Of a stretch of 51,725 nucleotides of DNA, positions 1 through 51,725 are shown in pieces. Position 1 is the stretch's first letter; the number at the start of each line of letters is the position of its first letter. The notes below the pieces were generated by a model. That model ran no database searches, was not told the DNA's origin, and saw only the letters and a list, made by a program, of their open reading frames with translations. The position numbers were made by a program, and so were the translations under genes. The stretch is from assembly GCA_905235385.1 (NCBI GenBank), contig CAJOLB010000004.1:6543-58267 (forward strand), read 5' to 3'. Origin of the DNA: an uncultured Alphaproteobacteria bacterium. Lineage in GTDB: Bacteria > Pseudomonadota > Alphaproteobacteria > RF32 > CAG-239.

Positions 1-15
1 AATAATCGGTTGCAT

Positions 16-630
16 TTAACTTTGTCCGACAATTTCGCGCAAAACGGACTGAGCCGCCACACGCACCGTCACATCGGGACTTCTGACATTAAATAAATAA
101 TCTTTTGCATCCTTGATTTTCCACACAACCGTTAAGTTGATATCAACAATATTTTCATCTCCGGTCAGCATATGGCTCTCCGTAAATGAATTTAATGCCA
201 CACTTGCGTGATTGCTGTTCATATACCTGTTTTGAGCCGTGTTTTCGGTCACACCTAAATTGATGCTTCGCTCTTGTGTCACATTAACTTTAATCACGCT
301 TTCGATAGGATACGGCAGGTGATAATGTAGACCGGCATCTGTTGTATCAACGTATTTTCCAAAACGAAGCACAACGCCCTGTTCGCTTGGCTGAACCTGA
401 TAAAATCCGGAAGCAAGCCATAACAATAAAATCGCAGACAGAATTAACTTTATCTGCATTTTAAAATCATTTTTCGAGCCGCTTAATTTGGCGATTTTAA
501 CCGGTGAAACGATCTTCATCTTTCTGATTGCCACCCCGTTCGGTTCCAACGATTGCGGCGGCAAATCTTCTTCCCAAGGATTATTTTTTTTTGCCATCTG
601 AGCATTCCTATCAAAATTTTTGTTGACCAC
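16..630 (-). CDS. hflK: HflK-like SPFH/band-7 membrane protein, shorter than typical
   Basis: One TM segment followed by SPFH-type sequence (QPSEQGVVLRFGKY, NVRSPDVTVRVAAQSVLREIVG). An in-frame TAA at 16-18 ends it at 204 aa, well short of usual HflK. The likely true start is ATG 595-597 (MAKKNNPW). Confidence 0.55.
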   Translation of the reverse strand: MVNKNFDRNAQMAKKNNPWEEDLPPQSLEPNGVAIRKMKIVSPVKIAKLSGSKNDFKMQIKLILSAILLLWLASGFYQVQPSEQGVVLRFGKYVDTTDAGLHYHLPYPIESVIKVNVTQERSINLGVTENTAQNRYMNSNHASVALNSFTESHMLTGDENIVDINLTVVWKIKDAKDYLFNVRSPDVTVRVAAQSVLREIVGQS

Positions 631-705
631 TTGCTATAAAATAATATAAATATATCTTAAAAACAACGTCACACGAACTGATATCCACATTGTAAAGGAA
701 ATTAG

Positions 706-1695
706 ATGTCCGATATTGAAGAAATTATAAAAAATTACTTTCCCGCCGAACATATTGAAAACATTCAAAACCTTGACGGGCGCGTTATTATCACCTTAAT
801 TGACACGCCTGAAAATATGTCGAAAGCTGAAGAATTGAAAAAAGAACTGTTGAAAACAGAAGGTGTTTTAAAAGCAACGGTTATTTTCACACGCAAAAAA
901 GCTTCTCCGACAACACTCGGAATCGAAAAGTGGGATATGAAAAACATCAAACATATTATCGGCGTTGCATCAGGCAAAGGCGGTGTCGGCAAATCAACAA
1001 CTGCTGTTAATCTGGCTTTAGCGCTTTCAAACTTAGGGCAAAAAGTTGCCGTCTTTGATGCGGATATCTACGGTCCTTCGTTGCCGACAATGTTGTCTTT
1101 TGAAAACACCCCGCCTGTTTCTTACGACGGTAAAACATTTGAGCCCTTTGAAAATTTCGGTGTCAAAGCGATATCAATCGGCTCGCTCATTGATCGTGAC
1201 ACACCTCTTATTTGGCGTGGTTCAAAAGCATGCGGCGCTATTGAACAAATGCTCAAAGAAACAAACTGGGGCGAAATTGATGTTATGGTAATAGATATGC
1301 CTCCCGGAACAGGCGATATTCAAATTACTCTTTCTCAACGCATTGACTTTGACGGTGTTGTGATTGTTTCAACCCCTCAAGATATTGCCTTAATTGATGC
1401 GGTCAAAGGCGTAAATATGTTTGAAAAAATAAACGTTAAGATTTTAGGTCTTATCCAAAATATGGCTTATTATGTTTGTCCTGATTGCGGCAAAAAGGCG
1501 TATATATTCGGTGAGAACGGCACAAAAGACACAGCCTCCCGCTTAGGACAGCAATTTTTAGGCGAGATTCCGCTTGATGTTTCCATTCGTGAAAATGCCG
1601 ATGCCGGCACACCTGTTGTGGCCGCAGATCCTGACGGGCCTCAAACAAAAGCCTATGAAGAAATTGCTCAAAAAATCTTAAAAGCGCTGTCATAA
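706..1695 (+). CDS. apbC: Mrp/NBP35-family iron-sulfur cluster carrier ATPase (ApbC)
   Basis: Deviant Walker A motif GKGGVGKST, a CPDCG motif, and an N-terminal DUF59-like region. 329 aa. Confidence 0.85.
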   Translation: MSDIEEIIKNYFPAEHIENIQNLDGRVIITLIDTPENMSKAEELKKELLKTEGVLKATVIFTRKKASPTTLGIEKWDMKNIKHIIGVASGKGGVGKSTTAVNLALALSNLGQKVAVFDADIYGPSLPTMLSFENTPPVSYDGKTFEPFENFGVKAISIGSLIDRDTPLIWRGSKACGAIEQMLKETNWGEIDVMVIDMPPGTGDIQITLSQRIDFDGVVIVSTPQDIALIDAVKGVNMFEKINVKILGLIQNMAYYVCPDCGKKAYIFGENGTKDTASRLGQQFLGEIPLDVSIRENADAGTPVVAADPDGPQTKAYEEIAQKILKALS

Positions 1696-1708
1696 CAGCG
1701 TTTTTTTT
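1684..1708 (+). terminator. Rho-independent terminator after apbC
   Basis: Stem gcgctgt / acagcg with loop cata, followed by T8. Confidence 0.7.
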
Positions 1709-1719
1709 ATATCCGAATC

Positions 1720-1851
1720 GTCAAAGAAAAAGGAACCTTAAATTTTTACGATTCCTTTGAATTAAGTTTATCAAAAATTTATTTAAAAATCAATTAAAAT
1801 GAAATTTCAAAAAGTGTAAAGAAAAAAGGTTCATTTTTTCTTTACACTTTT
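1720..1851. promoter_or_regulatory. Invertible-promoter-like cassette, copy A
   Basis: Inverted repeats gtcaaagaaaaaggaacc (1720-1737) and ggttcattttttctttac (1828-1845). The internal promoter lies on the minus strand: TTGATT (1788-1793 rc), 17-nt spacer, TGaTAAACT (-10 at 1765-1770 rc). It points away from the pilin-like gene at 1866. A perfect 18-bp hairpin (1810-1827 / 1834-1851) lies directly before the RBS. Confidence 0.7.
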
Positions 1852-1865
1852 AAAGGAGAAAACAT

Positions 1866-2453
1866 ATGCAACAAAAAGGTAGAAGTATGGTCGAAATGCT
1901 TGGCGTCTTGGCAATCATTGGCGTTTTATCCGCCGGCGGTTTGGCAGGTTATCATCAAGCTGTTGCAAAGCACCGCTTAAATGTCTGGGGTGAACAGGTT
2001 CAACAAACATTAATGAATTTATACGAACTTTGCAAAGGTGATTCCGAGTGTAATTCTTCTAACAATATTTCTCTGAAAAATATTGTTCCTGAAGGCTTCC
2101 TCAAAAAACCTTACAATAATCGGCTTGGCTATGATATATATGGTAATAGCTGGCAAATGAATCCGCTGGGATTTTCTTTGCGTTTAGGCGGAACGCAATA
2201 TCAACAAAATGAAAATGTCATATCTTTTACCTGCCCTAAACTTCTCGAAATTTTAAAAGAAAGCAGAATTTATCAAATACGCATTTGGTCGCGTTTGGGA
2301 GCGATTTACATTAACTCAACTTCCAACTGTAACGTTTATACCTGTCTGTCTTTTGATGATTTAACAAAAGATAAACTACTCAAAATTTGCGAATCTTTGA
2401 CAAGTGAAGACAATGAAGAAAATGACACGATTTGGTATTTCTATTTTAACTAA
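1866..2453 (+). CDS. Prepilin-type N-terminal domain protein (type IV pilin / pseudopilin-like), paralog A
   Basis: N-terminus MQQKG-RSMVEMLGVLAIIGVLSAGGLAGY has a short basic leader, Gly at -1, Glu at +5 and a hydrophobic helix. RBS aaaggag precedes the ATG. C-terminal Cys motif C-x5-C-x14-C. Confidence 0.7.
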   Translation: MQQKGRSMVEMLGVLAIIGVLSAGGLAGYHQAVAKHRLNVWGEQVQQTLMNLYELCKGDSECNSSNNISLKNIVPEGFLKKPYNNRLGYDIYGNSWQMNPLGFSLRLGGTQYQQNENVISFTCPKLLEILKESRIYQIRIWSRLGAIYINSTSNCNVYTCLSFDDLTKDKLLKICESLTSEDNEENDTIWYFYFN

Positions 2454-2486
2454 AAAAAATCCCCTCGTTTGAGGGGATTTTTATTT
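2453..2486. terminator. Bidirectional terminator between pilin-like gene A and clpX
   Basis: A-run, stem atcccctc / gaggggat with loop gttt, then a T-run. Confidence 0.7.
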
Positions 2487-3730
2487 TAAGCTGATTTGCT
2501 TTTCTTTTTCTTAATCAACATGGGCTTACCGCCTTCATTGACAACCTTTTCGTTGACAATAACTTCGGTCACCTCTTTCATATCCGGAATTTCATACATC
2601 AAATCAAGCAAAATTCCTTCCATAATTGCGCGCAACCCTCTGGCTCCGGTTTTACGGTCAATCGCTTTTTTCGCAATCGCTCTTAAAGCCTCTTCCGTAA
2701 CAGTCAATTTAACATGTTCCATATCAAAAAGCGTTGTATATTGTTTCATTAAAGCATTTTTCGGTTCAGTCATAACTTTAATTAACGCGTTTTCATCCAA
2801 ATCATTTAATGTCGCAATAATCGGCAATCTTCCGATGAGTTCCGGAATTAAACCGAATTTTAACAAATCTTCCGATTGAACATCTTTTAAGATTTCGCCG
2901 ATGCCGGCATCTTCTTTGGAAGCCACTTTTGCTCCAAAACCGATTGAAGTATCTTTGCCGCGCTTTCCGATAATTTTCTCCAAACCGGCAAACGCGCCGC
3001 CGCAAATAAACAAGATATTTGTTGTGTCAACGTGCAAAAATTCTTGCTGCGGGTGTTTACGCCCACCTTGAGGCGGAACATTGGCAACCGTTCCTTCAAT
3101 AATTTTCAAAAGTGCCTGTTGCACTCCCTCGCCCGAAACATCACGCGTGATTGAAGGCCCGTCTGTTTTGCGTGTGATTTTATCAATCTCATCAATATAA
3201 ACAATACCGCGTTCTGCTTTTTCGATGTCGTAATCTGCTGCCTGAACAAGTTTTAAGATAATGTTTTCCACATCTTCGCCAACATAACCGGCTTCGGTTA
3301 AGGTTGTTGCATCGGCAATTGCAAACGGCACATCCAAAATACGCGCCAATGTTTGAGCCAAAAGCGTTTTTCCCGAACCCGTTGAGCCGATCAAAACAAC
3401 ATTTGACTTTGAAACTTCAACATCTTTGTGTTCCGTTTGGCAGTTTAATCTTTTGTAGTGGTTATATACCGCAACGGATAAAACTTTTTTGGCCTCATCC
3501 TGACCGATTACATATTGATCCAAAAAGTTTTTAATTTTTGAAGGCGTCGGGAGTTCTCCCTCAAACAACGGTGCGTGAGATTTTTCTTCATGGAGTTCAT
3601 CTGCGACAATGTTTATACAAACATCAATACATTCATCACAGATATAGACACCTCGGCCGGCAATTAATTTTTTAACCTCGTTTTGGCTTTTTCCGCAAAA
3701 AGAGCAATGCAATTCTTTATCTTCACTCAT
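2486..3730 (-). CDS. clpX: ATP-dependent Clp protease ATP-binding subunit ClpX
   Basis: N-terminal zinc finger CSFCGK...CDEC, Walker A GSTGSGKT, and full-length similarity to ClpX. Confidence 0.97.
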
Positions 3731-3739
3731 GTTATTTCC

Positions 3740-4363
3740 TTATTTTATTTCCATACGATTTTTTACAATTTCATCAATTAAACCGAATTTTTTTGCTTCA
3801 ACCGGTGTCATAAAATTATCTCTCTCCATCGCTTTTTCAATGACAGAAAGTTTTTGCCCCGTATTTTGAGCATAAATTTCATTCAAGCGCTTTTTCATAT
3901 CCAAAATAAGCTTGGCTTGAATTTCGATATCCGTTGCCTGACCTTTAGCACCGCCTGAGGGTTGGTGAATCATGATTTGAGAGTTTGGCAGTGAAAATCT
4001 TTTACCTTTTGCACCGCCCGCGAGCAAAAATGATCCCATTGAACAAGCCTGACCAATACAAAGCGTTGCCACATCGCACGAAATATATTGCATTGTGTCA
4101 TACATTGCCATACCTGATGTTATAACCCCGCCGGGCGAATTGATATATAAGAAAATATCTTTTTTAGGATCTTCCGATTCCAAAAACAGCAGTTGGGCAC
4201 AAATGAGAGAAGAAACTTCATCATTAACCTCTCCCGTTAAAAAGATAATGCGCTCTTTTAACAGACGTGAATAAATATCAAAAGAACGTTCTCCGCGCGA
4301 GGTTTGTTCGATAACCATCGGCACAAGCGTATTATCAAAAACTTCTATGGCACTTTTTTGCAT
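3740..4363 (-). CDS. clpP: ATP-dependent Clp protease proteolytic subunit ClpP
   Basis: ClpP motifs ([11 protein letters not shown], active-site context [19 protein letters not shown]). Start moved to ATG 4361-4363 (MQKSAIE), which has an aaggaa RBS. The track ORF extends to 4420. Confidence 0.93.
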
Positions 4364-4479
4364 AACTATTTCCTTATAAAAATTACAATTTTTTAATAAA
4401 TATAGATTATATTTAATCAATAAATCGTAAATAAAAATAAAATCTTTTCAGATTTTTTTATAAAAAAGGAGAACTTTTT

Positions 4480-4932
4480 ATGTTTGAAGCGAAGGCACAA
4501 AAAAGGCTCAGGTCAACTGATTTGGCTTTATACGACAATAAGCTCAAATTAGATGAGCTGCAAAGCTTTGACCCCTTTGAGATTACGGATCTTAACGGGC
4601 TTAAAGTTCTTAAATACCCTCTTTTTGAGCCTTATTATAAGGTTATTCAATCCCTGAAAGTTACCGATGATAACAATCGTTTTCTGCCAAGTCAAACCGA
4701 ATCGCTGAAAAAAGACATTTTAAAGGTCTCTAAGCAAGAAACATATTTAGAGCTGTTATATTTGACCTCATTGCCGGCAGAAGAACAATATATCGAACTT
4801 TTGCAAGAAAAATTATTGCTTAATTTGATTAATCTCGTGTTAGATGAAGAATTGCCCACAAACAGAACCTTAAACAGTTTTGAAATTTCACTTGCACAGT
4901 CTACATTTAAACAAATGCTCCAAAATGCCTAG
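4480..4932 (+). CDS. Hypothetical protein
   Basis: 150-aa ORF with RBS aaggag upstream. I recognise no family. Confidence 0.45.
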   Translation: MFEAKAQKRLRSTDLALYDNKLKLDELQSFDPFEITDLNGLKVLKYPLFEPYYKVIQSLKVTDDNNRFLPSQTESLKKDILKVSKQETYLELLYLTSLPAEEQYIELLQEKLLLNLINLVLDEELPTNRTLNSFEISLAQSTFKQMLQNA

Positions 4933-4966
4933 ACTTTTGGAGCATTCGTTTGACTTTTTTATTTTC

Positions 4967-6802
4967 TTAAATGGCTTTTAAGAGATAATCACTGAATTTT
5001 TCAGCAAAGAATGCCGCATCTGAAACAGCTTCGCCTTCGGCAATTTTTGCCTGATCCAAAATCAGTCTTGCAATATCCGCAACCTTATTTTTATTTTTCT
5101 CATCTGTCATCATCTCTGATAATTTGATAATCAGCGGATGATACGGATTGACTTCTAAAATGCGCGTGCTTGCAAAAGCCGTTTGTTGCTGATGGTTTCT
5201 CATTAAACGCTCTAAGTGAATACTCATCTGCCCGTTTTCAACATTCAAGGCTGCCGGACTTTTTGTGAGCTTTTCGCTCGGTTCAATTTTACCGACTTCA
5301 TTTTTAAACAGCTCAGCCATAAAGTCTGTCAGTTTCTTTAAACTGCCCTCGTCGGCTTTTTTATCTTTGCGTTCGATTTTAAGATCAATATCCGCTGTTG
5401 AAATGTGTTTTACGGCAAATGTTTTGTATGAGGTCAAAACCTGTGTCCAAAATTCATCAATCGGATCAACAAGGAGCAAAACCTCAATACCTTTTTCTTT
5501 GAAAGCTTCGAGTTGCGGATTGTTCTTTAAGGTCGAAACATCATCACCCGTGATATAATAAATTGCTTTTTGATCGCCTTGAACACGGCTGATATATTCG
5601 TCCAATGTGGTGAGTTTTGTATCATCATTTGTTGAAGCAAAAAGCGAAAGTGAAGCGACTTCTTCCTTGTTTGAAAAATCTTCATAAATACCTTCTTTAA
5701 AGGCTGTTCCGAATGCATTCCAAAACTTCAAATAGTCTTCATAATTTGCTTGGCGCTTTTTGAGTTCTTTTAAGATTCGACTGACTGTTCCCTGTCTGAT
5801 TTTTGCGATTAAAGCATTTTGCTGCAACATCTCGCGCGAGATATTTAACGGCAAATCCGAGCTGTCAATCACACCTTTAACAAACCTCAAATATGCCGGC
5901 ATTAAACCTTCAATTTTATCTGAAATGAAAACTTTATTCACGTAAAGCTTTAAGCTTTGTTGACGATCGGGTTGAAATAAATCATAAGGTGCCGTCGAAG
6001 GAATATATAAAAGTGCGTTGTATTCAATGCTTCCCTCTGCCTTAAAATGAAGCGTCATCCAAGGGTCGTCAAAATTTTTGGAAACATGATGATAAAATTC
6101 TTTATATTGGTCTTCGGTAATTTCCGCCTTGTTTCTTGTCCATAACGCCGAAGCTGTGTTAATCGTTTCTTCGCCGGCTTTGCCTAAATCTAAAACGATC
6201 GGATATTCCACATGGTCGGAATATGTGCGCACAATGTGTCTTAAATAAATCGTATCTGTAAAATCTTTGGCATCATCTTTTAAGAAAAGTTTGATATCCG
6301 TGCCGTTTGTGTCGCGCTCGGCTTTTTCAATTTCAAAGCCGTCCAAACCGTTTGAAACCCATTTGTAAGCCTCAGTTTCACCGGCTTTTTTCGTGGTGAT
6401 TTCAACTTTTTGCGCCACCATAAATGCCGAATAAAAACCCACACCGAACTGCCCGATTAAATCCACGGCCGAACCGTTATCTTTCATATTTTTCACAAAA
6501 TCCGCCGTGCCTGATTTGGCGATTGTGCCGATATGATTGATTAAATCGTCTTTATTCATACCGATACCGTTATCCGATATTGTCAACGTGTTGTTTTCGG
6601 CATCAGGCGTTAACGTGATTTTAAACGCCCCCGAAGCCTTCACTTTCGGATTTGTTAAGCTCCAAAACTTTAACTTATCGCATGCATCGCTTGCGTTCGA
6701 AATCAATTCGCGCAAGAAAATATATTTTTCCGAATAAAGAGAGTTAATCACAATATCAAGAAGTTTCGCAACTTCGGTTTGAAATTCTATTTTTTCACTC
6801 AT
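4967..6802 (-). CDS. htpG: Molecular chaperone HtpG (Hsp90)
   Basis: GHKL ATPase motifs (ELISNASDA, GQFGVGFYS) and HtpG-like sequence over the full 611 aa. Confidence 0.96.
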   Translation of the reverse strand: MSEKIEFQTEVAKLLDIVINSLYSEKYIFLRELISNASDACDKLKFWSLTNPKVKASGAFKITLTPDAENNTLTISDNGIGMNKDDLINHIGTIAKSGTADFVKNMKDNGSAVDLIGQFGVGFYSAFMVAQKVEITTKKAGETEAYKWVSNGLDGFEIEKAERDTNGTDIKLFLKDDAKDFTDTIYLRHIVRTYSDHVEYPIVLDLGKAGEETINTASALWTRNKAEITEDQYKEFYHHVSKNFDDPWMTLHFKAEGSIEYNALLYIPSTAPYDLFQPDRQQSLKLYVNKVFISDKIEGLMPAYLRFVKGVIDSSDLPLNISREMLQQNALIAKIRQGTVSRILKELKKRQANYEDYLKFWNAFGTAFKEGIYEDFSNKEEVASLSLFASTNDDTKLTTLDEYISRVQGDQKAIYYITGDDVSTLKNNPQLEAFKEKGIEVLLLVDPIDEFWTQVLTSYKTFAVKHISTADIDLKIERKDKKADEGSLKKLTDFMAELFKNEVGKIEPSEKLTKSPAALNVENGQMSIHLERLMRNHQQQTAFASTRILEVNPYHPLIIKLSEMMTDEKNKNKVADIARLILDQAKIAEGEAVSDAAFFAEKFSDYLLKAI

Positions 6803-6838
6803 GGTTTACCAAAACTCCAAAATTAAAACATATTTTTT

Positions 6839-6870
6839 ATATGGGGTTTATGCCCGATGAACGCAAGAGG
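6839..6870 (-). promoter_or_regulatory. Sigma-32 (RpoH)-type heat-shock promoter upstream of htpG
   Basis: The minus strand reads CTCTTGCGT-N14-CCCCATAT about 35 nt upstream of the htpG ATG. This matches the CTTG...CCCCATnT heat-shock consensus. Confidence 0.5.
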
Positions 6871-6961
6871 AAAATTAAAAAAATTTTCTTGCAATTTAGA
6901 AAAATATTAATATTTCCTCATTTATCATATTGCCATCAAAAAATATTGAGGAAAAAAGAAT

Positions 6962-8890
6962 ATGCACGGCCTTCACCCGCTGATTACCGATTTGATGCTG
7001 ATAACGGTTTATGCCGCCATCACCACACTTATTTTCAAAAAACTGAAACAACCGACCGTTTTGGGCTATTTGCTCGCCGGAATTTTTGCCGGTCCTTATC
7101 TTAACTTTCTGCCCACCGTTTCCGATACGGAAAACCTTAACTTGTGGGCTGATATCGGCGTTATCTTTTTGCTTTTTTCTTTGGGACTTGAATTTAGCTT
7201 TAATAAAATGGTCAGTGTCGGAAAATCTGCTTTACTCACTGCCACGCTCAACATTTTCCTTTTACTGTTTTTAGGCTATTATGTCGGTCTCTTTTTAGGC
7301 TGGAGCACCATAGACAGCTTTTTCTTGGGCTCCATGATTTCAATGTCATCGACCACCATTATCATCAAAGCTTTTGATGATTTAAAAATCAAAAAACAGA
7401 AATTTACCGACATGGTTTTCGGTGTTCTTGTCATTGAAGACATTATGGGTATTTTGCTTCTTGTATTGCTCCCGACTATTGCCATCGGCAAAGACATTGA
7501 CGGCAGCGAGCTCGGTTTAAGCGCTCTAAAGCTGATAACGTTTTTAATTTTGTGTTTTGTTGTCGGCATTTATATTATTCCGACCATCTTAAAAAAACTT
7601 GCGGACTTTTTAAATGATGAAATGCTTCTTCTTGTTTCAATCGCGCTTGCGCTTTCAATGGTGTCTTTAGCTGTTTATTCCGGCTTTTCTTCGGCACTCG
7701 GCGCATTTATTATGGGCTCGCTCCTTTCTGAAACTGGCGTCATCACGCGCATTGAAAACGTTATCAAACCGCTTAAAGACTTTTTCGGCGCAGTCTTTTT
7801 CGTCACCGTCGGTATGATGGTTAACCCTCAAATGTTTGTTACTTATGCTTATCCGATTTTTATCATCACGCTTGTTGTTTTAATCGGACAACCTTGCTGT
7901 TCCATTTTTGGCTTTGTCATTTCGGGGCAAAACTTAAAAACCTCCGTTCAAGGGGGGTGTTCACTTTCACAGGTCGGCGAATTTGCATTTATTATCGCCT
8001 CTCTCGGTATGAGTTTGCACGTCTTAGATGATTTTGTTTACCCGATTATTGTTGCCGTTTCGGTCATCACAACATTTTTAACACCCGTTATGATGAAATC
8101 TGCCAACAAAGTTTATAAACTGCTGGATAAAATGTTGCCGCAAAAATGGCGTGATTATATTGATCAAGCTGCCAAAACGGAAGTAACAACCATGACCGAA
8201 GAAAAACTTTGGCGTGCTTTGTTTAAAAGCTATTTTATCCGAATCATTTTATTTTCGCTTATTTTATATGCCATCATCGCTCTTTTCGCACGTGTTGTTC
8301 GGCCGTTTGCCGCGCTTTATCTGCCAAATGTGCCGATGAGGATTTTGCTCACCGCTACCGTTTTGCTTGTCATGGCTCCATTCTTAAAAGGTTTAATCGG
8401 GTGGAACTTTATTGTTGTTGATGCCATCAATGCCTTTTTAATTAAACTGCATCTTAAAAAAGCGCCATCCACAGACGGTGAAATCATCTGCGATGAAAAT
8501 AATCAGCCCGAAAACTGCGTTCCTTCCCACCAATCGCTTTTTAAAAATGTTTTGAAAGATAATAAAGAAACATTTAAAACTTTGCTTATTTCAAATGAAC
8601 GTATCGCCAAAATTTATGCTGTGTTGTGGTATGCCAGACCGGTCAATCGCTTACCGCTTTTGGTTTTAACAAGTTTCAGACTTTTGCTTGTGATGTTTTT
8701 TATTATGACAGCCGTGCATCAATTTTTAACCGAAAACACAAAGATGACATTATTTTTGCTTGTGGTGTCGCTTTTTATCATCAGTCAATCAAAATGGCTT
8801 TTGAGCCAATATTTAAAAATGGAAAAACAGTTTTTATATAACTTGAACGGTGAACAATCATCAACCTCAGATAAAGGAGAAAATTCATGA
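6962..8890 (+). CDS. Monovalent cation:proton antiporter (CPA2/Kef-like Na+/H+ exchanger family) with extra C-terminal membrane region
   Basis: Polytopic membrane protein of 642 aa with the typical N-terminal region LKQPTVLGYLLAGIFAGP. RBS gaggaaaa is present. Confidence 0.75.
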   Translation: MHGLHPLITDLMLITVYAAITTLIFKKLKQPTVLGYLLAGIFAGPYLNFLPTVSDTENLNLWADIGVIFLLFSLGLEFSFNKMVSVGKSALLTATLNIFLLLFLGYYVGLFLGWSTIDSFFLGSMISMSSTTIIIKAFDDLKIKKQKFTDMVFGVLVIEDIMGILLLVLLPTIAIGKDIDGSELGLSALKLITFLILCFVVGIYIIPTILKKLADFLNDEMLLLVSIALALSMVSLAVYSGFSSALGAFIMGSLLSETGVITRIENVIKPLKDFFGAVFFVTVGMMVNPQMFVTYAYPIFIITLVVLIGQPCCSIFGFVISGQNLKTSVQGGCSLSQVGEFAFIIASLGMSLHVLDDFVYPIIVAVSVITTFLTPVMMKSANKVYKLLDKMLPQKWRDYIDQAAKTEVTTMTEEKLWRALFKSYFIRIILFSLILYAIIALFARVVRPFAALYLPNVPMRILLTATVLLVMAPFLKGLIGWNFIVVDAINAFLIKLHLKKAPSTDGEIICDENNQPENCVPSHQSLFKNVLKDNKETFKTLLISNERIAKIYAVLWYARPVNRLPLLVLTSFRLLLVMFFIMTAVHQFLTENTKMTLFLLVVSLFIISQSKWLLSQYLKMEKQFLYNLNGEQSSTSDKGENS

Positions 8891-9126
8891 ACAAAGAACT
8901 CGCAACTTTAGGCATTAAGATTGAAGATTTTACAAAAATTCCCGAAGTCAACACGCTCTTACATCATTTTTCAGATTGTATTATCTGCCGTATGGGTATG
9001 CCTTATGAAAAATTAGGTATTCGCCTGATACATGTTGTGATGGACACACCATCTGCTGATGCCATGCGATTGGTCGAACAGCTCAATGCCATCAAAGGTG
9101 TTTCTTCTCAAACGATGTTCTTTTAG
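8887..9126 (+). CDS. TM1266-family putative iron-only hydrogenase system regulator (ACT/NikR-C-like small protein)
   Basis: 79 aa. The segment VNTLLHHFSDCIICRMGMPY...IHVVMDTP...IKGVSSQT resembles the TM1266 family as I recall it. Its start overlaps the antiporter stop (ATGA). Confidence 0.6.
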   Translation: MNKELATLGIKIEDFTKIPEVNTLLHHFSDCIICRMGMPYEKLGIRLIHVVMDTPSADAMRLVEQLNAIKGVSSQTMFF

Positions 9127-9983
9127 GCTTGTCCGTTTGCTTCTAAAACCTTAACATACTGCATTGTAAAGTGATGCCCTAACTCATGGATAAGCGTTGA
9201 ACGGTTTGCTTTTTTGAACAAGTGTATAACCCTTGAAGCTGGCATATACGAACCAAGCGGATTGTTCTCGCCTTGCTTAAACGTCTGCTGATTTTTCTTG
9301 ACAACGTCAGATTTTTGTAGTATATTATCATTATAGCCTTGAGTTTGATTCCATTCACGCAATTGGAGCGTGGAAACTGCGGTCAAGTTTGAGGCGTTTT
9401 TTGTATCTTCATAAAGTATATGGCTTTTCATCAGCTGTTCAAATAGCTTTTCTTTACCATAAACACTTGGAATCACATTAAAATCTTTATTTTCAGGCTT
9501 TAGAATTGCTTCTACAATATTACCATTTTCATCAACAGCATCCAAAATAGCGACAAGACTTCCCTTTTCTGTGCGTGACTCCATAACAATCACAGGATCT
9601 GCCATAAGTTCAGGTAATCGTTCAAGCACTTTTTGAGAAACAACATGATAACCGGTATTTTTTGAAAGAACCTTTTGACGCATATTAACAGGTTTATTAT
9701 TAAAACCAACCGCCTGATATACTTCCGGTGTTTCAGAATAAACCGGAATCATTGTTTTAACACTCAATTCTTTTCGGAAAGCTCTATTTAAGAAACTCGA
9801 AAATCTTTGAACATCTTTAGCCAACGGCTTAAATAAATTCTTTACGCTGTCCGCCACACCGCTCTGATAATAAATATCCGGATTCTCTTTGCTAAACGTG
9901 CCTTCTTGAAAGAACGGTATATCTTCTTCAGCCTTGCGTTCCTGCTCTTGCGCCTCAAGCCGTGCGTTTTCTTCTTCGGTTAT
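9123..9983 (-). pseudogene. 5'-truncated remnant of a large phage/conjugative-element polyvalent-type protein
   Basis: The frame is open from the TGA at 9984-9986, with no ATG or RBS. The track start at 9857 is an internal GTG. The ORF begins immediately after the ferredoxin terminator. It ends 16 residues after an HELGH zincin motif, so the metallopeptidase domain is cut off. Confidence 0.5.
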
Positions 9984-9994
9984 TCAACATAACA

Positions 9995-10030
9995 AACAAA
10001 AAACCTCAAGCTTTGCTTGAGGTTTTTTAT
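9995..10030 (-). terminator. Rho-independent terminator after ferredoxin gene
   Basis: Stem aacctcaag / cttgaggtt, followed by a T-run on the minus strand. Confidence 0.7.
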
Positions 10031-10049
10031 TTTTGTTTTGTCTTCAAAA

Positions 10050-10289
10050 TTAGTCGTTAGCGTTCGGGCAAACTTTTGCTTGCTCTGCGTTGAACTTAAC
10101 AACTTCAGGATCAGCATCTGCATCATTTGCAATAGCTTCTTGCGGGCATTCAGAAATGCAAACACCGCAGTCAATGCAAACGTCCGGATTAACAACGAGT
10201 TGATTTTCTGCTTCGTGAAAAGCATCAACGGGGCAAACACTTGCACAAGCTTTACATTTAATACAGCTATCATTAACAACTGAAGGCAT
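10050..10289 (-). CDS. fdx: 2x[4Fe-4S] ferredoxin
   Basis: Two CxxCxxCxxxCP motifs (CIKCKACASVCP and CIDCGVCISECP). 79 aa. Confidence 0.9.
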   Translation of the reverse strand: MPSVVNDSCIKCKACASVCPVDAFHEAENQLVVNPDVCIDCGVCISECPQEAIANDADADPEVVKFNAEQAKVCPNAND

Positions 10290-10357
10290 CTAAAATCTCC
10301 TAAAAATGAATTGTTTTGAGATTTCTTTTTAAGCTCTTTTCTTTTAAAATGCAAGTC

Positions 10358-10786
10358 CTATTTTTTAAATTTTTGCAAGAATTGAAACTTATCGACTCCG
10401 TTAATTGTTCCAATCTTTTTATTTGCCATAATGTTTGGAAGCTCTATACATCTGAATGTGCTTCTTTCGTCCGCATTTTCAACAAATGCCGTTACATTTC
10501 CGCTTGCGAACTCAATAAAACGCTCTGACGCTGTTTTCCATATTTCTTTAATCTCATTTGTTGTAACCTCGTTTGTGCCCTGATATCCTTTTTTGCACAA
10601 AGCTTTCCCGCATGGTGTGTCATCAAGTGTTTTACATCCTTTGTGTGCTTTCACATAAGCGTATGCCTTATCTCTGTTTTCTTTCGTCGGCAAAAAGCTG
10701 ATGCTATAAACAACCGCACAATTCGGCTTCGTTGAAACATCAAATTCCTGAGCAATTTTCATGCCTTCTTTAAAATCAACAGTCAT
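10358..10786 (-). CDS. Hypothetical protein
   Basis: 142-aa ORF whose start abuts the stop of the upstream metallophosphoesterase gene. No family recognised. Confidence 0.45.
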   Translation of the reverse strand: MTVDFKEGMKIAQEFDVSTKPNCAVVYSISFLPTKENRDKAYAYVKAHKGCKTLDDTPCGKALCKKGYQGTNEVTTNEIKEIWKTASERFIEFASGNVTAFVENADERSTFRCIELPNIMANKKIGTINGVDKFQFLQKFKK

Positions 10787-11931
10787 TATTTTTTTGACGG
10801 CTCCGCATTTAAAACCGCAATATCAGGCCAAGCTAAAATGCGCATCGGCGGCCCCCAATACCCCGCACCGCGCGACACAAACAAATGAGAACCCTGAGTT
10901 TCATAAAGCCCTGCCAAATAGCCGTTGTTTGCTTTTTTGGTGATGTATTGAAACGGAAAGATTTGCCCGCCGTGCGTGTGCCCCGAAAATTGAATGTCAA
11001 ATATTTTTTTATCCAACATCTTAAAGCTCGTCGGAGAGTGTGAAAGCAAAATTTTATATGTATCTCCGGCGTCTTCAAACGTTCGCTTATAATTTGCTCT
11101 GTCTGTGCGCACATCCGGCACACCGCCGACATAAATGCCCGTTTCACCGATTTTTTCACCCGAATTATGCAACACTTCAAAACCGAGTTTATTAAACTCT
11201 ATCATCCACGCATAAGGCTTGTGATAATATTCGTGGTTACCAAGCGAAATATAAACCTTTTTAGCTTTGAGTTTGGAAAGCATCTGAAACTTTTTAAGCC
11301 CGCGCGCCGGATCGTCATCTACAATATCTCCCACAAGCAAAATATAATCCGGATTTTGCTTATTGATAACATCAATCATTTTTTGAATATGCCATTTGGG
11401 CGTTGAATTGTTGATATGAAAATCAGATGCCATCACAAACTTCATCGGCTCTTTGATGCGGCTGTCCGTGATGTTGATTTCTTTCACATCAGGGGTTTTA
11501 TGCGCCTCATATACCCCGTAAAACGCAATCAAAAGCGTTAAGCCTAAAGTGATGACATTTAAAAAATTGATATGCCGCGCATTGTCCGGATTTAAAGCAT
11601 CCGCCCTCGAAATAAAATAAATGATGTGCCATAAAATATCGCGCAACAGCAAAAGTATTGTTAAAATCAGCACAAAGCCCATCATAAAATAGCCGAGCTT
11701 ATAAACAATATCATAAAATGTGCCGTTCAAAAAATCCGGACCGTTTCTAAGCCATCTGAGCCACATCGGCGAAAACCATGATGCCGTTAAAACAAGCAAA
11801 ATCAAAATTTTCGAAAAGGCAGAAAGATCAGCATACCCCGTCAGCGTTTTGTATGTTACGGCAATGGAGGCAATAACAAAAATCATCATTCCTATAAAAA
11901 ATACCATTATTTTTTCCTTTTTTTCAGGCAT
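10786..11931 (-). CDS. Membrane-anchored metallophosphoesterase (calcineurin-like)
   Basis: N-terminal TM helices followed by the motifs DFH, GDIVD, GNHEY and GHTHGGQ. Confidence 0.85.
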   Translation of the reverse strand: MPEKKEKIMVFFIGMMIFVIASIAVTYKTLTGYADLSAFSKILILLVLTASWFSPMWLRWLRNGPDFLNGTFYDIVYKLGYFMMGFVLILTILLLLRDILWHIIYFISRADALNPDNARHINFLNVITLGLTLLIAFYGVYEAHKTPDVKEINITDSRIKEPMKFVMASDFHINNSTPKWHIQKMIDVINKQNPDYILLVGDIVDDDPARGLKKFQMLSKLKAKKVYISLGNHEYYHKPYAWMIEFNKLGFEVLHNSGEKIGETGIYVGGVPDVRTDRANYKRTFEDAGDTYKILLSHSPTSFKMLDKKIFDIQFSGHTHGGQIFPFQYITKKANNGYLAGLYETQGSHLFVSRGAGYWGPPMRILAWPDIAVLNAEPSKK

Positions 11932-11937
11932 TATATT

Positions 11938-12441
11938 TTATACGGCAGCTACGTTGTCTTCCGTTTTTATGGCTTTTCTCTTATAAACCCGCTTGGGCTT
12001 TTCTTCTTTAGATTGTTCCGTTATCGGCTCATTTTCTTTGACCTCAATCACCGTTAGTGTTTTCTTTTTTAACGACAACGGCTTTTGCGTAATCACTTCC
12101 GTGCTTTGATCAGCCTTTGTTTCTTCCACCTGTTGTGAACTTGTTTGTTCCGATACATCTTCAGTCGTTTCTTGAGATTTCGCCTGCACTTGAGGTTGGT
12201 TCGCATTTTTACGCTCGTTGATGTCTGTCACAATTTTGCGATAGTGTTCGGCATATTGGCGGAAAACTTCCATCTCAACATAGTTTCCGGCAGATGATGC
12301 TTCTTTTGCCAATTCATTATAGCGTTTAATCAAATCAAGCGCCGTTCCCGAAAATTTTCCTGCCGGACTGACACTGTCGAATCGATAATTAAGGTTATAC
12401 ATATTGTTGTTATTTGTGCGAAATTTATTGTTTTTTTTCAT
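11938..12441 (-). CDS. DUF4167-like protein
   Basis: N-terminal region GTALDLIKRYNELAKEA...YAEHYRKI followed by an acidic/lysine-rich tail, as in alphaproteobacterial DUF4167 proteins. Confidence 0.6.
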   Translation of the reverse strand: MKKNNKFRTNNNNMYNLNYRFDSVSPAGKFSGTALDLIKRYNELAKEASSAGNYVEMEVFRQYAEHYRKIVTDINERKNANQPQVQAKSQETTEDVSEQTSSQQVEETKADQSTEVITQKPLSLKKKTLTVIEVKENEPITEQSKEEKPKRVYKRKAIKTEDNVAAV

Positions 12442-12591
12442 ATTGTGTAAACACCCGAAAATGAAGCTTGACAGCTTCGGTTAAAATAAAAAATGCTTTT
12501 AAAAAACGGAAATAAGTTATGAGCTAAACTACAACTGCTCATATTATTTATGTCTTTATCATATTTCCTTTTTTTTAAATTGCAAGATATT

Positions 12592-13446
12592 TTATTTATT
12601 TTTTAATATTACAACTCGGTTGATTCCTGACAAATCTTTGACGGTCTGCTCATAAGCCCAGCCTTGCTTTAAAAATATCTCTTCAACATCTTGCGCCTGC
12701 CCTGCTCCGACCTCGAGCAAAATATATCCCCCTTTTTGCACAATCGGCTGACATATCTTTGCAATCTTTCGATAACATTCAAGCCCGTCTGCTCCGCCGT
12801 CTAAAGCAACAAACGGATCATAAAGTCTTACCTCGCGATCTAACGTTTTTATTTCTTCCGTTTTGATATACGGCGGGTTTGATACAATAATATCAACCTT
12901 TTTATCAAAACAATCTTTAAAATCGTTATCGTTCCAATCTTTTTGAATAAAGCGACATCTTTGTTCAAGTTCTAAATGTTCGGCATTTTCCTGTGCAATT
13001 TTTAAAGCCTCAATTGAAATATCTATTCCAATACCCGTTGTATCTTTTGTTTCTTTCAAAACCGAGAGCAACACACAACCCGAACCGACTCCCAATTCCA
13101 AAATCGTATCTTCGGTTTTTGTCTTCTTAATTGTTTCCTCAACCAAAATTTCCGTATCCGGACGGGGCGACAAAACATTTTCGGAAACCTTAAAATCATA
13201 TTTGTAAAAACTTTTTTGACCTAAAATTTTATCAAGCGGCATTCCGCAAAGCCTTTTGTTGATACACTCTTCCAGCTTTTCTTTTTGTTGGCTTGATATA
13301 TCTCTTATCAGCGGAGCATCATTCGGATTAATTTTTAATACAAACCCGATTAACAATCTTGCCTCCAAGCGCGGCGATTCAATACCACCTTCGGCCATTT
13401 TTTTTATCGTATCTTCATATATATTGTTTTGCATCTTAAGCCGCAA
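12592..13446 (-). CDS. prmC: Peptide chain release factor N5-glutamine methyltransferase PrmC/HemK
   Basis: SAM-binding motif LELGVGSG and catalytic NPPY. Confidence 0.88.
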   Translation of the reverse strand: MRLKMQNNIYEDTIKKMAEGGIESPRLEARLLIGFVLKINPNDAPLIRDISSQQKEKLEECINKRLCGMPLDKILGQKSFYKYDFKVSENVLSPRPDTEILVEETIKKTKTEDTILELGVGSGCVLLSVLKETKDTTGIGIDISIEALKIAQENAEHLELEQRCRFIQKDWNDNDFKDCFDKKVDIIVSNPPYIKTEEIKTLDREVRLYDPFVALDGGADGLECYRKIAKICQPIVQKGGYILLEVGAGQAQDVEEIFLKQGWAYEQTVKDLSGINRVVILKNK

Positions 13447-14335
13447 CTTTTGCTTTAACCGAAGCCGTTAATTTTTCAAGCGCACGCTTTTCTATTTGGC
13501 GAACACGCTCGCGGCTGATATCAAACTTTGCACCGATTTCATCAAGTGTTAAAGGACTTTCGGTCAAAACATGATTCTTTATCACAAACTGTTCTCTTTC
13601 ACTCAGCTCTCCCAAGCATTCCAGCAAAATTTTTCGGCGCATTAAAGCTTCTTCTTTATTTGCTAATTTTCCTTCTATATTTTCTCTTGCGTCTGAAAGC
13701 ATATCGATTTGTTCTTTAGGCTCATCGTCCGTATCTCCGTAAATCGGCGTGTTCAGCGACTTATCTCCACCGATGCGCCTGTTCATATCAACAACTTCTT
13801 TTTCATCGACGACAAGTTCATGAGCTATTTGTTTAACTTCTTTAGGTTCCAATTCCCTGTTTTCATAAACACCCAATTTTGCTTTCAGACGTCCTAAATT
13901 GTAAAACAATTTTTTTTGCGCCGCAACCGTTCCTATTTTAACCAATGACCACGAACGCAATATATAATCGTGTATGGCGGCTTTTATCCACCATAGCGCA
14001 TATGTCGCCAAACGAACTTTTTTATCCGGATCAAATTTTTTAACCGCTTGCATCAAGCCTAAGTTCGCTTCCGATATCATATCCTGCATCGGCAACCCGT
14101 AACGACGATATGTCAGGGCTATTTTAGCCGCCAGCCTTAAGTGAGACGTAATTAATTTTTGCGCCGCTTCCAAATTTCCGTTTTTCACAAAATCATTGAC
14201 CAAAGCGTTCTCTTCTTCTTCCGTTAAAACCGGAAACTTTTTGATTTGTTCCAAATAAGAAGCCAAGCCGTTATCTTCAACGATAACGGGTAAATTCTTT
14301 TGTGTATTGACAACGACCAGACTTTTATTGCTCAT
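13436..14335 (-). CDS. rpoH: RNA polymerase sigma-32 factor RpoH
   Basis: Sigma-70 family regions 2-4 plus an RpoH-box-like segment AQKKLFYNLGRLK. Its 3' end overlaps prmC by 11 nt. Confidence 0.9.
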   Translation of the reverse strand: MSNKSLVVVNTQKNLPVIVEDNGLASYLEQIKKFPVLTEEEENALVNDFVKNGNLEAAQKLITSHLRLAAKIALTYRRYGLPMQDMISEANLGLMQAVKKFDPDKKVRLATYALWWIKAAIHDYILRSWSLVKIGTVAAQKKLFYNLGRLKAKLGVYENRELEPKEVKQIAHELVVDEKEVVDMNRRIGGDKSLNTPIYGDTDDEPKEQIDMLSDARENIEGKLANKEEALMRRKILLECLGELSEREQFVIKNHVLTESPLTLDEIGAKFDISRERVRQIEKRALEKLTASVKAKVAA

Positions 14336-14348
14336 TTACTTTCTGCTT

Positions 14349-14822
14349 TCAGGGATAAATAAATGAAATTTGTTCATAATCATTGATTTTCGGATTCAAA
14401 TTAATGATATGCCCCTTATAATTGTCAAAATAAGGATAAGCCAAAACATAAACAGGTTTTTTTATCTTTCCCGTTTGTTTGCATAAAACAATGTCTTTTT
14501 CATTAATCTGTTTGTTGATTTTGACCATAATCAGAGCATTTGCCGTATCATAATCCGTTTTAGGATCGAAGTCCGTTGCCAAAACTTCCTCAAAGCCCTT
14601 TATTTGTTTTGTGCGCAAAAACTTCTGACGCATTTGTTTGGCGGATTTAACATCAATTTGATCCTGATAAGATGCAATTGTTTCCATAACCTTATCCACA
14701 AAAGCCTTATCATCACATTGCGGTCTTTGAACAATGCTTAAATCCGATGTTTCGGACATATCCTCCGCCAAGCAAGGGCTTGCAACCATCATTATTAAAA
14801 AAAGAGCCAAACCTGTTTTCAT
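14349..14822 (-). CDS. Hypothetical secreted protein
   Basis: N-terminal signal peptide MKTGLALFLIMMVASPCLA. No family recognised. Confidence 0.5.
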   Translation of the reverse strand: MKTGLALFLIMMVASPCLAEDMSETSDLSIVQRPQCDDKAFVDKVMETIASYQDQIDVKSAKQMRQKFLRTKQIKGFEEVLATDFDPKTDYDTANALIMVKINKQINEKDIVLCKQTGKIKKPVYVLAYPYFDNYKGHIINLNPKINDYEQISFIYP

Positions 14823-14830
14823 TTTTTTCC

Positions 14831-16219
14831 TTAAAAACTGACTGATTTCGGTGTTCTCGGGAACGGAATAACATCTCTGATATTTGTGATACCCGTCACA
14901 AGCATCATCATGCGCTCAAAACCTAACCCAAAGCCTGCGTGCGGAACCGAACCGTATTTGCGCGAATCGAGATACCATTCATAATCCTGCTCTCTCATGC
15001 CAAGCTCCTTAATTCTCGAAACAAGCACATCATAACGCTCTTCACGCTGAGAGCCGCCGATTAATTCCCCAATTCTCGGAACCAAAACATCCATCGCCGC
15101 AACCGTTTTTCCATCATCATTCAAACGCATATAAAATGCCTTAATTTCTTTCGGATAGTTATACACGATCACCGGCTTTTTAAAATATTCTTCTGCCAAA
15201 AAGCGCTCATGCTCCGTTTGCATATCAATGCCGTATTCAGGTGTGTATTCAAATTTTTTGCCTGATTTTTTCATCAGCTCGATTGCTTCTGTGTAGCTTA
15301 CGCGTGCGAAGTTGTTGTGGGCGATATTTTCAAGGGTTTGTTTTAAGGTCGGATCAACGAACTTTTCAAACAGCTCCAAATCAGATGCGCAATGTTCCAT
15401 AATGTGTTTAACACAATATCTTACCATATCTTCGGCAACGTCCATATCATCATGAAGATCAGCAAACGCCATCTCGGGTTCAATCATCCAAAATTCGGCG
15501 GCATGGCGCGGTGTATTTGAATTTTCGGCTCTGAATGTCGGTCCGAATGTATAGATATCGCCCAAAGCGCAAGCATACATTTCACCGTTTAACTGTCCCG
15601 AAACAGTCAAATGAGCCTCTTTTCCGAAAAAGTCTTCCCCATAATTTACTTTTCCGTCTTTGGTTTTTTGCAAGTTATTCATATCAAGTGTTGTTACCTG
15701 AAACATTTCTCCTGCCCCTTCACAGTCCGAACCGGTGATAATCGGTGTGTGGACATATTTAAAACCTCTGTCGTGGAAAAAGTGATGAATGGCATATGAA
15801 AGTTCCGAGCGAATCCTAAAAGCCGCACCATATTTATTTGTGCGCGGTCTTAAATGTGCGATTGTGCGTAAATATTCATCCGTCATTTTTTTCTTTTGAA
15901 GCGGGTAATCATCAGGGGCTATACCGTATATTTCTATCTTTTCGGCTTGAATTTCATATTTTTGACTTCCACCCTGCGACTCGACCAAAGATCCCTCTAC
16001 GGCAACAGACGAGCCTGTGGATAATTTTTTTATTTCTTCGTAATTGTTTAAGCTATTTTTTGCGATAACTTGCATATTTTTCAAACAAGAACCGTCATTT
16101 ACTTCAACAAATGAAAAATCTTTTGAATCACGACGCGTTTTCACCCATCCTTTGATCAAAACCTTATCTTTTGTTGTGGTTGAGCTCAATAAATCTTCGA
16201 TTTTTGAACGTTTTAACAT
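14831..16219 (-). CDS. asnS: Asparagine--tRNA ligase
   Basis: Class IIb aaRS with the characteristic segment [21 protein letters not shown]. 462 aa. Confidence 0.95.
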
Positions 16220-16365
16220 AGCTTACATATCCTTTTTCTTTATGTCATTTTTTAAAACTTTATGCACTATACATCAACAAAGTTTGAAAGTCTAGCGTTG
16301 ACAATAAAAAATTTTTTATATATTATAAGTTATCTTTTTTGATTATTCAGTTAGGAGTTTTATCT

Positions 16366-16812
16366 ATGAACAAAAATCTTGTATTGTTAAGTCTTGTTTC
16401 ATTTTTGGCCGCCTGTCAGGCTGATATAGGTTCAAATCAATACGGCACAAGTTCTGTCGGAAGAGCAGCTGCCGCAAGTCCTTGTTCTGTTATCAGTGTT
16501 CGTCAGGTCAGCGTTAAATCCGACAACAATGCCGGTATGCTTGCCGGTGCTTTGGCCGGCGGTGTCGGCGGCTATGCCATCGGCAGCGGTAAAACGGCAC
16601 ATAATTTAGGCGCTGTCGGCGGAGCGCTTTTGGGCGGTTATGCCGGCGATAAAGCACAAGGTGTCTTATCTTCTCAATCGGGTTATGAATATGTCGTTCG
16701 TTTGGATAACGGGCAGGTTATGACCTTAACTCAAGGCACGGACGTTTTGCTCTCTCCCGGTCAAAGATGTATGATTTTGCTCGGTAATCCGTCGCGTTTA
16801 ATCGGTTACTAA
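16366..16812 (+). CDS. Glycine-zipper outer-membrane lipoprotein (SlyB/Pcp-like)
   Basis: Lipobox LAAC after a signal peptide, then Gly-zipper runs (GALAGGVGGYAIGSG, GAVGGALLGGYAG). Start set to ATG 16366, which has an aggag RBS. Confidence 0.75.
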   Translation: MNKNLVLLSLVSFLAACQADIGSNQYGTSSVGRAAAASPCSVISVRQVSVKSDNNAGMLAGALAGGVGGYAIGSGKTAHNLGAVGGALLGGYAGDKAQGVLSSQSGYEYVVRLDNGQVMTLTQGTDVLLSPGQRCMILLGNPSRLIGY

Positions 16813-16834
16813 TTTATTTCGTTTTTTATTATAG

Positions 16835-16863
16835 CCCCACCATCAAGGTGGGGTTCATTTTTT
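16835..16863 (+). terminator. Rho-independent terminator
   Basis: Stem ccccacc / ggtgggg followed by a T-rich tail. Confidence 0.7.
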
Positions 16864-17024
16864 ATCCTAAATCTTTCATTTTTTACTTGAAGAATCAAAT
16901 TTATCAGTATAAATTAGCGCCAACTTGAAAAAGTTTTTATTTAATTTTGGCCTTAATACCGCCTTTTTGACGGTGTTTTGGGCTGTGTGTTTAACTAACT
17001 TGCTACAAAGGAGCAATAATAACC

Positions 17025-19679
17025 ATGAGTAAATGGGTTTATAAATTTGGTAATGGCAGCGCTGAAGGCGACGCTTCCATGAGAAATCTTTTGGGCGGTA
17101 AGGGTGCAAACTTGGCTGAAATGAACAAAGTCGGCCTTCCCGTTCCTCCCGGATTTACCGTTACGACAGAAGTCTGCACATACTACTATGCAAACAACAA
17201 CACATATCCGTCTGATTTAAAAGATCAGGTTCGTGAAGCTGTTAAGGGTGTTGAAAACATTATGGGCAAAAAGTTCGCTGATGAACAAAATCCGCTTTTG
17301 TTCTCAGTTCGTTCAGGCGCCCGTGTTTCAATGCCCGGTATGATGGACACGGTTTTGAACCTCGGTTTGAATGATGAAACGGTTAAAGCTTTGGCAAAAG
17401 CATCAGGATCAGAAAGATTTGCTTACGACTCTTATCGTCGTTTCCTTCAAATGTTCTCAGATGTTGTTTTGGGTGCAGACTTAGATTTGTACGAAGAAGC
17501 ATTAGAGAATATGAAAAAGGCTCATGGCTATAAATCTGACACAGACTTGACAGCTGATGATTTGAAAGAACTCGTTGCTCAATATAAAGCAATCGGTCAA
17601 AAAATCGGCAAGGTCGTTCCTCAAGATCCTTGGGAACAACTTTGGGCAGGTATTGGTGCCGTGTTTGGTTCTTGGATGTCTCAACGCGCCATCACATACC
17701 GTAAATTAAACAACATCCCCGGTGACTGGGGCACAGCCGTTAACGTTCAAACAATGGTCTTCGGTAATGCCGGTGATGATTGCGCAACAGGTGTTTGCTT
17801 CTCTCGTGACCCTGCAACAGGTGAAAACAGATATTATGGTGAATACCTTGTTAATGCTCAAGGTGAAGACGTTGTTGCCGGTATCCGCACACCTCAACCG
17901 ATGGGCTCAATCGGCGACGGCACATCTTTGGAAGAAAGATGGCCTCACCTTTATAAAGAGCTTGTTGATGCTCGTAACAATCTTGAAGCTCACTACAAAG
18001 ACATGCAAGATATGGAATTCACCATTGAACACGGCAAACTTTGGATGCTCCAATGCCGTAACGGTAAGAGAACAGCAGCCGCTGCCGTTCGTATGGCTGT
18101 TGAAATGGTTGAAGAAGGATTGCTCAATCATGAAGAAGCCATCATGCGTGTCGGTGCTGATCAATTAGACCAATTGTTGCACCCGATGCTTGATCCGAAA
18201 GCCAAGAAAAACGTTATTGCAACAGGCTTGCCTGCATCTCCCGGTGCCGCTGTCGGTCGTGCCGTATTCAGTGCAGAAGATGCTGAAGCATGGGCTGCCA
18301 AAGGCGAAAAAGTTATCTTGATCCGCAATGAAACATCTCCTGAAGACATCGGCGGTATGCACGCATCTCAAGGCGTGATTACAGCTCGTGGCGGTATGAC
18401 ATCTCACGCAGCCGTTGTTGCTCGCGGTATGGGCACACCTTGCGTTTCCGGTTCTACAGACATCACCATTGATGTTAAAGCTAAAACAATGAACACGAAA
18501 GCCGGCGTTTTGATTAAAGAAGGCGATTGGGTATCTTTAGATGGTGCCAAAGGTCAAATCATTGAAGGTCAAATCCCGACCGTTCAAGCTGACACAAATT
18601 CAGGCAACTTCGGTAAACTCATGGGTTGGGTTGATCAAATCCGCCGCTTGAAAGTTCGCGCAAATGCCGAAACACCGAAAGATGCCGCACAGGCTTTGGC
18701 ATTCGGTGCTGAAGGTATCGGCTTGGCCAGAACGGAACACATGTTCTTTGATGCAAACAGAATTGCTGATATGCGTGCCATGATTTTGGCTGACAACGAA
18801 AAAGGTCGAAGAGAGGCTTTGGCTCGCTTGCTCCCATATCAAAAGCAAGACTTCAAAGATTTGTTCAAAATCATGAACGGCTTACCGGTTACAATCCGCT
18901 TGCTCGATCCTCCGCTTCACGAATTTTTGCCTCACACAGATCCTGAAATGCAAGAACTTGCTGATAAATTAGGCAAAACTTTGGCTGAAGTGAAAGCTCG
19001 TTCAAATGCTTTGCACGAATTAAACCCGATGCTCGGTCACCGTGGTTGCCGTTTGCCGATCACATATCCTGAAATTGCCGAGATGCAAGCTCGTGCTATT
19101 TTGGAAGCTGCTATCGAATCAGAACAGGAAGGCATTAAAGTTATTCCTGAAATCGAAGTTCCTTTGACAGGTTCTAAGAAAGAATTGGATATTGTTAAGG
19201 CCTTGATTGATACAACGGCTGAAAAAGTCTTTGCTGAAAAAGGCAAGAAGATTGATTACATCGTTGGAACGATGATTGAATTGCCTCGTGCTGCTTTGAT
19301 GGCTGAAGAGCTCGCTCAAAGCGCTGCTTTCTTTGGCTTCGGCACAAACGACTTAACACAAACAACACTCGGTATGAGCCGTGATGACACAGGCGCCATT
19401 TTGGAAGAATACCGCGCACGTGGTGTTTATGTCGCTGATCCGTTTGCATCTATTGATGTTGAAGGCGTCGGTAAACTTGTCAGACGCGCTTGCGTTGAGG
19501 GCAGAAAGGTTAACCCTGATATTCACCTCGGCGTTTGCGGCGAACATGGTGGCGATCCGAAATCAATCGAATTCTTTGAAGAAGTCGGTTTAGATTATGT
19601 TTCTTGCTCACCATTCCGCGTGCCTGTCGCTCGTTTGGCAGCTGCTCAAGCCGCTGTTAAGGCAAAAGCAAAGAAATAA
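17025..19679 (+). CDS. ppdK: Pyruvate, phosphate dikinase
   Basis: 884 aa. ATP-grasp N-terminus, phosphohistidine segment GGMTSHAAVVARGMG, and a PEP-utilising C-terminal TIM-barrel domain. Confidence 0.97.
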   Translation: MSKWVYKFGNGSAEGDASMRNLLGGKGANLAEMNKVGLPVPPGFTVTTEVCTYYYANNNTYPSDLKDQVREAVKGVENIMGKKFADEQNPLLFSVRSGARVSMPGMMDTVLNLGLNDETVKALAKASGSERFAYDSYRRFLQMFSDVVLGADLDLYEEALENMKKAHGYKSDTDLTADDLKELVAQYKAIGQKIGKVVPQDPWEQLWAGIGAVFGSWMSQRAITYRKLNNIPGDWGTAVNVQTMVFGNAGDDCATGVCFSRDPATGENRYYGEYLVNAQGEDVVAGIRTPQPMGSIGDGTSLEERWPHLYKELVDARNNLEAHYKDMQDMEFTIEHGKLWMLQCRNGKRTAAAAVRMAVEMVEEGLLNHEEAIMRVGADQLDQLLHPMLDPKAKKNVIATGLPASPGAAVGRAVFSAEDAEAWAAKGEKVILIRNETSPEDIGGMHASQGVITARGGMTSHAAVVARGMGTPCVSGSTDITIDVKAKTMNTKAGVLIKEGDWVSLDGAKGQIIEGQIPTVQADTNSGNFGKLMGWVDQIRRLKVRANAETPKDAAQALAFGAEGIGLARTEHMFFDANRIADMRAMILADNEKGRREALARLLPYQKQDFKDLFKIMNGLPVTIRLLDPPLHEFLPHTDPEMQELADKLGKTLAEVKARSNALHELNPMLGHRGCRLPITYPEIAEMQARAILEAAIESEQEGIKVIPEIEVPLTGSKKELDIVKALIDTTAEKVFAEKGKKIDYIVGTMIELPRAALMAEELAQSAAFFGFGTNDLTQTTLGMSRDDTGAILEEYRARGVYVADPFASIDVEGVGKLVRRACVEGRKVNPDIHLGVCGEHGGDPKSIEFFEEVGLDYVSCSPFRVPVARLAAAQAAVKAKAKK

Positions 19680-19695
19680 TCTTTCGCTAAAAAAG

Positions 19696-19729
19696 AAAAC
19701 CCCGCTATTTCATGCGGGGTTTTCTTTTA
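19696..19729 (+). terminator. Rho-independent terminator after ppdK
   Basis: Stem ccccgc / gcgggg with an 8-nt loop, followed by a T-run. Confidence 0.8.
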
Positions 19730-19799
19730 TTTAATCATCACATACATCAAACATCTCTTTTCCGCGCAAAAACGACAAGCATCATCAAATTTTTAAACC

Positions 19800-19931
19800 G
19801 TAAAGAAATAACCAACCTTTTTTCTTTACACTTTTTAAAATTTCATTTTAATTGATTCTTAAGGAAAATTTTGATATGCTGATACAAAAGGAATCGTAAA
19901 AATTTAAGGTTCCTTTTTTCTTTACACTTTT
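19800..19931. promoter_or_regulatory. Invertible-promoter-like cassette, copy B (orphan)
   Basis: Inverted repeats gtaaagaaataaccaacc (19800-19817) and ggttccttttttctttac (19908-19925). The promoter is on the plus strand: TTGATT 19852-19857, 17-nt spacer, TGaTATGCT (-10 at 19875-19880). No pilin-like gene is adjacent. Confidence 0.7.
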
Positions 19932-19947
19932 TCGCCGACGATTCTGT

Positions 19948-19977
19948 TTGACAATTCTTTTTTTTTCATGTTATTTT
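19948..19977 (+). promoter_or_regulatory. Candidate sigma-70 promoter of the bPH_2 gene
   Basis: TTGACA (19948-19953), 18-nt spacer, TGtTATTTT (-10 at 19972-19977). It lies about 30 nt upstream of the ATG at 20006. Confidence 0.45.
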
Positions 19978-20005
19978 ATCTTAAGATAAACTTTGGAGAA
20001 CTCAG

Positions 20006-20530
20006 ATGCTTGGTCGCTATACTTATACCTTGAGTACATTAACCCCCGATGAAGAAATTATTTTAGTCGGTCGGTTGCACTATTTTGCTTTAATCATTCC
20101 CTTTTTCTTAACTGTCACAACTTTCGTATCTTTGTTCTTTTCTATCGGATTTACAATTCAATTAAAAGGTGGAAATATTTTAGATTCGATGAAGATTTTT
20201 GCATGCTGGGCCGTCACATTGACCGTTTTTACCTGCACAATCGTTTCTTGGCTAACGCGCAATTTTATTGAAATGGTTTGCACCAGCAAACGTGTTGTCA
20301 AGCGCACCGGTATTATTAATGTTACAACCGAAGAGCTTAATCGTGAGAGAATCGAATCGGTTGAAATGCGTCAAAGCATATTCGGTCGTTTGTTTAATTA
20401 CGGCGATATTTTCTTTTCAGGCACCGGCACATCAAAATTGATTTTTCACTTTATCAACCAACCGAAACTGATGAAACAGATTATTGATGCGGTGATCAGT
20501 TCACCTCAACAACAGCCTGATGAACACTAA
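20006..20530 (+). CDS. Bacterial PH-domain (bPH_2, YdbS/YdbT-like) membrane protein
   Basis: Several N-terminal TM helices, then the segment VVKRTGIINVTTEELNRERIESVEMRQSIFGRLFNYGDI typical of bPH_2. Confidence 0.65.
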   Translation: MLGRYTYTLSTLTPDEEIILVGRLHYFALIIPFFLTVTTFVSLFFSIGFTIQLKGGNILDSMKIFACWAVTLTVFTCTIVSWLTRNFIEMVCTSKRVVKRTGIINVTTEELNRERIESVEMRQSIFGRLFNYGDIFFSGTGTSKLIFHFINQPKLMKQIIDAVISSPQQQPDEH

Positions 20531-20531
20531 C

Positions 20532-20561
20532 AAAAAAGCCTCTGTTTCAGAGGCTTTTTTT
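20532..20561. terminator. Bidirectional terminator between the bPH_2 gene and mlaC
   Basis: A6, stem gcctctg / cagaggc, then T7. Confidence 0.75.
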
Positions 20562-20567
20562 AATTGA

Positions 20568-21158
20568 TTATTTTGATTTTTCTTTCAAGTCTTTGATTAA
20601 ATCATCTAAACCATTCGGGGCTTTTTTGATATATGCCGTATATTCGTTTCGCGCAGTAATGGCAAGCGACACGTTTTCAATGATGATATCAACGATTTTT
20701 AATTGATCTCCGTCTTTAACACGCCATACAACCTTAGCCGGTGCGCCTTCGCCCATATCAACCGTTGTGTTCACAAAAATCTGACCTTCCGAATTAGAGG
20801 GTGCTGTTCCGTGAAAATCAAAGCTCTTGCCTTTGAATTCATCAAAACGTTTTGACCATGTTTTGATGTTAAATTCACGATATACTTTAATAAATGCGTC
20901 ACGCTGCGTTGTTTTTGCCGTTTTCCAATAACGTCCCAAAACAAATTTTCCGATATAGTCCAAATCAAGATATTCGTTAAAAAGTTTTTCAAAACGAGCA
21001 TCTTTTTCTTCTGCGGAAACGTCAGAATTAATGATTTGTTCAATGCCTTGTGTCGTTACTTTTTTTACGAAATCTTCTGCTTTCTGACTATCAATGGCCA
21101 TCGCTTTATATGAAAACATACAAGCAAAAGCAAAAATCAAAGTTATTATTTTTTTCAT
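20568..21158 (-). CDS. mlaC: Phospholipid-binding periplasmic protein MlaC (Ttg2D family)
   Basis: Signal peptide plus MlaC-like segments (IGKFVLGRYWKTA, KIVDIIIENVSLAITARNEY). Confidence 0.8.
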   Translation of the reverse strand: MKKIITLIFAFACMFSYKAMAIDSQKAEDFVKKVTTQGIEQIINSDVSAEEKDARFEKLFNEYLDLDYIGKFVLGRYWKTAKTTQRDAFIKVYREFNIKTWSKRFDEFKGKSFDFHGTAPSNSEGQIFVNTTVDMGEGAPAKVVWRVKDGDQLKIVDIIIENVSLAITARNEYTAYIKKAPNGLDDLIKDLKEKSK

Positions 21159-21184
21159 ATTTAGTCTCCTTAGTTCAAAAATTT

Positions 21185-21964
21185 TTATTCATCTTCATCG
21201 TCAAAGTCAAAGTCATAACTTACTTGCTGTTCGGTTTCATTGTTTTTCTTCGCGCACAGGCTTTGGAATTTTTGACGGTTTTGTAAAAATGCCGTTTTTA
21301 TTGTCGCGTAAAAATCGACCGAACCTTCTTCCAAACTATCAAGCAATGCTATGCTTTCCGCGCGTTTGTTGATATATTTTAAGGCTGTCGCACCATAAGA
21401 TACACCCACGCCCCAATCTTCATCTTGCTTATCCCAAAGTGTCCAATACAACGGGTCTGCCATTGCATCAACACCCCATCCGATGAGATAACGCGGCGTT
21501 GACGGGCCGATAATCGGCATCACGATAAACGGACCATCCGGTGTGCAATAAAGAGCCATCGTTGCATCAAAAGAATTTTTCTTCTTTTCAAGCCCCCAAC
21601 CCGAAGCAACATCAAACGTTCCTAAAAGTCCGAGTGTTGAGTTGATTCCGAAACGAACCAAAGATTTTCCGCTGTCCGAAACTTCACCTTGAAGTAAATT
21701 ATTAATGGCATAAGCGGGTTCTTCCAAGTTGTTGAAAAAGTTCGTTACCCTGTTTCTGATACCTTGTGTCGTTATAGCTTTATAACCTTTAGCTACAGGT
21801 TTTAAAACCATTTTATCCACCTGATAGTTAAAATTAAACATCGCTCTGTTATAAACTTCAAGTTTTGTTTCTTCTTCACTGATTTTCATTTTTGTGCCGT
21901 TCGGATTGGTCGTGCAAGCCGTCGCACAAAACAAAATCGGTATCAAGAATAACGATTTTTTCAT
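21185..21964 (-). CDS. mlaA: Outer-membrane lipoprotein MlaA/VacJ
   Basis: Lipobox FCATAC and VacJ motifs (YNRAMFNFNYQVDKMVLKPVAKGY, NFFNNLEEP). Confidence 0.85.
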   Translation of the reverse strand: MKKSLFLIPILFCATACTTNPNGTKMKISEEETKLEVYNRAMFNFNYQVDKMVLKPVAKGYKAITTQGIRNRVTNFFNNLEEPAYAINNLLQGEVSDSGKSLVRFGINSTLGLLGTFDVASGWGLEKKKNSFDATMALYCTPDGPFIVMPIIGPSTPRYLIGWGVDAMADPLYWTLWDKQDEDWGVGVSYGATALKYINKRAESIALLDSLEEGSVDFYATIKTAFLQNRQKFQSLCAKKNNETEQQVSYDFDFDDEDE

Positions 21965-22172
21965 TGATATGTCCTTTCTTATTATTCCGTTTTACAATAT
22001 AAACATAAAAATATATTCAATCAAGCAAAATTCTATTCTTATAACGCATGAATTTACAAAAAAGTTCGCTATAAAATTTTTTTGTTACAATTAAGAAACG
22101 ATTTGTGTTTTGATGTTTGTCGTAAAATAACATATTATCGCGTCAGTTTTTAACTTAGTAAAGGAAAATAAA

Positions 22173-23333
22173 ATGTCTTATCAACCTTCTAAAATGATTG
22201 GTATTTTTGACTGCGCCACCTCTCAAAAGGTTATCGGTCAAGAAAAATTTTTGGAAGCTTTTAAAACAATTTTGAACCACGGCGCATATTGCCAAGGTCC
22301 TGAAACAAAAGAATTAGATCAAAAACTCGCCGAATATTCAGGCACAAAATATTGCTCAACCTGCGGTTCCGGAACGGATGCTTTAACGCTTGCTTTGATG
22401 AGCTGGGGTGTTAAAGAAGGCGATGCTGTCTTTGTTTCTTCTTTCACATTCGTTGCATCTGCCGAAGCTCCTGTTTTGCTCGGTGCAACCCCGATTTTTG
22501 TTGATTCGGAACCTTATACATACAATATGGATCCAGAAGATTTGAAACGTGCGATTGCAGAAGTTAAAAAAGAAGGCAAATTAAATCTGAAAGCCGTTAT
22601 TCCTGTTGACATTTTCGGCAACCCTTGCGACTATGATGAAATCATCAAAATCGCTCACGACAACGGTATGAAAGTTTTGTCTGACTCTTGCCAATCTTAC
22701 GGTTCCGTTTACCATGGCAAAAATGCCGGTTCAATTGCTGATATGACAGCTACTTCTTTCTACCCGACAAAGCCTTTAGCTGCTTATGGTGACGGTGGTG
22801 CCGTGTTCACAAACAACGAAAATGAAAATGCGCTTGTTCAATCTTGCCGCGTTCACGGTATGAGCCCTGAAGATCACTATGACAACGTTCGTTTGGGTAT
22901 GACAGGCCGTATGAACTCTTTCCAAGCTGCTGTTTTAATGCAAAAATTGACAGTATTCAAAAAAGAGCTTCAAGATCGTTATACCATTGCTTCTCGCTAT
23001 GATAACGAATTGTCATCATATTTCGGCAAACAACGTGTCTTGGACAACTGCAAATCTGCTTATGCGCTCTACACCATCAACTGCGAACATCGTGATGAAT
23101 TGATGACATATTTGAAAGAAAACAACATCGGTTGCGGCGCATATTATCCGAGACCGGTTAACACACAAACAGCTTATGCAAAGTGGAACACGCGTTCGCT
23201 TCCTGTTTGCGAAAAACTCTCTAAAACGGTTTTGAGCATCCCGATGCACCCGTATTTGAGCTCTGAGGAACAAACATATATCATCAACAAGATGAACGAG
23301 TTTGCTGCCCGCTATGCATCTAAAGCTGCTTAA
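22173..23333 (+). CDS. DegT/DnrJ/EryC1/StrS-family PLP-dependent sugar aminotransferase
   Basis: Family-typical sequence throughout, including the PLP-lysine context SFYPTKPL. Confidence 0.85.
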   Translation: MSYQPSKMIGIFDCATSQKVIGQEKFLEAFKTILNHGAYCQGPETKELDQKLAEYSGTKYCSTCGSGTDALTLALMSWGVKEGDAVFVSSFTFVASAEAPVLLGATPIFVDSEPYTYNMDPEDLKRAIAEVKKEGKLNLKAVIPVDIFGNPCDYDEIIKIAHDNGMKVLSDSCQSYGSVYHGKNAGSIADMTATSFYPTKPLAAYGDGGAVFTNNENENALVQSCRVHGMSPEDHYDNVRLGMTGRMNSFQAAVLMQKLTVFKKELQDRYTIASRYDNELSSYFGKQRVLDNCKSAYALYTINCEHRDELMTYLKENNIGCGAYYPRPVNTQTAYAKWNTRSLPVCEKLSKTVLSIPMHPYLSSEEQTYIINKMNEFAARYASKAA

Positions 23334-23354
23334 ACTTTTACTTTAGAAACTCTC

Positions 23355-23387
23355 GAAAGCCTTCTCAAATGAAGGCTTTCTTTTTTT
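23355..23387 (+). terminator. Rho-independent terminator
   Basis: 10-bp stem gaaagccttc / gaaggctttc followed by T7. Confidence 0.8.
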
Positions 23388-23486
23388 AAATTTATATTGA
23401 CTTTTTGTCAAATATTTTATAAATTGCTTCATAGAAAAAGAATCATTATTTTTTATAAATATGTCAAACCATTAAACATTTTTATT

Positions 23487-25304
23487 ATGAATCAAATCAA
23501 AATCAATGTAGACAATCTCTCTAAACAAGAGTTGCCTCGGTGGGATTTATCTGTCGCTTTTTACAGCGGTTTGGATGATCCCCAAATTGAGATTGACAAG
23601 AAACTTTTGGAAAGCCTTTCCAAAGAACTTGCCACCTATCGCAGCTTGATTGCTGACCTTGAGCCTTATGAGCTTTCAATTATGCTTCGCAAATACGAAA
23701 CAATGGTTCAAACGGCTCGCAAACTCTCTTACTTCGCCTTTTTATATGCGGACACGCACAAAACGGATGAAGAAGCAACTGTCTTTCAATCCAGAATTCA
23801 GGAAACAATTGCAAAGGTTTTTAAGAACCTGCTCTTTATCAACTTTGAGCTCAACCAGCTGCCCAACTACAAGAAGTTAGAGTTTTTGAATCATCCCAAG
23901 CTCCAACACTGGATTTACTGGCTTCAAAGCATCTTTTGCAGCTATTGGAGCTTAAGCGAGGGGGCGGCCTTCATCATTGATCAAAAGTCCATCGTCTCAT
24001 CGGCATGGTCTCGCCTTTATGATGAAACCTGCGCATCTTTAAAGTTCAGGCTGGGCGGCAAAGTTTTGACCGAAGCAGAAATTTCCAAGAAAGTGGCTTC
24101 ACAAAATCCCGAGATTCGCCACAAAGCTTTGGCGGAAATGAACCGTGTCTTCAAAGAAAACGCACGCGTTTTCACCATGTGCTATAACATGATTTTGGAA
24201 GACAAGCACATTGACGACGAGCTTTACGGCTTGGAAGAGCCTGTTCAGAGCAGTCTCTTTGAGAACAACATCTCAAAAGAAGAATTGCTCGCCATGAGTT
24301 CTGCGGTGGTCGATTCTTACATCACGATTTCCCAACGCTTTTTCAAGCTTTTGGCCAAAATCAGGAAAATTGATCACATCAGCTATGAAGACCGCAACAT
24401 CAACCCGATTGACATACCGGTCAAAAAGATTTCATGGTCTGAATGCGTGAAAGAGGTTTTGGAAGGGTATGCCGAATTTTCGCTGGACTATATGTCCCTC
24501 GGGCTTTCCATCATCAACAGCGGCTATGTTGACGTTCCGCCTGACAAGGGCAAGAAAAGCGGCGCCTACTGCATACGCGGCGAAGCGCCTTACATTTTGC
24601 TCAACTTCACGGGCACCGAAGATGATATCGCCACCTTTGCACACGAACTCGGTCATGGGGTGCATCATCTTTTGTCCGCACAAGTCGGCGTTTTGAACGA
24701 CAGCACACCGACCGCTCTTGCGGAAGTGGCCTCCGAGTTTGCGGAATACCTGATTTTCCAAAAACGCTTCAATGCCGCCGCCACAAACAAAGAAAAGCTT
24801 TATTTGCTGATTAATCGTGTCCAAGACATGATTCAAAGCATTCATCGGCAAATTTCTTTCTACAAGTTTGAGGAACGCGCGCATGCCGAACGCAAGGAGG
24901 GCGAACTTTCAACCAAACGTCTCTGCCAAATTTGGCGCGAAGAAACTTCTCGCTATCTCGGCTTTGACATAGGCGAAGAAAGCGAATATCTGTGGATGAG
25001 CATTTCCCACATTTTTGATATGCCCTACTACGTTTATTCGTATGCTTTTGCCGGGTTGGTGGTCAACAACTTGATCATCGCCTATGAAAAATGGGACGAA
25101 AGAAGCGAGCTTGAAGTGTTGGAAGATTTTGCAGATCTTTATATAGATATGCTTTCCAACACCGGCGTTGAAGACTTCAAGAGTTTACTTGAGCCATTCG
25201 GCATTGATGCCTCTGCCCCTGACTTTTGGAACAACGGCTTGAAACTCATCACACGTTATATTGATGAGATTGAAAAGCTTGCCAAACTTGAAGGGTTGAT
25301 TTAG
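23487..25304 (+). CDS. pepF: M3B-family oligoendopeptidase F
   Basis: HELGH zinc motif in an M3 context. Start moved to ATG 23487 (MNQIKINV). The track ORF starts at an upstream TTG. Confidence 0.85.
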   Translation: MNQIKINVDNLSKQELPRWDLSVAFYSGLDDPQIEIDKKLLESLSKELATYRSLIADLEPYELSIMLRKYETMVQTARKLSYFAFLYADTHKTDEEATVFQSRIQETIAKVFKNLLFINFELNQLPNYKKLEFLNHPKLQHWIYWLQSIFCSYWSLSEGAAFIIDQKSIVSSAWSRLYDETCASLKFRLGGKVLTEAEISKKVASQNPEIRHKALAEMNRVFKENARVFTMCYNMILEDKHIDDELYGLEEPVQSSLFENNISKEELLAMSSAVVDSYITISQRFFKLLAKIRKIDHISYEDRNINPIDIPVKKISWSECVKEVLEGYAEFSLDYMSLGLSIINSGYVDVPPDKGKKSGAYCIRGEAPYILLNFTGTEDDIATFAHELGHGVHHLLSAQVGVLNDSTPTALAEVASEFAEYLIFQKRFNAAATNKEKLYLLINRVQDMIQSIHRQISFYKFEERAHAERKEGELSTKRLCQIWREETSRYLGFDIGEESEYLWMSISHIFDMPYYVYSYAFAGLVVNNLIIAYEKWDERSELEVLEDFADLYIDMLSNTGVEDFKSLLEPFGIDASAPDFWNNGLKLITRYIDEIEKLAKLEGLI

Positions 25305-25335
25305 AAAAAAGCGGGATTTTTCCCGCTTTTTTTTA
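25305..25335. terminator. Bidirectional terminator
   Basis: A-run, stem gcggga / tcccgc, then T8. Confidence 0.75.
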
Positions 25336-25545
25336 TTTTCTATCAATCATGATTGTATCCGGCGCAAATTGTTCATAAATGAGCCAAATCGCTGCAAGGC
25401 CGACCAAAATATACACAATGCGTGATAAAATACTCATATCGCCGAAAATCAGGCTGACAAGGTTGAAATTAGCAACGCCGATTAAACCCCAGTTAATACC
25501 GCCGATAATCGTGAGCCACAAGGCAATTTTTGAAAGATAATACAT
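25333..25545 (-). CDS. DUF378 small membrane protein
   Basis: 70 aa with the segment IIGGINWGLIGVANFNLVSLIFG typical of DUF378. Confidence 0.7.
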   Translation of the reverse strand: MYYLSKIALWLTIIGGINWGLIGVANFNLVSLIFGDMSILSRIVYILVGLAAIWLIYEQFAPDTIMIDRK

Positions 25546-25631
25546 ATATGTTTCTCCTTAAATAAAAAAATGTTTTACTTTTTTTTCAATCATGATATAT
25601 GAACGAAAGTATTTTTTTCAAGGAACAAACT

Positions 25632-26330
25632 ATGTACAGCGAAAAATTTTTGAAATTTATTCAAATGTGGGAAAAAGATTTCGGCATTGCGAAAACGATT
25701 GATGAAAAAATTTGTGTTGACCGAGACGGAAACCCTATCCCGTGGTACACATATCCTGCGATAGAATATCTCTCTCAATTTGATTATTCCAAGAAAAAAA
25801 TCTTTGAGTTCGGTGTCGGCAATTCTTCGCTTTTTTGGGCTGAGCGCGCACAAAAGGTTATTTCTGTTGAAGACAACTTAAAATGGTTTGAAAAATGGCA
25901 AAAAGAATTTAACCACCCTCGCCTTTCGATCATTTGGCGCGATGAGGGCGAAATTTATGAAAACGCCATTTTGGAAACAGATGAAAAACAAGATGTCATC
26001 ATCATTGACGGCAAACGCCGCTTCCAATGCGCCGAAACGGCTTTAAAACGCTTGAATAAAGGCGGTATGATTATTTTAGATGATTCGGACCGCATCAACA
26101 CGAGCGAAGAATATAAAAAAGCTGTTGCTATTTTAAAAAGTGCAAACCTCTTACATGTTGATTTTTACGGTTTCTGCCCGATGAATAACTATACCAAAAC
26201 AACTTCGGTATTTTTTGACCGCACTTTTAATTTCGAATCAAAATTTGAAGTTCAACCGATCAACGGCCTCGGAAATTTATGGTCAATGAGCCGAAAAGAT
26301 CGTAAAGAAAAATATAACGAACAGAAGTAA
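25632..26330 (+). CDS. Putative class I SAM-dependent methyltransferase-like protein
   Basis: Glycine-rich motif FEFGVGNSS and a later acidic motif MIILDDSD suggest a Rossmann methyltransferase fold. Start set to ATG 25632, which has an aaggaa RBS. Confidence 0.35.
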   Translation: MYSEKFLKFIQMWEKDFGIAKTIDEKICVDRDGNPIPWYTYPAIEYLSQFDYSKKKIFEFGVGNSSLFWAERAQKVISVEDNLKWFEKWQKEFNHPRLSIIWRDEGEIYENAILETDEKQDVIIIDGKRRFQCAETALKRLNKGGMIILDDSDRINTSEEYKKAVAILKSANLLHVDFYGFCPMNNYTKTTSVFFDRTFNFESKFEVQPINGLGNLWSMSRKDRKEKYNEQK

Positions 26331-26951
26331 TTATTTCCGCCACCAAAATTTCAAGCTAACAGATGTGGTGTCATTTTGACTGTGGAAATTGCACATTTCA
26401 AAAATTTTCTGTGTATTTAAATTTCTGATTTTTGAACAACTTTGACAACAACGATCGCCATAATATTGTTTTAGGCGCCTGTTTTCAGATGATGCTGCGG
26501 ATATTGTTTCAAAATAACACAATTCGGAGGCCCACTCTTTTGCTATTGTAAAAATATTTTGGCATTCTCTTAAGGCTGCCTCATTATCATCTTTCAGAGA
26601 AGATAAACTGATATGTAAAACAATATCTTCTGCCGTACTTGGCGAAACCCAGACACGGTTTTTGAAATCATCATACCAATATGTTCCGCTTTCATTTTGA
26701 ATCATTCCTTCCGGAACACTGTGCAACTTTTTAAGTATGTTCATCATACTTGTTTGATTTAAGCCGTATAAATCATTTTGATATTTTGTAATCCCCAGAA
26801 GCAGTTCGTTAATTTGTTCCATTTGTTTATTGAGTTTATGCTGAAACATCGCCTTTGAATAACCTGCTAAAGCACCGACGGATAAGATGCCGATGATGGC
26901 TAAGACGCCAAGCATTTCAACCATACTTCTGCCTCTTTGATTTATTTTCAT
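26331..26951 (-). CDS. Prepilin-type N-terminal domain protein (pilin-like), paralog C
   Basis: MKINQRG-RSMVEMLGVLAIIGILSVGALAGY, with RBS aaggag 7 nt upstream of ATG 26949-26951. The track's N-terminal extension (MLTQSRDD...) starts at a TTG and lies in the conserved non-coding leader. Confidence 0.7.
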   Translation of the reverse strand: MKINQRGRSMVEMLGVLAIIGILSVGALAGYSKAMFQHKLNKQMEQINELLLGITKYQNDLYGLNQTSMMNILKKLHSVPEGMIQNESGTYWYDDFKNRVWVSPSTAEDIVLHISLSSLKDDNEAALRECQNIFTIAKEWASELCYFETISAASSENRRLKQYYGDRCCQSCSKIRNLNTQKIFEMCNFHSQNDTTSVSLKFWWRK

Positions 26952-26969
26952 TTCTATTCTCCTTATAGT

Positions 26970-27006
26970 GTCATCCCTCGATTGCGTCAGCAATCGTCAA
27001 GGGATC
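26970..27006 (-). promoter_or_regulatory. Conserved bulged leader hairpin (copy C)
   Basis: The mRNA sense strand reads GAUCCCU-UGA-CGAUUGC-UGAC-GCAAUCG-AGGGAU. It lies between the cassette and the RBS. Confidence 0.55.
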
Positions 27007-27022
27007 TTCAAATTTTTAAACC

Positions 27023-27154
27023 GTAAAGAAATAACCAACCTTTTTTCTTTACACTTTTTAAAATTTCATTTTAATTGATTCTTAAGGAAAATTTTGATAG
27101 GATTAAATAAAAGGAATCGTAAAAATTTAAGGTTCCTTTTTTCTTTACACTTTT
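27023..27154. promoter_or_regulatory. Invertible-promoter-like cassette, copy C
   Basis: Inverted repeats at 27023-27040 and 27131-27148. The promoter is on the plus strand: TTGATT 27075-27080, 17-nt spacer, TGaTAGGAT (-10 at 27098-27103). It points away from pilin-like gene C. Confidence 0.75.
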
Positions 27155-27184
27155 GCTAAAGTTTGCAGATAATCAATTTTGTTT

Positions 27185-27847
27185 TTACATCAGTTTCATC
27201 ATTGCTTTAATCATATTGTCTGCACCTTCACAAACTTCTTTGATTGAAGATGCAAGCATATAAGCCGGTGTTGTCACAACCTTTCTTAATTCATCAACAC
27301 AAACATCCGTAACCTCTTTATTTTCGTGAACTGCACCCGTGCGCTCAATAGATGTTGCCACGCCCTTGTCGCTGCCGATTGTCACATGAACGCCTTGTGA
27401 GCCCAAAACCTTTGCAATCACAACCGGTGCAATACACATCGCGCCGATGACCACGCCGTTTTTATGGCTTTCTAAAATTGCTTTCCGAACACTTGCGTCA
27501 ACATCACAACTCACACCTGAAACGCTAAAATCACACCAGTTGATAACGGCACCTAACCCACCCGGAAAAACAATCGCATCATAATCTTTCGGATTATAAT
27601 CTTTTAAATCCAAAATATTGCCTCTCGCCAAACGAGCAGATTCGATCAAAACATTGCGCTTTTCATCTGTTTTCTTGCCGCTTAAGTGATTAACAACAGC
27701 CGCCTGCTCAATATTCGGCGCAAAACATTGATAAGTTGAGCCTAAACAATCAATGGCAAGCATCGCGCATGTTGCCTCGTGAATTTCGGATCCGTCAGCT
27801 CGACCGCAACCGGAAAGCACAATTGCAAATTTCGGATTTTTTTTCAT
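27185..27847 (-). CDS. elbB: DJ-1/PfpI-family protein ElbB (isoprenoid biosynthesis glyoxalase-like)
   Basis: LSGCGRADGSEIHEA, NHL and CIAP motifs typical of ElbB. Confidence 0.8.
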   Translation of the reverse strand: MKKNPKFAIVLSGCGRADGSEIHEATCAMLAIDCLGSTYQCFAPNIEQAAVVNHLSGKKTDEKRNVLIESARLARGNILDLKDYNPKDYDAIVFPGGLGAVINWCDFSVSGVSCDVDASVRKAILESHKNGVVIGAMCIAPVVIAKVLGSQGVHVTIGSDKGVATSIERTGAVHENKEVTDVCVDELRKVVTTPAYMLASSIKEVCEGADNMIKAMMKLM

Positions 27848-27940
27848 GTTTATAATCTCCTCACTTCTTTTTATTTCGGTTGATTTATCCTATATCAACG
27901 ATATAATACTGTCAATTGAGATTTTAAATAGGACATTGAA

Positions 27941-29203
27941 ATGAAACATAAAATAACAACACTTAACAACGGACTGCGCATTATCACCCAAGAAAGAAAA
28001 GATATCGAAACCGTTTCTTTAGGTATTTGGGTTAATACAGGCTCAGCCTATGAAACCGTTGATATGAACGGCATCTCTCATTTTATTGAGCATATGGTTT
28101 TTAAAGGCACAAAAAAGCGTAACGCGCTTCAAATTTCAGAAGATATTGAAAACGTCGGCGGACAAACAAATGCATACACTTCTCGTGAGTTTACGGCTTT
28201 TTATGCCAAAATGCTTAAAAATGATGTTGAGCTTGCCCTTGATGTTTTGGCTGATTTTATTGTTGCGCCCACCTTTGATGAAAGTGAAATGGTTAAAGAA
28301 AAAGAAGTTGTTGTCCAAGAAATCAAGCAGAGCATTGATACCCCTGATGATGCCGTATTTGATTACTTTCAAGAAGATGCTTTCAAGGATTGCGCTATCG
28401 GACGCACAATTTTAGGTCCCGAAGAAAAGGTTCGTTCTTTTGATGCCGAAATGATGCGACGTTATATGCACACGCATTATGCCACAGATAATATGGTTGT
28501 CGTCGGTGTTGGAAATTTGAATCATGATGATTTTGTAAAAATGGTTGAAACTCGTTTATCAAAATATTCCGCCAAAGCCGATTTTAACATTGAACCTCAA
28601 AATTACACAGGCGGTTTTACATTTCAAAAACGCGATATTGAACAAGTTCATGCCTTAATCGGTTTTAAGGGCGTCGAATACAAAAACCCGATGTATTATC
28701 CTGTTTCGATTTTCTCAACACTTTTCGGCGGCAGTATGTCATCAAGGCTATTCCAAGAAATCAGAGAAAAACGCGGGCTTGTTTATACCGTTTACAGCTT
28801 TACAAACTCGCACACTTCAGGCGGATTGTTCGGTATATATGCCGGCACAACGGCCGATGAATTAAATAAGCTTATTCCCGTTGTTGCCGATGAAATTAAA
28901 AAAGTTTGCAATACTTACGTTTTTGATAAAGAACTTGAGCGCGCAAAAACACAGCTCAAAGCCAGCATGCTTATGTCTTTAGAAAGTTCTTCCTCAACGG
29001 CTGAAGTTATGGCAAGACAGTCTTTAATTCACAATCGCATCATTGATACAGATGAAATTATTACAAATGTTGAAGCTGTCACAAAAGAAGATATTCAAAA
29101 AGCCGCTCAAATGCTTTTTTCAACAAATCCGACCTATACTTTGCTCGGAAACATGAAAACATATCCGTCCTATGATGAGCTTATAAATACTCTTAAATTT
29201 TAA
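27941..29203 (+). CDS. M16-family (pitrilysin/insulinase-like) zinc peptidase
   Basis: Inverted zinc motif HFIEH followed by MVFKGT. 420 aa. Confidence 0.88.
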   Translation: MKHKITTLNNGLRIITQERKDIETVSLGIWVNTGSAYETVDMNGISHFIEHMVFKGTKKRNALQISEDIENVGGQTNAYTSREFTAFYAKMLKNDVELALDVLADFIVAPTFDESEMVKEKEVVVQEIKQSIDTPDDAVFDYFQEDAFKDCAIGRTILGPEEKVRSFDAEMMRRYMHTHYATDNMVVVGVGNLNHDDFVKMVETRLSKYSAKADFNIEPQNYTGGFTFQKRDIEQVHALIGFKGVEYKNPMYYPVSIFSTLFGGSMSSRLFQEIREKRGLVYTVYSFTNSHTSGGLFGIYAGTTADELNKLIPVVADEIKKVCNTYVFDKELERAKTQLKASMLMSLESSSSTAEVMARQSLIHNRIIDTDEIITNVEAVTKEDIQKAAQMLFSTNPTYTLLGNMKTYPSYDELINTLKF

Positions 29204-29258
29204 GTGTTTGTTATGAAACTCTTGTTATTATCAAACCGGATTAACAAAGGAGGCAAAT

Positions 29259-30323
29259 ATGTCACGCGCTGAAGATATTTTTCAAAAATTGATTTATTTC
29301 GGAGAAGATGCTTTAGATGAATTTATTTTAAACATGCAGTCCGAAGAACTTTTTTTGGATTTTAAGCAAGCTGTCTCTACCGGAAAAAATAATAATACAC
29401 TTCATAAAGATGACCGTAAAAATTTAGCCAAAGCCATTTCAGGCTTCGGTAATTCCGAAGGCGGTGTTATTATTTGGGGTGTTGTTTGTTCACGAGATCA
29501 GGAAATCGGCGATGTGGCAAAAGCCAAAGTTAAAGTCAGAAATGTCCATCGTTTTTTAAGCTGGCTTGAAAATGCTATTTCCGGTTGCACCATTCCGAGC
29601 CATAACAAAGTTCGAAATCATATCATCAGCGCTGATAAAAACGGTGACGGCTATGTTGCAACCTATATTCCGAAATCAGAAATTACACCTTTAATGACAA
29701 CAGTCGGATCGACTATTTATATCCGTTCCGGCTCTAATAATGTTCCCGCTCCTTATGCCGTCATTGCCGGTATGTTCGGAAAACGCCCCCAACCGAATAT
29801 TGAACTTTTGATTGAAGATAAATCCATAGAAATTTTAGATAATGCCGATGAAGATATACTTTATCCGAAAACGATTGATAACCCTCCCGAAAAATACGTC
29901 AAAATCAGCTTTTCGGTGATCGCCGACAATCAAAGCAACGCTATCGCCAAAGAGCTCTATTTTTCTTGTACGACAGAAGATACCGGCAGCGAATATAATA
30001 AGGTTCGTTTTTTAAATTATAACCAAATGGAAAATCTCGGAAACATTGCCGGACATTTTAATTTGATGACAAAGCCCGAAATGAGGCTTCCTCCTCGCGG
30101 TAAAATTAAGTTTACGAATATGCAGATTGTCTTGTCTCCTTTTGCCGAAACCGATTTTTGCTTAAACGGTGTTATCGGTGCGGAAAATGCTACACCGAAA
30201 GATTTCAGAATCTATATGACAAAGAACCAGTTGCGCTCTTTTGTCGCCAAAGCCCTTAAAACACCTGATGAGCAAGAATCGCTCTTAACCGAATTTTTCT
30301 CTGAATTTTTAAGGAATGCGTGA
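29259..30323 (+). CDS. AlbA_2 (Schlafen-like putative DNA-binding) domain protein with an uncharacterised C-terminal region
   Basis: N-terminal SEELFLDFKQ resembles the E-x-x-LEFK signature, followed by GFGNSEGGVIIWGV. I do not recognise the C-terminal 200 aa. Confidence 0.45.
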   Translation: MSRAEDIFQKLIYFGEDALDEFILNMQSEELFLDFKQAVSTGKNNNTLHKDDRKNLAKAISGFGNSEGGVIIWGVVCSRDQEIGDVAKAKVKVRNVHRFLSWLENAISGCTIPSHNKVRNHIISADKNGDGYVATYIPKSEITPLMTTVGSTIYIRSGSNNVPAPYAVIAGMFGKRPQPNIELLIEDKSIEILDNADEDILYPKTIDNPPEKYVKISFSVIADNQSNAIAKELYFSCTTEDTGSEYNKVRFLNYNQMENLGNIAGHFNLMTKPEMRLPPRGKIKFTNMQIVLSPFAETDFCLNGVIGAENATPKDFRIYMTKNQLRSFVAKALKTPDEQESLLTEFFSEFLRNA

Positions 30324-30326
30324 TTG

Positions 30327-30770
30327 ATGTTTCCGCGTGTTGAAATATTTACAGATGGGGCTTGTTCCGGCAATCCGGGTGTCGGCGGATGGGGTGCTAT
30401 TTTGCGCTATAAAGTCACCGAAAAAGAGCTTTCAGGCGGCGAGCTCAACACCACAAACAACCGAATGGAGTTAACTGCCGTTATCGAAGCCTTAAAAGCC
30501 TTGAAAACCACCTGCAACATTACCTTATATACAGACAGTAAATATGTTATGAACGGCATTACGGAATGGCTTGATAATTGGAAAAAAAACGGTTGGAAAA
30601 CCTCGAATAAAAAAGGTGAAGTCAAAAATATTGATCTTTGGAAAGCTTTAGATGAGCTTGTCTTAAAACATGAAATCAGATGGGTTTGGGTTAAAGGACA
30701 CGCCGGGCATATAGAAAATGAACGTGTTGACACGCTGGCTCGTTCAGAAGTTCAAAAATTGAAAGGATAG
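30327..30770 (+). CDS. rnhA: Ribonuclease HI
   Basis: DEDD catalytic context ([37 protein letters not shown]). The gene abuts the previous stop codon. Confidence 0.92.
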
Positions 30771-30773
30771 AGT

Positions 30774-31322
30774 ATGAATATATATGATTTTAACGTCAAA
30801 GACATCAAAGGACAAGAGGTCAGCTTAAAAACTTACAGAAGCAAAATTTTGCTTATTGTTAATACGGCTACCGAATGCGGATTTACACCTCAGTATGAAG
30901 ATTTAGAGGGCATTTATGAAGTATTTCATGACAAAGGTCTTGAAATTTTAGATTTTCCCTGTGATCAATTCGGACATCAGGCTCCCGGAACGGACGAACA
31001 AATTGCACGCTTTTGCACGGCGCGTTTCGGTGTTACTTTTCCCCAATTTGCAAAAATTGAAGTTAACGGAGAAAATCAACACCCTCTCTTTGCTTATTTG
31101 AAAGAACAGCAGACTTTCAAAGGCTTTAATTTCTCTGATGAAGGTGCTGAATTTATGCATAAAATGCTTTTAAAGAAAGACCAAGATTATGCTTCAAAGT
31201 CTGACATAAAGTGGAATTTTACAAAGTTTTTGGTTGATCAAAAAGGTGATGTTATCCGCCGCTTTGAGCCGACCGAAAATATGGACAATGTCGCCCTTGC
31301 CATTAAAAATTTAATAAAATAG
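30774..31322 (+). CDS. Glutathione peroxidase-family peroxidase (Cys type)
   Basis: NTATECGFTPQY active-site context, plus FPCDQFGHQ and KWNFTKFLV motifs. Confidence 0.9.
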   Translation: MNIYDFNVKDIKGQEVSLKTYRSKILLIVNTATECGFTPQYEDLEGIYEVFHDKGLEILDFPCDQFGHQAPGTDEQIARFCTARFGVTFPQFAKIEVNGENQHPLFAYLKEQQTFKGFNFSDEGAEFMHKMLLKKDQDYASKSDIKWNFTKFLVDQKGDVIRRFEPTENMDNVALAIKNLIK

Positions 31323-31331
31323 GAGATTTCC

Positions 31332-32252
31332 GTGCCTAAAATTAACGTCCTTTCTTCTAAAAACTATGCATATTTTAAAAAAGATATGCTAAAATCTAAT
31401 ACGAACTTTCAAAATATTAACATCAAGTCAGAAACTTTTCCTGACGGGGAGCATCATTGGATTATCGAAAAGTGTTCTAAAATTAAAGGGCTTCCTGCTG
31501 TTTATGTTGCCGGCACGATTGATGACGAATCGATTTTCGAGCTCTACAACATTGCTTCAACCCTCATTTCAAAACAATGTTCTTCGCTTCACCTTGTCGT
31601 CCCGTATTTTGGCTACTCGACGATGGAACGTGAAACTGTTGAGGGCGAAGTTGTTACGGCAAAAAATGTGGCAAGAATGCTGAGTTCACTTCCTCTTTCG
31701 CCTGAAGGTAATTTTATTTATTTGCTTGATTTGCACTCTTTCGGCACACAATATTATTTTGAAAAATCACTTCAGCCTGTTCACTTATCTTCTTGGAATA
31801 TTTTGAAAAAGATGATTAAAGACTGCGGAAAAAACATTGTTTTGGCTTCAGCTGATATGGGGCGCGCTAAATTTGTTGAAAAATTGGGCGATGCATTAAA
31901 ACTTCAAACTTCCTTTATTATGAAACGCCGTTTAGACGGTAAAAATACGCTCGTTGAAGCTCTAAATGCCGATGTAAAAGGAAAGAACGTTGTTATTTTT
32001 GATGACATGATCAGATCCGGAGCGTCTGTTATTAAAGCTGCTCGGGCCTATAAACAAGCCGGGGCGCTGAATATTTATGTTGTGGTGGTTCATGGCGTTT
32101 TCACGCCTTCAAGCGTTCAACAGATAAAAGACAGCAAGATCATTAAAAAAATTCTTGTCACAAATTCTCACCCGAATGCCTTAAAATACCAAAGTGATTT
32201 TGTAAAAGTATATGATGTTGCACAGACAATTTCCGAGGGGCTGATTTTATAG
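31332..32252 (+). CDS. prs: Ribose-phosphate pyrophosphokinase family protein (divergent)
   Basis: FPDGE, VVPYFGYSTMER (in place of the usual ARQDR) and IFDDMIRSGAS PRPP-binding-loop motifs. GTG start. Confidence 0.7.
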   Translation: MPKINVLSSKNYAYFKKDMLKSNTNFQNINIKSETFPDGEHHWIIEKCSKIKGLPAVYVAGTIDDESIFELYNIASTLISKQCSSLHLVVPYFGYSTMERETVEGEVVTAKNVARMLSSLPLSPEGNFIYLLDLHSFGTQYYFEKSLQPVHLSSWNILKKMIKDCGKNIVLASADMGRAKFVEKLGDALKLQTSFIMKRRLDGKNTLVEALNADVKGKNVVIFDDMIRSGASVIKAARAYKQAGALNIYVVVVHGVFTPSSVQQIKDSKIIKKILVTNSHPNALKYQSDFVKVYDVAQTISEGLIL

Positions 32253-32253
32253 A

Positions 32254-33012
32254 TTAACGTTCATTATCTGTGCTATGTATCATGTTATGCAGCAGTTTTT
32301 GCCTGACAAAGAACTTGTTTCCTTCTCTGATGCAATCCTGACAAATCGGCGGTTTCCCAAAACGTTTTCTGCGTAATCTTGTTTTGGTTATATCTCTAAA
32401 ATCGCCATTCATGCGCTGTTGCATAATGCATCCGTCGTTTATACAATGAGCCCCGAGTTTATCTTCCGTATTCGCTCTATTTTCGTTTGTTAAACCGATT
32501 AAATGCCCAAACTCGTGCATCAAAACCGTTTTAAAGTTTTCAATATCAAGATTGCCGTTTTCATCAAAAAAACGTGCTATGGAAACGATGGAAAATTTAT
32601 TTTCTTGGGAATATCCCAAACAGTAGTTAATCCCCGAAGCATACAAATCATGCTTTGTTACAAGAACCGACCATTGCGGAATTTCTTTTGCATAAGGGTC
32701 TGAGAGAAAATCATCTGAAAGTTGATTAATTGAGATTTGACCGCTTCTTTGGAAACGTCCTTCATGCATTGAACGCCTTTTAGCTCGTGCGATGTACCAC
32801 TCCACACTTTCATAAGGTCTTAAAACTGTTTCTCCTCTGTCATTAATGCGCATATAACTTTCGGTTTGCCAATCGCCTAAGGTGATCAAAGGATAATCGA
32901 GTCTATGTTCAGGAAAGCAACTCATGACATCCTCGATGGCCTCTTTTATATGAGCCTCAAGTGGTTCAAGACCTTTCTCAAAAAGGATATAAACATTTCT
33001 AATCTGTGTCAT
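32254..33012 (-). CDS. amzA: Archaemetzincin-like zinc metallopeptidase (M54)
   Basis: HEFGHLIGL, then CINDGCIM (C-x4-C-x-M), then CQDC. This is the archaemetzincin signature HExxHxxG...Cx4CxM...CxxC. Confidence 0.75.
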   Translation of the reverse strand: MTQIRNVYILFEKGLEPLEAHIKEAIEDVMSCFPEHRLDYPLITLGDWQTESYMRINDRGETVLRPYESVEWYIARAKRRSMHEGRFQRSGQISINQLSDDFLSDPYAKEIPQWSVLVTKHDLYASGINYCLGYSQENKFSIVSIARFFDENGNLDIENFKTVLMHEFGHLIGLTNENRANTEDKLGAHCINDGCIMQQRMNGDFRDITKTRLRRKRFGKPPICQDCIREGNKFFVRQKLLHNMIHSTDNER

Positions 33013-33032
33013 ATCGCTTTCCTCACAGATAT

Positions 33033-33061
33033 ATTCTATCAGATTTTTATCATAAAATCAA
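33033..33061 (-). promoter_or_regulatory. Candidate sigma-70 promoter of the archaemetzincin gene
   Basis: The minus strand reads TTGATT, 17-nt spacer ending in TGa, TAGAAT. It lies about 20 nt upstream of the ATG. Confidence 0.5.
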
Positions 33062-33281
33062 GTGTTTTCGGATTCGATGCTTTCTAAACTTTGTTTTTCT
33101 GAATTTTTTATCTTAACATATTGTTTATGTTGATTTTTTCTCTCGTTCTCCAAGCCCGCCTTTTGCTTGCCCGCTTATTTGCCAACTAACAAAACGTCGC
33201 CATCTGCGCAAAAAATAACATTTTGAGGTTATTTTTTGCTTGATGCCCCTCCACGTCGTGTCGGACTGTTCGTCCCCTCTT

Positions 33282-33325
33282 CACCAATAAAAAAAAGCAC
33301 CTCAAGGGTGCTTTTTTTATTGGTG
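33282..33325. terminator. Long bidirectional terminator-like hairpin in a non-coding gap
   Basis: caccaataaaaaaaagcacc / ggtgctttttttattggtg, a roughly 19-bp stem with one bulge and loop tcaa. A- and T-runs lie inside the arms. Confidence 0.6.
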
Positions 33326-33469
33326 GTCTTCGATAAGGATCGGTCTTGAAAGCTTTAGCTTTCTTCGGTCACTTGTTTTGTAACGTTGGCAAATGCTATC
33401 TGACCATTTCGAAAATCAAAGCTCTTATAATAGATAAAATTTCAAATGTCCAGCATTAATTTTGGTTTT

Positions 33470-34099
33470 TTACATATTTTTTGAAATTATTTCCTTAATC
33501 GGCTTATAACTTTTGCGGTGCTCCGGCGTTATTCCATATTTTTTAAGCCCTTCAATATGCTCTTTTGTGCCATAACCCGCATTGTTTTCAAAACCGTATC
33601 CCGGATATTTTAAGGCCATATCTTTCATTAACCTGTCTCGATAAACCTTTGCCATCACAGATGCGGCTGAAATTGATAAACTCAAAGCATCTCCCTTAAT
33701 AATACATCTTGTTTTGCATACAAAATTTTTCGGCAATCTGTTCCCGTCAATCAGTGCCATATTCGGCTTGATCTTCAGTTTTTCAACCGCACGTCTCATC
33801 GCCAAAAACGAAGCTTCTAAAATATTGATTTCATCAATTTCCCGAGCACTTGCCTCCCCGATACCATAACATAAATTGCCTTGTTCGGCTTCAGTTTTAA
33901 TGATTTCAAAGAGCTCTTCTCTGCGTTTTGCCGTCAGCTTTTTCGAATCGTTCAAATGGCTTAATAAATAAGGGTTGATGTTGTGATTTAAGAACACAAC
34001 CGCACCGGCTGCCACAGGTCCGACCCATGGTCCGCGCCCTGCCTCATCAACACCGGCGACAAATCCTTCACATTCATCTTCAAACTTAAAATCAGGCAT
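33470..34099 (-). CDS. rnhB: Ribonuclease HII
   Basis: GVDEAGRGP catalytic motif and RNase HII-like sequence throughout. Confidence 0.93.
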   Translation of the reverse strand: MPDFKFEDECEGFVAGVDEAGRGPWVGPVAAGAVVFLNHNINPYLLSHLNDSKKLTAKRREELFEIIKTEAEQGNLCYGIGEASAREIDEINILEASFLAMRRAVEKLKIKPNMALIDGNRLPKNFVCKTRCIIKGDALSLSISAASVMAKVYRDRLMKDMALKYPGYGFENNAGYGTKEHIEGLKKYGITPEHRKSYKPIKEIISKNM

Positions 34100-34157
34100 A
34101 ATACATTCTCCATATTATGCCTGTATCATATTTAAGTCTTTATTTCAAAGCCTTTTT

Positions 34158-34469
34158 TCAGTTCCTCACAATCGGCACCCCCTCATAATCAGCCTCAATA
34201 ATTCCGCCGATCACGACAGCCACATTATCATATCCTGATTTTTCAAACATCTGCGCCGCTTCCGAAGCTCTTCCCCCCGAAGAGCAGATAATATTGATTG
34301 TTTCTTTTCCGTTCAACCCATGCTCTTTGATAAAAATTTCGGGCTTTAATGTTTTCAGCGGTGTTAAAATGTGGTGATACGCCAAGCTTTCTTCTTTATG
34401 CTCCTCCTCATCTCTGACATCCAATATAAACGAATCTTCATTCAAATCTTGCGGTTTTATAAATTTCAT
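34158..34469 (-). CDS. Rhodanese-domain protein
   Basis: Single rhodanese domain of 103 aa with an active-site loop CSSGGRAS. Confidence 0.75.
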   Translation of the reverse strand: MKFIKPQDLNEDSFILDVRDEEEHKEESLAYHHILTPLKTLKPEIFIKEHGLNGKETINIICSSGGRASEAAQMFEKSGYDNVAVVIGGIIEADYEGVPIVRN

Positions 34470-34586
34470 TTTTATCCTCCTCTTTTTAAGATATAAAACT
34501 GATCTTTTCCTTTTAAAATAATCCTTTCGTTAAAAAAAAAGACCTGAGCCGAACTCAAGTCTTTTTTTATTTGTTTTCCAATAATT

Positions 34587-35357
34587 TTAGCGAATCATAT
34601 ATTCGATTCTGTTTTCAGCGACATCAAACACATCAATTGCGATGCCGTGAATGTCTATTTGTTCATCACAAACCGAAAATCTGATTTCTTCCGGGTTATA
34701 TCCTTCTTCTTCATAAGTGAAGATCATTTCATATCCGTCTCTTGACAGACCGTCATATGTAATGCTGTATCCTAAAGTATCGCCGACCGTTTCCACTCGT
34801 GTGTTTACAACAGGAACCATTCTTAAATCTTTCGGCGTAATATAAAATCTTGCGCTCAAGACGGCAAGGCGTCCGTCAACAATTCTTCCGATGTGTTCAT
34901 AAATTTCACCGTCTCCGTTAACAAGAAGAATATCGTTGCTTTTTCCTTGGCGCACAAGCATATATGTTTCGCCATCGTGAGTGACTTCACCAAACGCATT
35001 GAATTTTTCATTTTTTCTGATTCTTACGGGAGAATAGCCCGAATCCATTTCGCCGTTCTTTGTCGGCGTAACTGTTTCCGTGCCGTAATAGTCTGTGCGA
35101 TAGCTCTTTGATGAAACCATCTTTTCACCGGCTTGTGTAATCAACACCTGACCTTTTTCAAGCATATCCTCTTTAACGGTTTTGCTCTCTGTTAAGAACT
35201 CTCCGTTTAAATCTTGGTCATAATAAAAAATCTTATCCGTTTGCCAAATTGTGAACGCTTTGTTCCTGATGGGCAAAAAGTTAATACTGTTGTTAGAATA
35301 TGAGCACGCAGCCAATATACTAAGCGATAAAAGAAGGGCGAATTTTTTCATTTGCAT
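34587..35357 (-). CDS. Hypothetical lipoprotein
   Basis: Signal peptide with lipobox LAAC. No family recognised. Confidence 0.5.
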   Translation of the reverse strand: MQMKKFALLLSLSILAACSYSNNSINFLPIRNKAFTIWQTDKIFYYDQDLNGEFLTESKTVKEDMLEKGQVLITQAGEKMVSSKSYRTDYYGTETVTPTKNGEMDSGYSPVRIRKNEKFNAFGEVTHDGETYMLVRQGKSNDILLVNGDGEIYEHIGRIVDGRLAVLSARFYITPKDLRMVPVVNTRVETVGDTLGYSITYDGLSRDGYEMIFTYEEEGYNPEEIRFSVCDEQIDIHGIAIDVFDVAENRIEYMIR

Positions 35358-35400
35358 ATCTCTTTTTTAATGTTTAAACATAATCTAAAAAGGATTATAA

Positions 35401-37947
35401 ATGGATTTGGTAAACAAAAAGATAACAAAGTCAAGAAAAATGAAAGATATCGTTTCGAGTGCAATTACAATTACTTTTGAACCTTTTGAAAAAATGCCGG
35501 AAACATTAACCGACTTTTTGGATTCTTATTTTGAGGTTGCCGCCCTCAATTATACTGATGACGGTCAAGAGCAATATGTCGGTTATGCCTCTCTTTCTTT
35601 TAATGAGCAAGATTTAATTTCAGCCTCTAAAAAAGCAAACATCAAATTGCCCTTTTATCAAATTGAAATTTTAAAAAACAAAAATTGGCTTACCGAAAAC
35701 GTTATCAAATTTCCTCCGCAAGAAGTTGCTGATTTTTGCGTATACGGTATCCATGAAAAAAAGACACCGAAGACCAAAAAGATTCCGATTCAAGTCTATG
35801 CCGCAACGGCTTTCGGTTCGACACACCAAACGACGCATATGTGCTTAAACGCAATAACGGATTTAGCTCATATCGGCTTTAAACCGCAGCATATTTTAGA
35901 TGTCGGCACGGGATCCGGTGTTTTATCTATTGCTACGGCAAAAAAATGGAAGAACTTAAAGCCGCATATTTTAGGTGTTGATATTGATCGCGAATCGGTC
36001 AATGTTGCCGGTCAAAATGTTTTTGATAACAACGTTCAAAACATGGTTGATATTTTTTACAGCAACGGTTTTAGCTCAAAACATGTCAAAGAACGCGCCC
36101 CGTATGATTTAATTTTAGCAAATATCTTGGCGCGTCCTCTGATTTCAATGGCTAAAGATATGGCTCTTTCTTGCCGAGTAAACGCTTATGTTGTTTTATC
36201 AGGTTTTAACACCGAACAAGAGGATTGGGTTTTAAACGCTTATCAAAAAGTCGGTTTTAAACTTATTAAACTATATCAAAAAGATCACTGGAGGGCAGCT
36301 TTGCTTGAAAAGAAAGAAACACTTTCAGATCTTCAAAAAAAGCTTCAAAAAAGCGAGGCAATTTTTATTGAACGCAATAATATGTTTTTAGGCGAAGACA
36401 TTTTACCTCAAGAAAACAAAATTCTTGAACTTTCAGGTTTTACCGGATCGGCAGGCATGATGCTCATCACCTCAAATAAGGCTTTTCTCTTTGTTGACGG
36501 GCGCTATTCGATCCAAGCGCGCAAAGAAGCATTCAAAGGCATAGAAGTTATTGATGCCCAAAATTTTTATGCCGACATCATTGATTTGTTTAAGAAAAAC
36601 AAACTCAAAAAACTGATTTTTAACCCGTGGAGTGTTTCAAAACTCATCTCCGGTTTCTTTCAAAAACAAAATATTGTTATATCACCTTCCCTTGAAGCGC
36701 CGATATCATCACTTTCAGAGCCTCAAAAAGTTTTCAAACACCCTAAAAAATATGCAGGACTTTCTTCAAAAGAAAAATGCGCGGCTGTTGTTAAATCTTT
36801 TCCCAAAGGTTTTGATGCTCTTTTAATCACATCTGCTGCCGAATTGTCGTGGCTTTCAAATCTGCGTGCTGTTGATTTGCCCGAAACGCCTGTCTTGCGT
36901 GCTTACGGATTGCTTAAAAAAGACGGTTCATTAAAAGTTTATGCCTTTAATAAAGTGCAAACCTTGATAAAAGACCTCCGAAAATGCGGCAAAGTGATGG
37001 CTGATTTTGCCCAAACACCGCTTGCACTCTTTGATTGTTCATCTCATATGGAAGATGTTTCTTTTAACGCTTTGCGCCTTCTTAAACTTCAAAAGAACCC
37101 GACCGAGCTTCAAGGCTTTATAAATACGCACATTAAAGACGGTGTTTCACTTGTAAAGTTTTTTGCATTTCTTGAACAAAACTATCAAGGCTTAACCGAG
37201 CTTGATGTTGTTCAAAAGCTTCATGATTTCAGAGCTCACGGCAAAGATTATTTTTCCGAAAGTTTCGGAACTATTGCCGCCATCGGCTCGAATGCGGCGA
37301 TTGTTCATTATCAGCCGACCTTAAAGACAAATAAAAAGTTTTCAAAAAACGGTATTTTGCTTTTAGACAGCGGCGCTCAATATTTTGACGGCACGACCGA
37401 CATCACGCGCACCATCTCTTTCGGACATATCAAAGATGAAATTAAAAAAGATTTCACGCTTGTCTTAAAAGCGCATATCGCACTTGCCTCTCATATTTTC
37501 AAAAAAGGCACATCGGCAAACAAGCTGGATCAAATCTGCCGCAATGTTTTACAACATGAAAATAAAGATTTCAAACACGGCACGGGCCATAGTGTCGGGC
37601 ATTTTTCAAACGTTCACGAACCGCCTTTTTCCATCAGTCCAAAGAACACGATGCCCGTTTTGGAAAATTATATCACATCTATTGAACCCGGTTATTATCT
37701 TGAAAACGCTTACGGCATACGCATTGAAAACTTGGTTTATACAGCACCCACCGCAAAAAAAGGCTATCTGCGATTTGAGCCTTTAACGCTTTGTCCGATA
37801 GATTTAACCTTAATTAAGTTTAAGCTTTTAACAAAAACCGAAAAAGATTGGCTCAACCAGTATCACCAAAAAGTTTTCACCGCTTTGGAACCGTTTTTAA
37901 GCAAGCAAGAAAAACTTTGGCTAAAAGAAAAATGTCGGAAGATATAA
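35401..37947 (+). CDS. Fusion protein: ribosomal protein L11 methyltransferase (PrmA)-like N-terminal half plus Xaa-Pro aminopeptidase (M24B, PepP)-like C-terminal half
   Basis: N-terminal half has FGSTHQTTHMCL and DVGTGSGVLSI (PrmA). C-terminal half has SGFTGSAGMMLIT...FVDGRY (creatinase_N) and HGTGHSVGHFSNVHEPP (M24B). There is no stop at the junction near 36300-36330. Confidence 0.7.
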   Translation: MDLVNKKITKSRKMKDIVSSAITITFEPFEKMPETLTDFLDSYFEVAALNYTDDGQEQYVGYASLSFNEQDLISASKKANIKLPFYQIEILKNKNWLTENVIKFPPQEVADFCVYGIHEKKTPKTKKIPIQVYAATAFGSTHQTTHMCLNAITDLAHIGFKPQHILDVGTGSGVLSIATAKKWKNLKPHILGVDIDRESVNVAGQNVFDNNVQNMVDIFYSNGFSSKHVKERAPYDLILANILARPLISMAKDMALSCRVNAYVVLSGFNTEQEDWVLNAYQKVGFKLIKLYQKDHWRAALLEKKETLSDLQKKLQKSEAIFIERNNMFLGEDILPQENKILELSGFTGSAGMMLITSNKAFLFVDGRYSIQARKEAFKGIEVIDAQNFYADIIDLFKKNKLKKLIFNPWSVSKLISGFFQKQNIVISPSLEAPISSLSEPQKVFKHPKKYAGLSSKEKCAAVVKSFPKGFDALLITSAAELSWLSNLRAVDLPETPVLRAYGLLKKDGSLKVYAFNKVQTLIKDLRKCGKVMADFAQTPLALFDCSSHMEDVSFNALRLLKLQKNPTELQGFINTHIKDGVSLVKFFAFLEQNYQGLTELDVVQKLHDFRAHGKDYFSESFGTIAAIGSNAAIVHYQPTLKTNKKFSKNGILLLDSGAQYFDGTTDITRTISFGHIKDEIKKDFTLVLKAHIALASHIFKKGTSANKLDQICRNVLQHENKDFKHGTGHSVGHFSNVHEPPFSISPKNTMPVLENYITSIEPGYYLENAYGIRIENLVYTAPTAKKGYLRFEPLTLCPIDLTLIKFKLLTKTEKDWLNQYHQKVFTALEPFLSKQEKLWLKEKCRKI

Positions 37948-38004
37948 AAAATTGTTTGATTTAGACAAAAAAATGTGCTACATTTTTTTCTGAAAGGAAA
38001 AAAC

Positions 38005-38466
38005 ATGACCGAATTAAGTTATGAAGCACAAAAACTTCAACAAACCAAAGAAAAAATTTTAAAAATACTTTCCAACCCCGATATTCATCCTTTAGAAAAA
38101 AAGGCGATGCAATTTTACTTAAAAGATTTACAAGACAAGCATCCCGTTTCTGACACTCAAAAATTTTCAAAACCCGAAAAAGGCATCGGTGGCACCGGTG
38201 ATGAAGAAATCAGAGCCTCATATGTGGTGCGCGATCATAAAACGAATCGTCCCTTGTTAAAAAATGACGAACTCGTCATCATTCCGTGCGTTTTCAGCAG
38301 CTTTTCAAAATATCTTGACATTATTTCATCAGGAAAGGCTGATTCTCTTCGTTTGCAAGCCGGCAAAGGTGCCTATCCGCTTAATTCATCGGATCAAAAA
38401 TATGTCAAACCGAATGAATATGCTTATGCGATTGAAGCTATGCTTAAAGACAGCCAAAACGATTAA
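38005..38466 (+). CDS. Hypothetical protein
   Basis: ORF with RBS aaaggaaa before ATG 38005. No family recognised. Confidence 0.45.
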   Translation: MTELSYEAQKLQQTKEKILKILSNPDIHPLEKKAMQFYLKDLQDKHPVSDTQKFSKPEKGIGGTGDEEIRASYVVRDHKTNRPLLKNDELVIIPCVFSSFSKYLDIISSGKADSLRLQAGKGAYPLNSSDQKYVKPNEYAYAIEAMLKDSQND

Positions 38467-38617
38467 AAAAATATAAAAAAACGCTTGCATTTCATATTTT
38501 AATATGTTAGAAGATTGGCACTCATTGAGAGGTTCTGATTCATATTAAAGTGGTCGGAATAAAGGTTTTATCCGCTTTGCCCCGCAAAGCACAACATTTT
38601 AAGAAAGGAATTTTGCC

Positions 38618-39199
38618 ATGAGACATGGTGACAAACAAAGAAAATTTAATATGCCGAAAAGCCAACGTCGTGCTTTATTCGCAAACTTAACCAATGCTTT
38701 ATTGATGCACGAACAAATCACAACAACCTTGACACGTGCGAAAGAGCTTCGTTCATTTGCCGATGGCATGATTACCTTTGCTAAAAAAGGTGATTTAAAC
38801 AGCCGTAGATTGGCTCTTGCCTTTTTGCGTGATGAAGAAGTTGTTTCTAAACTTTTCTCTACTTTAGGCGCTCGTTATGCCAACAGAAACGGTGGTTACA
38901 CGCGCGTTTTGAAGTCAGGCTTCAGATATGGCGACTGTGCACCGATGGCTATTGTTGAACTCGTTGACAGAGACGTAAACGCAAAAGGTGCTAAAGATTT
39001 AGCTCGCGTTAAACTCGAAAAAGAAGCTCAAGCTGCTGCCGAGGCTGCTGCGAATGCTCCTGTTGAAGAAGCTCCGAAGGCTGAAAAAGCTGAAAAGAAA
39101 GCTCCTGCAAAAGCAAAGAAAGAAGCAGCTCCGAAAGCTGAAAAAACAGAAAAGAAAACTTCTTCAAAGACAACAAAATCTAAAAAAGCTGAAGCTTAA
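38618..39199 (+). CDS. rplQ: 50S ribosomal protein L17 with Ala/Lys/Glu-rich C-terminal extension
   Basis: MRHGDKQRKFNMPKSQRRALFANL and GGYTRVLK are L17 motifs. A low-complexity AKE-rich tail of about 60 aa follows. Confidence 0.92.
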   Translation: MRHGDKQRKFNMPKSQRRALFANLTNALLMHEQITTTLTRAKELRSFADGMITFAKKGDLNSRRLALAFLRDEEVVSKLFSTLGARYANRNGGYTRVLKSGFRYGDCAPMAIVELVDRDVNAKGAKDLARVKLEKEAQAAAEAAANAPVEEAPKAEKAEKKAPAKAKKEAAPKAEKTEKKTSSKTTKSKKAEA

Positions 39200-39236
39200 T
39201 CCATCAGTTTTGTTTGATTTCATAGTCAACTTCTTT

Positions 39237-39271
39237 AAAAAAACGAATCGGAATTCCGATTCGTTTTTTTT
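39237..39271. terminator. Bidirectional terminator between rplQ and pilin-like gene D
   Basis: A-run, stem aacgaatcgg / ccgattcgtt, then T8. Confidence 0.8.
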
Positions 39272-39932
39272 AATCTTTAACCCAATCACCAGTTTGATGC
39301 ATCGCTACTCCACACACTTGGTCTCTACAGGTCCTTTCGCAAATATCCAATTTCTCATCCATTGTCAAACTTTCTGCTTTCGGATCTCTTTTGGAACAAT
39401 AGTCTCCACATACAGTTTTCCATGCAAAAGTTTGTGTTGAATTATGAAAATACATGTAATCTGTATTCGCAGCATCAATAAAAAAGTTGATGTATTCAAC
39501 GCAAAGTTCAACGCGGTTTTCTCCTTTTAACGAAACAACTATTCCGATAATTTTTTGAACTGTTGGTGAATTATATCTTACTTCTATTTCGTTTTTCCAA
39601 GCATCTAATACCTTATTTTTTTGTATCATATTTTTTGGGAAAATTCCCATTTTGATTGCCATACTTGTTGTGAAGGTATCAACATCTGTCTTCCCATATA
39701 AAGCTGATGACAAATTCATCCATGCTTGGCTGAAGTTATTGAAAAATTGGTTTCTTTTGTGCTTTTCCATAGCCTTGTTAAAACCTGCTAATGCCCCAAC
39801 ACTTAAAATGCCGATAATCGCCAAAACCCCGAGCATCTCAACCATACTTCTTCCTAAAGATGTCATCCCTCGTTTTTGCATTGCAAAAACGTCAAGGGAT
39901 CTTCTGTTTTTTTTATCTATTCTTCTTTTCAT
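39270..39932 (-). CDS. Prepilin-type N-terminal domain protein (pilin-like), paralog D, with an extended leader
   Basis: The GRSMVEMLGVLAIIGILSVGALAGF core is preceded by a 33-aa basic leader if ATG 39930-39932 (RBS aaggag) is the start. An alternative start is MQKRG at 39879-39881. Confidence 0.65.
   Translation of the reverse strand: MKRRIDKKNRRSLDVFAMQKRGMTSLGRSMVEMLGVLAIIGILSVGALAGFNKAMEKHKRNQFFNNFSQAWMNLSSALYGKTDVDTFTTSMAIKMGIFPKNMIQKNKVLDAWKNEIEVRYNSPTVQKIIGIVVSLKGENRVELCVEYINFFIDAANTDYMYFHNSTQTFAWKTVCGDYCSKRDPKAESLTMDEKLDICERTCRDQVCGVAMHQTGDWVKD
39862..39901 (-). promoter_or_regulatory. Second copy of the bulged leader hairpin, inside the 5' coding leader of paralog D
   Basis: GAUCCCU-UGA-CGUUUUUGC-AAU-GCAAAAACG-AGGGAU. 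The outer stem and bulge match the other copies. The inner stem has a different sequence but still pairs. Confidence 0.5.
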
Positions 39933-39950
39933 TTCTATTCTCCTTATAGC

Positions 39951-39987
39951 GTCATCCCTCGATTGCGTCAGCAATCGTCAAAGGATC
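39951..39987 (-). promoter_or_regulatory. Conserved bulged leader hairpin (copy D1)
   Basis: Nearly identical to 26970-27006 and in the same position relative to the RBS. Confidence 0.55.
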
Positions 39988-40003
39988 TTCAAATTTTTAA
40001 ACC

Positions 40004-40135
40004 GTAAAGAAAAAACGAACCTTAAATTTTTACGATTCCTTTTGTATCAGCATATCAAAATTTTCCTTAAGAATCAATTAAAATGAAATTTCAAAAAGTG
40101 TAAAAAAAATAGGTTCCTTTTTTCTTTACACTTTT
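40004..40135. promoter_or_regulatory. Invertible-promoter-like cassette, copy D (interior flipped relative to copy C)
   Basis: Inverted repeats gtaaagaaaaaacgaacc (40004-40021) and ggttccttttttctttac (40112-40129). The promoter is on the minus strand: TTGATT at 40072-40077 rc, 17-nt spacer, TGaTATGCT (-10 at 40049-40054 rc). It points toward pilin-like gene D. Confidence 0.75.
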
Positions 40136-40337
40136 AAGATTCAAAACACCAAAAAAAACGCCGAGAATGAGGCAAATAAAACACTAACAATGCTTAGGAT
40201 AAGTTAAAGTCATAAAAGTTCGGAGAATAGGTCAAATAGAGTTATTTTCAAGGCGAGCAAAATTTTAGCGTAAATAAGCCTACGTGAATTTTGCGAGACC
40301 GCAGAAAATAGCTCTAGATAACCTGTTATACGAGCTT

Positions 40338-41633
40338 TTAAAAGTCGTCTTCTTTGATACGCTCTATATCCGCACCAACTCCCCTTAACTTCTCTTCCAG
40401 CCTTTCATAGCCGCGGTCAAGGTGATAAACACGGTTTACAATCGTTTCACCATCTGCGACAAGACCGGCTAAAACAAGTGCGAAAGAAGCGCGTAAATCC
40501 GTTGCCATCACAGGGGCACCCGAAAGTTTTTTCACACCGCGCACAATTGCTGAGGCATGGCCATGAACGTTGATATTTGCACCCATACGCATCAGTTCCG
40601 GCACATGCATAAAGCGGTTTTCCCAAATATTCTCGGTTACCATCGAAGCCCCCGGCACAACTGTCATTAGAGCCATGAACTGTGCCTGCAAGTCAGTCGG
40701 AAAACCGGGATAATAATCTGTCATAATATCTTGTCCGCTCATATCAGCATTTCTGGCATCAACAACAATGCTGTTTGCTTTTTCGGTGATTTTAATATCC
40801 ATATTGCGCAAAATATTAAGCGGTGTTTTCAAATGTTCCGCAACGGCATTGATGAGCTCTATTCTGCCTTTTGTGATGGCTGCGGCAATTGCATATGAAC
40901 CTGCCTCAATTCGGTCGGGCAAAACGCTGTGTTCCGCACCATGAAGTTCTTTAACACCCTCGATTTTAAGCTGAGATGTGTTTTTGCCCTCAATTTTTGC
41001 GCCCATTTTCACAAGCAAATCAATTAAATCCGCAATTTCAGGCTCTTGCGCCGCATTTTCAATCAGGGTTTCACCTTTTGCAAGCGTTGCCGCCATCAAG
41101 ATGTTGCATGTTGCACCCACCGATGCTTTCGGAAAAATAATATGTGCGCCTTTCAAACCTTTTTTGGCATCAGCAATCACATAACCGTTTTTAATTTCAA
41201 TGGTCGCCCCCATCGCTTCTAATGAATTTAGGTGAATATCCATCGGTCTTGCACCGATTGCACACCCGCCCGGAAGCGAGAGTTCCACGTGCCCGACGCG
41301 CGCTAAAATCGGACCTAAAACATAATATGAGGCGCGCATTTTTCGAACATAATCATAAGGTGCAATCAGGCTCTTAAATTCTTTTGTTTGGTAGGTATAT
41401 GTTTTTGAGGTGTATCCCCCTTTTGTTTCCTCTGTTTCTTCAATTTCCGTGCCGAGTTCTATTAAAAGTTTGTTCAAAGATCTGATATCAGAAAGAATCG
41501 GCATATTTGAAAGCCTGACTTTTTCACCTGTGAGCAAACTTGCCGTAATTAAAGGAAGCGCCGCATTTTTTGCGCCGCTGATATAAATTTTTCCGTTTAA
41601 TTGGTTTCCGCCTCTGATTTTAATCTTGTCCAT
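40338..41633 (-). CDS. murA: UDP-N-acetylglucosamine 1-carboxyvinyltransferase MurA
   Basis: Full-length MurA similarity (ISGAKNAALP; active-site loop LPGGCAIGARPMD). Confidence 0.96.
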   Translation of the reverse strand: MDKIKIRGGNQLNGKIYISGAKNAALPLITASLLTGEKVRLSNMPILSDIRSLNKLLIELGTEIEETEETKGGYTSKTYTYQTKEFKSLIAPYDYVRKMRASYYVLGPILARVGHVELSLPGGCAIGARPMDIHLNSLEAMGATIEIKNGYVIADAKKGLKGAHIIFPKASVGATCNILMAATLAKGETLIENAAQEPEIADLIDLLVKMGAKIEGKNTSQLKIEGVKELHGAEHSVLPDRIEAGSYAIAAAITKGRIELINAVAEHLKTPLNILRNMDIKITEKANSIVVDARNADMSGQDIMTDYYPGFPTDLQAQFMALMTVVPGASMVTENIWENRFMHVPELMRMGANINVHGHASAIVRGVKKLSGAPVMATDLRASFALVLAGLVADGETIVNRVYHLDRGYERLEEKLRGVGADIERIKEDDF

Positions 41634-41766
41634 TTTCTTTTTCCTTTTTTAGTTTTTCACGCGCGATTTCTTGCGCTTTGCGTTTTTCTAAATTCTTCTT
41701 GAGGGCTTTTGCCTCACGCTCAAAACGAAAATCTTTCCGCTGTTTTTTCTGAACTTCTTTTGCCAT
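41620..41766 (-). CDS. Small lysine-rich basic protein (hypothetical, 48 aa)
   Basis: My own translation: MAKEVQKKQRKDFRFEREAKALKKNLEKRKAQEIAREKLKKEKENGQD. RBS agagg is 6-7 nt upstream. The ORF overlaps the murA start by 14 nt and is too short for the ORF track. Confidence 0.35.
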   Translation of the reverse strand: MAKEVQKKQRKDFRFEREAKALKKNLEKRKAQEIAREKLKKEKENGQD

Positions 41767-41905
41767 GTCGCACCTCTTTGTTCGCAATATAGATATTTCT
41801 TACTATAAATCGGTTTATTTTCAAGTCTTTTGCTTTATCTATACACGCAGATATTTATTTGTGCCGAAAGCACAAACCTTGCCAAGGTTGATCTCGAGCC
41901 TGTTT

Positions 41906-41994
41906 CAATAACAAAAAACCACCTGAAAAGGCAATGGGATGGAGCGCGACATTGCCTTCGGCAACGCTTGCTCATCTCGCTTCGCTCAATTCCG
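41906..41994. repeat. 89-bp repeat unit 1 next to tRNA-Gly
   Basis: Identical by eye to 42030-42118. It starts with caataacaaaaaaccacctgaaaagg and contains the hairpin ggcaatg...cattgcc. Confidence 0.8.
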
Positions 41995-42029
41995 GACCCT
42001 TCGCGGCTTCTCTTACCCATTGTCTGTTC

Positions 42030-42118
42030 CAATAACAAAAAACCACCTGAAAAGGCAATGGGATGGAGCGCGACATTGCCTTCGGCAACGCTTGCTCATC
42101 TCGCTTCGCTCAATTCCG
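42030..42118. repeat. 89-bp repeat unit 2, bracketed by an 18-bp perfect inverted repeat
   Basis: caataacaaaaaaccacc (42030-42047) is the reverse complement of ggtggttttttgttattg (42129-42146). The latter overlaps the 3' end of tRNA-Gly by 2 nt. Confidence 0.8.
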
Positions 42119-42144
42119 CACCTGAAAAGGTGGTTTTTTGTTAT

Positions 42145-42219
42145 TGGAGCGGGCAATGGGATTCGGACCCACGACATCAACCTTGGCAAGGTTGCGCTCT
42201 ACCCCTGAGCTATACCCGC
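42145..42219 (-). tRNA. tRNA-Gly (anticodon GCC), CCA encoded
   Basis: Hand-folded cloverleaf: GCGGGTA TA GCTC AGGGGTA GAGC G CAACC TTGCCAA GGTTG ATGTC GTGGG TCCGAAT CCCAT TGCCCGC T CCA. The T-loop reads TCCGAAT rather than the usual TTCGAAT. Confidence 0.85.
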
Positions 42220-42347
42220 ATCGCTTTGATGAAAACTTTAATATCACATCAAAAATAAAATGCAAGAACTTTTTTTCATTTTTTTCACTTTTTTCATAAA
42301 AATTCTTTTTATTAATAGCCCCGCAGTTTTTGCGGGGCTATCTTTTT

Positions 42348-44279
42348 TTACTCACCTAAATGCGGCATTGTGGCTTCGGCTTTAAGGGCTTCCACAAAAT
42401 CATTTAAGCTCATCACCTCTTGCTTTTCAGAACCAAGGCGGCGAACCGTCACGCTCTTATTGTCGCGCTCTTTTGCGCCGACAACGGCAATGACCGGAAT
42501 TTTAGCAAGTGAGTGCTCACGCACTTTATAGTTGATTTTTTCATTTCTCAAATCAGCTTCGGCCGAAAGTCCTGCTTTTTTCAACGTTTTCACAACTTCA
42601 TTTGCATAGCCGTCAAATTCGCTGACAATCGGTGCAACCATCACCTGAAGCGGCGAAAGCCAAAGCGGCAAATGTCCGGCATGGTTTTCGATCAAAATAC
42701 CTAAAAAGCGTTCAATTGAACCGAACAACGCACGGTGCAACATCACAGGCCTGTGTTTTTCGCCGTCTTCCCCGATATATGAAATATCAAAACGTTCCGG
42801 CAAATTCATATCAACCTGAATGGTGCCGCATTGCCACTCGCGCCCGATGGCATCTTTTAAGATAAACTCCAATTTCGGACCGTAAAAAGCACCCTCACCC
42901 GGATTGATTTCATATTTATATCCGTGTGAAGTCAACGCATTGGCAAGCGCATTTTCGCACAAATCCCAAATTTCATCGGAACCGATACGATAAATGCTGT
43001 CGGGACGCGTCGAAAGATAAATTTTCACATCTTCAAACCCGAAGTCTTTATAAATATCCAAAATCAGTTTCAAGGTTGTGATGCATTCTTCTTCCATTTG
43101 CTCCGGCGTGCAGAAAATATGCGCATCATCTTGCGTAAACTCGCGCACTCTCATCAGCCCCATCAAAGCACCCGACGCTTCATAACGGTTGACTTTACCA
43201 AACTCTGCCACCCTTAAAGGCAAATCACGATACGACTTAATGCCTTGCTTATAAACGAGCAATCCCCCCGGACAGTTCATCGGCTTAATGCAGAACCATT
43301 TTTTATCTTCCGTTTGACCGGAATAGTTATGCGCGCCGTATTTATCCCAGTGTCCGGAAGTTTCCCACAAAACGCGGTCCATCACACGCGGCGTTGAAAT
43401 TTCAATATAGCCGTTGTTTTGTTGACGATTTCTCATATATTCAATTAACTTGCGATAAATTTTATAGCCCTTGTCATGCCAAAAAACAGCACCCGGCGCA
43501 TATTCCGGTTCAAAATGGAACAAATCCATCTCTTTTCCAAGCTTTCTGTGGTCGCGCTTGGCCGCTTCTTCTAACATATCGAGATAAGCTTTCAAATCTT
43601 TCTTATCAGCCCAAGCCGTGGCATAAATACGCTGCAACATTTCATTGTTTGAATCACCGCGCCAGTAAGCACCGGCAACTTTCATCAATTTGAATGCATC
43701 GCCCACTTTTCCTGTTGACGGAACGTGAGGACCGCGGCAAAGATCCGTGAAATCACCTTGTCTGTAAAGCGAAATTGTTTCATCTTCCGGCAAATCGCGG
43801 ATAATTTCAGCTTTATATTTTTCGCCCTTATCTTCAAAAAACTTAATTGCTTCAGCTCGCGGCAAAACAAAACGTTCGATTTTTTCATCGCGTTTAACGA
43901 TTTCATGCATTTTTGCTTCGATTTTTTCGAAATCTTCAACCGTAAACGGCGTTTTGCGCGCAAAGTCATAATAAAAACCGTTGTCGATGGCAGGGCCGAT
44001 TGTAACCTGAACATCCGGCCACAGTTCTTTAACAGCTTCTGCCATAATATGAGACGTACTGTGGCGCAAAATGTGCAAACCGTCTTTGTCTTTTGATGTT
44101 ATAATAGTGACTGTCGCATCGGTTGTGATCGGAGTTGATAAATCCTGCAATTTATCGTTGACCTTAACCGCCAAAGCCGCTTTTGCAAGGCCGGCGCTAA
44201 TAGCTAAAGCAACGTCAATTCCTTTGACGCCTTCTGCCATTTCCATTTTGCTGCCGTCAGGCAATGAAATTTTAATCAT
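42348..44279 (-). CDS. thrS: Threonine--tRNA ligase
   Basis: TGS domain, editing-domain motif HSTSH, class II core and anticodon-binding domain. 643 aa. Confidence 0.97.
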   Translation of the reverse strand: MIKISLPDGSKMEMAEGVKGIDVALAISAGLAKAALAVKVNDKLQDLSTPITTDATVTIITSKDKDGLHILRHSTSHIMAEAVKELWPDVQVTIGPAIDNGFYYDFARKTPFTVEDFEKIEAKMHEIVKRDEKIERFVLPRAEAIKFFEDKGEKYKAEIIRDLPEDETISLYRQGDFTDLCRGPHVPSTGKVGDAFKLMKVAGAYWRGDSNNEMLQRIYATAWADKKDLKAYLDMLEEAAKRDHRKLGKEMDLFHFEPEYAPGAVFWHDKGYKIYRKLIEYMRNRQQNNGYIEISTPRVMDRVLWETSGHWDKYGAHNYSGQTEDKKWFCIKPMNCPGGLLVYKQGIKSYRDLPLRVAEFGKVNRYEASGALMGLMRVREFTQDDAHIFCTPEQMEEECITTLKLILDIYKDFGFEDVKIYLSTRPDSIYRIGSDEIWDLCENALANALTSHGYKYEINPGEGAFYGPKLEFILKDAIGREWQCGTIQVDMNLPERFDISYIGEDGEKHRPVMLHRALFGSIERFLGILIENHAGHLPLWLSPLQVMVAPIVSEFDGYANEVVKTLKKAGLSAEADLRNEKINYKVREHSLAKIPVIAVVGAKERDNKSVTVRRLGSEKQEVMSLNDFVEALKAEATMPHLGE

Positions 44280-44307
44280 TATTATAACCTCTTAAATTTT
44301 TTTATTG

Positions 44308-45462
44308 TTAATTCATGTTTACCAGCTCGCGATAAACGGCCAGTGTTTTATCACACATAATTTGTTTTGTAAAGTTTTCTTTTACATATTTAATCGCTGC
44401 ATCGCCTATTTTCTGACGTTCATCGTCTGTCAGAGTCAATGCCCATTTTAACGTTTCTGCCAAACTTTCCGCATCACCGCTTTTGAAATGTTTTCCGGTT
44501 ATGCCGTCTTTGATATTTTCAAGAGAACCGCCGATATTTGATGCAACAACAATTCTTCCCATCGCTTCGCCTTCGGCTGCAATGCGCCCGAATGCCTCAG
44601 GATCTGTTGAGGCAGAAACAACAACATCTGAAATCATCATCATCGCCGGCACATCTGCCACATGCTTAATAAAAGCAAACTTTCCTTCCATACCTTTTTC
44701 GATGATTGCTTCTTTTAATTCTTCCGTATAATAAGTACGCCCCTGATCGTCGCCGACGAAAACACAGAAAAAGTCCATATCTTTAATTTTTTCTAAAGCA
44801 TCAATCATCAGACGTTGACCTTTCCAACGCGTTAGACGTCCGATAAGCAATATAATTTTTTTATCTTCAGGCAAATGATATTCTTCCATTAATTTAATCA
44901 TGCGCTCTGCCGTCATTTTGGAAACATCGAAATTTTCCATATTCACACATCGGTATATCAATCTGATTTTGCTTTCATCACATTTATAATTTTTGATGAT
45001 GTGCTCCTTAATATGCTGTGATATGGCAATCACCAAATCACCACAGGTCATAATTCTGTTGTAGCGCCATTTAATAAAATGCGGCTTTAATCCGTATGTG
45101 CCGTGAAAAGTTGTTAAAAACTTCGCTCCCGTTTTTTTAGCCGCCCAATAAGCGCTCCAAGCCGGCGCACGTGAACGCGCATGAACAATATTAATCCCGT
45201 TTTCCTTGATGATTTTAACAAGCCTTCTATAATTTATCCACCATCTGATCGGGTTTTTTGTTTTTAAGGGCAATGTAAAATGTTTCACTTTCATTCGGTC
45301 CAGTTGATAGGCCATACGCCCGCCTTGTGAAGCCACAAAATTTTTTATACCACATTTTTGCAACTCCGAAGCAATTTCAATCGTTCCGAGTTCAACACCG
45401 CCCTGATTAAGTTCGGGCAATACCTGCAGCACGACGGGATTTTTTTCTTTATCTTTTGACAT
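44308..45462 (-). CDS. GT4-family glycosyltransferase
   Basis: GT-B fold with the segment EAFGRIAAEGEAMGRIVVASNIGG (E-x7-E region). Confidence 0.8.
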   Translation of the reverse strand: MSKDKEKNPVVLQVLPELNQGGVELGTIEIASELQKCGIKNFVASQGGRMAYQLDRMKVKHFTLPLKTKNPIRWWINYRRLVKIIKENGINIVHARSRAPAWSAYWAAKKTGAKFLTTFHGTYGLKPHFIKWRYNRIMTCGDLVIAISQHIKEHIIKNYKCDESKIRLIYRCVNMENFDVSKMTAERMIKLMEEYHLPEDKKIILLIGRLTRWKGQRLMIDALEKIKDMDFFCVFVGDDQGRTYYTEELKEAIIEKGMEGKFAFIKHVADVPAMMMISDVVVSASTDPEAFGRIAAEGEAMGRIVVASNIGGSLENIKDGITGKHFKSGDAESLAETLKWALTLTDDERQKIGDAAIKYVKENFTKQIMCDKTLAVYRELVNMN

Positions 45463-45513
45463 TTTCGAATTATATTCCTTTTAGTTTTATTTTTTATTTA
45501 CAAGGATATCTCT

Positions 45514-46263
45514 ATGCAATCTCGTACTTATGACACCCTTTTTACAACAAACTTTGAGCATGTTACCCCCATTTCAAACAATACGCAAAAATTTACGATA
45601 CTTTATACACACGGTTTTTGTTCCGATCCTTGGGGCAGAAAACCGGAAGAGGTGAAAAAATGGTGTTTAAAAAACGATATTCCTTTTTATCGTTATGAAC
45701 TTGCCGGACACGGTTCGGATTGCTCTCGTTTCGAAGAGACGGATATCAATATCTATAAAGCTCAAATATTGGAAATTATCGATAAATATATTAAAGGTGA
45801 TATCGTTGTTGTCGGCTCATCGCTCGGCGGATGGCTCTCTTTGCTTGCCGCAATCTATCGCAAAGATCGCATTAAAGGTGTTGTCGGATTAGCCGCTGCG
45901 CCTGACTTTACTGTTGAGCATATGAAATCTGCCACCCCCGAACAGGTTGCCGAGATGGAAAAATTCGGCAAAATAACATATCCCAGTCAAAACATCACCT
46001 TTACGGTTACCAAACGTCTGATTGAAAGCGGTAATGAAAATCTTATCTTAACTCAAGATAAAATTGACATATTATGCCCAATCGTTTTAATTCAAGGTAT
46101 GAAAGACACCTCCGTTGATTGGCACACCGCCTTAAAAATTGCCGAACACTCAAAAACCCAAAACGTTATTATCAAACTCTTAAAAAATGCCAATCATCGC
46201 TTAAATGAAGATTCTGATATTCAGGAAATTCTTTCAGCGCTCGATTTCTTTCTGAATATTTAA
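45514..46263 (+). CDS. Alpha/beta-fold hydrolase
   Basis: Nucleophile elbow GSSLGG, HG oxyanion motif (YTHGFCS) and a C-terminal His (NANHRL). Confidence 0.75.
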   Translation: MQSRTYDTLFTTNFEHVTPISNNTQKFTILYTHGFCSDPWGRKPEEVKKWCLKNDIPFYRYELAGHGSDCSRFEETDINIYKAQILEIIDKYIKGDIVVVGSSLGGWLSLLAAIYRKDRIKGVVGLAAAPDFTVEHMKSATPEQVAEMEKFGKITYPSQNITFTVTKRLIESGNENLILTQDKIDILCPIVLIQGMKDTSVDWHTALKIAEHSKTQNVIIKLLKNANHRLNEDSDIQEILSALDFFLNI

Positions 46264-46270
46264 AAAACGA

Positions 46271-46305
46271 ATACCGGCTTGTTTTTTTTCAGCCGGTATC
46301 TTTTT
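46271..46305 (+). terminator. Rho-independent terminator
   Basis: Stem ataccggct / agccggtat followed by a T-run. Confidence 0.65.
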
Positions 46306-46306
46306 G

Positions 46307-46576
46307 TTATCTGTCAAACAACCATCTTCCGATTTGACCGATGATGTAGAAGAGATAGCCCCAGATAAGAAACAGCGTTATCCAGTCTGCAATCTGTTCC
46401 TTTTGAGGTTGTCGTTTGAACCATTTGTAGAACTTGTGGTAGCCGAAGTTTGCCTTTTGATAGCTCAGCATCTTGGGATCCGTAATCATCCAAAGCGCAT
46501 GTTTGAGCGGAACCGATACGATTTGAGCCAACACGGCTGCCAAGGCTAAAAGAACAATAATTTTTAATAAGCTCAT
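46307..46576 (-). CDS. Small membrane protein (hypothetical)
   Basis: 89 aa with two predicted TM helices. No family recognised. Confidence 0.45.
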   Translation of the reverse strand: MSLLKIIVLLALAAVLAQIVSVPLKHALWMITDPKMLSYQKANFGYHKFYKWFKRQPQKEQIADWITLFLIWGYLFYIIGQIGRWLFDR

Positions 46577-46692
46577 AAGCTGTATGTTTTATATTTTACA
46601 ATAAGTCTTAATAGATAAACAGATTTAGGCGAAGTATAATCGATTGAAGTTGTTTGTCAATATTGAATTTCATCATTTATCGGGTTGTGGCG

Positions 46693-48126
46693 TTATTTGA
46701 ACTTGACTTTGATTTTATTGTCTTTGTCTTTGACATATTTTAAGGCTTCAGTTTTTGTTAAAACGCGATATTTCGGTTTACTGCCGTTGTCTGATGTTCT
46801 TTGATCCTGTTGTTTGTATAAATTGTTGAATTTTCCAATTGTTTCCGGAACATCTTGAGAAATAATATCTTTAATATTCTGTCCCTCTTTAACGACCTGA
46901 CATTTTCCGCTTGAGACATCGCAATAACCGATTAATTTTCCCGTATTCTGATCATAATCAAACGTAAACAATTTGTCTCCGTTTTGCTCATCCGAAATCT
47001 CATTTAAGAGCCCGTTTTCGTTATAGTTTAAGCTCATAAAAGAAACTTTTTCTTGAAAAGGCTCTGCACAATGCCCCATTTTTTTTGCATTACTTGCTGT
47101 ATCTACAACCAGGCAATTATCAGATGAATCAAGAAGCAGAAATTTTTTAGAATCCTGTTCATAAGAATTTACTTTTCCGTCTTTTCCGTAAGTAATGTTG
47201 TTAATCTTACGCAATTGGTTTGTTTTGTTAACATCTGTGTAGCTTTGATATGAGGTAATTCCTTGAGCGGTATATGTTCCCTCATAAACACTTGAAATTG
47301 CTCCGCCGTAAAAAGTTGCGCCGCTGAATATTCCGCCGTCCTGATAGGTAACAACTTCTTGATAATCGCCGTTCGTTTTTATGTATGTGTCACCTTCTTT
47401 TGTAACCTCTCCTTGTCCATCACTTTGTTCTTTATTTTCTCCGACGAACTCGGCAGGAAACGTCACATTGCTTGAATTAACTGAATTCTCCGAAAGTTCT
47501 AAGAAAAATTGAATTGTGCAATAGCGACTTTTTTTACATAAACCACATACAAAGCTCGTAAATTCAGGCGTCGGACTTTCTTGAGCTCCCTCTTTTTTTA
47601 TTATTTCCTCATCTTTTGAAAAATACATTTGTTTTTTTGTGTTTTCAGATGTGATGGCAATATATCCGTGTTTTCCCCATAAATAAGCCGGCAACACATT
47701 TTGCCAACCGACATTTAAGAATTGTTCGCACGAACGTTTTTTATATATATCGTTAAAATGAACATATACCTCCGTATTTAATGAAGGTTTTTGATATTCT
47801 GCCAAAAAATCAAATTCACCCAAAGGTAATTTGCATACCACTCTGTTATTACCGAAGAAGCTCAATGCCTCATCGCACTGTTCAAGCAGTTCATAATTTT
47901 TTAAAGCGATCGGGCTATATAAGCGAGCCTTTTCTTTCATTAAATCCGTTGATCCGTCATAATATTTTTGAAAGAATGTTCTCATGTACGTTGTTATTTC
48001 CACCAGTTTTATGTCATGCCAGCTTCTTAAGCACCATAAAGCTGCAAAAAAACACACACAAACGACTATTAGAACTGAGCCTATTGTATTGAATAACGAA
48101 CTGCCTTTTTGTGAAAAATCGCGCAT
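46693..48126 (-). CDS. N-terminally anchored large hypothetical protein with YD/Tyr-Gly-rich repeats in the C-terminal half
   Basis: The N-terminus QKGSSLFNTIGSVLIVVCVCFFAALW is a single hydrophobic anchor and is weakly prepilin-like, with no Glu at +5. The middle and C-terminal parts are rich in Y/G/T/D beta-repeat-like segments (TYQDGGIFSGATFYGG, ITYGKDGKVNSYEQD, FTFDYDQNTGKLIGY). Confidence 0.5.
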   Translation of the reverse strand: MRDFSQKGSSLFNTIGSVLIVVCVCFFAALWCLRSWHDIKLVEITTYMRTFFQKYYDGSTDLMKEKARLYSPIALKNYELLEQCDEALSFFGNNRVVCKLPLGEFDFLAEYQKPSLNTEVYVHFNDIYKKRSCEQFLNVGWQNVLPAYLWGKHGYIAITSENTKKQMYFSKDEEIIKKEGAQESPTPEFTSFVCGLCKKSRYCTIQFFLELSENSVNSSNVTFPAEFVGENKEQSDGQGEVTKEGDTYIKTNGDYQEVVTYQDGGIFSGATFYGGAISSVYEGTYTAQGITSYQSYTDVNKTNQLRKINNITYGKDGKVNSYEQDSKKFLLLDSSDNCLVVDTASNAKKMGHCAEPFQEKVSFMSLNYNENGLLNEISDEQNGDKLFTFDYDQNTGKLIGYCDVSSGKCQVVKEGQNIKDIISQDVPETIGKFNNLYKQQDQRTSDNGSKPKYRVLTKTEALKYVKDKDNKIKVKFK

Positions 48127-48206
48127 ATCACAACCTCTGGATATAAATCATATTTCATAATTAGCACACTAATAGTTAATATTCCTTAAATAAGCGAAAC
48201 ACAGAA

Positions 48207-49400
48207 TCATTTCTGTTTTACGGCATTAAACGGTTCCATAACACGCTCTAAAACCCCATTTAATTCTGACAGACATACACCATAATTTGTCATCGGCACA
48301 TCAGCGCTCTGAGCCGCTGCAATACGCGATAATATGGCACGTCTGTTTTGCGTACATCCACCGCATTGCACAATCAGTTTATAGTCTTTCAAATTGTTTT
48401 TAAAATCACACCCCGATACATGTTCAAAAATCAGATCTTTTCCGGTTTTCTTTTTCATTAAGTTCGGGATTTTTATCGTTCCGATATCATCATCTGCTGC
48501 GTGGTGCGTGCAAGATTCGGCGATCAGAACTTTATCTTTGTCTTTTAAGCTCCAAATGCTTTCAGCACCCTTTGCGAACACCCTCAAATCCCCTTTAAGT
48601 CTTGCCATCAAAATAGAAAATGTTGTGCACTTAATGTCTTTCGGAGTGTTATCGACCATAAATTTGACAACTTGTGAATCACAAACAACCAAATCCGGTT
48701 TTTGTTTCAAACTTTTAAGCGCTTTCAGATATTCATCTTCTTTAACAACCATCACCATTTGATTGCGATCCAAACAATCTCTTATTGCCTGAACTTGAGG
48801 CATAATCAGCCTTCCCTTCGGTGCTTCATAATCAATCGGCACAATCATTAAAACCAATCCGCCTTCAGGTGCTAAATCCGAGAGCATCACAGGCTGGGTT
48901 AAAAAATCTTCAGGACAGACTTTTAACAGTAATTTTTGAAATGCCAAAACCGCTTCTGAGCGCTTTGATACATCAAGCGCATTTAATGTGATCTTATTTT
49001 CAAAGACTTTGACATCACATTTTTCTTTTTTATTGAAAATCTTAATCATCGGAATGTTCTTGCTCTGAACAAGCTCTGCGATTTCTTTTTCTGTTTTTCC
49101 TTCTTCCTCATCACAAACCAGAACAGCAACATCGGCCTTATCTAAAACTTTGATTGTTTTTTCAAGCCTTTTTTCGGACAGTTTTGTTTCGTCCCCAAAA
49201 CCTGCCGTATCAAGCCACAAAACAGGTCCCAACGGATGAAGTTCCTGTGCTTTTTCAACAACATCCGTTGTTGTGCCTTTGACCTCAGATACAATAGATA
49301 CCTCTTGACCTGCCATCAAATTCAAAAAACTTGATTTTCCGGCGTTTACTTTTCCTAAAATGGCGATTTGAAGCCTTAAACCTTTGGGTGTATTTTGCAT
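48207..49400 (-). CDS. hydF: [FeFe]-hydrogenase maturation GTPase HydF-like protein
   Basis: GTPase motifs G1 GKVNAGKSS and G3 DTAG. The C-terminal cluster motif C-T-H-x46-C-G-G-C matches the spacing of the HydF CxHx(46-53)HCxxC signature, with Gln in place of the second His. Start set to ATG 49398-49400. Confidence 0.65.
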   Translation of the reverse strand: MQNTPKGLRLQIAILGKVNAGKSSFLNLMAGQEVSIVSEVKGTTTDVVEKAQELHPLGPVLWLDTAGFGDETKLSEKRLEKTIKVLDKADVAVLVCDEEEGKTEKEIAELVQSKNIPMIKIFNKKEKCDVKVFENKITLNALDVSKRSEAVLAFQKLLLKVCPEDFLTQPVMLSDLAPEGGLVLMIVPIDYEAPKGRLIMPQVQAIRDCLDRNQMVMVVKEDEYLKALKSLKQKPDLVVCDSQVVKFMVDNTPKDIKCTTFSILMARLKGDLRVFAKGAESIWSLKDKDKVLIAESCTHHAADDDIGTIKIPNLMKKKTGKDLIFEHVSGCDFKNNLKDYKLIVQCGGCTQNRRAILSRIAAAQSADVPMTNYGVCLSELNGVLERVMEPFNAVKQK

Positions 49401-49440
49401 TTTATTTCCTTTTGCTTCAATTAAAATTAATTTTACTTGT

Positions 49441-50166
49441 TCAATCCCCGATAAAAACCTCAAGCGTATTCAAATATAACTTTCGGCTCAAATCTTCCGG
49501 CATTTCTTGTTTTATTTTCGCAATTTTTTCCGCCACACTTTTTAAGTCTGAAATCTCCGATTGGAACGGTGCATCTGTTTCAACAAGCAACCTTTCCGTC
49601 GGAGCATAATTCAAAATTTCTGTCGCATTTTTTTTCTTAAAGAATCTTTCATTTACAGATATATAATGACCAAACTTCAAAATTTTTTTAAGTATTTCAA
49701 TTGAACCTGAAAAGCTATGAAAAACAGATTTTTCGGGCAACCGTCCCCAATATTTTTCCAAAAACATATCTGCCTTAACCATATGCAACATCAACGGTCT
49801 CTTATATTCAAAAGCGCACTCCAACTGTGCTTCAAAAACTTTTCGTTCCATTTCTTCATTTTTTGATTTCAATCCATCAAAACCGCACTCACCAATCACT
49901 GCGTTATCAAATTTTTGCAAATATGTTTTGAGTTCATCAATAAAATTCGGCTTTGCATCAAGCGCATACCACGGATGCACACCAAAACTCGGCACAACCT
50001 CAAAAGGAAAACCGTTTGCAAATTTCGCAATCTTTTCCCAATCAGAAATTTTTGCCGCAACACAAACACATTTTTCAACACCGGCTTTTTGCAAATCCGC
50101 CATCAAATTTTCAGGTTTCAGATTTTCAAAATCCGTTAAATGAATATGTGCATCAAAAAATAACAT
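49441..50166 (-). CDS. TatD-family metal-dependent hydrolase
   Basis: N-terminal FDAHIHL, plus internal HS and ETDAP motifs. Confidence 0.8.
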   Translation of the reverse strand: MLFFDAHIHLTDFENLKPENLMADLQKAGVEKCVCVAAKISDWEKIAKFANGFPFEVVPSFGVHPWYALDAKPNFIDELKTYLQKFDNAVIGECGFDGLKSKNEEMERKVFEAQLECAFEYKRPLMLHMVKADMFLEKYWGRLPEKSVFHSFSGSIEILKKILKFGHYISVNERFFKKKNATEILNYAPTERLLVETDAPFQSEISDLKSVAEKIAKIKQEMPEDLSRKLYLNTLEVFIGD

Positions 50167-50224
50167 CGAAAAACACCTCTGTTATTTTATAAAAGGTATT
50201 TTTTCCTTTTGCAAGCAGTCTTTT

Positions 50225-50515
50225 TTATGAAATAATATCAAAAGTTCGGTAAACATCTCGATTGTTATCGTTTGCTCTATTCTTAAATGCCGTCAGTTTT
50301 GCAAGCCGATGCATATACACAACCGTAAATAACCTTACAAAACATGTCAAACCGATTTGAGGAGCTTTGTTTTGCTCAATCATTTCCAAAAGGTGTTTGC
50401 GCTTTAAGCCTTCCCTTTTACATATATCATCAAACGCGACCCATTCTTCGTTTGCAAGTCGCATACTTGTCTTCCTGTCAAAAATTGAAATAACACGATT
50501 TTTTAACTTAGTCAT
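50225..50515 (-). CDS. Ribbon-helix-helix (RHH_4-type) domain protein
   Basis: RKTSMRLANEEWVAFDDICKREGLKRKHLLEMI resembles the alphaproteobacterial RHH_4 family. Confidence 0.55.
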   Translation of the reverse strand: MTKLKNRVISIFDRKTSMRLANEEWVAFDDICKREGLKRKHLLEMIEQNKAPQIGLTCFVRLFTVVYMHRLAKLTAFKNRANDNNRDVYRTFDIIS

Positions 50516-50752
50516 AGCTTACCTCCTATTAAATTTTGTTTATATAAGAACTTTATCATCTATTTTACAATGTGCAACAAAAAAGTGTAAAAAATTTTTT
50601 TTAATATTATAAGATGTTATTTAAAAATTTTCCAGCCTTTTGAAAAACAACTAATTTTTTTCAATTAAAAATTGTTTATAATATTATATACGCTTATTGG
50701 ATTTATTTTTTTAGTCTGTGTTTTTGTTGGTTAAAACAAACGAATCGGCTTT

Positions 50753-51640
50753 TTACACCACCAAAATCACACCCAAAATCATCAAAACAAAAAAGAAAAG
50801 TTTTTTAACTAATATTCTCGGTGTAATTCTTTCTTTCAGAGGAATATTATAAAAATAGAGTAAAAAAGCCCCTATTAAAAGCAAAAATACCGGACGCATA
50901 CTGTTAATACCGGAGTTTACAACAGGCGAGAGCTGATCTAACGCATAAGTTGAGCAAAGAAGCCCTAAAGAACAAAAAAATTCATCCAGTGCAAATATTC
51001 TGAACTTCTTAAGATACGGCGGAAAATTCTTCACAATATCTTTTCTGTATTTTTTGATAAACAAAAGCCCAAACGGTAAAATACCTGAAATTATATCAGG
51101 ATACACCACCAGATTAATCCAATTTCCTTCCAAATTCATTGTGCATTTGACCACAATAACTCTGAGCGACAATAAAAACGAAGCAAACAACATATAATAA
51201 AAAGCTCTGTTAAGTTTCGGAATTTTCGTGCTTTTCAGGCTTAACGCGACGGAGGCCATGATGATAATAGCAAAGCCTATATATTGGTGTAATGTTAAAA
51301 CATCATTTAAAACAAAATATGAGAGTATCGGCACAATGATTTCGCCAAGCGCAAAGAGCGCAGACACAACAGATGTGTCAATCACCTTCATCGCCGAATA
51401 AAAAGGATATAAATAAGCCACATCAATTATTGCTAAGATCAAATAAAACCAAAGCGATTCTTTTGTCGGAATGGTCGGCATTCCACAAAACAACACAAGC
51501 GGCAAAAAGACACAATTCATCATTGAAATATAGAAAATCATCGTTGTTTGATGCTTAAATGTTTTATTTGAAAGCAAACTTTCAATCACATCTGAAAGTG
51601 CTTCAAAAAAAGGCGATAAAAATGCAACAAAAAATAACAT
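50753..51640 (-). CDS. DMT-superfamily (EamA-like) transporter
   Basis: About 10 TM helices in two repeated halves. 295 aa. Confidence 0.6.
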   Translation of the reverse strand: MLFFVAFLSPFFEALSDVIESLLSNKTFKHQTTMIFYISMMNCVFLPLVLFCGMPTIPTKESLWFYLILAIIDVAYLYPFYSAMKVIDTSVVSALFALGEIIVPILSYFVLNDVLTLHQYIGFAIIIMASVALSLKSTKIPKLNRAFYYMLFASFLLSLRVIVVKCTMNLEGNWINLVVYPDIISGILPFGLLFIKKYRKDIVKNFPPYLKKFRIFALDEFFCSLGLLCSTYALDQLSPVVNSGINSMRPVFLLLIGAFLLYFYNIPLKERITPRILVKKLFFFVLMILGVILVV

Positions 51641-51725
51641 GTCTCAATTCCGTTCGTTTTTTTATTTTATATATGCCATTTATTACCATTCCATTAAAAA
51701 AGAAGCTCAAAGGGCTTCTTTTTTT

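Follow-up and report, generated by a model that had tools for sequence, protein, structure and literature searches.

A probable promoter inverton in its OFF orientation upstream of a type IV pilin-like gene in an uncultured rumen alphaproteobacterium

Why should the gene for a pilin-like protein be preceded by a perfect 18-bp palindrome that runs directly into its Shine-Dalgarno sequence, and by a promoter that points away from it? This question is raised by cassette A, one of four related cassettes in the window, by which we mean the whole stretch of DNA analyzed here (51,725 nucleotides; contig C4, positions 6543-58267, of genome G000, a 1.33-Mb assembly of 89 contigs with 39% G+C). A sequence-only reading of this DNA had already seen in the cassette the look of an invertible promoter, directed away from its gene and into the terminator of the neighboring apbC gene, and this part of the reading withstood our analysis. 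We propose that cassette A is probably a promoter inverton in the OFF orientation, the sites of which would be recombined by a candidate serine invertase acting in trans. The palindrome itself is most likely the gene-proximal crossover site that a dimer of this small invertase would occupy.

Each part of the locus could be assigned to a position. On the left lies the plus-strand open reading frame of an apbC/mrp-like ATPase (706-1695), the identical gene of which in other assemblies carries ParA/MipZ/CbiA-type Pfam families, together with a bidirectional-looking terminator (1680-1705) that was detected in a terminator scan. The cassette, as delimited by the repeat search, spans 1716-1864. Its predicted gene-distal crossover site (1720-1749) consists of an outer half-site GTCAAAGAAAAAGG (1720-1733), a central AA (1734-1735) and an inner half-site CCTTAAATTTTTAC (1736-1749), and is symmetric at merely 9 of 14 positions. 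The predicted gene-proximal site (1816-1845), which consists of an inner half-site GTAAAGAAAAAAGG (1816-1829), a central TT (1830-1831) and an outer half-site CATTTTTTCTTTAC (1832-1845), is symmetric at 13 of 14 positions and forms the core of the palindrome at 1810-1851, where AAAAGTGTAAAGAAAAAA (1810-1827) and its exact reverse complement (1834-1851) enclose the loop GGTTCA (1828-1833). The putative invertible segment (1736-1829) extends between the two center dinucleotides, the site centers being 96 bp apart, and contains both inner half-sites as well as the predicted promoter. The latter is read on the minus strand (1765-1793), with a -35 element TTGATT at 1793-1788, a 17-nt spacer, a TG at 1773-1772 and a -10 element TAAACT at 1770-1765. 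Directly 3' of the palindrome stand the Shine-Dalgarno sequence AAAGGAG (1852-1858, plus strand) and, after 7 nt, the ATG at 1866 of the pilin-like gene (1866-2453, plus strand; 195 amino acids), which is immediately followed by a terminator of its own (2455-2482, terminator scan). The palindrome, the ribosome-binding site and the two promoter hexamers had all been placed at these coordinates by the sequence-only reading and were confirmed.

Cassette A is a member of a family. The 18-mer AAAAGTGTAAAGAAAAAA, with up to three mismatches allowed, occurs nine times in the window against 1.0 expected, a count that none of 100 shuffled sequences reached. A repeat search of the window resolved four cassettes of approximately 150 nt each: A, B (19781-19931; unit 19798-19923), C (27004-27154; unit 27021-27146) and D (39985-40148; unit 40002-40127). 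Cassette A is a direct repeat of D (84% identity, 1716-1864 versus 40000-40148) and an inverted repeat of B and C (84-86% complementary), whereas B and C are direct repeats of each other (96%). Genome-wide, we counted 15 complete units in 1.33 Mb, a number that is a lower bound, along with several truncated units. The same layout was found at all 15 loci, namely two inverted 30-bp sites (a 14-bp half-site, the center AA and another 14-bp half-site) that flank a conserved promoter, and the center spacing is 96-97 bp at every locus of this genome. Read from the outside to the inside, the site consensus consists of an outer half-site GT[A/C]AA-N-WWWW-W-A-GG, which is most often GTAAAGAAAAAAGG, followed by AA and an inner 14-bp half-site that starts with CCT. 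The distal arm of A, GTCAAAGAAAAAGG, is a GTCAA-type variant of this half-site of normal length, which is also present at the loci on contigs C17 and C39. The idea that the left flank of A, AATCGTCAAAG, is a remnant of the leader seen at C and D, and hence of a once two-sided unit, was rejected as weak, since GTCAA-type outer half-sites occur at C17 and C39 too.

This architecture has a narrow distribution. A strict pattern, defined as two inner half-sites at the 96-97-bp center spacing, matched 12 times in G000 and three times in the sister species G005, and it gave no match across 120 other genomes of the family; the reversed pattern, used as a control, also gave none. Outside G000, complete cassettes were found only in G005, and fragments were found in G007. 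A second cassette subfamily is distinguished by the promoter TTGACT-N17-TATGAT and by inner half-sites that are both GTAAAAAAAATAGG.

Within the units, the promoter is conserved in a characteristic manner. Across 12 aligned copies, the -35 element is TTGATT or TTGACT (TTGTTT at the locus on contig C11), the spacer measures 17 nt, and a TG lies one base 5' of the -10 element, which keeps T1, A2 and T6 among its variants TATGCT, TATACT, TATAAT, TACAAT, TATGAT, TAGGAT and, at A, TAAACT. The minus-strand hexamers of A align with this conserved pair. Conservation that is restricted to the critical positions is what selection on a sigma-70 promoter would produce. The promoter of A scores 8/12 against the consensus, and a strict promoter scan of the A region did not list it. 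Among the copies, A carries the least consensus-like -10 element (TAAACT) and the most divergent distal half-site. In the pilin-linked subfamily, the promoter always points away from the more symmetric site, through ...CGTAAAAATTTAAGG-TT-CC....

The evidence for inversion comes from paralogous loci at which the outer arms are fixed and the interior is flipped. At C, B, D and the locus on contig C5, the ACGGTTT arm and a leader are located next to the gene, with the ACACTTTT arm at the opposite end, and the interior is reversed in D only. The leader is duplicated at both C5 and D, a derived feature common to the two (each encodes MKRRIDKKN...SLGRSM), but their switch states are opposite. Likewise, the paralogs of contigs C57 and C39 have identical gene starts (MKIKYTLAFLLLV), a near-identical gene-proximal arm and opposite interiors. 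A transposon-like element that had been inserted in either direction would have brought its own ends; fixed arms around a flipped interior thus favor exchange inside the sites. Furthermore, the dinucleotide that flanks the center on its outer side is variable (TG, CG, CC or GG) and tracks the gene flank in both states, which places the exchange at the central AA or the adjoining CCT.

Based on these observations, a mechanism can be suggested for A. Two inverted 30-bp sites with centers 96 bp apart would bracket a sigma-70-type promoter with an extended -10 element. In the gene-proximal site, the inner and the outer half-site both match GTAAAGAAAAAAGG and would together form the near-perfect dyad that is expected of a dimer-bound site; two consensus half-sites within one site are found at A and at the C11 locus, and binding by a recombinase dimer is the simplest account of why each site is a dyad. 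Exchange at the center dinucleotide would flip the 96-bp segment and aim the promoter at the AAAGGAG-N7-ATG of pilin gene A, and the predicted junctions of the flipped locus (marked by a slash) are ...GTCAAAGAAAAAGGAA/CCTTTTTTCTTTACAC... and ...AAATTTAAGGTT/CATTTTTTCTTTACACTTTTAAAGGAG.... With the flip, the two inner half-sites would change places, and the perfect dyad would be lost as a by-product. In a simulated flip, the consensus inner half-site met the divergent outer arm of A and a perfect dyad was present nowhere. A single trans-acting serine invertase of 202 amino acids would serve all of the switches, of which there are at least 15. Against the inverton reading, we note that a synapse would have to form with a loop of 96 bp, which is very short.

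Present-day switching at A is a separate claim, to which we assign no better than an even chance. Two ENA assemblies and one Logan assembly lack the flipped state of A and all show the identical OFF arrangement. A cassette-bearing ortholog in another species was found for locus A only; in this G005 ortholog, the flanks of which are 90% identical, the cassette is OFF too, and the pilin gene is mostly deleted. The sequence-only reading had staked its case on the alternate orientation being seen at this locus, and within these limited data, three assemblies and the G005 ortholog, it was not seen. The comparison of states covered A, C, D and the loci on contigs C3, C12, C17 and C22, which had the same state wherever the upstream region was present, and for D, C and the C3, C12 and C17 loci all of the other assemblies examined agreed with G000; these assemblies are consensus sequences, apparently of one strain, the Logan contigs break in the repeated cassette, and minor subpopulations would be missed, which leaves the comparison with low power. 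A scan of JGI metagenomes with a conserved 22-mer yielded three contigs, none of which was orthologous to A. Switching, if there is any, is rare or strongly selected.

These data bear directly on the possibility that A is a locked relic. The cassettes would then be copies of a MITE-like promoter module, mobile or duplicated, which in the past inverted or was inserted in either orientation, and A would no longer switch, leaving its pilin permanently silent. Identical states at six loci in all other assemblies, and an ortholog in G005 that stays OFF and has lost most of its gene, are consistent with this view, as are the weakest -10 element and the most divergent distal half-site of the family at A. 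Syntenic sites can also have a module of pilin gene and cassette in one species and lack it in another (G005:C167 versus G000:C54); G000 has no cassette at the positions of the other G005 loci, and in G004 the D module is missing. In addition, half-cassette relics are numerous in the genome, and one metagenome contig contains the cassette promoter with a single site. A MITE, however, would carry its own ends, whereas in these cassettes the ends belong to the flanks and the interior alone differs. Fifteen loci adhere strictly to the spacing of 96-97 bp and to the half-site pattern, a well-conserved gene of the invertase type is present, and pilin A is an intact open reading frame that is identical in three other assemblies. 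We therefore regard a locked relic as unlikely.

Taking cassette A as an inverton in the OFF orientation also changes how its placement is described. The sequence-only reading had regarded the cassette as mounted in mirror image relative to its gene. The observations behind this view were correct: on the plus strand, A has the same internal order as D, its pilin-like gene lies on the right whereas those of C and D lie on the left, and the outer arm ACACTTTT lies next to the gene at A but on the far side of the cassette at C and D. The internal order, however, is the switch state, and relative to its gene A corresponds to C, in which the promoter points rightward and away from the pilin gene (26331-26951, minus strand; OFF), and is opposite to D, in which the promoter points leftward and toward the pilin gene (39270-39932, minus strand; ON). 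A junction that abuts the ribosome-binding site is the commonest type, found at five of the eight pilin loci; the outer arm that leads straight into the ribosome-binding site is ACACTTTT at A and on contigs C1, C22 and C44, and ACGCATT on contig C3. At the remaining loci, C, D and C5, a leader of 70 nt, which contains a hairpin, comes after the ACGGTTT arm. The cassettes at C1, C22 and C44 carry ACAC-type outer arms at both ends, and there is thus no consistent cassette polarity for a mirror image to reverse. The suggestion that the cassette toggles between genes on its two sides likewise stands for the family but not for A. On contig C39, outward-facing genes lie on both sides, and this cassette is, going by the gene arrangement, a true two-way toggle. 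To the left of A there is just the 3' end of apbC with its terminator and no gene to toggle to, which makes A a plain ON/OFF switch, in OFF.

In the assembled state, one of the eight pilin-linked switches is ON, namely D. The promoter points away from the gene at A, C and the loci on contigs C1, C3, C5 (a pseudogene), C22 and C44. Among the cassettes with other targets, the one on contig C17 is ON, toward a YD-repeat-like secreted protein; that on C39 points toward its right-hand gene and has on its left a second outward-facing gene for a secreted protein; B points rightward, toward a bPH-domain gene (20006-20530), and has no pilin gene on its left side; and those on contigs C11, C12 and C57 are OFF, with the promoter directed away from the gene. 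The N-terminus of pilin A is MQQKG/RSMVEMLGVLAIIG, with Gly at -1 and Glu at +5, and its match to the N_methyl motif is weak (E = 0.0045) and below the Pfam cut-off. Sixteen prepilin-like N-termini occur in the genome, which encodes elsewhere a prepilin peptidase, PilB/PilT-like ATPases and a PilC-like platform protein. The Gly -1/Glu +5 residues, the weak N_methyl matches and the encoded pilus machinery together suggest that the pilin-like proteins are plausibly real type IV pilins. We tentatively put forward a wider scheme, which is possible but which we would not yet expect to hold in full: a single serine invertase would drive at least 15 invertons of 96 bp, giving near one-at-a-time expression of pilins (one of eight ON) and phase variation of YD-repeat proteins, some cassettes would be two-way toggles, and the dyad asymmetry would be tuned such that the ON transcript is free of a strong hairpin and the OFF gene is shielded.

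The palindrome could also be interpreted as the sequence-only reading had done, that is, as a perfect hairpin selected to be a relocatable terminator or insulator, which in the OFF state shields the ribosome-binding site and the gene from read-through and which inversion moves to the far side. The RNA hairpin at 1810-1851 is very stable (-19.7 kcal/mol, z = -6.2; none of 200 shuffled sequences was equally stable) and abuts the ribosome-binding site. In-silico inversion of 1735-1830 weakened the gene-proximal fold from -18.7 to -3.5 kcal/mol, which bears out the prediction that inversion strips the hairpin from the front of the gene and carries the internal copy to the far end. At eight of ten pilin-subfamily loci, the more stable of the two sites is the one behind the promoter, as if the 5' UTR of the ON state avoided a strong hairpin. 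Nevertheless, the structure is not terminator-like: three of the 18 pairs in the stem are G-C, the stem is followed by AAAGGAG and has no T-run on the plus strand, and a terminator scan of 1600-2600 listed the terminators of apbC and the pilin gene only, and not the palindrome. An Rfam scan of the whole window at the gathering threshold detected one tRNA and nothing else. The apbC gene, moreover, already has a terminator (1680-1705). Nor does hairpin strength follow the switch state consistently: behind the promoter it ranges from -3.3 to -17.2 kcal/mol across the pilin-subfamily loci, the asymmetry is absent or reversed in the second subfamily, and the C17 cassette, in the ON orientation, carries a hairpin of -16.1 kcal/mol between the promoter and the ribosome-binding site. 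Since dimer binding already explains the dyad, we consider a selected terminator or insulator to be improbable, and as a general design of these cassettes it was not upheld. A secondary benefit, in which the 5' UTR of the ON state lacks a strong hairpin and the OFF gene receives some shielding, is possible.

As for the enzyme, the genome encodes five recombinase candidates. These are two full-length, Xer-sized tyrosine recombinases of 312 and 317 amino acids (on contigs C9 and C5), a truncated tyrosine recombinase (contig C12), a serine recombinase of 545 amino acids (contig C18) and a serine recombinase of 202 amino acids encoded next to dnaA (contig C48). The truncated enzyme was rejected as the cassette recombinase, because G009 and G010, which have no cassettes, encode it with 94-97% identity and because it is absent from G005. 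The 545-aa enzyme was rejected because it was not found in G005. The 202-aa protein is 98% identical in G005; it contains the motif YIRVSTDKQ, with the predicted catalytic Ser close to the N-terminus, a Resolvase domain (E = 3e-32) and weak C-terminal HTH_7/HTH_23 matches at residues 164-200, and its best matches in the PDB are Gin DNA-invertase structures (4m6f and 3uj3). Its assignment to the cassettes rests on co-occurrence in just two genomes, G000 and G005, and some genomes that lack these sites have orthologs with 70-76% identity. No informative inverted repeats or sites were found in a search around the gene for the 202-aa protein. In related species, small segments bounded by inverted repeats adjoin serine-recombinase paralogs, and a pilin-like gene is adjacent at two of the three loci; one segment has the site TAAACC-AA-CGTTTA with arms 132 nt apart, and the arms of the two others are 90 and 118 nt apart.

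The sites parse equally well as a 12-bp arm, a 6-bp overlap and a 12-bp arm, the typical core of tyrosine recombinases, and the genome has the two full-length enzymes, but the notion that an Xer-like tyrosine recombinase runs this same switch is very improbable, given that the 6-bp overlap differs between the partner sites (at A, TGAACC versus GGAACC), a mismatch that normally blocks strand exchange by tyrosine recombinases, that the shared AA instead fits the 2-bp crossover of serine recombinases, that at least one of the full-length enzymes has a counterpart of approximately 317 amino acids in most genomes of the genus, cassette-less ones included, consistent with XerC/XerD housekeeping, that the distribution of the third, truncated enzyme does not match that of the cassettes, and that relatives pair small invertons with serine recombinases. 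Our preference for a serine invertase is thus based on the shared central AA, the non-matching bases that adjoin it and the location of the related segments beside serine recombinases, and from the co-occurrence described above we infer that the 202-aa protein is the enzyme that may act on these sites.

Several features of this putative switch family deserve attention, namely the 96-bp segment, the full 30-bp dyad sites, the presence of at least 15 copies in a 1.3-Mb genome and the ON state of one pilin gene in eight. If the switches are active, then the pili and surface proteins of this tiny-genome RF32/"Enterousia"-like lineage of the gut and rumen are controlled by an unusually dense set of invertons, which would suggest that phages, protists or the host exert strong pressure. 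With its spacing of 96 bp, the cassette would have one of the shortest inversion loops of the serine type and would offer a compact natural part for synthetic switches. For annotation, we recommend that the palindrome be labeled as a recombination site and cassette A as an OFF-state inverton, rather than as a mirror-mounted cassette or a mobile terminator.

Known invertible promoters provide a frame for these cassettes. In E. coli, the fimS element inverted by FimB/FimE is similarly a short invertible promoter that turns a pilus subunit gene ON or OFF and points away from it in the OFF state. The tyrosine recombinases of fimS are encoded beside the switch, and its 9-bp repeats bound a segment of 314 bp. 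No tyrosine recombinase adjoins the cassettes described here, and the genome contains only the two Xer-sized enzymes and the truncated copy; lacking a dedicated tyrosine recombinase, the cassettes are not fim-like.

The Hin/Gin/Cin/Pin invertases are closer with respect to the enzyme, as the best solved relative of the candidate is Gin and the layout of a catalytic domain plus a helix-turn-helix is the same. The predicted sites also resemble hix and gix in that two imperfect inverted half-sites surround a 2-bp center (here AA) and the cores are inverted, and the related-species sites (TAAACC-AA-CGTTTA) are still more hix-like. In contrast to those systems, the recombinase gene is neither inside nor beside the segment (it adjoins dnaA on contig C48, with no sites near it), the 96-bp segments hold the promoter alone and leave no room for an enhancer or Fis site, the targets are many rather than one, and the half-sites are 14 bp long and differ in sequence. 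Because the gene is unlinked to the segment and no enhancer is evident, the cassettes do not belong to the Hin type.

The closest known system is Mpi of Bacteroides fragilis. In both systems, many short promoter segments with inverted repeats are dispersed upstream of genes for surface structures, and a small serine recombinase is encoded elsewhere in the genome; in Mpi one enzyme flips many promoters, whereas the enzyme described here is a candidate. The invertible segments of Bacteroides are roughly 170-190 bp long, compared with 96 bp in the present cassettes, which have full 14-2-14 dyad sites with a different repeat sequence. The host here is an uncultured rumen alphaproteobacterium with a 1.3-Mb genome, and the targets are genes for type IV pilin-like and YD-repeat-like secreted proteins instead of capsule operons. 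The cassettes are accordingly a further example of a well-known type of on/off switch rather than a new device.

A module of pilin gene plus cassette found in one species is missing from the other when contig C167 of the related genome G005 (locus L010) is compared with C54:6409-6554 of the source genome at syntenic sites, and likewise when positions 39200-40340 of the window are compared with C22:19341-19477 of the related genome G004; these presence/absence patterns at syntenic sites argue that each module comes and goes as a whole. Truncated cassettes, which keep either one site alone or the promoter together with one site, lie in the source genome at C8:23229-23290, C15:16916-16961, C1:45827-45875, C1:9276-9300 and C20:4690-4742 (the last consisting of a leader and a single collapsed site), and further examples occur at L046/L047. 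In one metagenome contig, the cassette promoter is fixed before a gene. The truncated copies resemble remnants of switches that have decayed or become locked. A MITE-like repeat of about 130 nt, found in the window to the right of cassette D (40212-40344), has many copies in the source genome (for example, C20:245-369, C26:6031-6158 and others on C34 and C40), is also carried by the sister genomes G004, G005 and G008, and often lies beside cassette relics. A repeat search additionally returned two 99-nt direct repeats, 98% identical with a 124-nt period (41900-42122), adjoining a tRNA-Gly gene (42148-42219).

Pilin genes C and D have 70-nt leaders that contain a bulged hairpin (26970-27006, 39951-39987 and 39862-39901), the inner stem of which covaries (CGATTGC/GCAATCG versus CGTTTTTGC/GCAAAAACG), and a longer version occurs in the metagenome relative L045. 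This hairpin had no match in an Rfam scan of the whole window and is not present at locus A. In the simulated ON state of A (1795-1880), the U-rich outer arm UUUUUUCUUUA is predicted to be capable of pairing with UAAAGGAGAAAA, the purine-rich SD region, the total fold of the predicted 5' UTR being -10.3 kcal/mol; such pairing could modulate translation. At the C44 pilin switch of the source genome (C44:4830-4926), the OFF-state promoter faces rpmI, encoding ribosomal protein L35, 146 nt away.

A second cassette subfamily lies outside the window, at C12:12349-12475, C17:8972-9096, C25:2262-2386, C39:21399-21524 and C57:7166-7291 of the source genome, with symmetric inner half-sites and a promoter that is stronger by sequence (TTGACT-N17-TGnTATGAT). 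These cassettes lie ahead of genes encoding proteins that have a signal peptide and YD/RHS-like repeats. The C39 cassette is flanked on either side by outward-facing genes and, by this arrangement, is a putative true two-way toggle.

In the related genomes G002 and G009, small inverted-repeat-bounded segments (L128:4185-4350, L129:1169-1314 and L130:1901-2018) are directly adjoined by serine-recombinase paralogs, and in L128 and L129 also by a pilin-like gene. One of these recombinases neighbours rplQ, the place occupied by pilin D in the source genome. The arms of the segments are 90-132 nt apart, and the hix-like sequence TAAACC-AA-CGTTTA belongs to the one whose arms are 132 nt apart.

Follow-up and report, generated by a model that had tools for sequence, protein, structure and literature searches.

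The window, i.e. the whole stretch of 51,725 nucleotides analysed here, carries three genes for small prepilin-like proteins (copies 1-3), each preceded by a short cassette of the invertible-promoter type (Table 1). In all three proteins the leader ends in Gly at position -1, which is followed by RSMVE, and the motif common to the three open reading frames can be written as G/RSMVEMLGVLAIIG(V/I)LS, with the slash at the predicted cleavage point. Alignment of the proteins gives an invariant block, GRSMVEMLGVLAIIG.LS.G.LAG, and a basic stretch is found right after it (AKHRLN, FQHKLNK and EKHKRN). The first 40 mature residues are 60-72% identical among the three proteins, while the heads, of about 150 residues, share just 20-24% identity; six Cys are present in each mature protein, and the C-terminal patterns CNVYTC..KIC, CCQSC..EMC and CGDYC..DIC were all verified. 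The first-pass annotation of this DNA, which had described an almost identical N-terminus, a strong downstream divergence with retained Cys patterns, and Gly, Arg and Glu at positions -1, +1 and +5, was thus correct on each of these points. The residue at +1 is Arg in all three proteins, instead of the hydrophobic residue (Phe, Met, Leu, Val etc.) looked for in a prepilin signal, and Arg at this position is not known for any characterised prepilin. The leader has 5 residues in copy 1 and 7 in copy 2; only in copy 3, with 27, does it reach the length of a long type IVb leader (about 13-30 residues).

Copy 1 is a self-contained single-gene unit, since one terminator-like hairpin directly follows the gene itself and another lies after the gene upstream of it. 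The mRNA leader of copy 2 contains a bulged hairpin, and further copies of it accompany copy 3, one of them within the coding leader. A search of Rfam gave no match at the cassettes or at the leader hairpins, and only one tRNA. Elsewhere in the window, at 35401-37947, an 848-aa gene (in L119) combines a Pfam PrmA-type methyltransferase and a Xaa-Pro aminopeptidase (Peptidase_M24) in one product, which is consistent with a fusion.

Table 1. Pilin-like genes, switch cassettes and associated features of the window, with candidate invertase and assembly genes on other contigs (C numbers) of the same genome.
Feature	Location	Strand	Details
Pilin-like gene, copy 1	1866-2453	+	195 aa; ORF call
Leader of copy 1	codon 1878-1880	+	MQQKG; predicted cleavage after Gly5; mature N-terminus Arg
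Pilin-like gene, copy 2	26331-26951	-	206 aa; ORF call, HMMs, alignment
Leader of copy 2	codon 26933-26931	-	MKINQRG; predicted cleavage after Gly7
Pilin-like gene, copy 3	39270-39932	-	220 aa; ORF call, alignment, cassette analysis
Leader of copy 3	codon 39854-39852	-	27 residues; predicted cleavage after Gly27
Terminator-like hairpin	2455-2482		directly after copy 1
Terminator-like hairpin	1680-1705		after the gene upstream of copy 1
Bulged hairpin	26970-27006	-	GATCC(C/T)TTGACG..CGAGGGATGAC; mRNA leader of copy 2
Bulged hairpin, further copies	39951-39987; 39862-39901	-	the latter within the coding leader of copy 3
Cassette of copy 1	1720-1845		distal site 1720-1749, proximal site 1816-1845
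Cores, copy 1 cassette	1734-1735; 1830-1831		distal AA, left half degenerate; proximal TT
Promoter, copy 1 cassette	1793 to 1765	-	TTGATT-17-TAAACT; points away from gene
Cassette of copy 2	27023-27148		proximal site 27023-27052, distal site 27119-27148
Promoter, copy 2 cassette	27075-27103	+	points away from gene
Cassette of copy 3	40004-40129		proximal site 40004-40033, distal site 40100-40129
Promoter, copy 3 cassette	40077 to 40049	-	TTGATT-17-TATGCT; points toward gene
Orphan fourth cassette	19800-19925		no pilin gene
Promoter, orphan cassette	19852-19880	+	
Serine recombinase (candidate invertase)	C48:12707-13315		202 aa; beside dnaA
A24 prepilin peptidase	C17:14736-15431		231 aa; Peptidase_A24, 62.5 bits
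PilO-family (PAP_PilO) protein, 533-aa protein, T2SSE ATPase, T2SSF platform	C9		one operon; ATPase 549 aa, platform 371 aa
Lipoprotein secretin, PilN type IVb family	C24		cut by contig end; TIGR02520, E 4e-59
TcpQ-domain protein	C24		adjoins the secretin gene
PilT-like ATPase	C11		

When searched singly, the three proteins remain mostly below the cut-offs of the pilin families. PF07963 (N_methyl, cut-off 21.2) scores 17.0, 19.7 and 13.4 bits for copies 1-3, and TIGR02532 (cut-off 16.3) gives 14.9 bits for copy 1 and 16.9 bits for copy 2 and does not match the third protein, the value of copy 2 being the only one of the three above the threshold; other N-terminal matches of the three, to prepilin-peptidase-dependent proteins and to GspH, are low-scoring, and Pfam PilS and Bundlin gave no match for the window proteins themselves. 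At the level of family profiles, however, a relationship to bundlin and PilS emerges. A profile of 62 homologs, compared with the sequences of the PDB, matches bundlin (1zwt) over the head with an E-value of 8e-5 and TcpA with an E-value of 0.03; in the bundlin alignment both conserved Cys, the invariant C123 and C175 (at least 90% conserved), pair with the two Cys of bundlin. Some homologs pass the Pfam thresholds for Bundlin, PilS or TcpA, and those for PilS and Bundlin are passed by shorter paralogs with an identical N-terminus in the same genome (C5:8122-8592 and others on C53, C32, C79, C58 and C60). An hhalign comparison of the heads only, between the Cys-rich subfamily and the relatives annotated as PilS or Bundlin, gave 97.7% probability and an E-value of 1.5e-12 over 136 columns, the segments compared still retaining some 20 residues from the end of the helix. 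On the strength of these profiles the window proteins are homologous to type IVb pilins, and their C-terminal Cys pair, which forms a putative disulfide bond, is conserved as in that group.

The AlphaFold model of copy 1 (pLDDT 87, pTM 0.80) consists of a helix of about 50 residues (7-56) followed by an alpha/beta head of strands and two helices; a model of the head only reaches a pLDDT of 89 and a pTM of 0.85. The overall shape and the long N-terminal helix are pilin-like, but when both models, full and head-only, were compared with the PDB by Foldseek, there was no match with E <= 0.001 and no pilin among the top 50, and the matches returned were weak and spurious only. The modelled shape fits a pilin, although the head may have diverged strongly. 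Taken with Gly at -1, Glu at +5 and the type IVb homology, the long helix bears out the original description of the proteins as prepilin-like with a class III signal, whereas the HMM and structure checks proposed with that description answer in its favour for the family profile and the general shape, and not for the individual scores or the fold comparison.

The first-pass annotation had also stated that pilus machinery is missing from the window. This holds for the whole contig of the window, on which no PilB, PilC, PilD or PilQ homologs were found, but not for the genome, where matches to T2SSE, T2SSF, Peptidase_A24 and Secretin all lie on other contigs. The lack of a prepilin peptidase or of an assembly system in the genome had been named as the main finding that would speak against pilins; instead, the genome encodes both, on contigs C17, C9, C24 and C11. 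The A24 peptidase is the only one in the genome, both Asp motifs can be recognised in it (EIDER..LPD and GGGDIKLL), and no methyltransferase domain was detected. The families of its members place the machinery with the type IVb pilus systems, those of the R64/Bfp/Tcp kind. On C24:1-8600 the secretin and TcpQ genes stand back to back with genes for two TrbC/VirB2-like pilins and a VirB4 ATPase, and a VirB11-like ATPase is encoded on C21.

The source assembly (1.33 Mb in 89 contigs, 39% G+C, 98% complete) shows that the three genes belong to a larger set than the family of three originally described. A six-frame scan of the whole assembly found 14 open reading frames or fragments with the shared N-terminus, and a Pfam PilS search of the same genome added pilins with altered N-termini (GRSMIEVL on C79 and GRTMIETI on C2) as well as C-terminal pilin fragments at contig ends; at least 15 type IVb pilin-like genes are thus predicted in this genome. 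Beyond it, a protein search gave 6250 matches and a genome scan 563 confirmed relatives, whose titled records are almost all metagenome-assembled genomes of Alphaproteobacteria, uncultured and from gut, faeces or rumen ('Proteobacteria bacterium CAG:495', UBA3773, and RUG and RGIG bins are examples); this origin of the relatives supports the host-associated setting suspected from the window.

The processing site is strongly conserved in this family. The residues G, R, S, M, V and E from -1 to +5 are invariant in the 62 aligned homologs, a count biased by the choice of candidates through shared words; Gly followed by RSMVE is present in 115 of 120 among the matches listed, and Arg +1 in every one of the 14 genomic copies as well as in 116 of 120 among the homologs listed. 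Pairwise comparison of the 25 N-terminal codons in 11 genomic paralogs gave 598 codon differences that are synonymous and 134 that are non-synonymous. This excess of synonymous differences indicates that the shared N-terminus is under purifying selection, and the abundance of synonymous differences rules out recent gene conversion or DNA copying as its source.

Each cassette in front of a window pilin gene contains two 30-bp imperfect palindromes of 14+2+14 architecture, with the core dinucleotide AA at the gene-distal and TT at the proximal site, and the spacing from core to core is exactly 96 bp in all four cassettes of the window. Between its cores, copy 3 shows exactly the reverse complement of what copies 1 and 2 have there, and the inner half-sites of copy 3 are exchanged exactly between its two sites; as far as the sequence goes, this exchange matches the product expected of cutting at the central dinucleotides. 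Among the window pilin genes the promoter points toward the gene only in copy 3, and it points away in five more pilin-linked cassettes (on C1, C3, C5, C22 and C44), both orientations being known from the comparison of paralogous loci and not within a single locus. The claim that each gene stands behind its own invertible promoter is accordingly matched by an anatomy found three times, once inverted with respect to the other two.

The cassette promoter agrees with 8 of 12 consensus positions and was not called by a strict sigma-70 promoter scan. Despite this modest match, the hexamers are kept in all cassette copies, about 16 of which are found genome-wide, and TTGAyT-17-TAnnnT is conserved across both cassette classes. 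Because the hexamers are kept, and because the second class reads TTGACT-17-TATGAT, the orientation facing the gene is here called ON, although this assignment is an interpretation of the sequence. In the orphan cassette the promoter points toward a 174-aa membrane-protein gene (20006-20530), which may therefore have become phase-variable.

The second cassette class is homologous to the first and has the stronger promoter. Its members (C12:12350-12483, C17:8982-9102, C25:2275-2393, C39:21438-21529, C57:7154-7253 and C20:7-100) adjoin genes whose products are small, secreted YD-repeat proteins, the one on C17 matching TIGR01643 with an E-value of 7e-14; the C39 cassette sits between two divergent genes of this kind, which suggests a toggle. 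A cassette of the pilin type with a diverged promoter region (C11:346-478) precedes a 373-aa non-pilin gene (511-1632). In other genomes, a search for exact 11-mer inverted repeats upstream of about 95 homologous pilin genes, which misses imperfect sites such as those of the window cassettes, flagged 14 genes, about 6 of them with extended repeats (L040, L046, L051, L071, L076 and L080).

The hallmark of serine invertases such as Hin and Gin is a palindromic site built around a 2-bp AA/TT core, and the genome encodes an intact enzyme of this type on C48. It has Resolvase and HTH domains and the catalytic YxRVST motif, and it lies outside any mobile-element context. It matches NF009949, 'master DNA invertase Mpi family', over positions 1-197 with an E-value of 3.7e-74 and 248.8 bits, slightly below the NCBIfam cut-off of 272; its best PDB sequence matches, 4m6f and 3uj3, are chains deposited as DNA-invertase. 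An ortholog with 98% identity is present in the congener G005, which carries the most similar cassettes. The site architecture and this co-occurrence make the Mpi-family protein the likely flipping enzyme. The only other recombinases of the genome are two Xer-like tyrosine enzymes (on C9 and C5), a large serine recombinase of 559 aa and a fragment; the XerC/D-like enzymes were considered for the same role and ranked below the serine invertase, because an AA/TT core of 2 bp and paired half-sites, as found in the cassettes, are typical of serine invertases.

In independent assemblies, from up to four samples, an alternative orientation was not seen at any of the three loci, an assembly reporting the majority orientation only; assemblies that encode exactly the same proteins give OFF, OFF and ON for copies 1-3, as in the window. 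In two assemblies, three contigs (L118, L121 and L122) break within or beside a cassette, possibly on account of the repeat, of heterogeneity or of both. The strain is present in the samples ERZ28573638, ERZ27234816, ERZ1667847 and ERR3525316.

The set of genes itself differs between related genomes. In a congener (L096, G005:C167) a 757-bp unit of pilin gene plus cassette occupies a site that is empty in the source genome, where the matching position, C54:6409-6554, holds 145 unrelated bp between flanks of about 91% identity. At C5:18817-19724 a pilin pseudogene lies behind an intact cassette: its truncated pilin (18978-19190) has the same 27-residue leader as copy 3 and stops after 30 mature residues, the rest of the head being a separate open reading frame. 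On C20 a C-terminal pilin remnant is found next to a solo site. The empty site, the truncated pilin, the remnant and the orphan cassette indicate that the pilin repertoire is being reshaped quickly.

The most probable reading of these data is that the window genes code for alternative, phase-variable subunits of a type IVb pilus, each behind its own invertible promoter. It starts from the observed sequence anatomy, the type IVb pilin homology, the machinery and invertase genes and the one inverted paralogous cassette, and from these we infer the following course of cleavage, assembly and switching. The single A24 peptidase would cut the class III signal after the conserved Gly, leaving Arg as the first mature residue, and the hydrophobic N-terminal helix with Glu5 would be fed into a filament built by the products of the PilO/ATPase/platform operon, which would leave the cell by way of the PilN-type lipoprotein secretin and its partner TcpQ. 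Differing surface or adhesive properties would result from the divergent heads with their many Cys. Expression would be set gene by gene through the 96-bp invertible promoter cassette, which the Mpi-family invertase would flip by cutting at the central AA/TT of the two 30-bp sites. In the present assembly copy 3 would be ON, and copies 1 and 2 together with five other cassette-linked pilin genes OFF.

A different reading, which we consider rather unlikely, sees in the cassettes the fossils of past inversions that no longer switch: expression of copy 3 would be permanent, that of copies 1 and 2 would be absent or due to other promoters, and the repertoire would change through gene gain and loss and not through phase variation. 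The constant orientation of each locus across assemblies from several samples agrees with it, and so do the degenerate left site of copy 1, the pilin-plus-cassette unit of the congener at a site empty in the source genome, the pseudogene and the orphan cassette. Yet the site architecture and the 96-bp spacing are exactly kept in many copies, the Mpi-family invertase is intact with its YxRVST motif, the constancy concerns the majority orientation that assemblies give, and contigs of two assemblies break inside cassettes.

Two other readings concern the nature of the proteins themselves. That they are pseudopilins of a type II secretion-like piston, instead of surface-fibre subunits, would agree with the weak GspH-like N-terminal matches and with the best NCBIfam matches of the ATPase and the platform, GspE and GspF, both of which fall far below the cut-off. 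It is nevertheless quite improbable, given the homology of the heads to bundlin, PilS and TcpA, and at least 15 variable, singly switched paralogs are not expected of such a piston; type II secretion was ruled out as the main reading because the PilO, PilN-family secretin and TcpQ markers are of type IVb, to which the PilT-like ATPase also points. It is more improbable still that the N-terminus is an uncleaved signal anchor, tethering to the membrane periplasmic or surface proteins unrelated to filaments. The unusual Arg +1, the N_methyl scores under the cut-off and the missing structural match to pilins in Foldseek could be so explained; against this, strong purifying selection keeps Gly -1 and Glu +5 invariant, and a prepilin peptidase and assembly genes are retained in a reduced genome of 1.33 Mb. 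Moreover, according to published mutagenesis of the Pseudomonas pilin, prepilin peptidases reportedly tolerate many residues at +1 and require Gly at -1.

The phase-variable type IVb reading can be set beside several known systems. With bundlin (BfpA) of enteropathogenic Escherichia coli, TcpA of Vibrio cholerae and PilS of Salmonella Typhi and plasmid R64, the window family shares Gly -1, Glu +5, the long N-terminal helix, a profile-homologous head with a conserved Cys pair that aligns to that of bundlin, and the company of PilO, a PilN-type lipoprotein secretin, TcpQ and an A24 peptidase. It differs from these pilins by the invariant Arg +1, by leaders of 5-7 residues in two of the three proteins, by the extra Cys (six per mature protein), by scores under the Pfam PilS and Bundlin thresholds and by a model that finds no Foldseek match; moreover, its genes are single and scattered among housekeeping genes, outside the pilus operon.

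As to the switches, the strategy resembles that of Mpi and the invertible polysaccharide promoters of Bacteroides fragilis, where, as here, one Mpi-family serine invertase (NF009949) goes together with many short promoter cassettes dispersed before paralogous surface-structure genes and mostly OFF in the consensus. Here, however, the organism is an alphaproteobacterium, pilins and YD-repeat proteins take the place of capsules as targets, the sites are 30-bp palindromes of 14+2+14 with an AA/TT core, and the invertase scores slightly under the curated cut-off; the Bacteroides switches are also longer than the segment of about 96 bp found here. The R64 (IncI1) thin pilus with its PilV shufflon is similar in that a PilN/PilO type IVb pilus is combined with site-specific recombination that changes which pilin-like variant is produced, and in the present genome the secretin genes adjoin type IV secretion genes. 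In the shufflon, the Rci tyrosine recombinase swaps C-terminal coding segments of one gene, whereas here promoter inversion, probably the work of a serine invertase, would switch whole genes. DNA rearrangement also changes the expressed type IV pilin in Moraxella (Piv inversion) and Neisseria (pilE/pilS); in these a type IVa coding sequence is rearranged by inversion or gene conversion, while in the window every type IVb-like gene is complete and has a promoter switch to itself. Full-text literature searches turned up no account of the motif, nor of pilins combined with Mpi or invertible promoters in Alphaproteobacteria.

A more speculative extension, which at present seems doubtful, is that the system could be a chromosomal counterpart of the IncI/R64 thin pilus. 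A partner-binding subunit would be picked from at least a dozen genes by Mpi-type flips, and the pilus would be coupled to the type IV secretion genes (TrbC/VirB2 and VirB4) on C24, so that a reduced-genome, possibly partner-dependent bacterium might choose the bacterial or host cells for attachment or exchange; Arg +1 would stand in for the usual hydrophobic, N-methylated residue as the partner of Glu5 in the core of the filament, matching a peptidase without a methyltransferase domain.

Small-genome, uncultured Alphaproteobacteria are widespread in gut and rumen, and the pilin family bears on how they attach to hosts or partners. On the phase-variable reading, this lineage would keep a complete type IVb pilus and devote many genes to variable subunits controlled by Bacteroides-style switches, and the Mpi 'master invertase' strategy would be in use outside the Bacteroidota. 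The invariant Arg +1, together with a confidently modelled head that has no structural match, makes the family a good target for studies on the substrate rules of prepilin peptidases and on pilin folds. The variable subunits point to surface variation, whether in relation to immunity, phages or the choice of partners, as central to the lifestyle of these bacteria.

Follow-up and report, generated by a model that had tools for sequence, protein, structure and literature searches.

Invertible promoters are well known, and the cassettes described here bring no new principle to them. In Moraxella, DNA inversion by Piv decides which type IV pilin is made, the inverted segment being a coding sequence of about 2 kb with the recombinase gene adjacent. 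The fimS element of E. coli, acted on by FimB and FimE, is 314 bp long, has 9-bp repeats and lies beside its recombinase genes, while the RecV recombinase of Clostridioides difficile can act on several switches; in both systems a small promoter or leader element lies directly upstream of a fimbrial or surface-protein gene. The Hin/Gin class flips segments of 1-4 kb together with an invertase gene and a Fis-bound enhancer, and at hix an A-tract runs into two G/C pairs beside the central AA. The crossover sites of this class (hix/gix, for Hin, Gin, Cin and Pin) are imperfect palindromes, 26 bp in the case of hix, with an asymmetric 2-bp core that must match between partners for ligation (PMC2427008, PMC4817059). 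In Bacteroides a single trans-acting invertase, Mpi, serves many promoters (PMC10403206). Several short and scattered capsule promoter segments of B. fragilis share an inverted repeat, lie at surface-structure loci and are all flipped by this one serine recombinase, which is encoded elsewhere (PMC10403206), with the outcome that ON and OFF states are combinatorial and most loci are OFF. Invertons of this general kind have been catalogued in thousands, mostly of less than 300 bp (PMC11602134).

The DNA analysed here (the window, a stretch of 51.7 kb with a G+C content of 38.7%) carries housekeeping genes for ClpXP, HtpG, an RpoH-like sigma factor, PPDK, MurA, ThrRS and L17, and its nearest database relatives are annotated as Alphaproteobacteria MAGs. 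An earlier note on this DNA had proposed a site-specific inversion switch and described four promoter-bearing cassettes of one size. What it states about the sequence was confirmed throughout, and all four cassettes (A to D) measure exactly 126 bp from repeat to repeat:

1720-1845: cassette A; its putative promoter, at 1765-1793 (-), reads to the left, with pilin-like gene A behind it (predicted OFF)
19800-19925: cassette B, oriented as C; its putative promoter, at 19852-19880 (+), points toward the bPH_2 gene
27023-27148: cassette C, with its interior inverted relative to D; the putative promoter points right, away from pilin-like gene C (predicted OFF)
40004-40129: cassette D; the putative promoter points left, toward pilin-like gene D (predicted ON)

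These are short segments with inverted repeats of 18-30 bp at their ends, as is typical of invertons, and together they probably constitute a multi-locus family of invertible promoters served by an unlinked recombinase. The interior 20-mer AAATTTCATTTTAATTGATT occurs four times in the window against 0.25 occurrences expected, a number that none of 100 shuffles reached. Querying the genome collection with the promoter 20-mer gave 33 chance matches in unrelated AT-rich genomes and one true relative (L029), belonging to "uncultured Rhodospirillaceae bacterium RUG803", a rumen MAG and the sole genome in the species genome collection to share the element. A metagenome query with AATCGTAAAAATTTAAGGTT yielded one further full cassette (L040), one decayed cassette (L041/L042) and no others, and viral contigs searched with the site sequence gave chance matches only. 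Cassette length is 126-127 bp across the window, RUG803 (L029 and the near-identical L075) and L040, with the dyad centres 96 bp apart in the window cassettes and 97 bp apart in the other lineages. The cassettes are 86-96% identical as DNA compared with 29-39% identity for the adjoining pilin-like proteins, and this, along with a length that holds to within 1 bp across lineages, fits protein-recognised sites of fixed geometry, being far more constraint than a plain promoter requires.

In several respects the arrangement resembles that of the B. fragilis capsule promoters, with short and scattered promoter segments, a shared inverted repeat and surface-structure loci, and with one locus predicted to be ON and the rest OFF; the single recombinase encoded elsewhere that flips all segments in B. 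fragilis is here only proposed. It differs in belonging to another phylum, in its repeat, in the longer palindromic sites of 30 bp, in the 126-bp segment and in adjoining single pilin-like genes rather than polysaccharide operons. For the cassettes, sequence comparison shows the architecture, the conservation and an interior that is flipped while its flanks are fixed; from these we infer the inversion, the enzyme responsible for it and the activity of the promoter.

The comparison of cassettes C and D carries most of the argument. Their flanks had been described as collinear, and on the gene side 44 of 45 nt are indeed identical when read collinearly, the left flank family (26942-27052 and 39923-40033) having 92% identity over 111 nt, while on the far side 27131-27154 and 40112-40135 share the 24-nt sequence GGTTCCTTTTTTCTTTACACTTTT without a difference. 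The 90-bp interior lying between these flanks matches at 82 of 90 positions when reverse-complemented compared with 44 of 90 collinearly, so that what had been a hand count of about 82 proves exact. The interiors of B and D likewise match at 87 of 90 positions when inverted. Bases specific to each end stay with the flanks in both orientations, the leader side reading AAACC/GTAAAG and the distal side AAAGT/GTAAAG (the slash marking the border), and the same is true in C and D of the bases before the central AA (CG or CC as opposed to GG) and of the distal ACTTTT, with the interior alone reversed. Insertion of a whole element in two orientations is disfavoured, since the outer arms would then have flipped along with the interior and they have stayed put; recombination within the repeats, as originally argued, remains the better account of a flipped interior between fixed outer flanks. 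Both orientations are therefore seen between the same flanks across paralogous loci (C and B as against D, with the same X leader and distal arm) and not within one locus. The fast-evolving stretch that spans the -10 and the transcription start, GATATGCTGATACAAAAGG, is identical in B and D but stands in opposite orientation relative to the same leader, so that the flip, or an inverted conversion, must be recent. No target-site duplications were seen at the cassettes. Remnants of the X leader are present at A, B and L042, and since every copy, the gene-less ones included, retains pieces of this same leader, the duplicating unit is gene, leader and cassette together rather than the cassette alone.

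The repeats had been reported as 18-bp inverted repeats; they are present, but each cassette end is better described as a 30-bp palindrome-like site with the consensus GTAAAGAAAAAAGG-AA-CCTTTTTTCTTTAC, readable as 14-2-14 or 12-6-12, in which the similarity between arms reaches about 42 bp. The sites of D and C and the right site of A are as follows:

40004-40033: left 30-bp site of D, GTAAAGAAAAAACG-AA-CCTTAAATTTTTAC, composed of the outer X arm and inner arm i1, with the dyad-centre AA at 40018-40019
40100-40129: right 30-bp site of D, GTAAAAAAAATAGG-TT-CCTTTTTTCTTTAC, composed of inner arm i2 and the outer Y arm, with the centre TT at 40114-40115
27023-27052: left site of C, X and i2
27119-27148: right site of C, i1 and Y
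1816-1845: right site of A, palindromic without a mismatch as 12-6-12 (14-2-14) and directly adjoining the ribosome-binding site

At the right site of D the arm similarity runs on to 40141, while the left site of A is a decayed X arm. Inner arm i1, CCTTAAATTTTTAC(GATTCC), lies downstream of the promoter as part of a 25-nt block, AAGGAATCGTAAAAATTTAAGGTTC, that is unchanged in all seven copies aligned (see below), and inner arm i2, CCTTTTTTCTTTACACTTTTT, lies upstream of the promoter. The outer flank X is the pilin leader and ends in ...TCAAATTTTTAAACC/GTAAAG; the outer flank Y ends in AAAAGT/GTAAAG. The junction of i2 with an outer arm can fold to a strong hairpin (at A -19.7 kcal/mol with z = -8, at D -12.2 kcal/mol), and the junction of i1 with an outer arm folds no better than shuffled sequence. 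The site arms (39992-40033, 40100-40141 and their equivalents) come in two flavours, GAATCGTAAA / AAACCGTAAAG in the X outer and i1 inner arms and AAAAGTGTAAAG in the Y outer and i2 inner arms, with like paired with like in each site of A and D and hybrid sites in B, C and L040. Such pairing of arm flavours could bias the direction of switching.

That the repeat resembles no known site holds at the level of sequence, but its architecture, a palindrome with an asymmetric AA centre, is classical for recombinase core sites. The central AA and the CC(T) that follows it are invariant in 8/8 window sites, while the two bases preceding the AA vary among GG, CG, CC and TG. Read as 14-2-14, the sites thus have the design of hix/gix and the form expected for a serine invertase, namely a palindrome in which the asymmetric 2-bp core is the same in both partners. 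They differ from hix/gix in being 30 bp rather than 26 bp long and appear unrelated to hix in sequence, and whereas the Hin/Gin class flips kilobases together with a gene, the segment here is 126 bp with no enhancer identified; sequence likeness and an adjacent invertase gene do not place it in the hix/gix family, there being no gene in the cassette and no recombinase nearby. The 12-6-12 reading, corresponding to the tyrosine-type recombinases of fimS and RecV, is possible, but the 6-bp spacers of the two partners then mismatch at all four cassettes, by one base at D (CGAACC against GGAACC) and at A (GGAACC against TGAACC) and by two at B and C (CCAACC against GGAACC). On account of these mismatches we would favour a trans-acting serine recombinase, comparable to Mpi of Bacteroides. 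On the leader side, B and C have CC-AA-CC in place of GG-AA-CC. A recombinase dependent on identical 6-bp spacers would be unable to act there, and B and C may for this reason be locked, with their leader-side sites perhaps partly disabled. The two variable bases before the central AA were also considered as a means of narrowing down the crossover point, and this was dropped, the signals of A and D being in conflict.

The cassette interior carries a putative sigma-70-type promoter, whose function is predicted from its conservation. The element reported in the earlier note, TTGATT followed after 17 nt by a -10 of the form TGnTAnnnT, was found in all four cassettes, on the (-) strand in A and D and on the (+) strand in B and C, and is exemplified by the two copies with oppositely directed interiors:

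40049-40077 (-): putative promoter of D, TTGATT, 17 nt, TATGCT, with TG two bases before the -10
27075-27103 (+): putative promoter of C, TTGATT, 17 nt, TAGGAT

Seven copies from at least three lineages were aligned in promoter orientation (the four of the window, L029 of RUG803, L040 and the decayed L042); every one of them has TTGATT-N17-TAnnnT, and the TG two bases before the -10 is present in 6/7. The -10 hexamer occurs in six versions (TATGCT, TAGGAT, TAAACT, TATATT, TAGAAT and TATAAT) and sits in the most variable stretch of the cassette, yet its three critical positions (T-A-n-n-n-T) never change. Such position-specific conservation supports the reading of the element as a promoter, to be set against a match to the sigma-70 consensus of only 8/12, at which a generic promoter scan did not flag the site. 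Elsewhere in the window TTGATT-17-TAnnnT has only three more occurrences, two of them directly upstream of ordinary genes, and this suggests that it is the usual promoter form of the organism. The two lie at 33033-33061 (-), upstream of an M54-like peptidase gene, and at 21996-22024 (-), upstream of a MlaA gene.

Cassette B has no pilin gene, and A has its pilin-like gene at the end opposite to that in C and D. The genes and leader concerned are:

39270-39932 (-): pilin-like gene D, 220 aa, with the motif GRSMVEMLGVLAIIG
39933-40003 (-): X-type leader of D, from cassette D to the start codon, nearly identical to the leader of C
26331-26951 (-): pilin-like gene C, 206 aa, with N_methyl and TIGR02532 matches at or near threshold
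1866-2453 (+): pilin-like gene A, 195 aa, attached to the Y-type cassette end
20006-20530: bPH_2 membrane-protein gene, beyond the other side of cassette B, with its own TTGACA-18-TATTTT site

The true start of gene D may be a later Met, at MQKRGMTS, and its leader contains the hairpin CGATTGC-GTCA-GCAATCG. At locus A the pilin-like gene lies at the right cassette end, opposite to C and D, with 20 nt from the cassette to the ATG; the decayed X leader on the other side (1720-1749) is shorter by about 26 nt. At locus B only an X-leader remnant (19781-19799) is left, and the promoter-like site belonging to the bPH_2 gene is better than the promoter of cassette B. The leader-remnant region there (19760-19799) has no gene behind it.

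A prepilin-type N-terminus, G/RSMVEMLGVLAIIG with Glu at +5, is present in A, C and D, as in class III signal peptides. N_methyl scores were 17-19.7 bits, below the cutoff of 21.2, while TIGR02532 scored 16.9 bits on gene C against a cutoff of 16.3. In the confident AlphaFold (AF2) model of C (pLDDT 88.7) an N-terminal helix of 52 residues leads into an alpha/beta head, and when compared with the PDB the model gave no match at E<=0.001, its top matches being unrelated (TM about 0.24), such that no pilin-fold head was recognised. The family comprises at least 3,900 clusters (3,922 at E<=1e-5), several of which are named as type II secretion or pilin proteins of Alphaproteobacteria. Four conserved cysteines are found in the family.

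Only at D does the promoter face its pilin-like gene, and the proposal that D is ON with A and C OFF follows from this geometry of promoter and gene. Intact pilin-like genes with the promoter directed away from them are also found in RUG803 (L029), in the near-identical L075 and in L040, so that of five loci with an intact pilin-like gene, four (A, C, L029/L075 and L040) have their only evident promoter pointing away from it. The maintenance of intact ORFs behind outward-facing promoters argues for their expression at some time. In having a small promoter and leader element directly upstream of a gene of this type, the loci are similar to fimS and to the RecV switches, and in having a pilin-type gene under what is proposed to be inversion control they are similar to Moraxella Piv, although here a promoter segment rather than coding sequence would be inverted and no Piv/IS110-like gene was seen.

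If the cassettes do invert, a site-specific recombinase encoded elsewhere in the genome would bind and pair both palindromic sites, and strand exchange within their shared core, across a tightly bent loop of 96 bp, would reverse the interior. In one orientation the promoter would transcribe outward via the X-type leader into the pilin-like gene, as at D in its ON state; in the other it would point out of the Y-type end, with C then OFF and A turned ON only by a flip. The strong palindrome formed by i2 and the outer arm, which at A and C lies between cassette and gene in the OFF state, may also act as an insulator that blocks read-through. The outcome would be phase-variable, and possibly mutually exclusive, expression of diverse type-IV-pilin-like surface proteins. 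A point against such a switch is the spacing of the crossover points; at 96 bp it is short, and the DNA would have to be bent strongly.

While the comparative argument supports a site-specific inversion switch, two checks on active switching, by orientation and by recombinase genes, gave no positive evidence. Each locus had the same orientation in every other assembly compared, namely L035 for D, L037/L038 for C, L048/L049 for A and L076-L079 for B, and the RUG803-type locus was in the same orientation in L029 and L075. The assemblies number about three to four, possibly derive from one sample judging by their accession names and, as consensus contigs, report the majority orientation only, for which reasons the lack of variation is weak evidence against frequent switching. 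Searched for domains of recombinases, resolvases, integrases and transposases, the ORFs of the window and the neighbours of the cassettes in L029, L040 and L042 gave none, and no tyrosine, serine or Piv-like recombinase turned up among them. As invertases often act in trans, this result too is a weak negative.

Among the related loci compared, no orthologous locus with the opposite orientation was found. Relatives at 90-95% L17 identity have neither a pilin gene nor a cassette between L17 and MurA and hence offer no orthologous locus for comparison with D, and a pilin homologue (P0045) on 23 contigs, from a different species, has no cassette. The content of the L17-MurA interval itself (39200-40337 of the window, compared with L060-L067) varies: the window has pilin-like gene D and its cassette there, the closest relatives (95% L17 identity) have an HNH-domain gene, and relatives at 90% L17 identity have nothing. 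In sister lineages, genes orthologous to the pilin-like gene of the RUG803 locus occur without a cassette (L072, 9764-10000; L074, 880-1115; L080, 1-252), behind a non-invertible leader of about 200 nt that has a promoter-like site and, immediately ahead of the ribosome-binding site, a hairpin resembling a terminator. This leader could be an attenuator or riboswitch; it had no match in Rfam. L072 and L074 keep ataaagtgtaag, a remnant of the Y-type outer arm. In L042 (about 9290-9420) the upstream site is eroded and a TTGATT-17-TATAAT promoter faces a DUF2769 gene, such that this cassette looks like a locked-ON derivative.

The single orientation found per locus, in all three to four assemblies of the same species and in both of the RUG803-type locus, raises the question of whether these are fossil inversions, that is ordinary promoter regions flanked by palindromes (operators or terminators for example) which are now static at every locus. 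Their occasional inversion over evolutionary time would have come about through rare recombination, homologous or by replication slippage, at the short inverted repeats or through inverted gene conversion among paralogous copies, and genes behind away-facing promoters would be silent or expressed otherwise. In keeping with this are the failure to find a recombinase in the window or beside related cassettes, the off-consensus left sites of B and C (CCAACC) and the condition of B, which is clearly a gene-less relic. We nevertheless regard it as unlikely, given that the whole 126 bp, with both sites and the exact length, is kept at 86-96% identity next to genes whose products retain about 30% amino acid identity, an excess for a static promoter, that intact ORFs and leaders persist behind outward-facing promoters at four loci in three lineages and that the interiors of B and D are of recent common origin in opposite orientation.

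A small non-autonomous element with terminal inverted repeats, of the MITE, BIME or REPIN kind, that carries a promoter and has inserted either way round near various genes would account for the multiple copies, for the terminal repeats, for orientations that vary relative to the neighbours and for the unrelated genes adjoined (bPH_2 at B and the DUF2769 gene in L042). Such an element should not leave its outer arm features fixed while its interior is flipped, as between C and D, since a flip of the whole element cannot yield that arrangement. The lack of visible target-site duplications, the X-type leader remnants at A, B and L042, from which the flanks have travelled along in a spreading unit larger than the repeat-bounded segment, an interior that is not self-complementary and forms no hairpin as in REPINs, and related genomes that lack the cassette at orthologous loci with no empty-site signature bounded by the repeats all make this origin very improbable. 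There is also the matter of assembly, in that the cassettes are repeats, contigs of other assemblies break in or beside them (L038, L039, L078, L079) and a short-read assembler might have mis-resolved the orientation of a short repeat-flanked multi-copy segment. The k-mers and reads used were however far longer than the repeats of 18-30 bp, other lineages too show both orientations, the junctions are locus-specific (AAAAAACGAACCTTAAATT, for example, is found only at D) and different assemblies and assemblers give the same orientation at all four loci; misassembly was rejected on the strength of these locus-specific, reproduced junctions and is scarcely credible.

In the searchable literature we found neither this repeat described nor any promoter inversion at alphaproteobacterial pilin-like genes. 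The particulars of the family of invertible promoters, the reading that we prefer, are the very small size, the long palindromic sites in two arm flavours, the outward reading both ways and the structurally unplaced pilin-like targets. If the reading is correct, multi-locus promoter inversion would operate in an uncultured rumen or gut alphaproteobacterial lineage, and a pilin-like surface protein family that is large and evolves fast would be under its control, pointing to phase variation, antigenic or adhesive, in organisms that metagenomes alone have revealed. The small size and clear palindromic sites would then make the cassettes convenient for finding the recombinase and for studying the inversion of tightly bent DNA. 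As a precise sequence tag, the cassette lends itself to read-level orientation counts in rumen metagenomes. Taken in all its parts together, the reading would amount to a previously undescribed invertase regulon of uncultured rumen/gut Alphaproteobacteria, in which an unlinked recombinase acts on palindromic sites of 30-42 bp in two arm flavours, flips 126-bp cassettes with 96 bp between crossover centres and so switches outward transcription from one direction to the other, with the result that members of a very large pilin-like family, for the head of which no structural relative has been solved, are expressed in a mutually exclusive way; for this full combination we see the chances as evenly balanced.

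Two further regions of the window are of note. Rfam detected a tRNA in the window and nothing else. Ahead of the tRNA-Gly(gcc) at 42145-42219 (-) stand two direct repeats of 99 nt, at 41900-41998 and 42024-42122 with 98% identity, along with an inverted repeat (42016-42048 and 42128-42160). The repeats contain a stretch resembling the 3' end of the tRNA and may for that reason be the remnants of integration sites. The region 9123-10786 (-) encodes a protein whose C-terminal domain is of the phage MuF type (9123-9857) and, after it, small ORFs of which one gives a weak ADP-ribosyl-cyclase-like match; it could be a toxin-type module.
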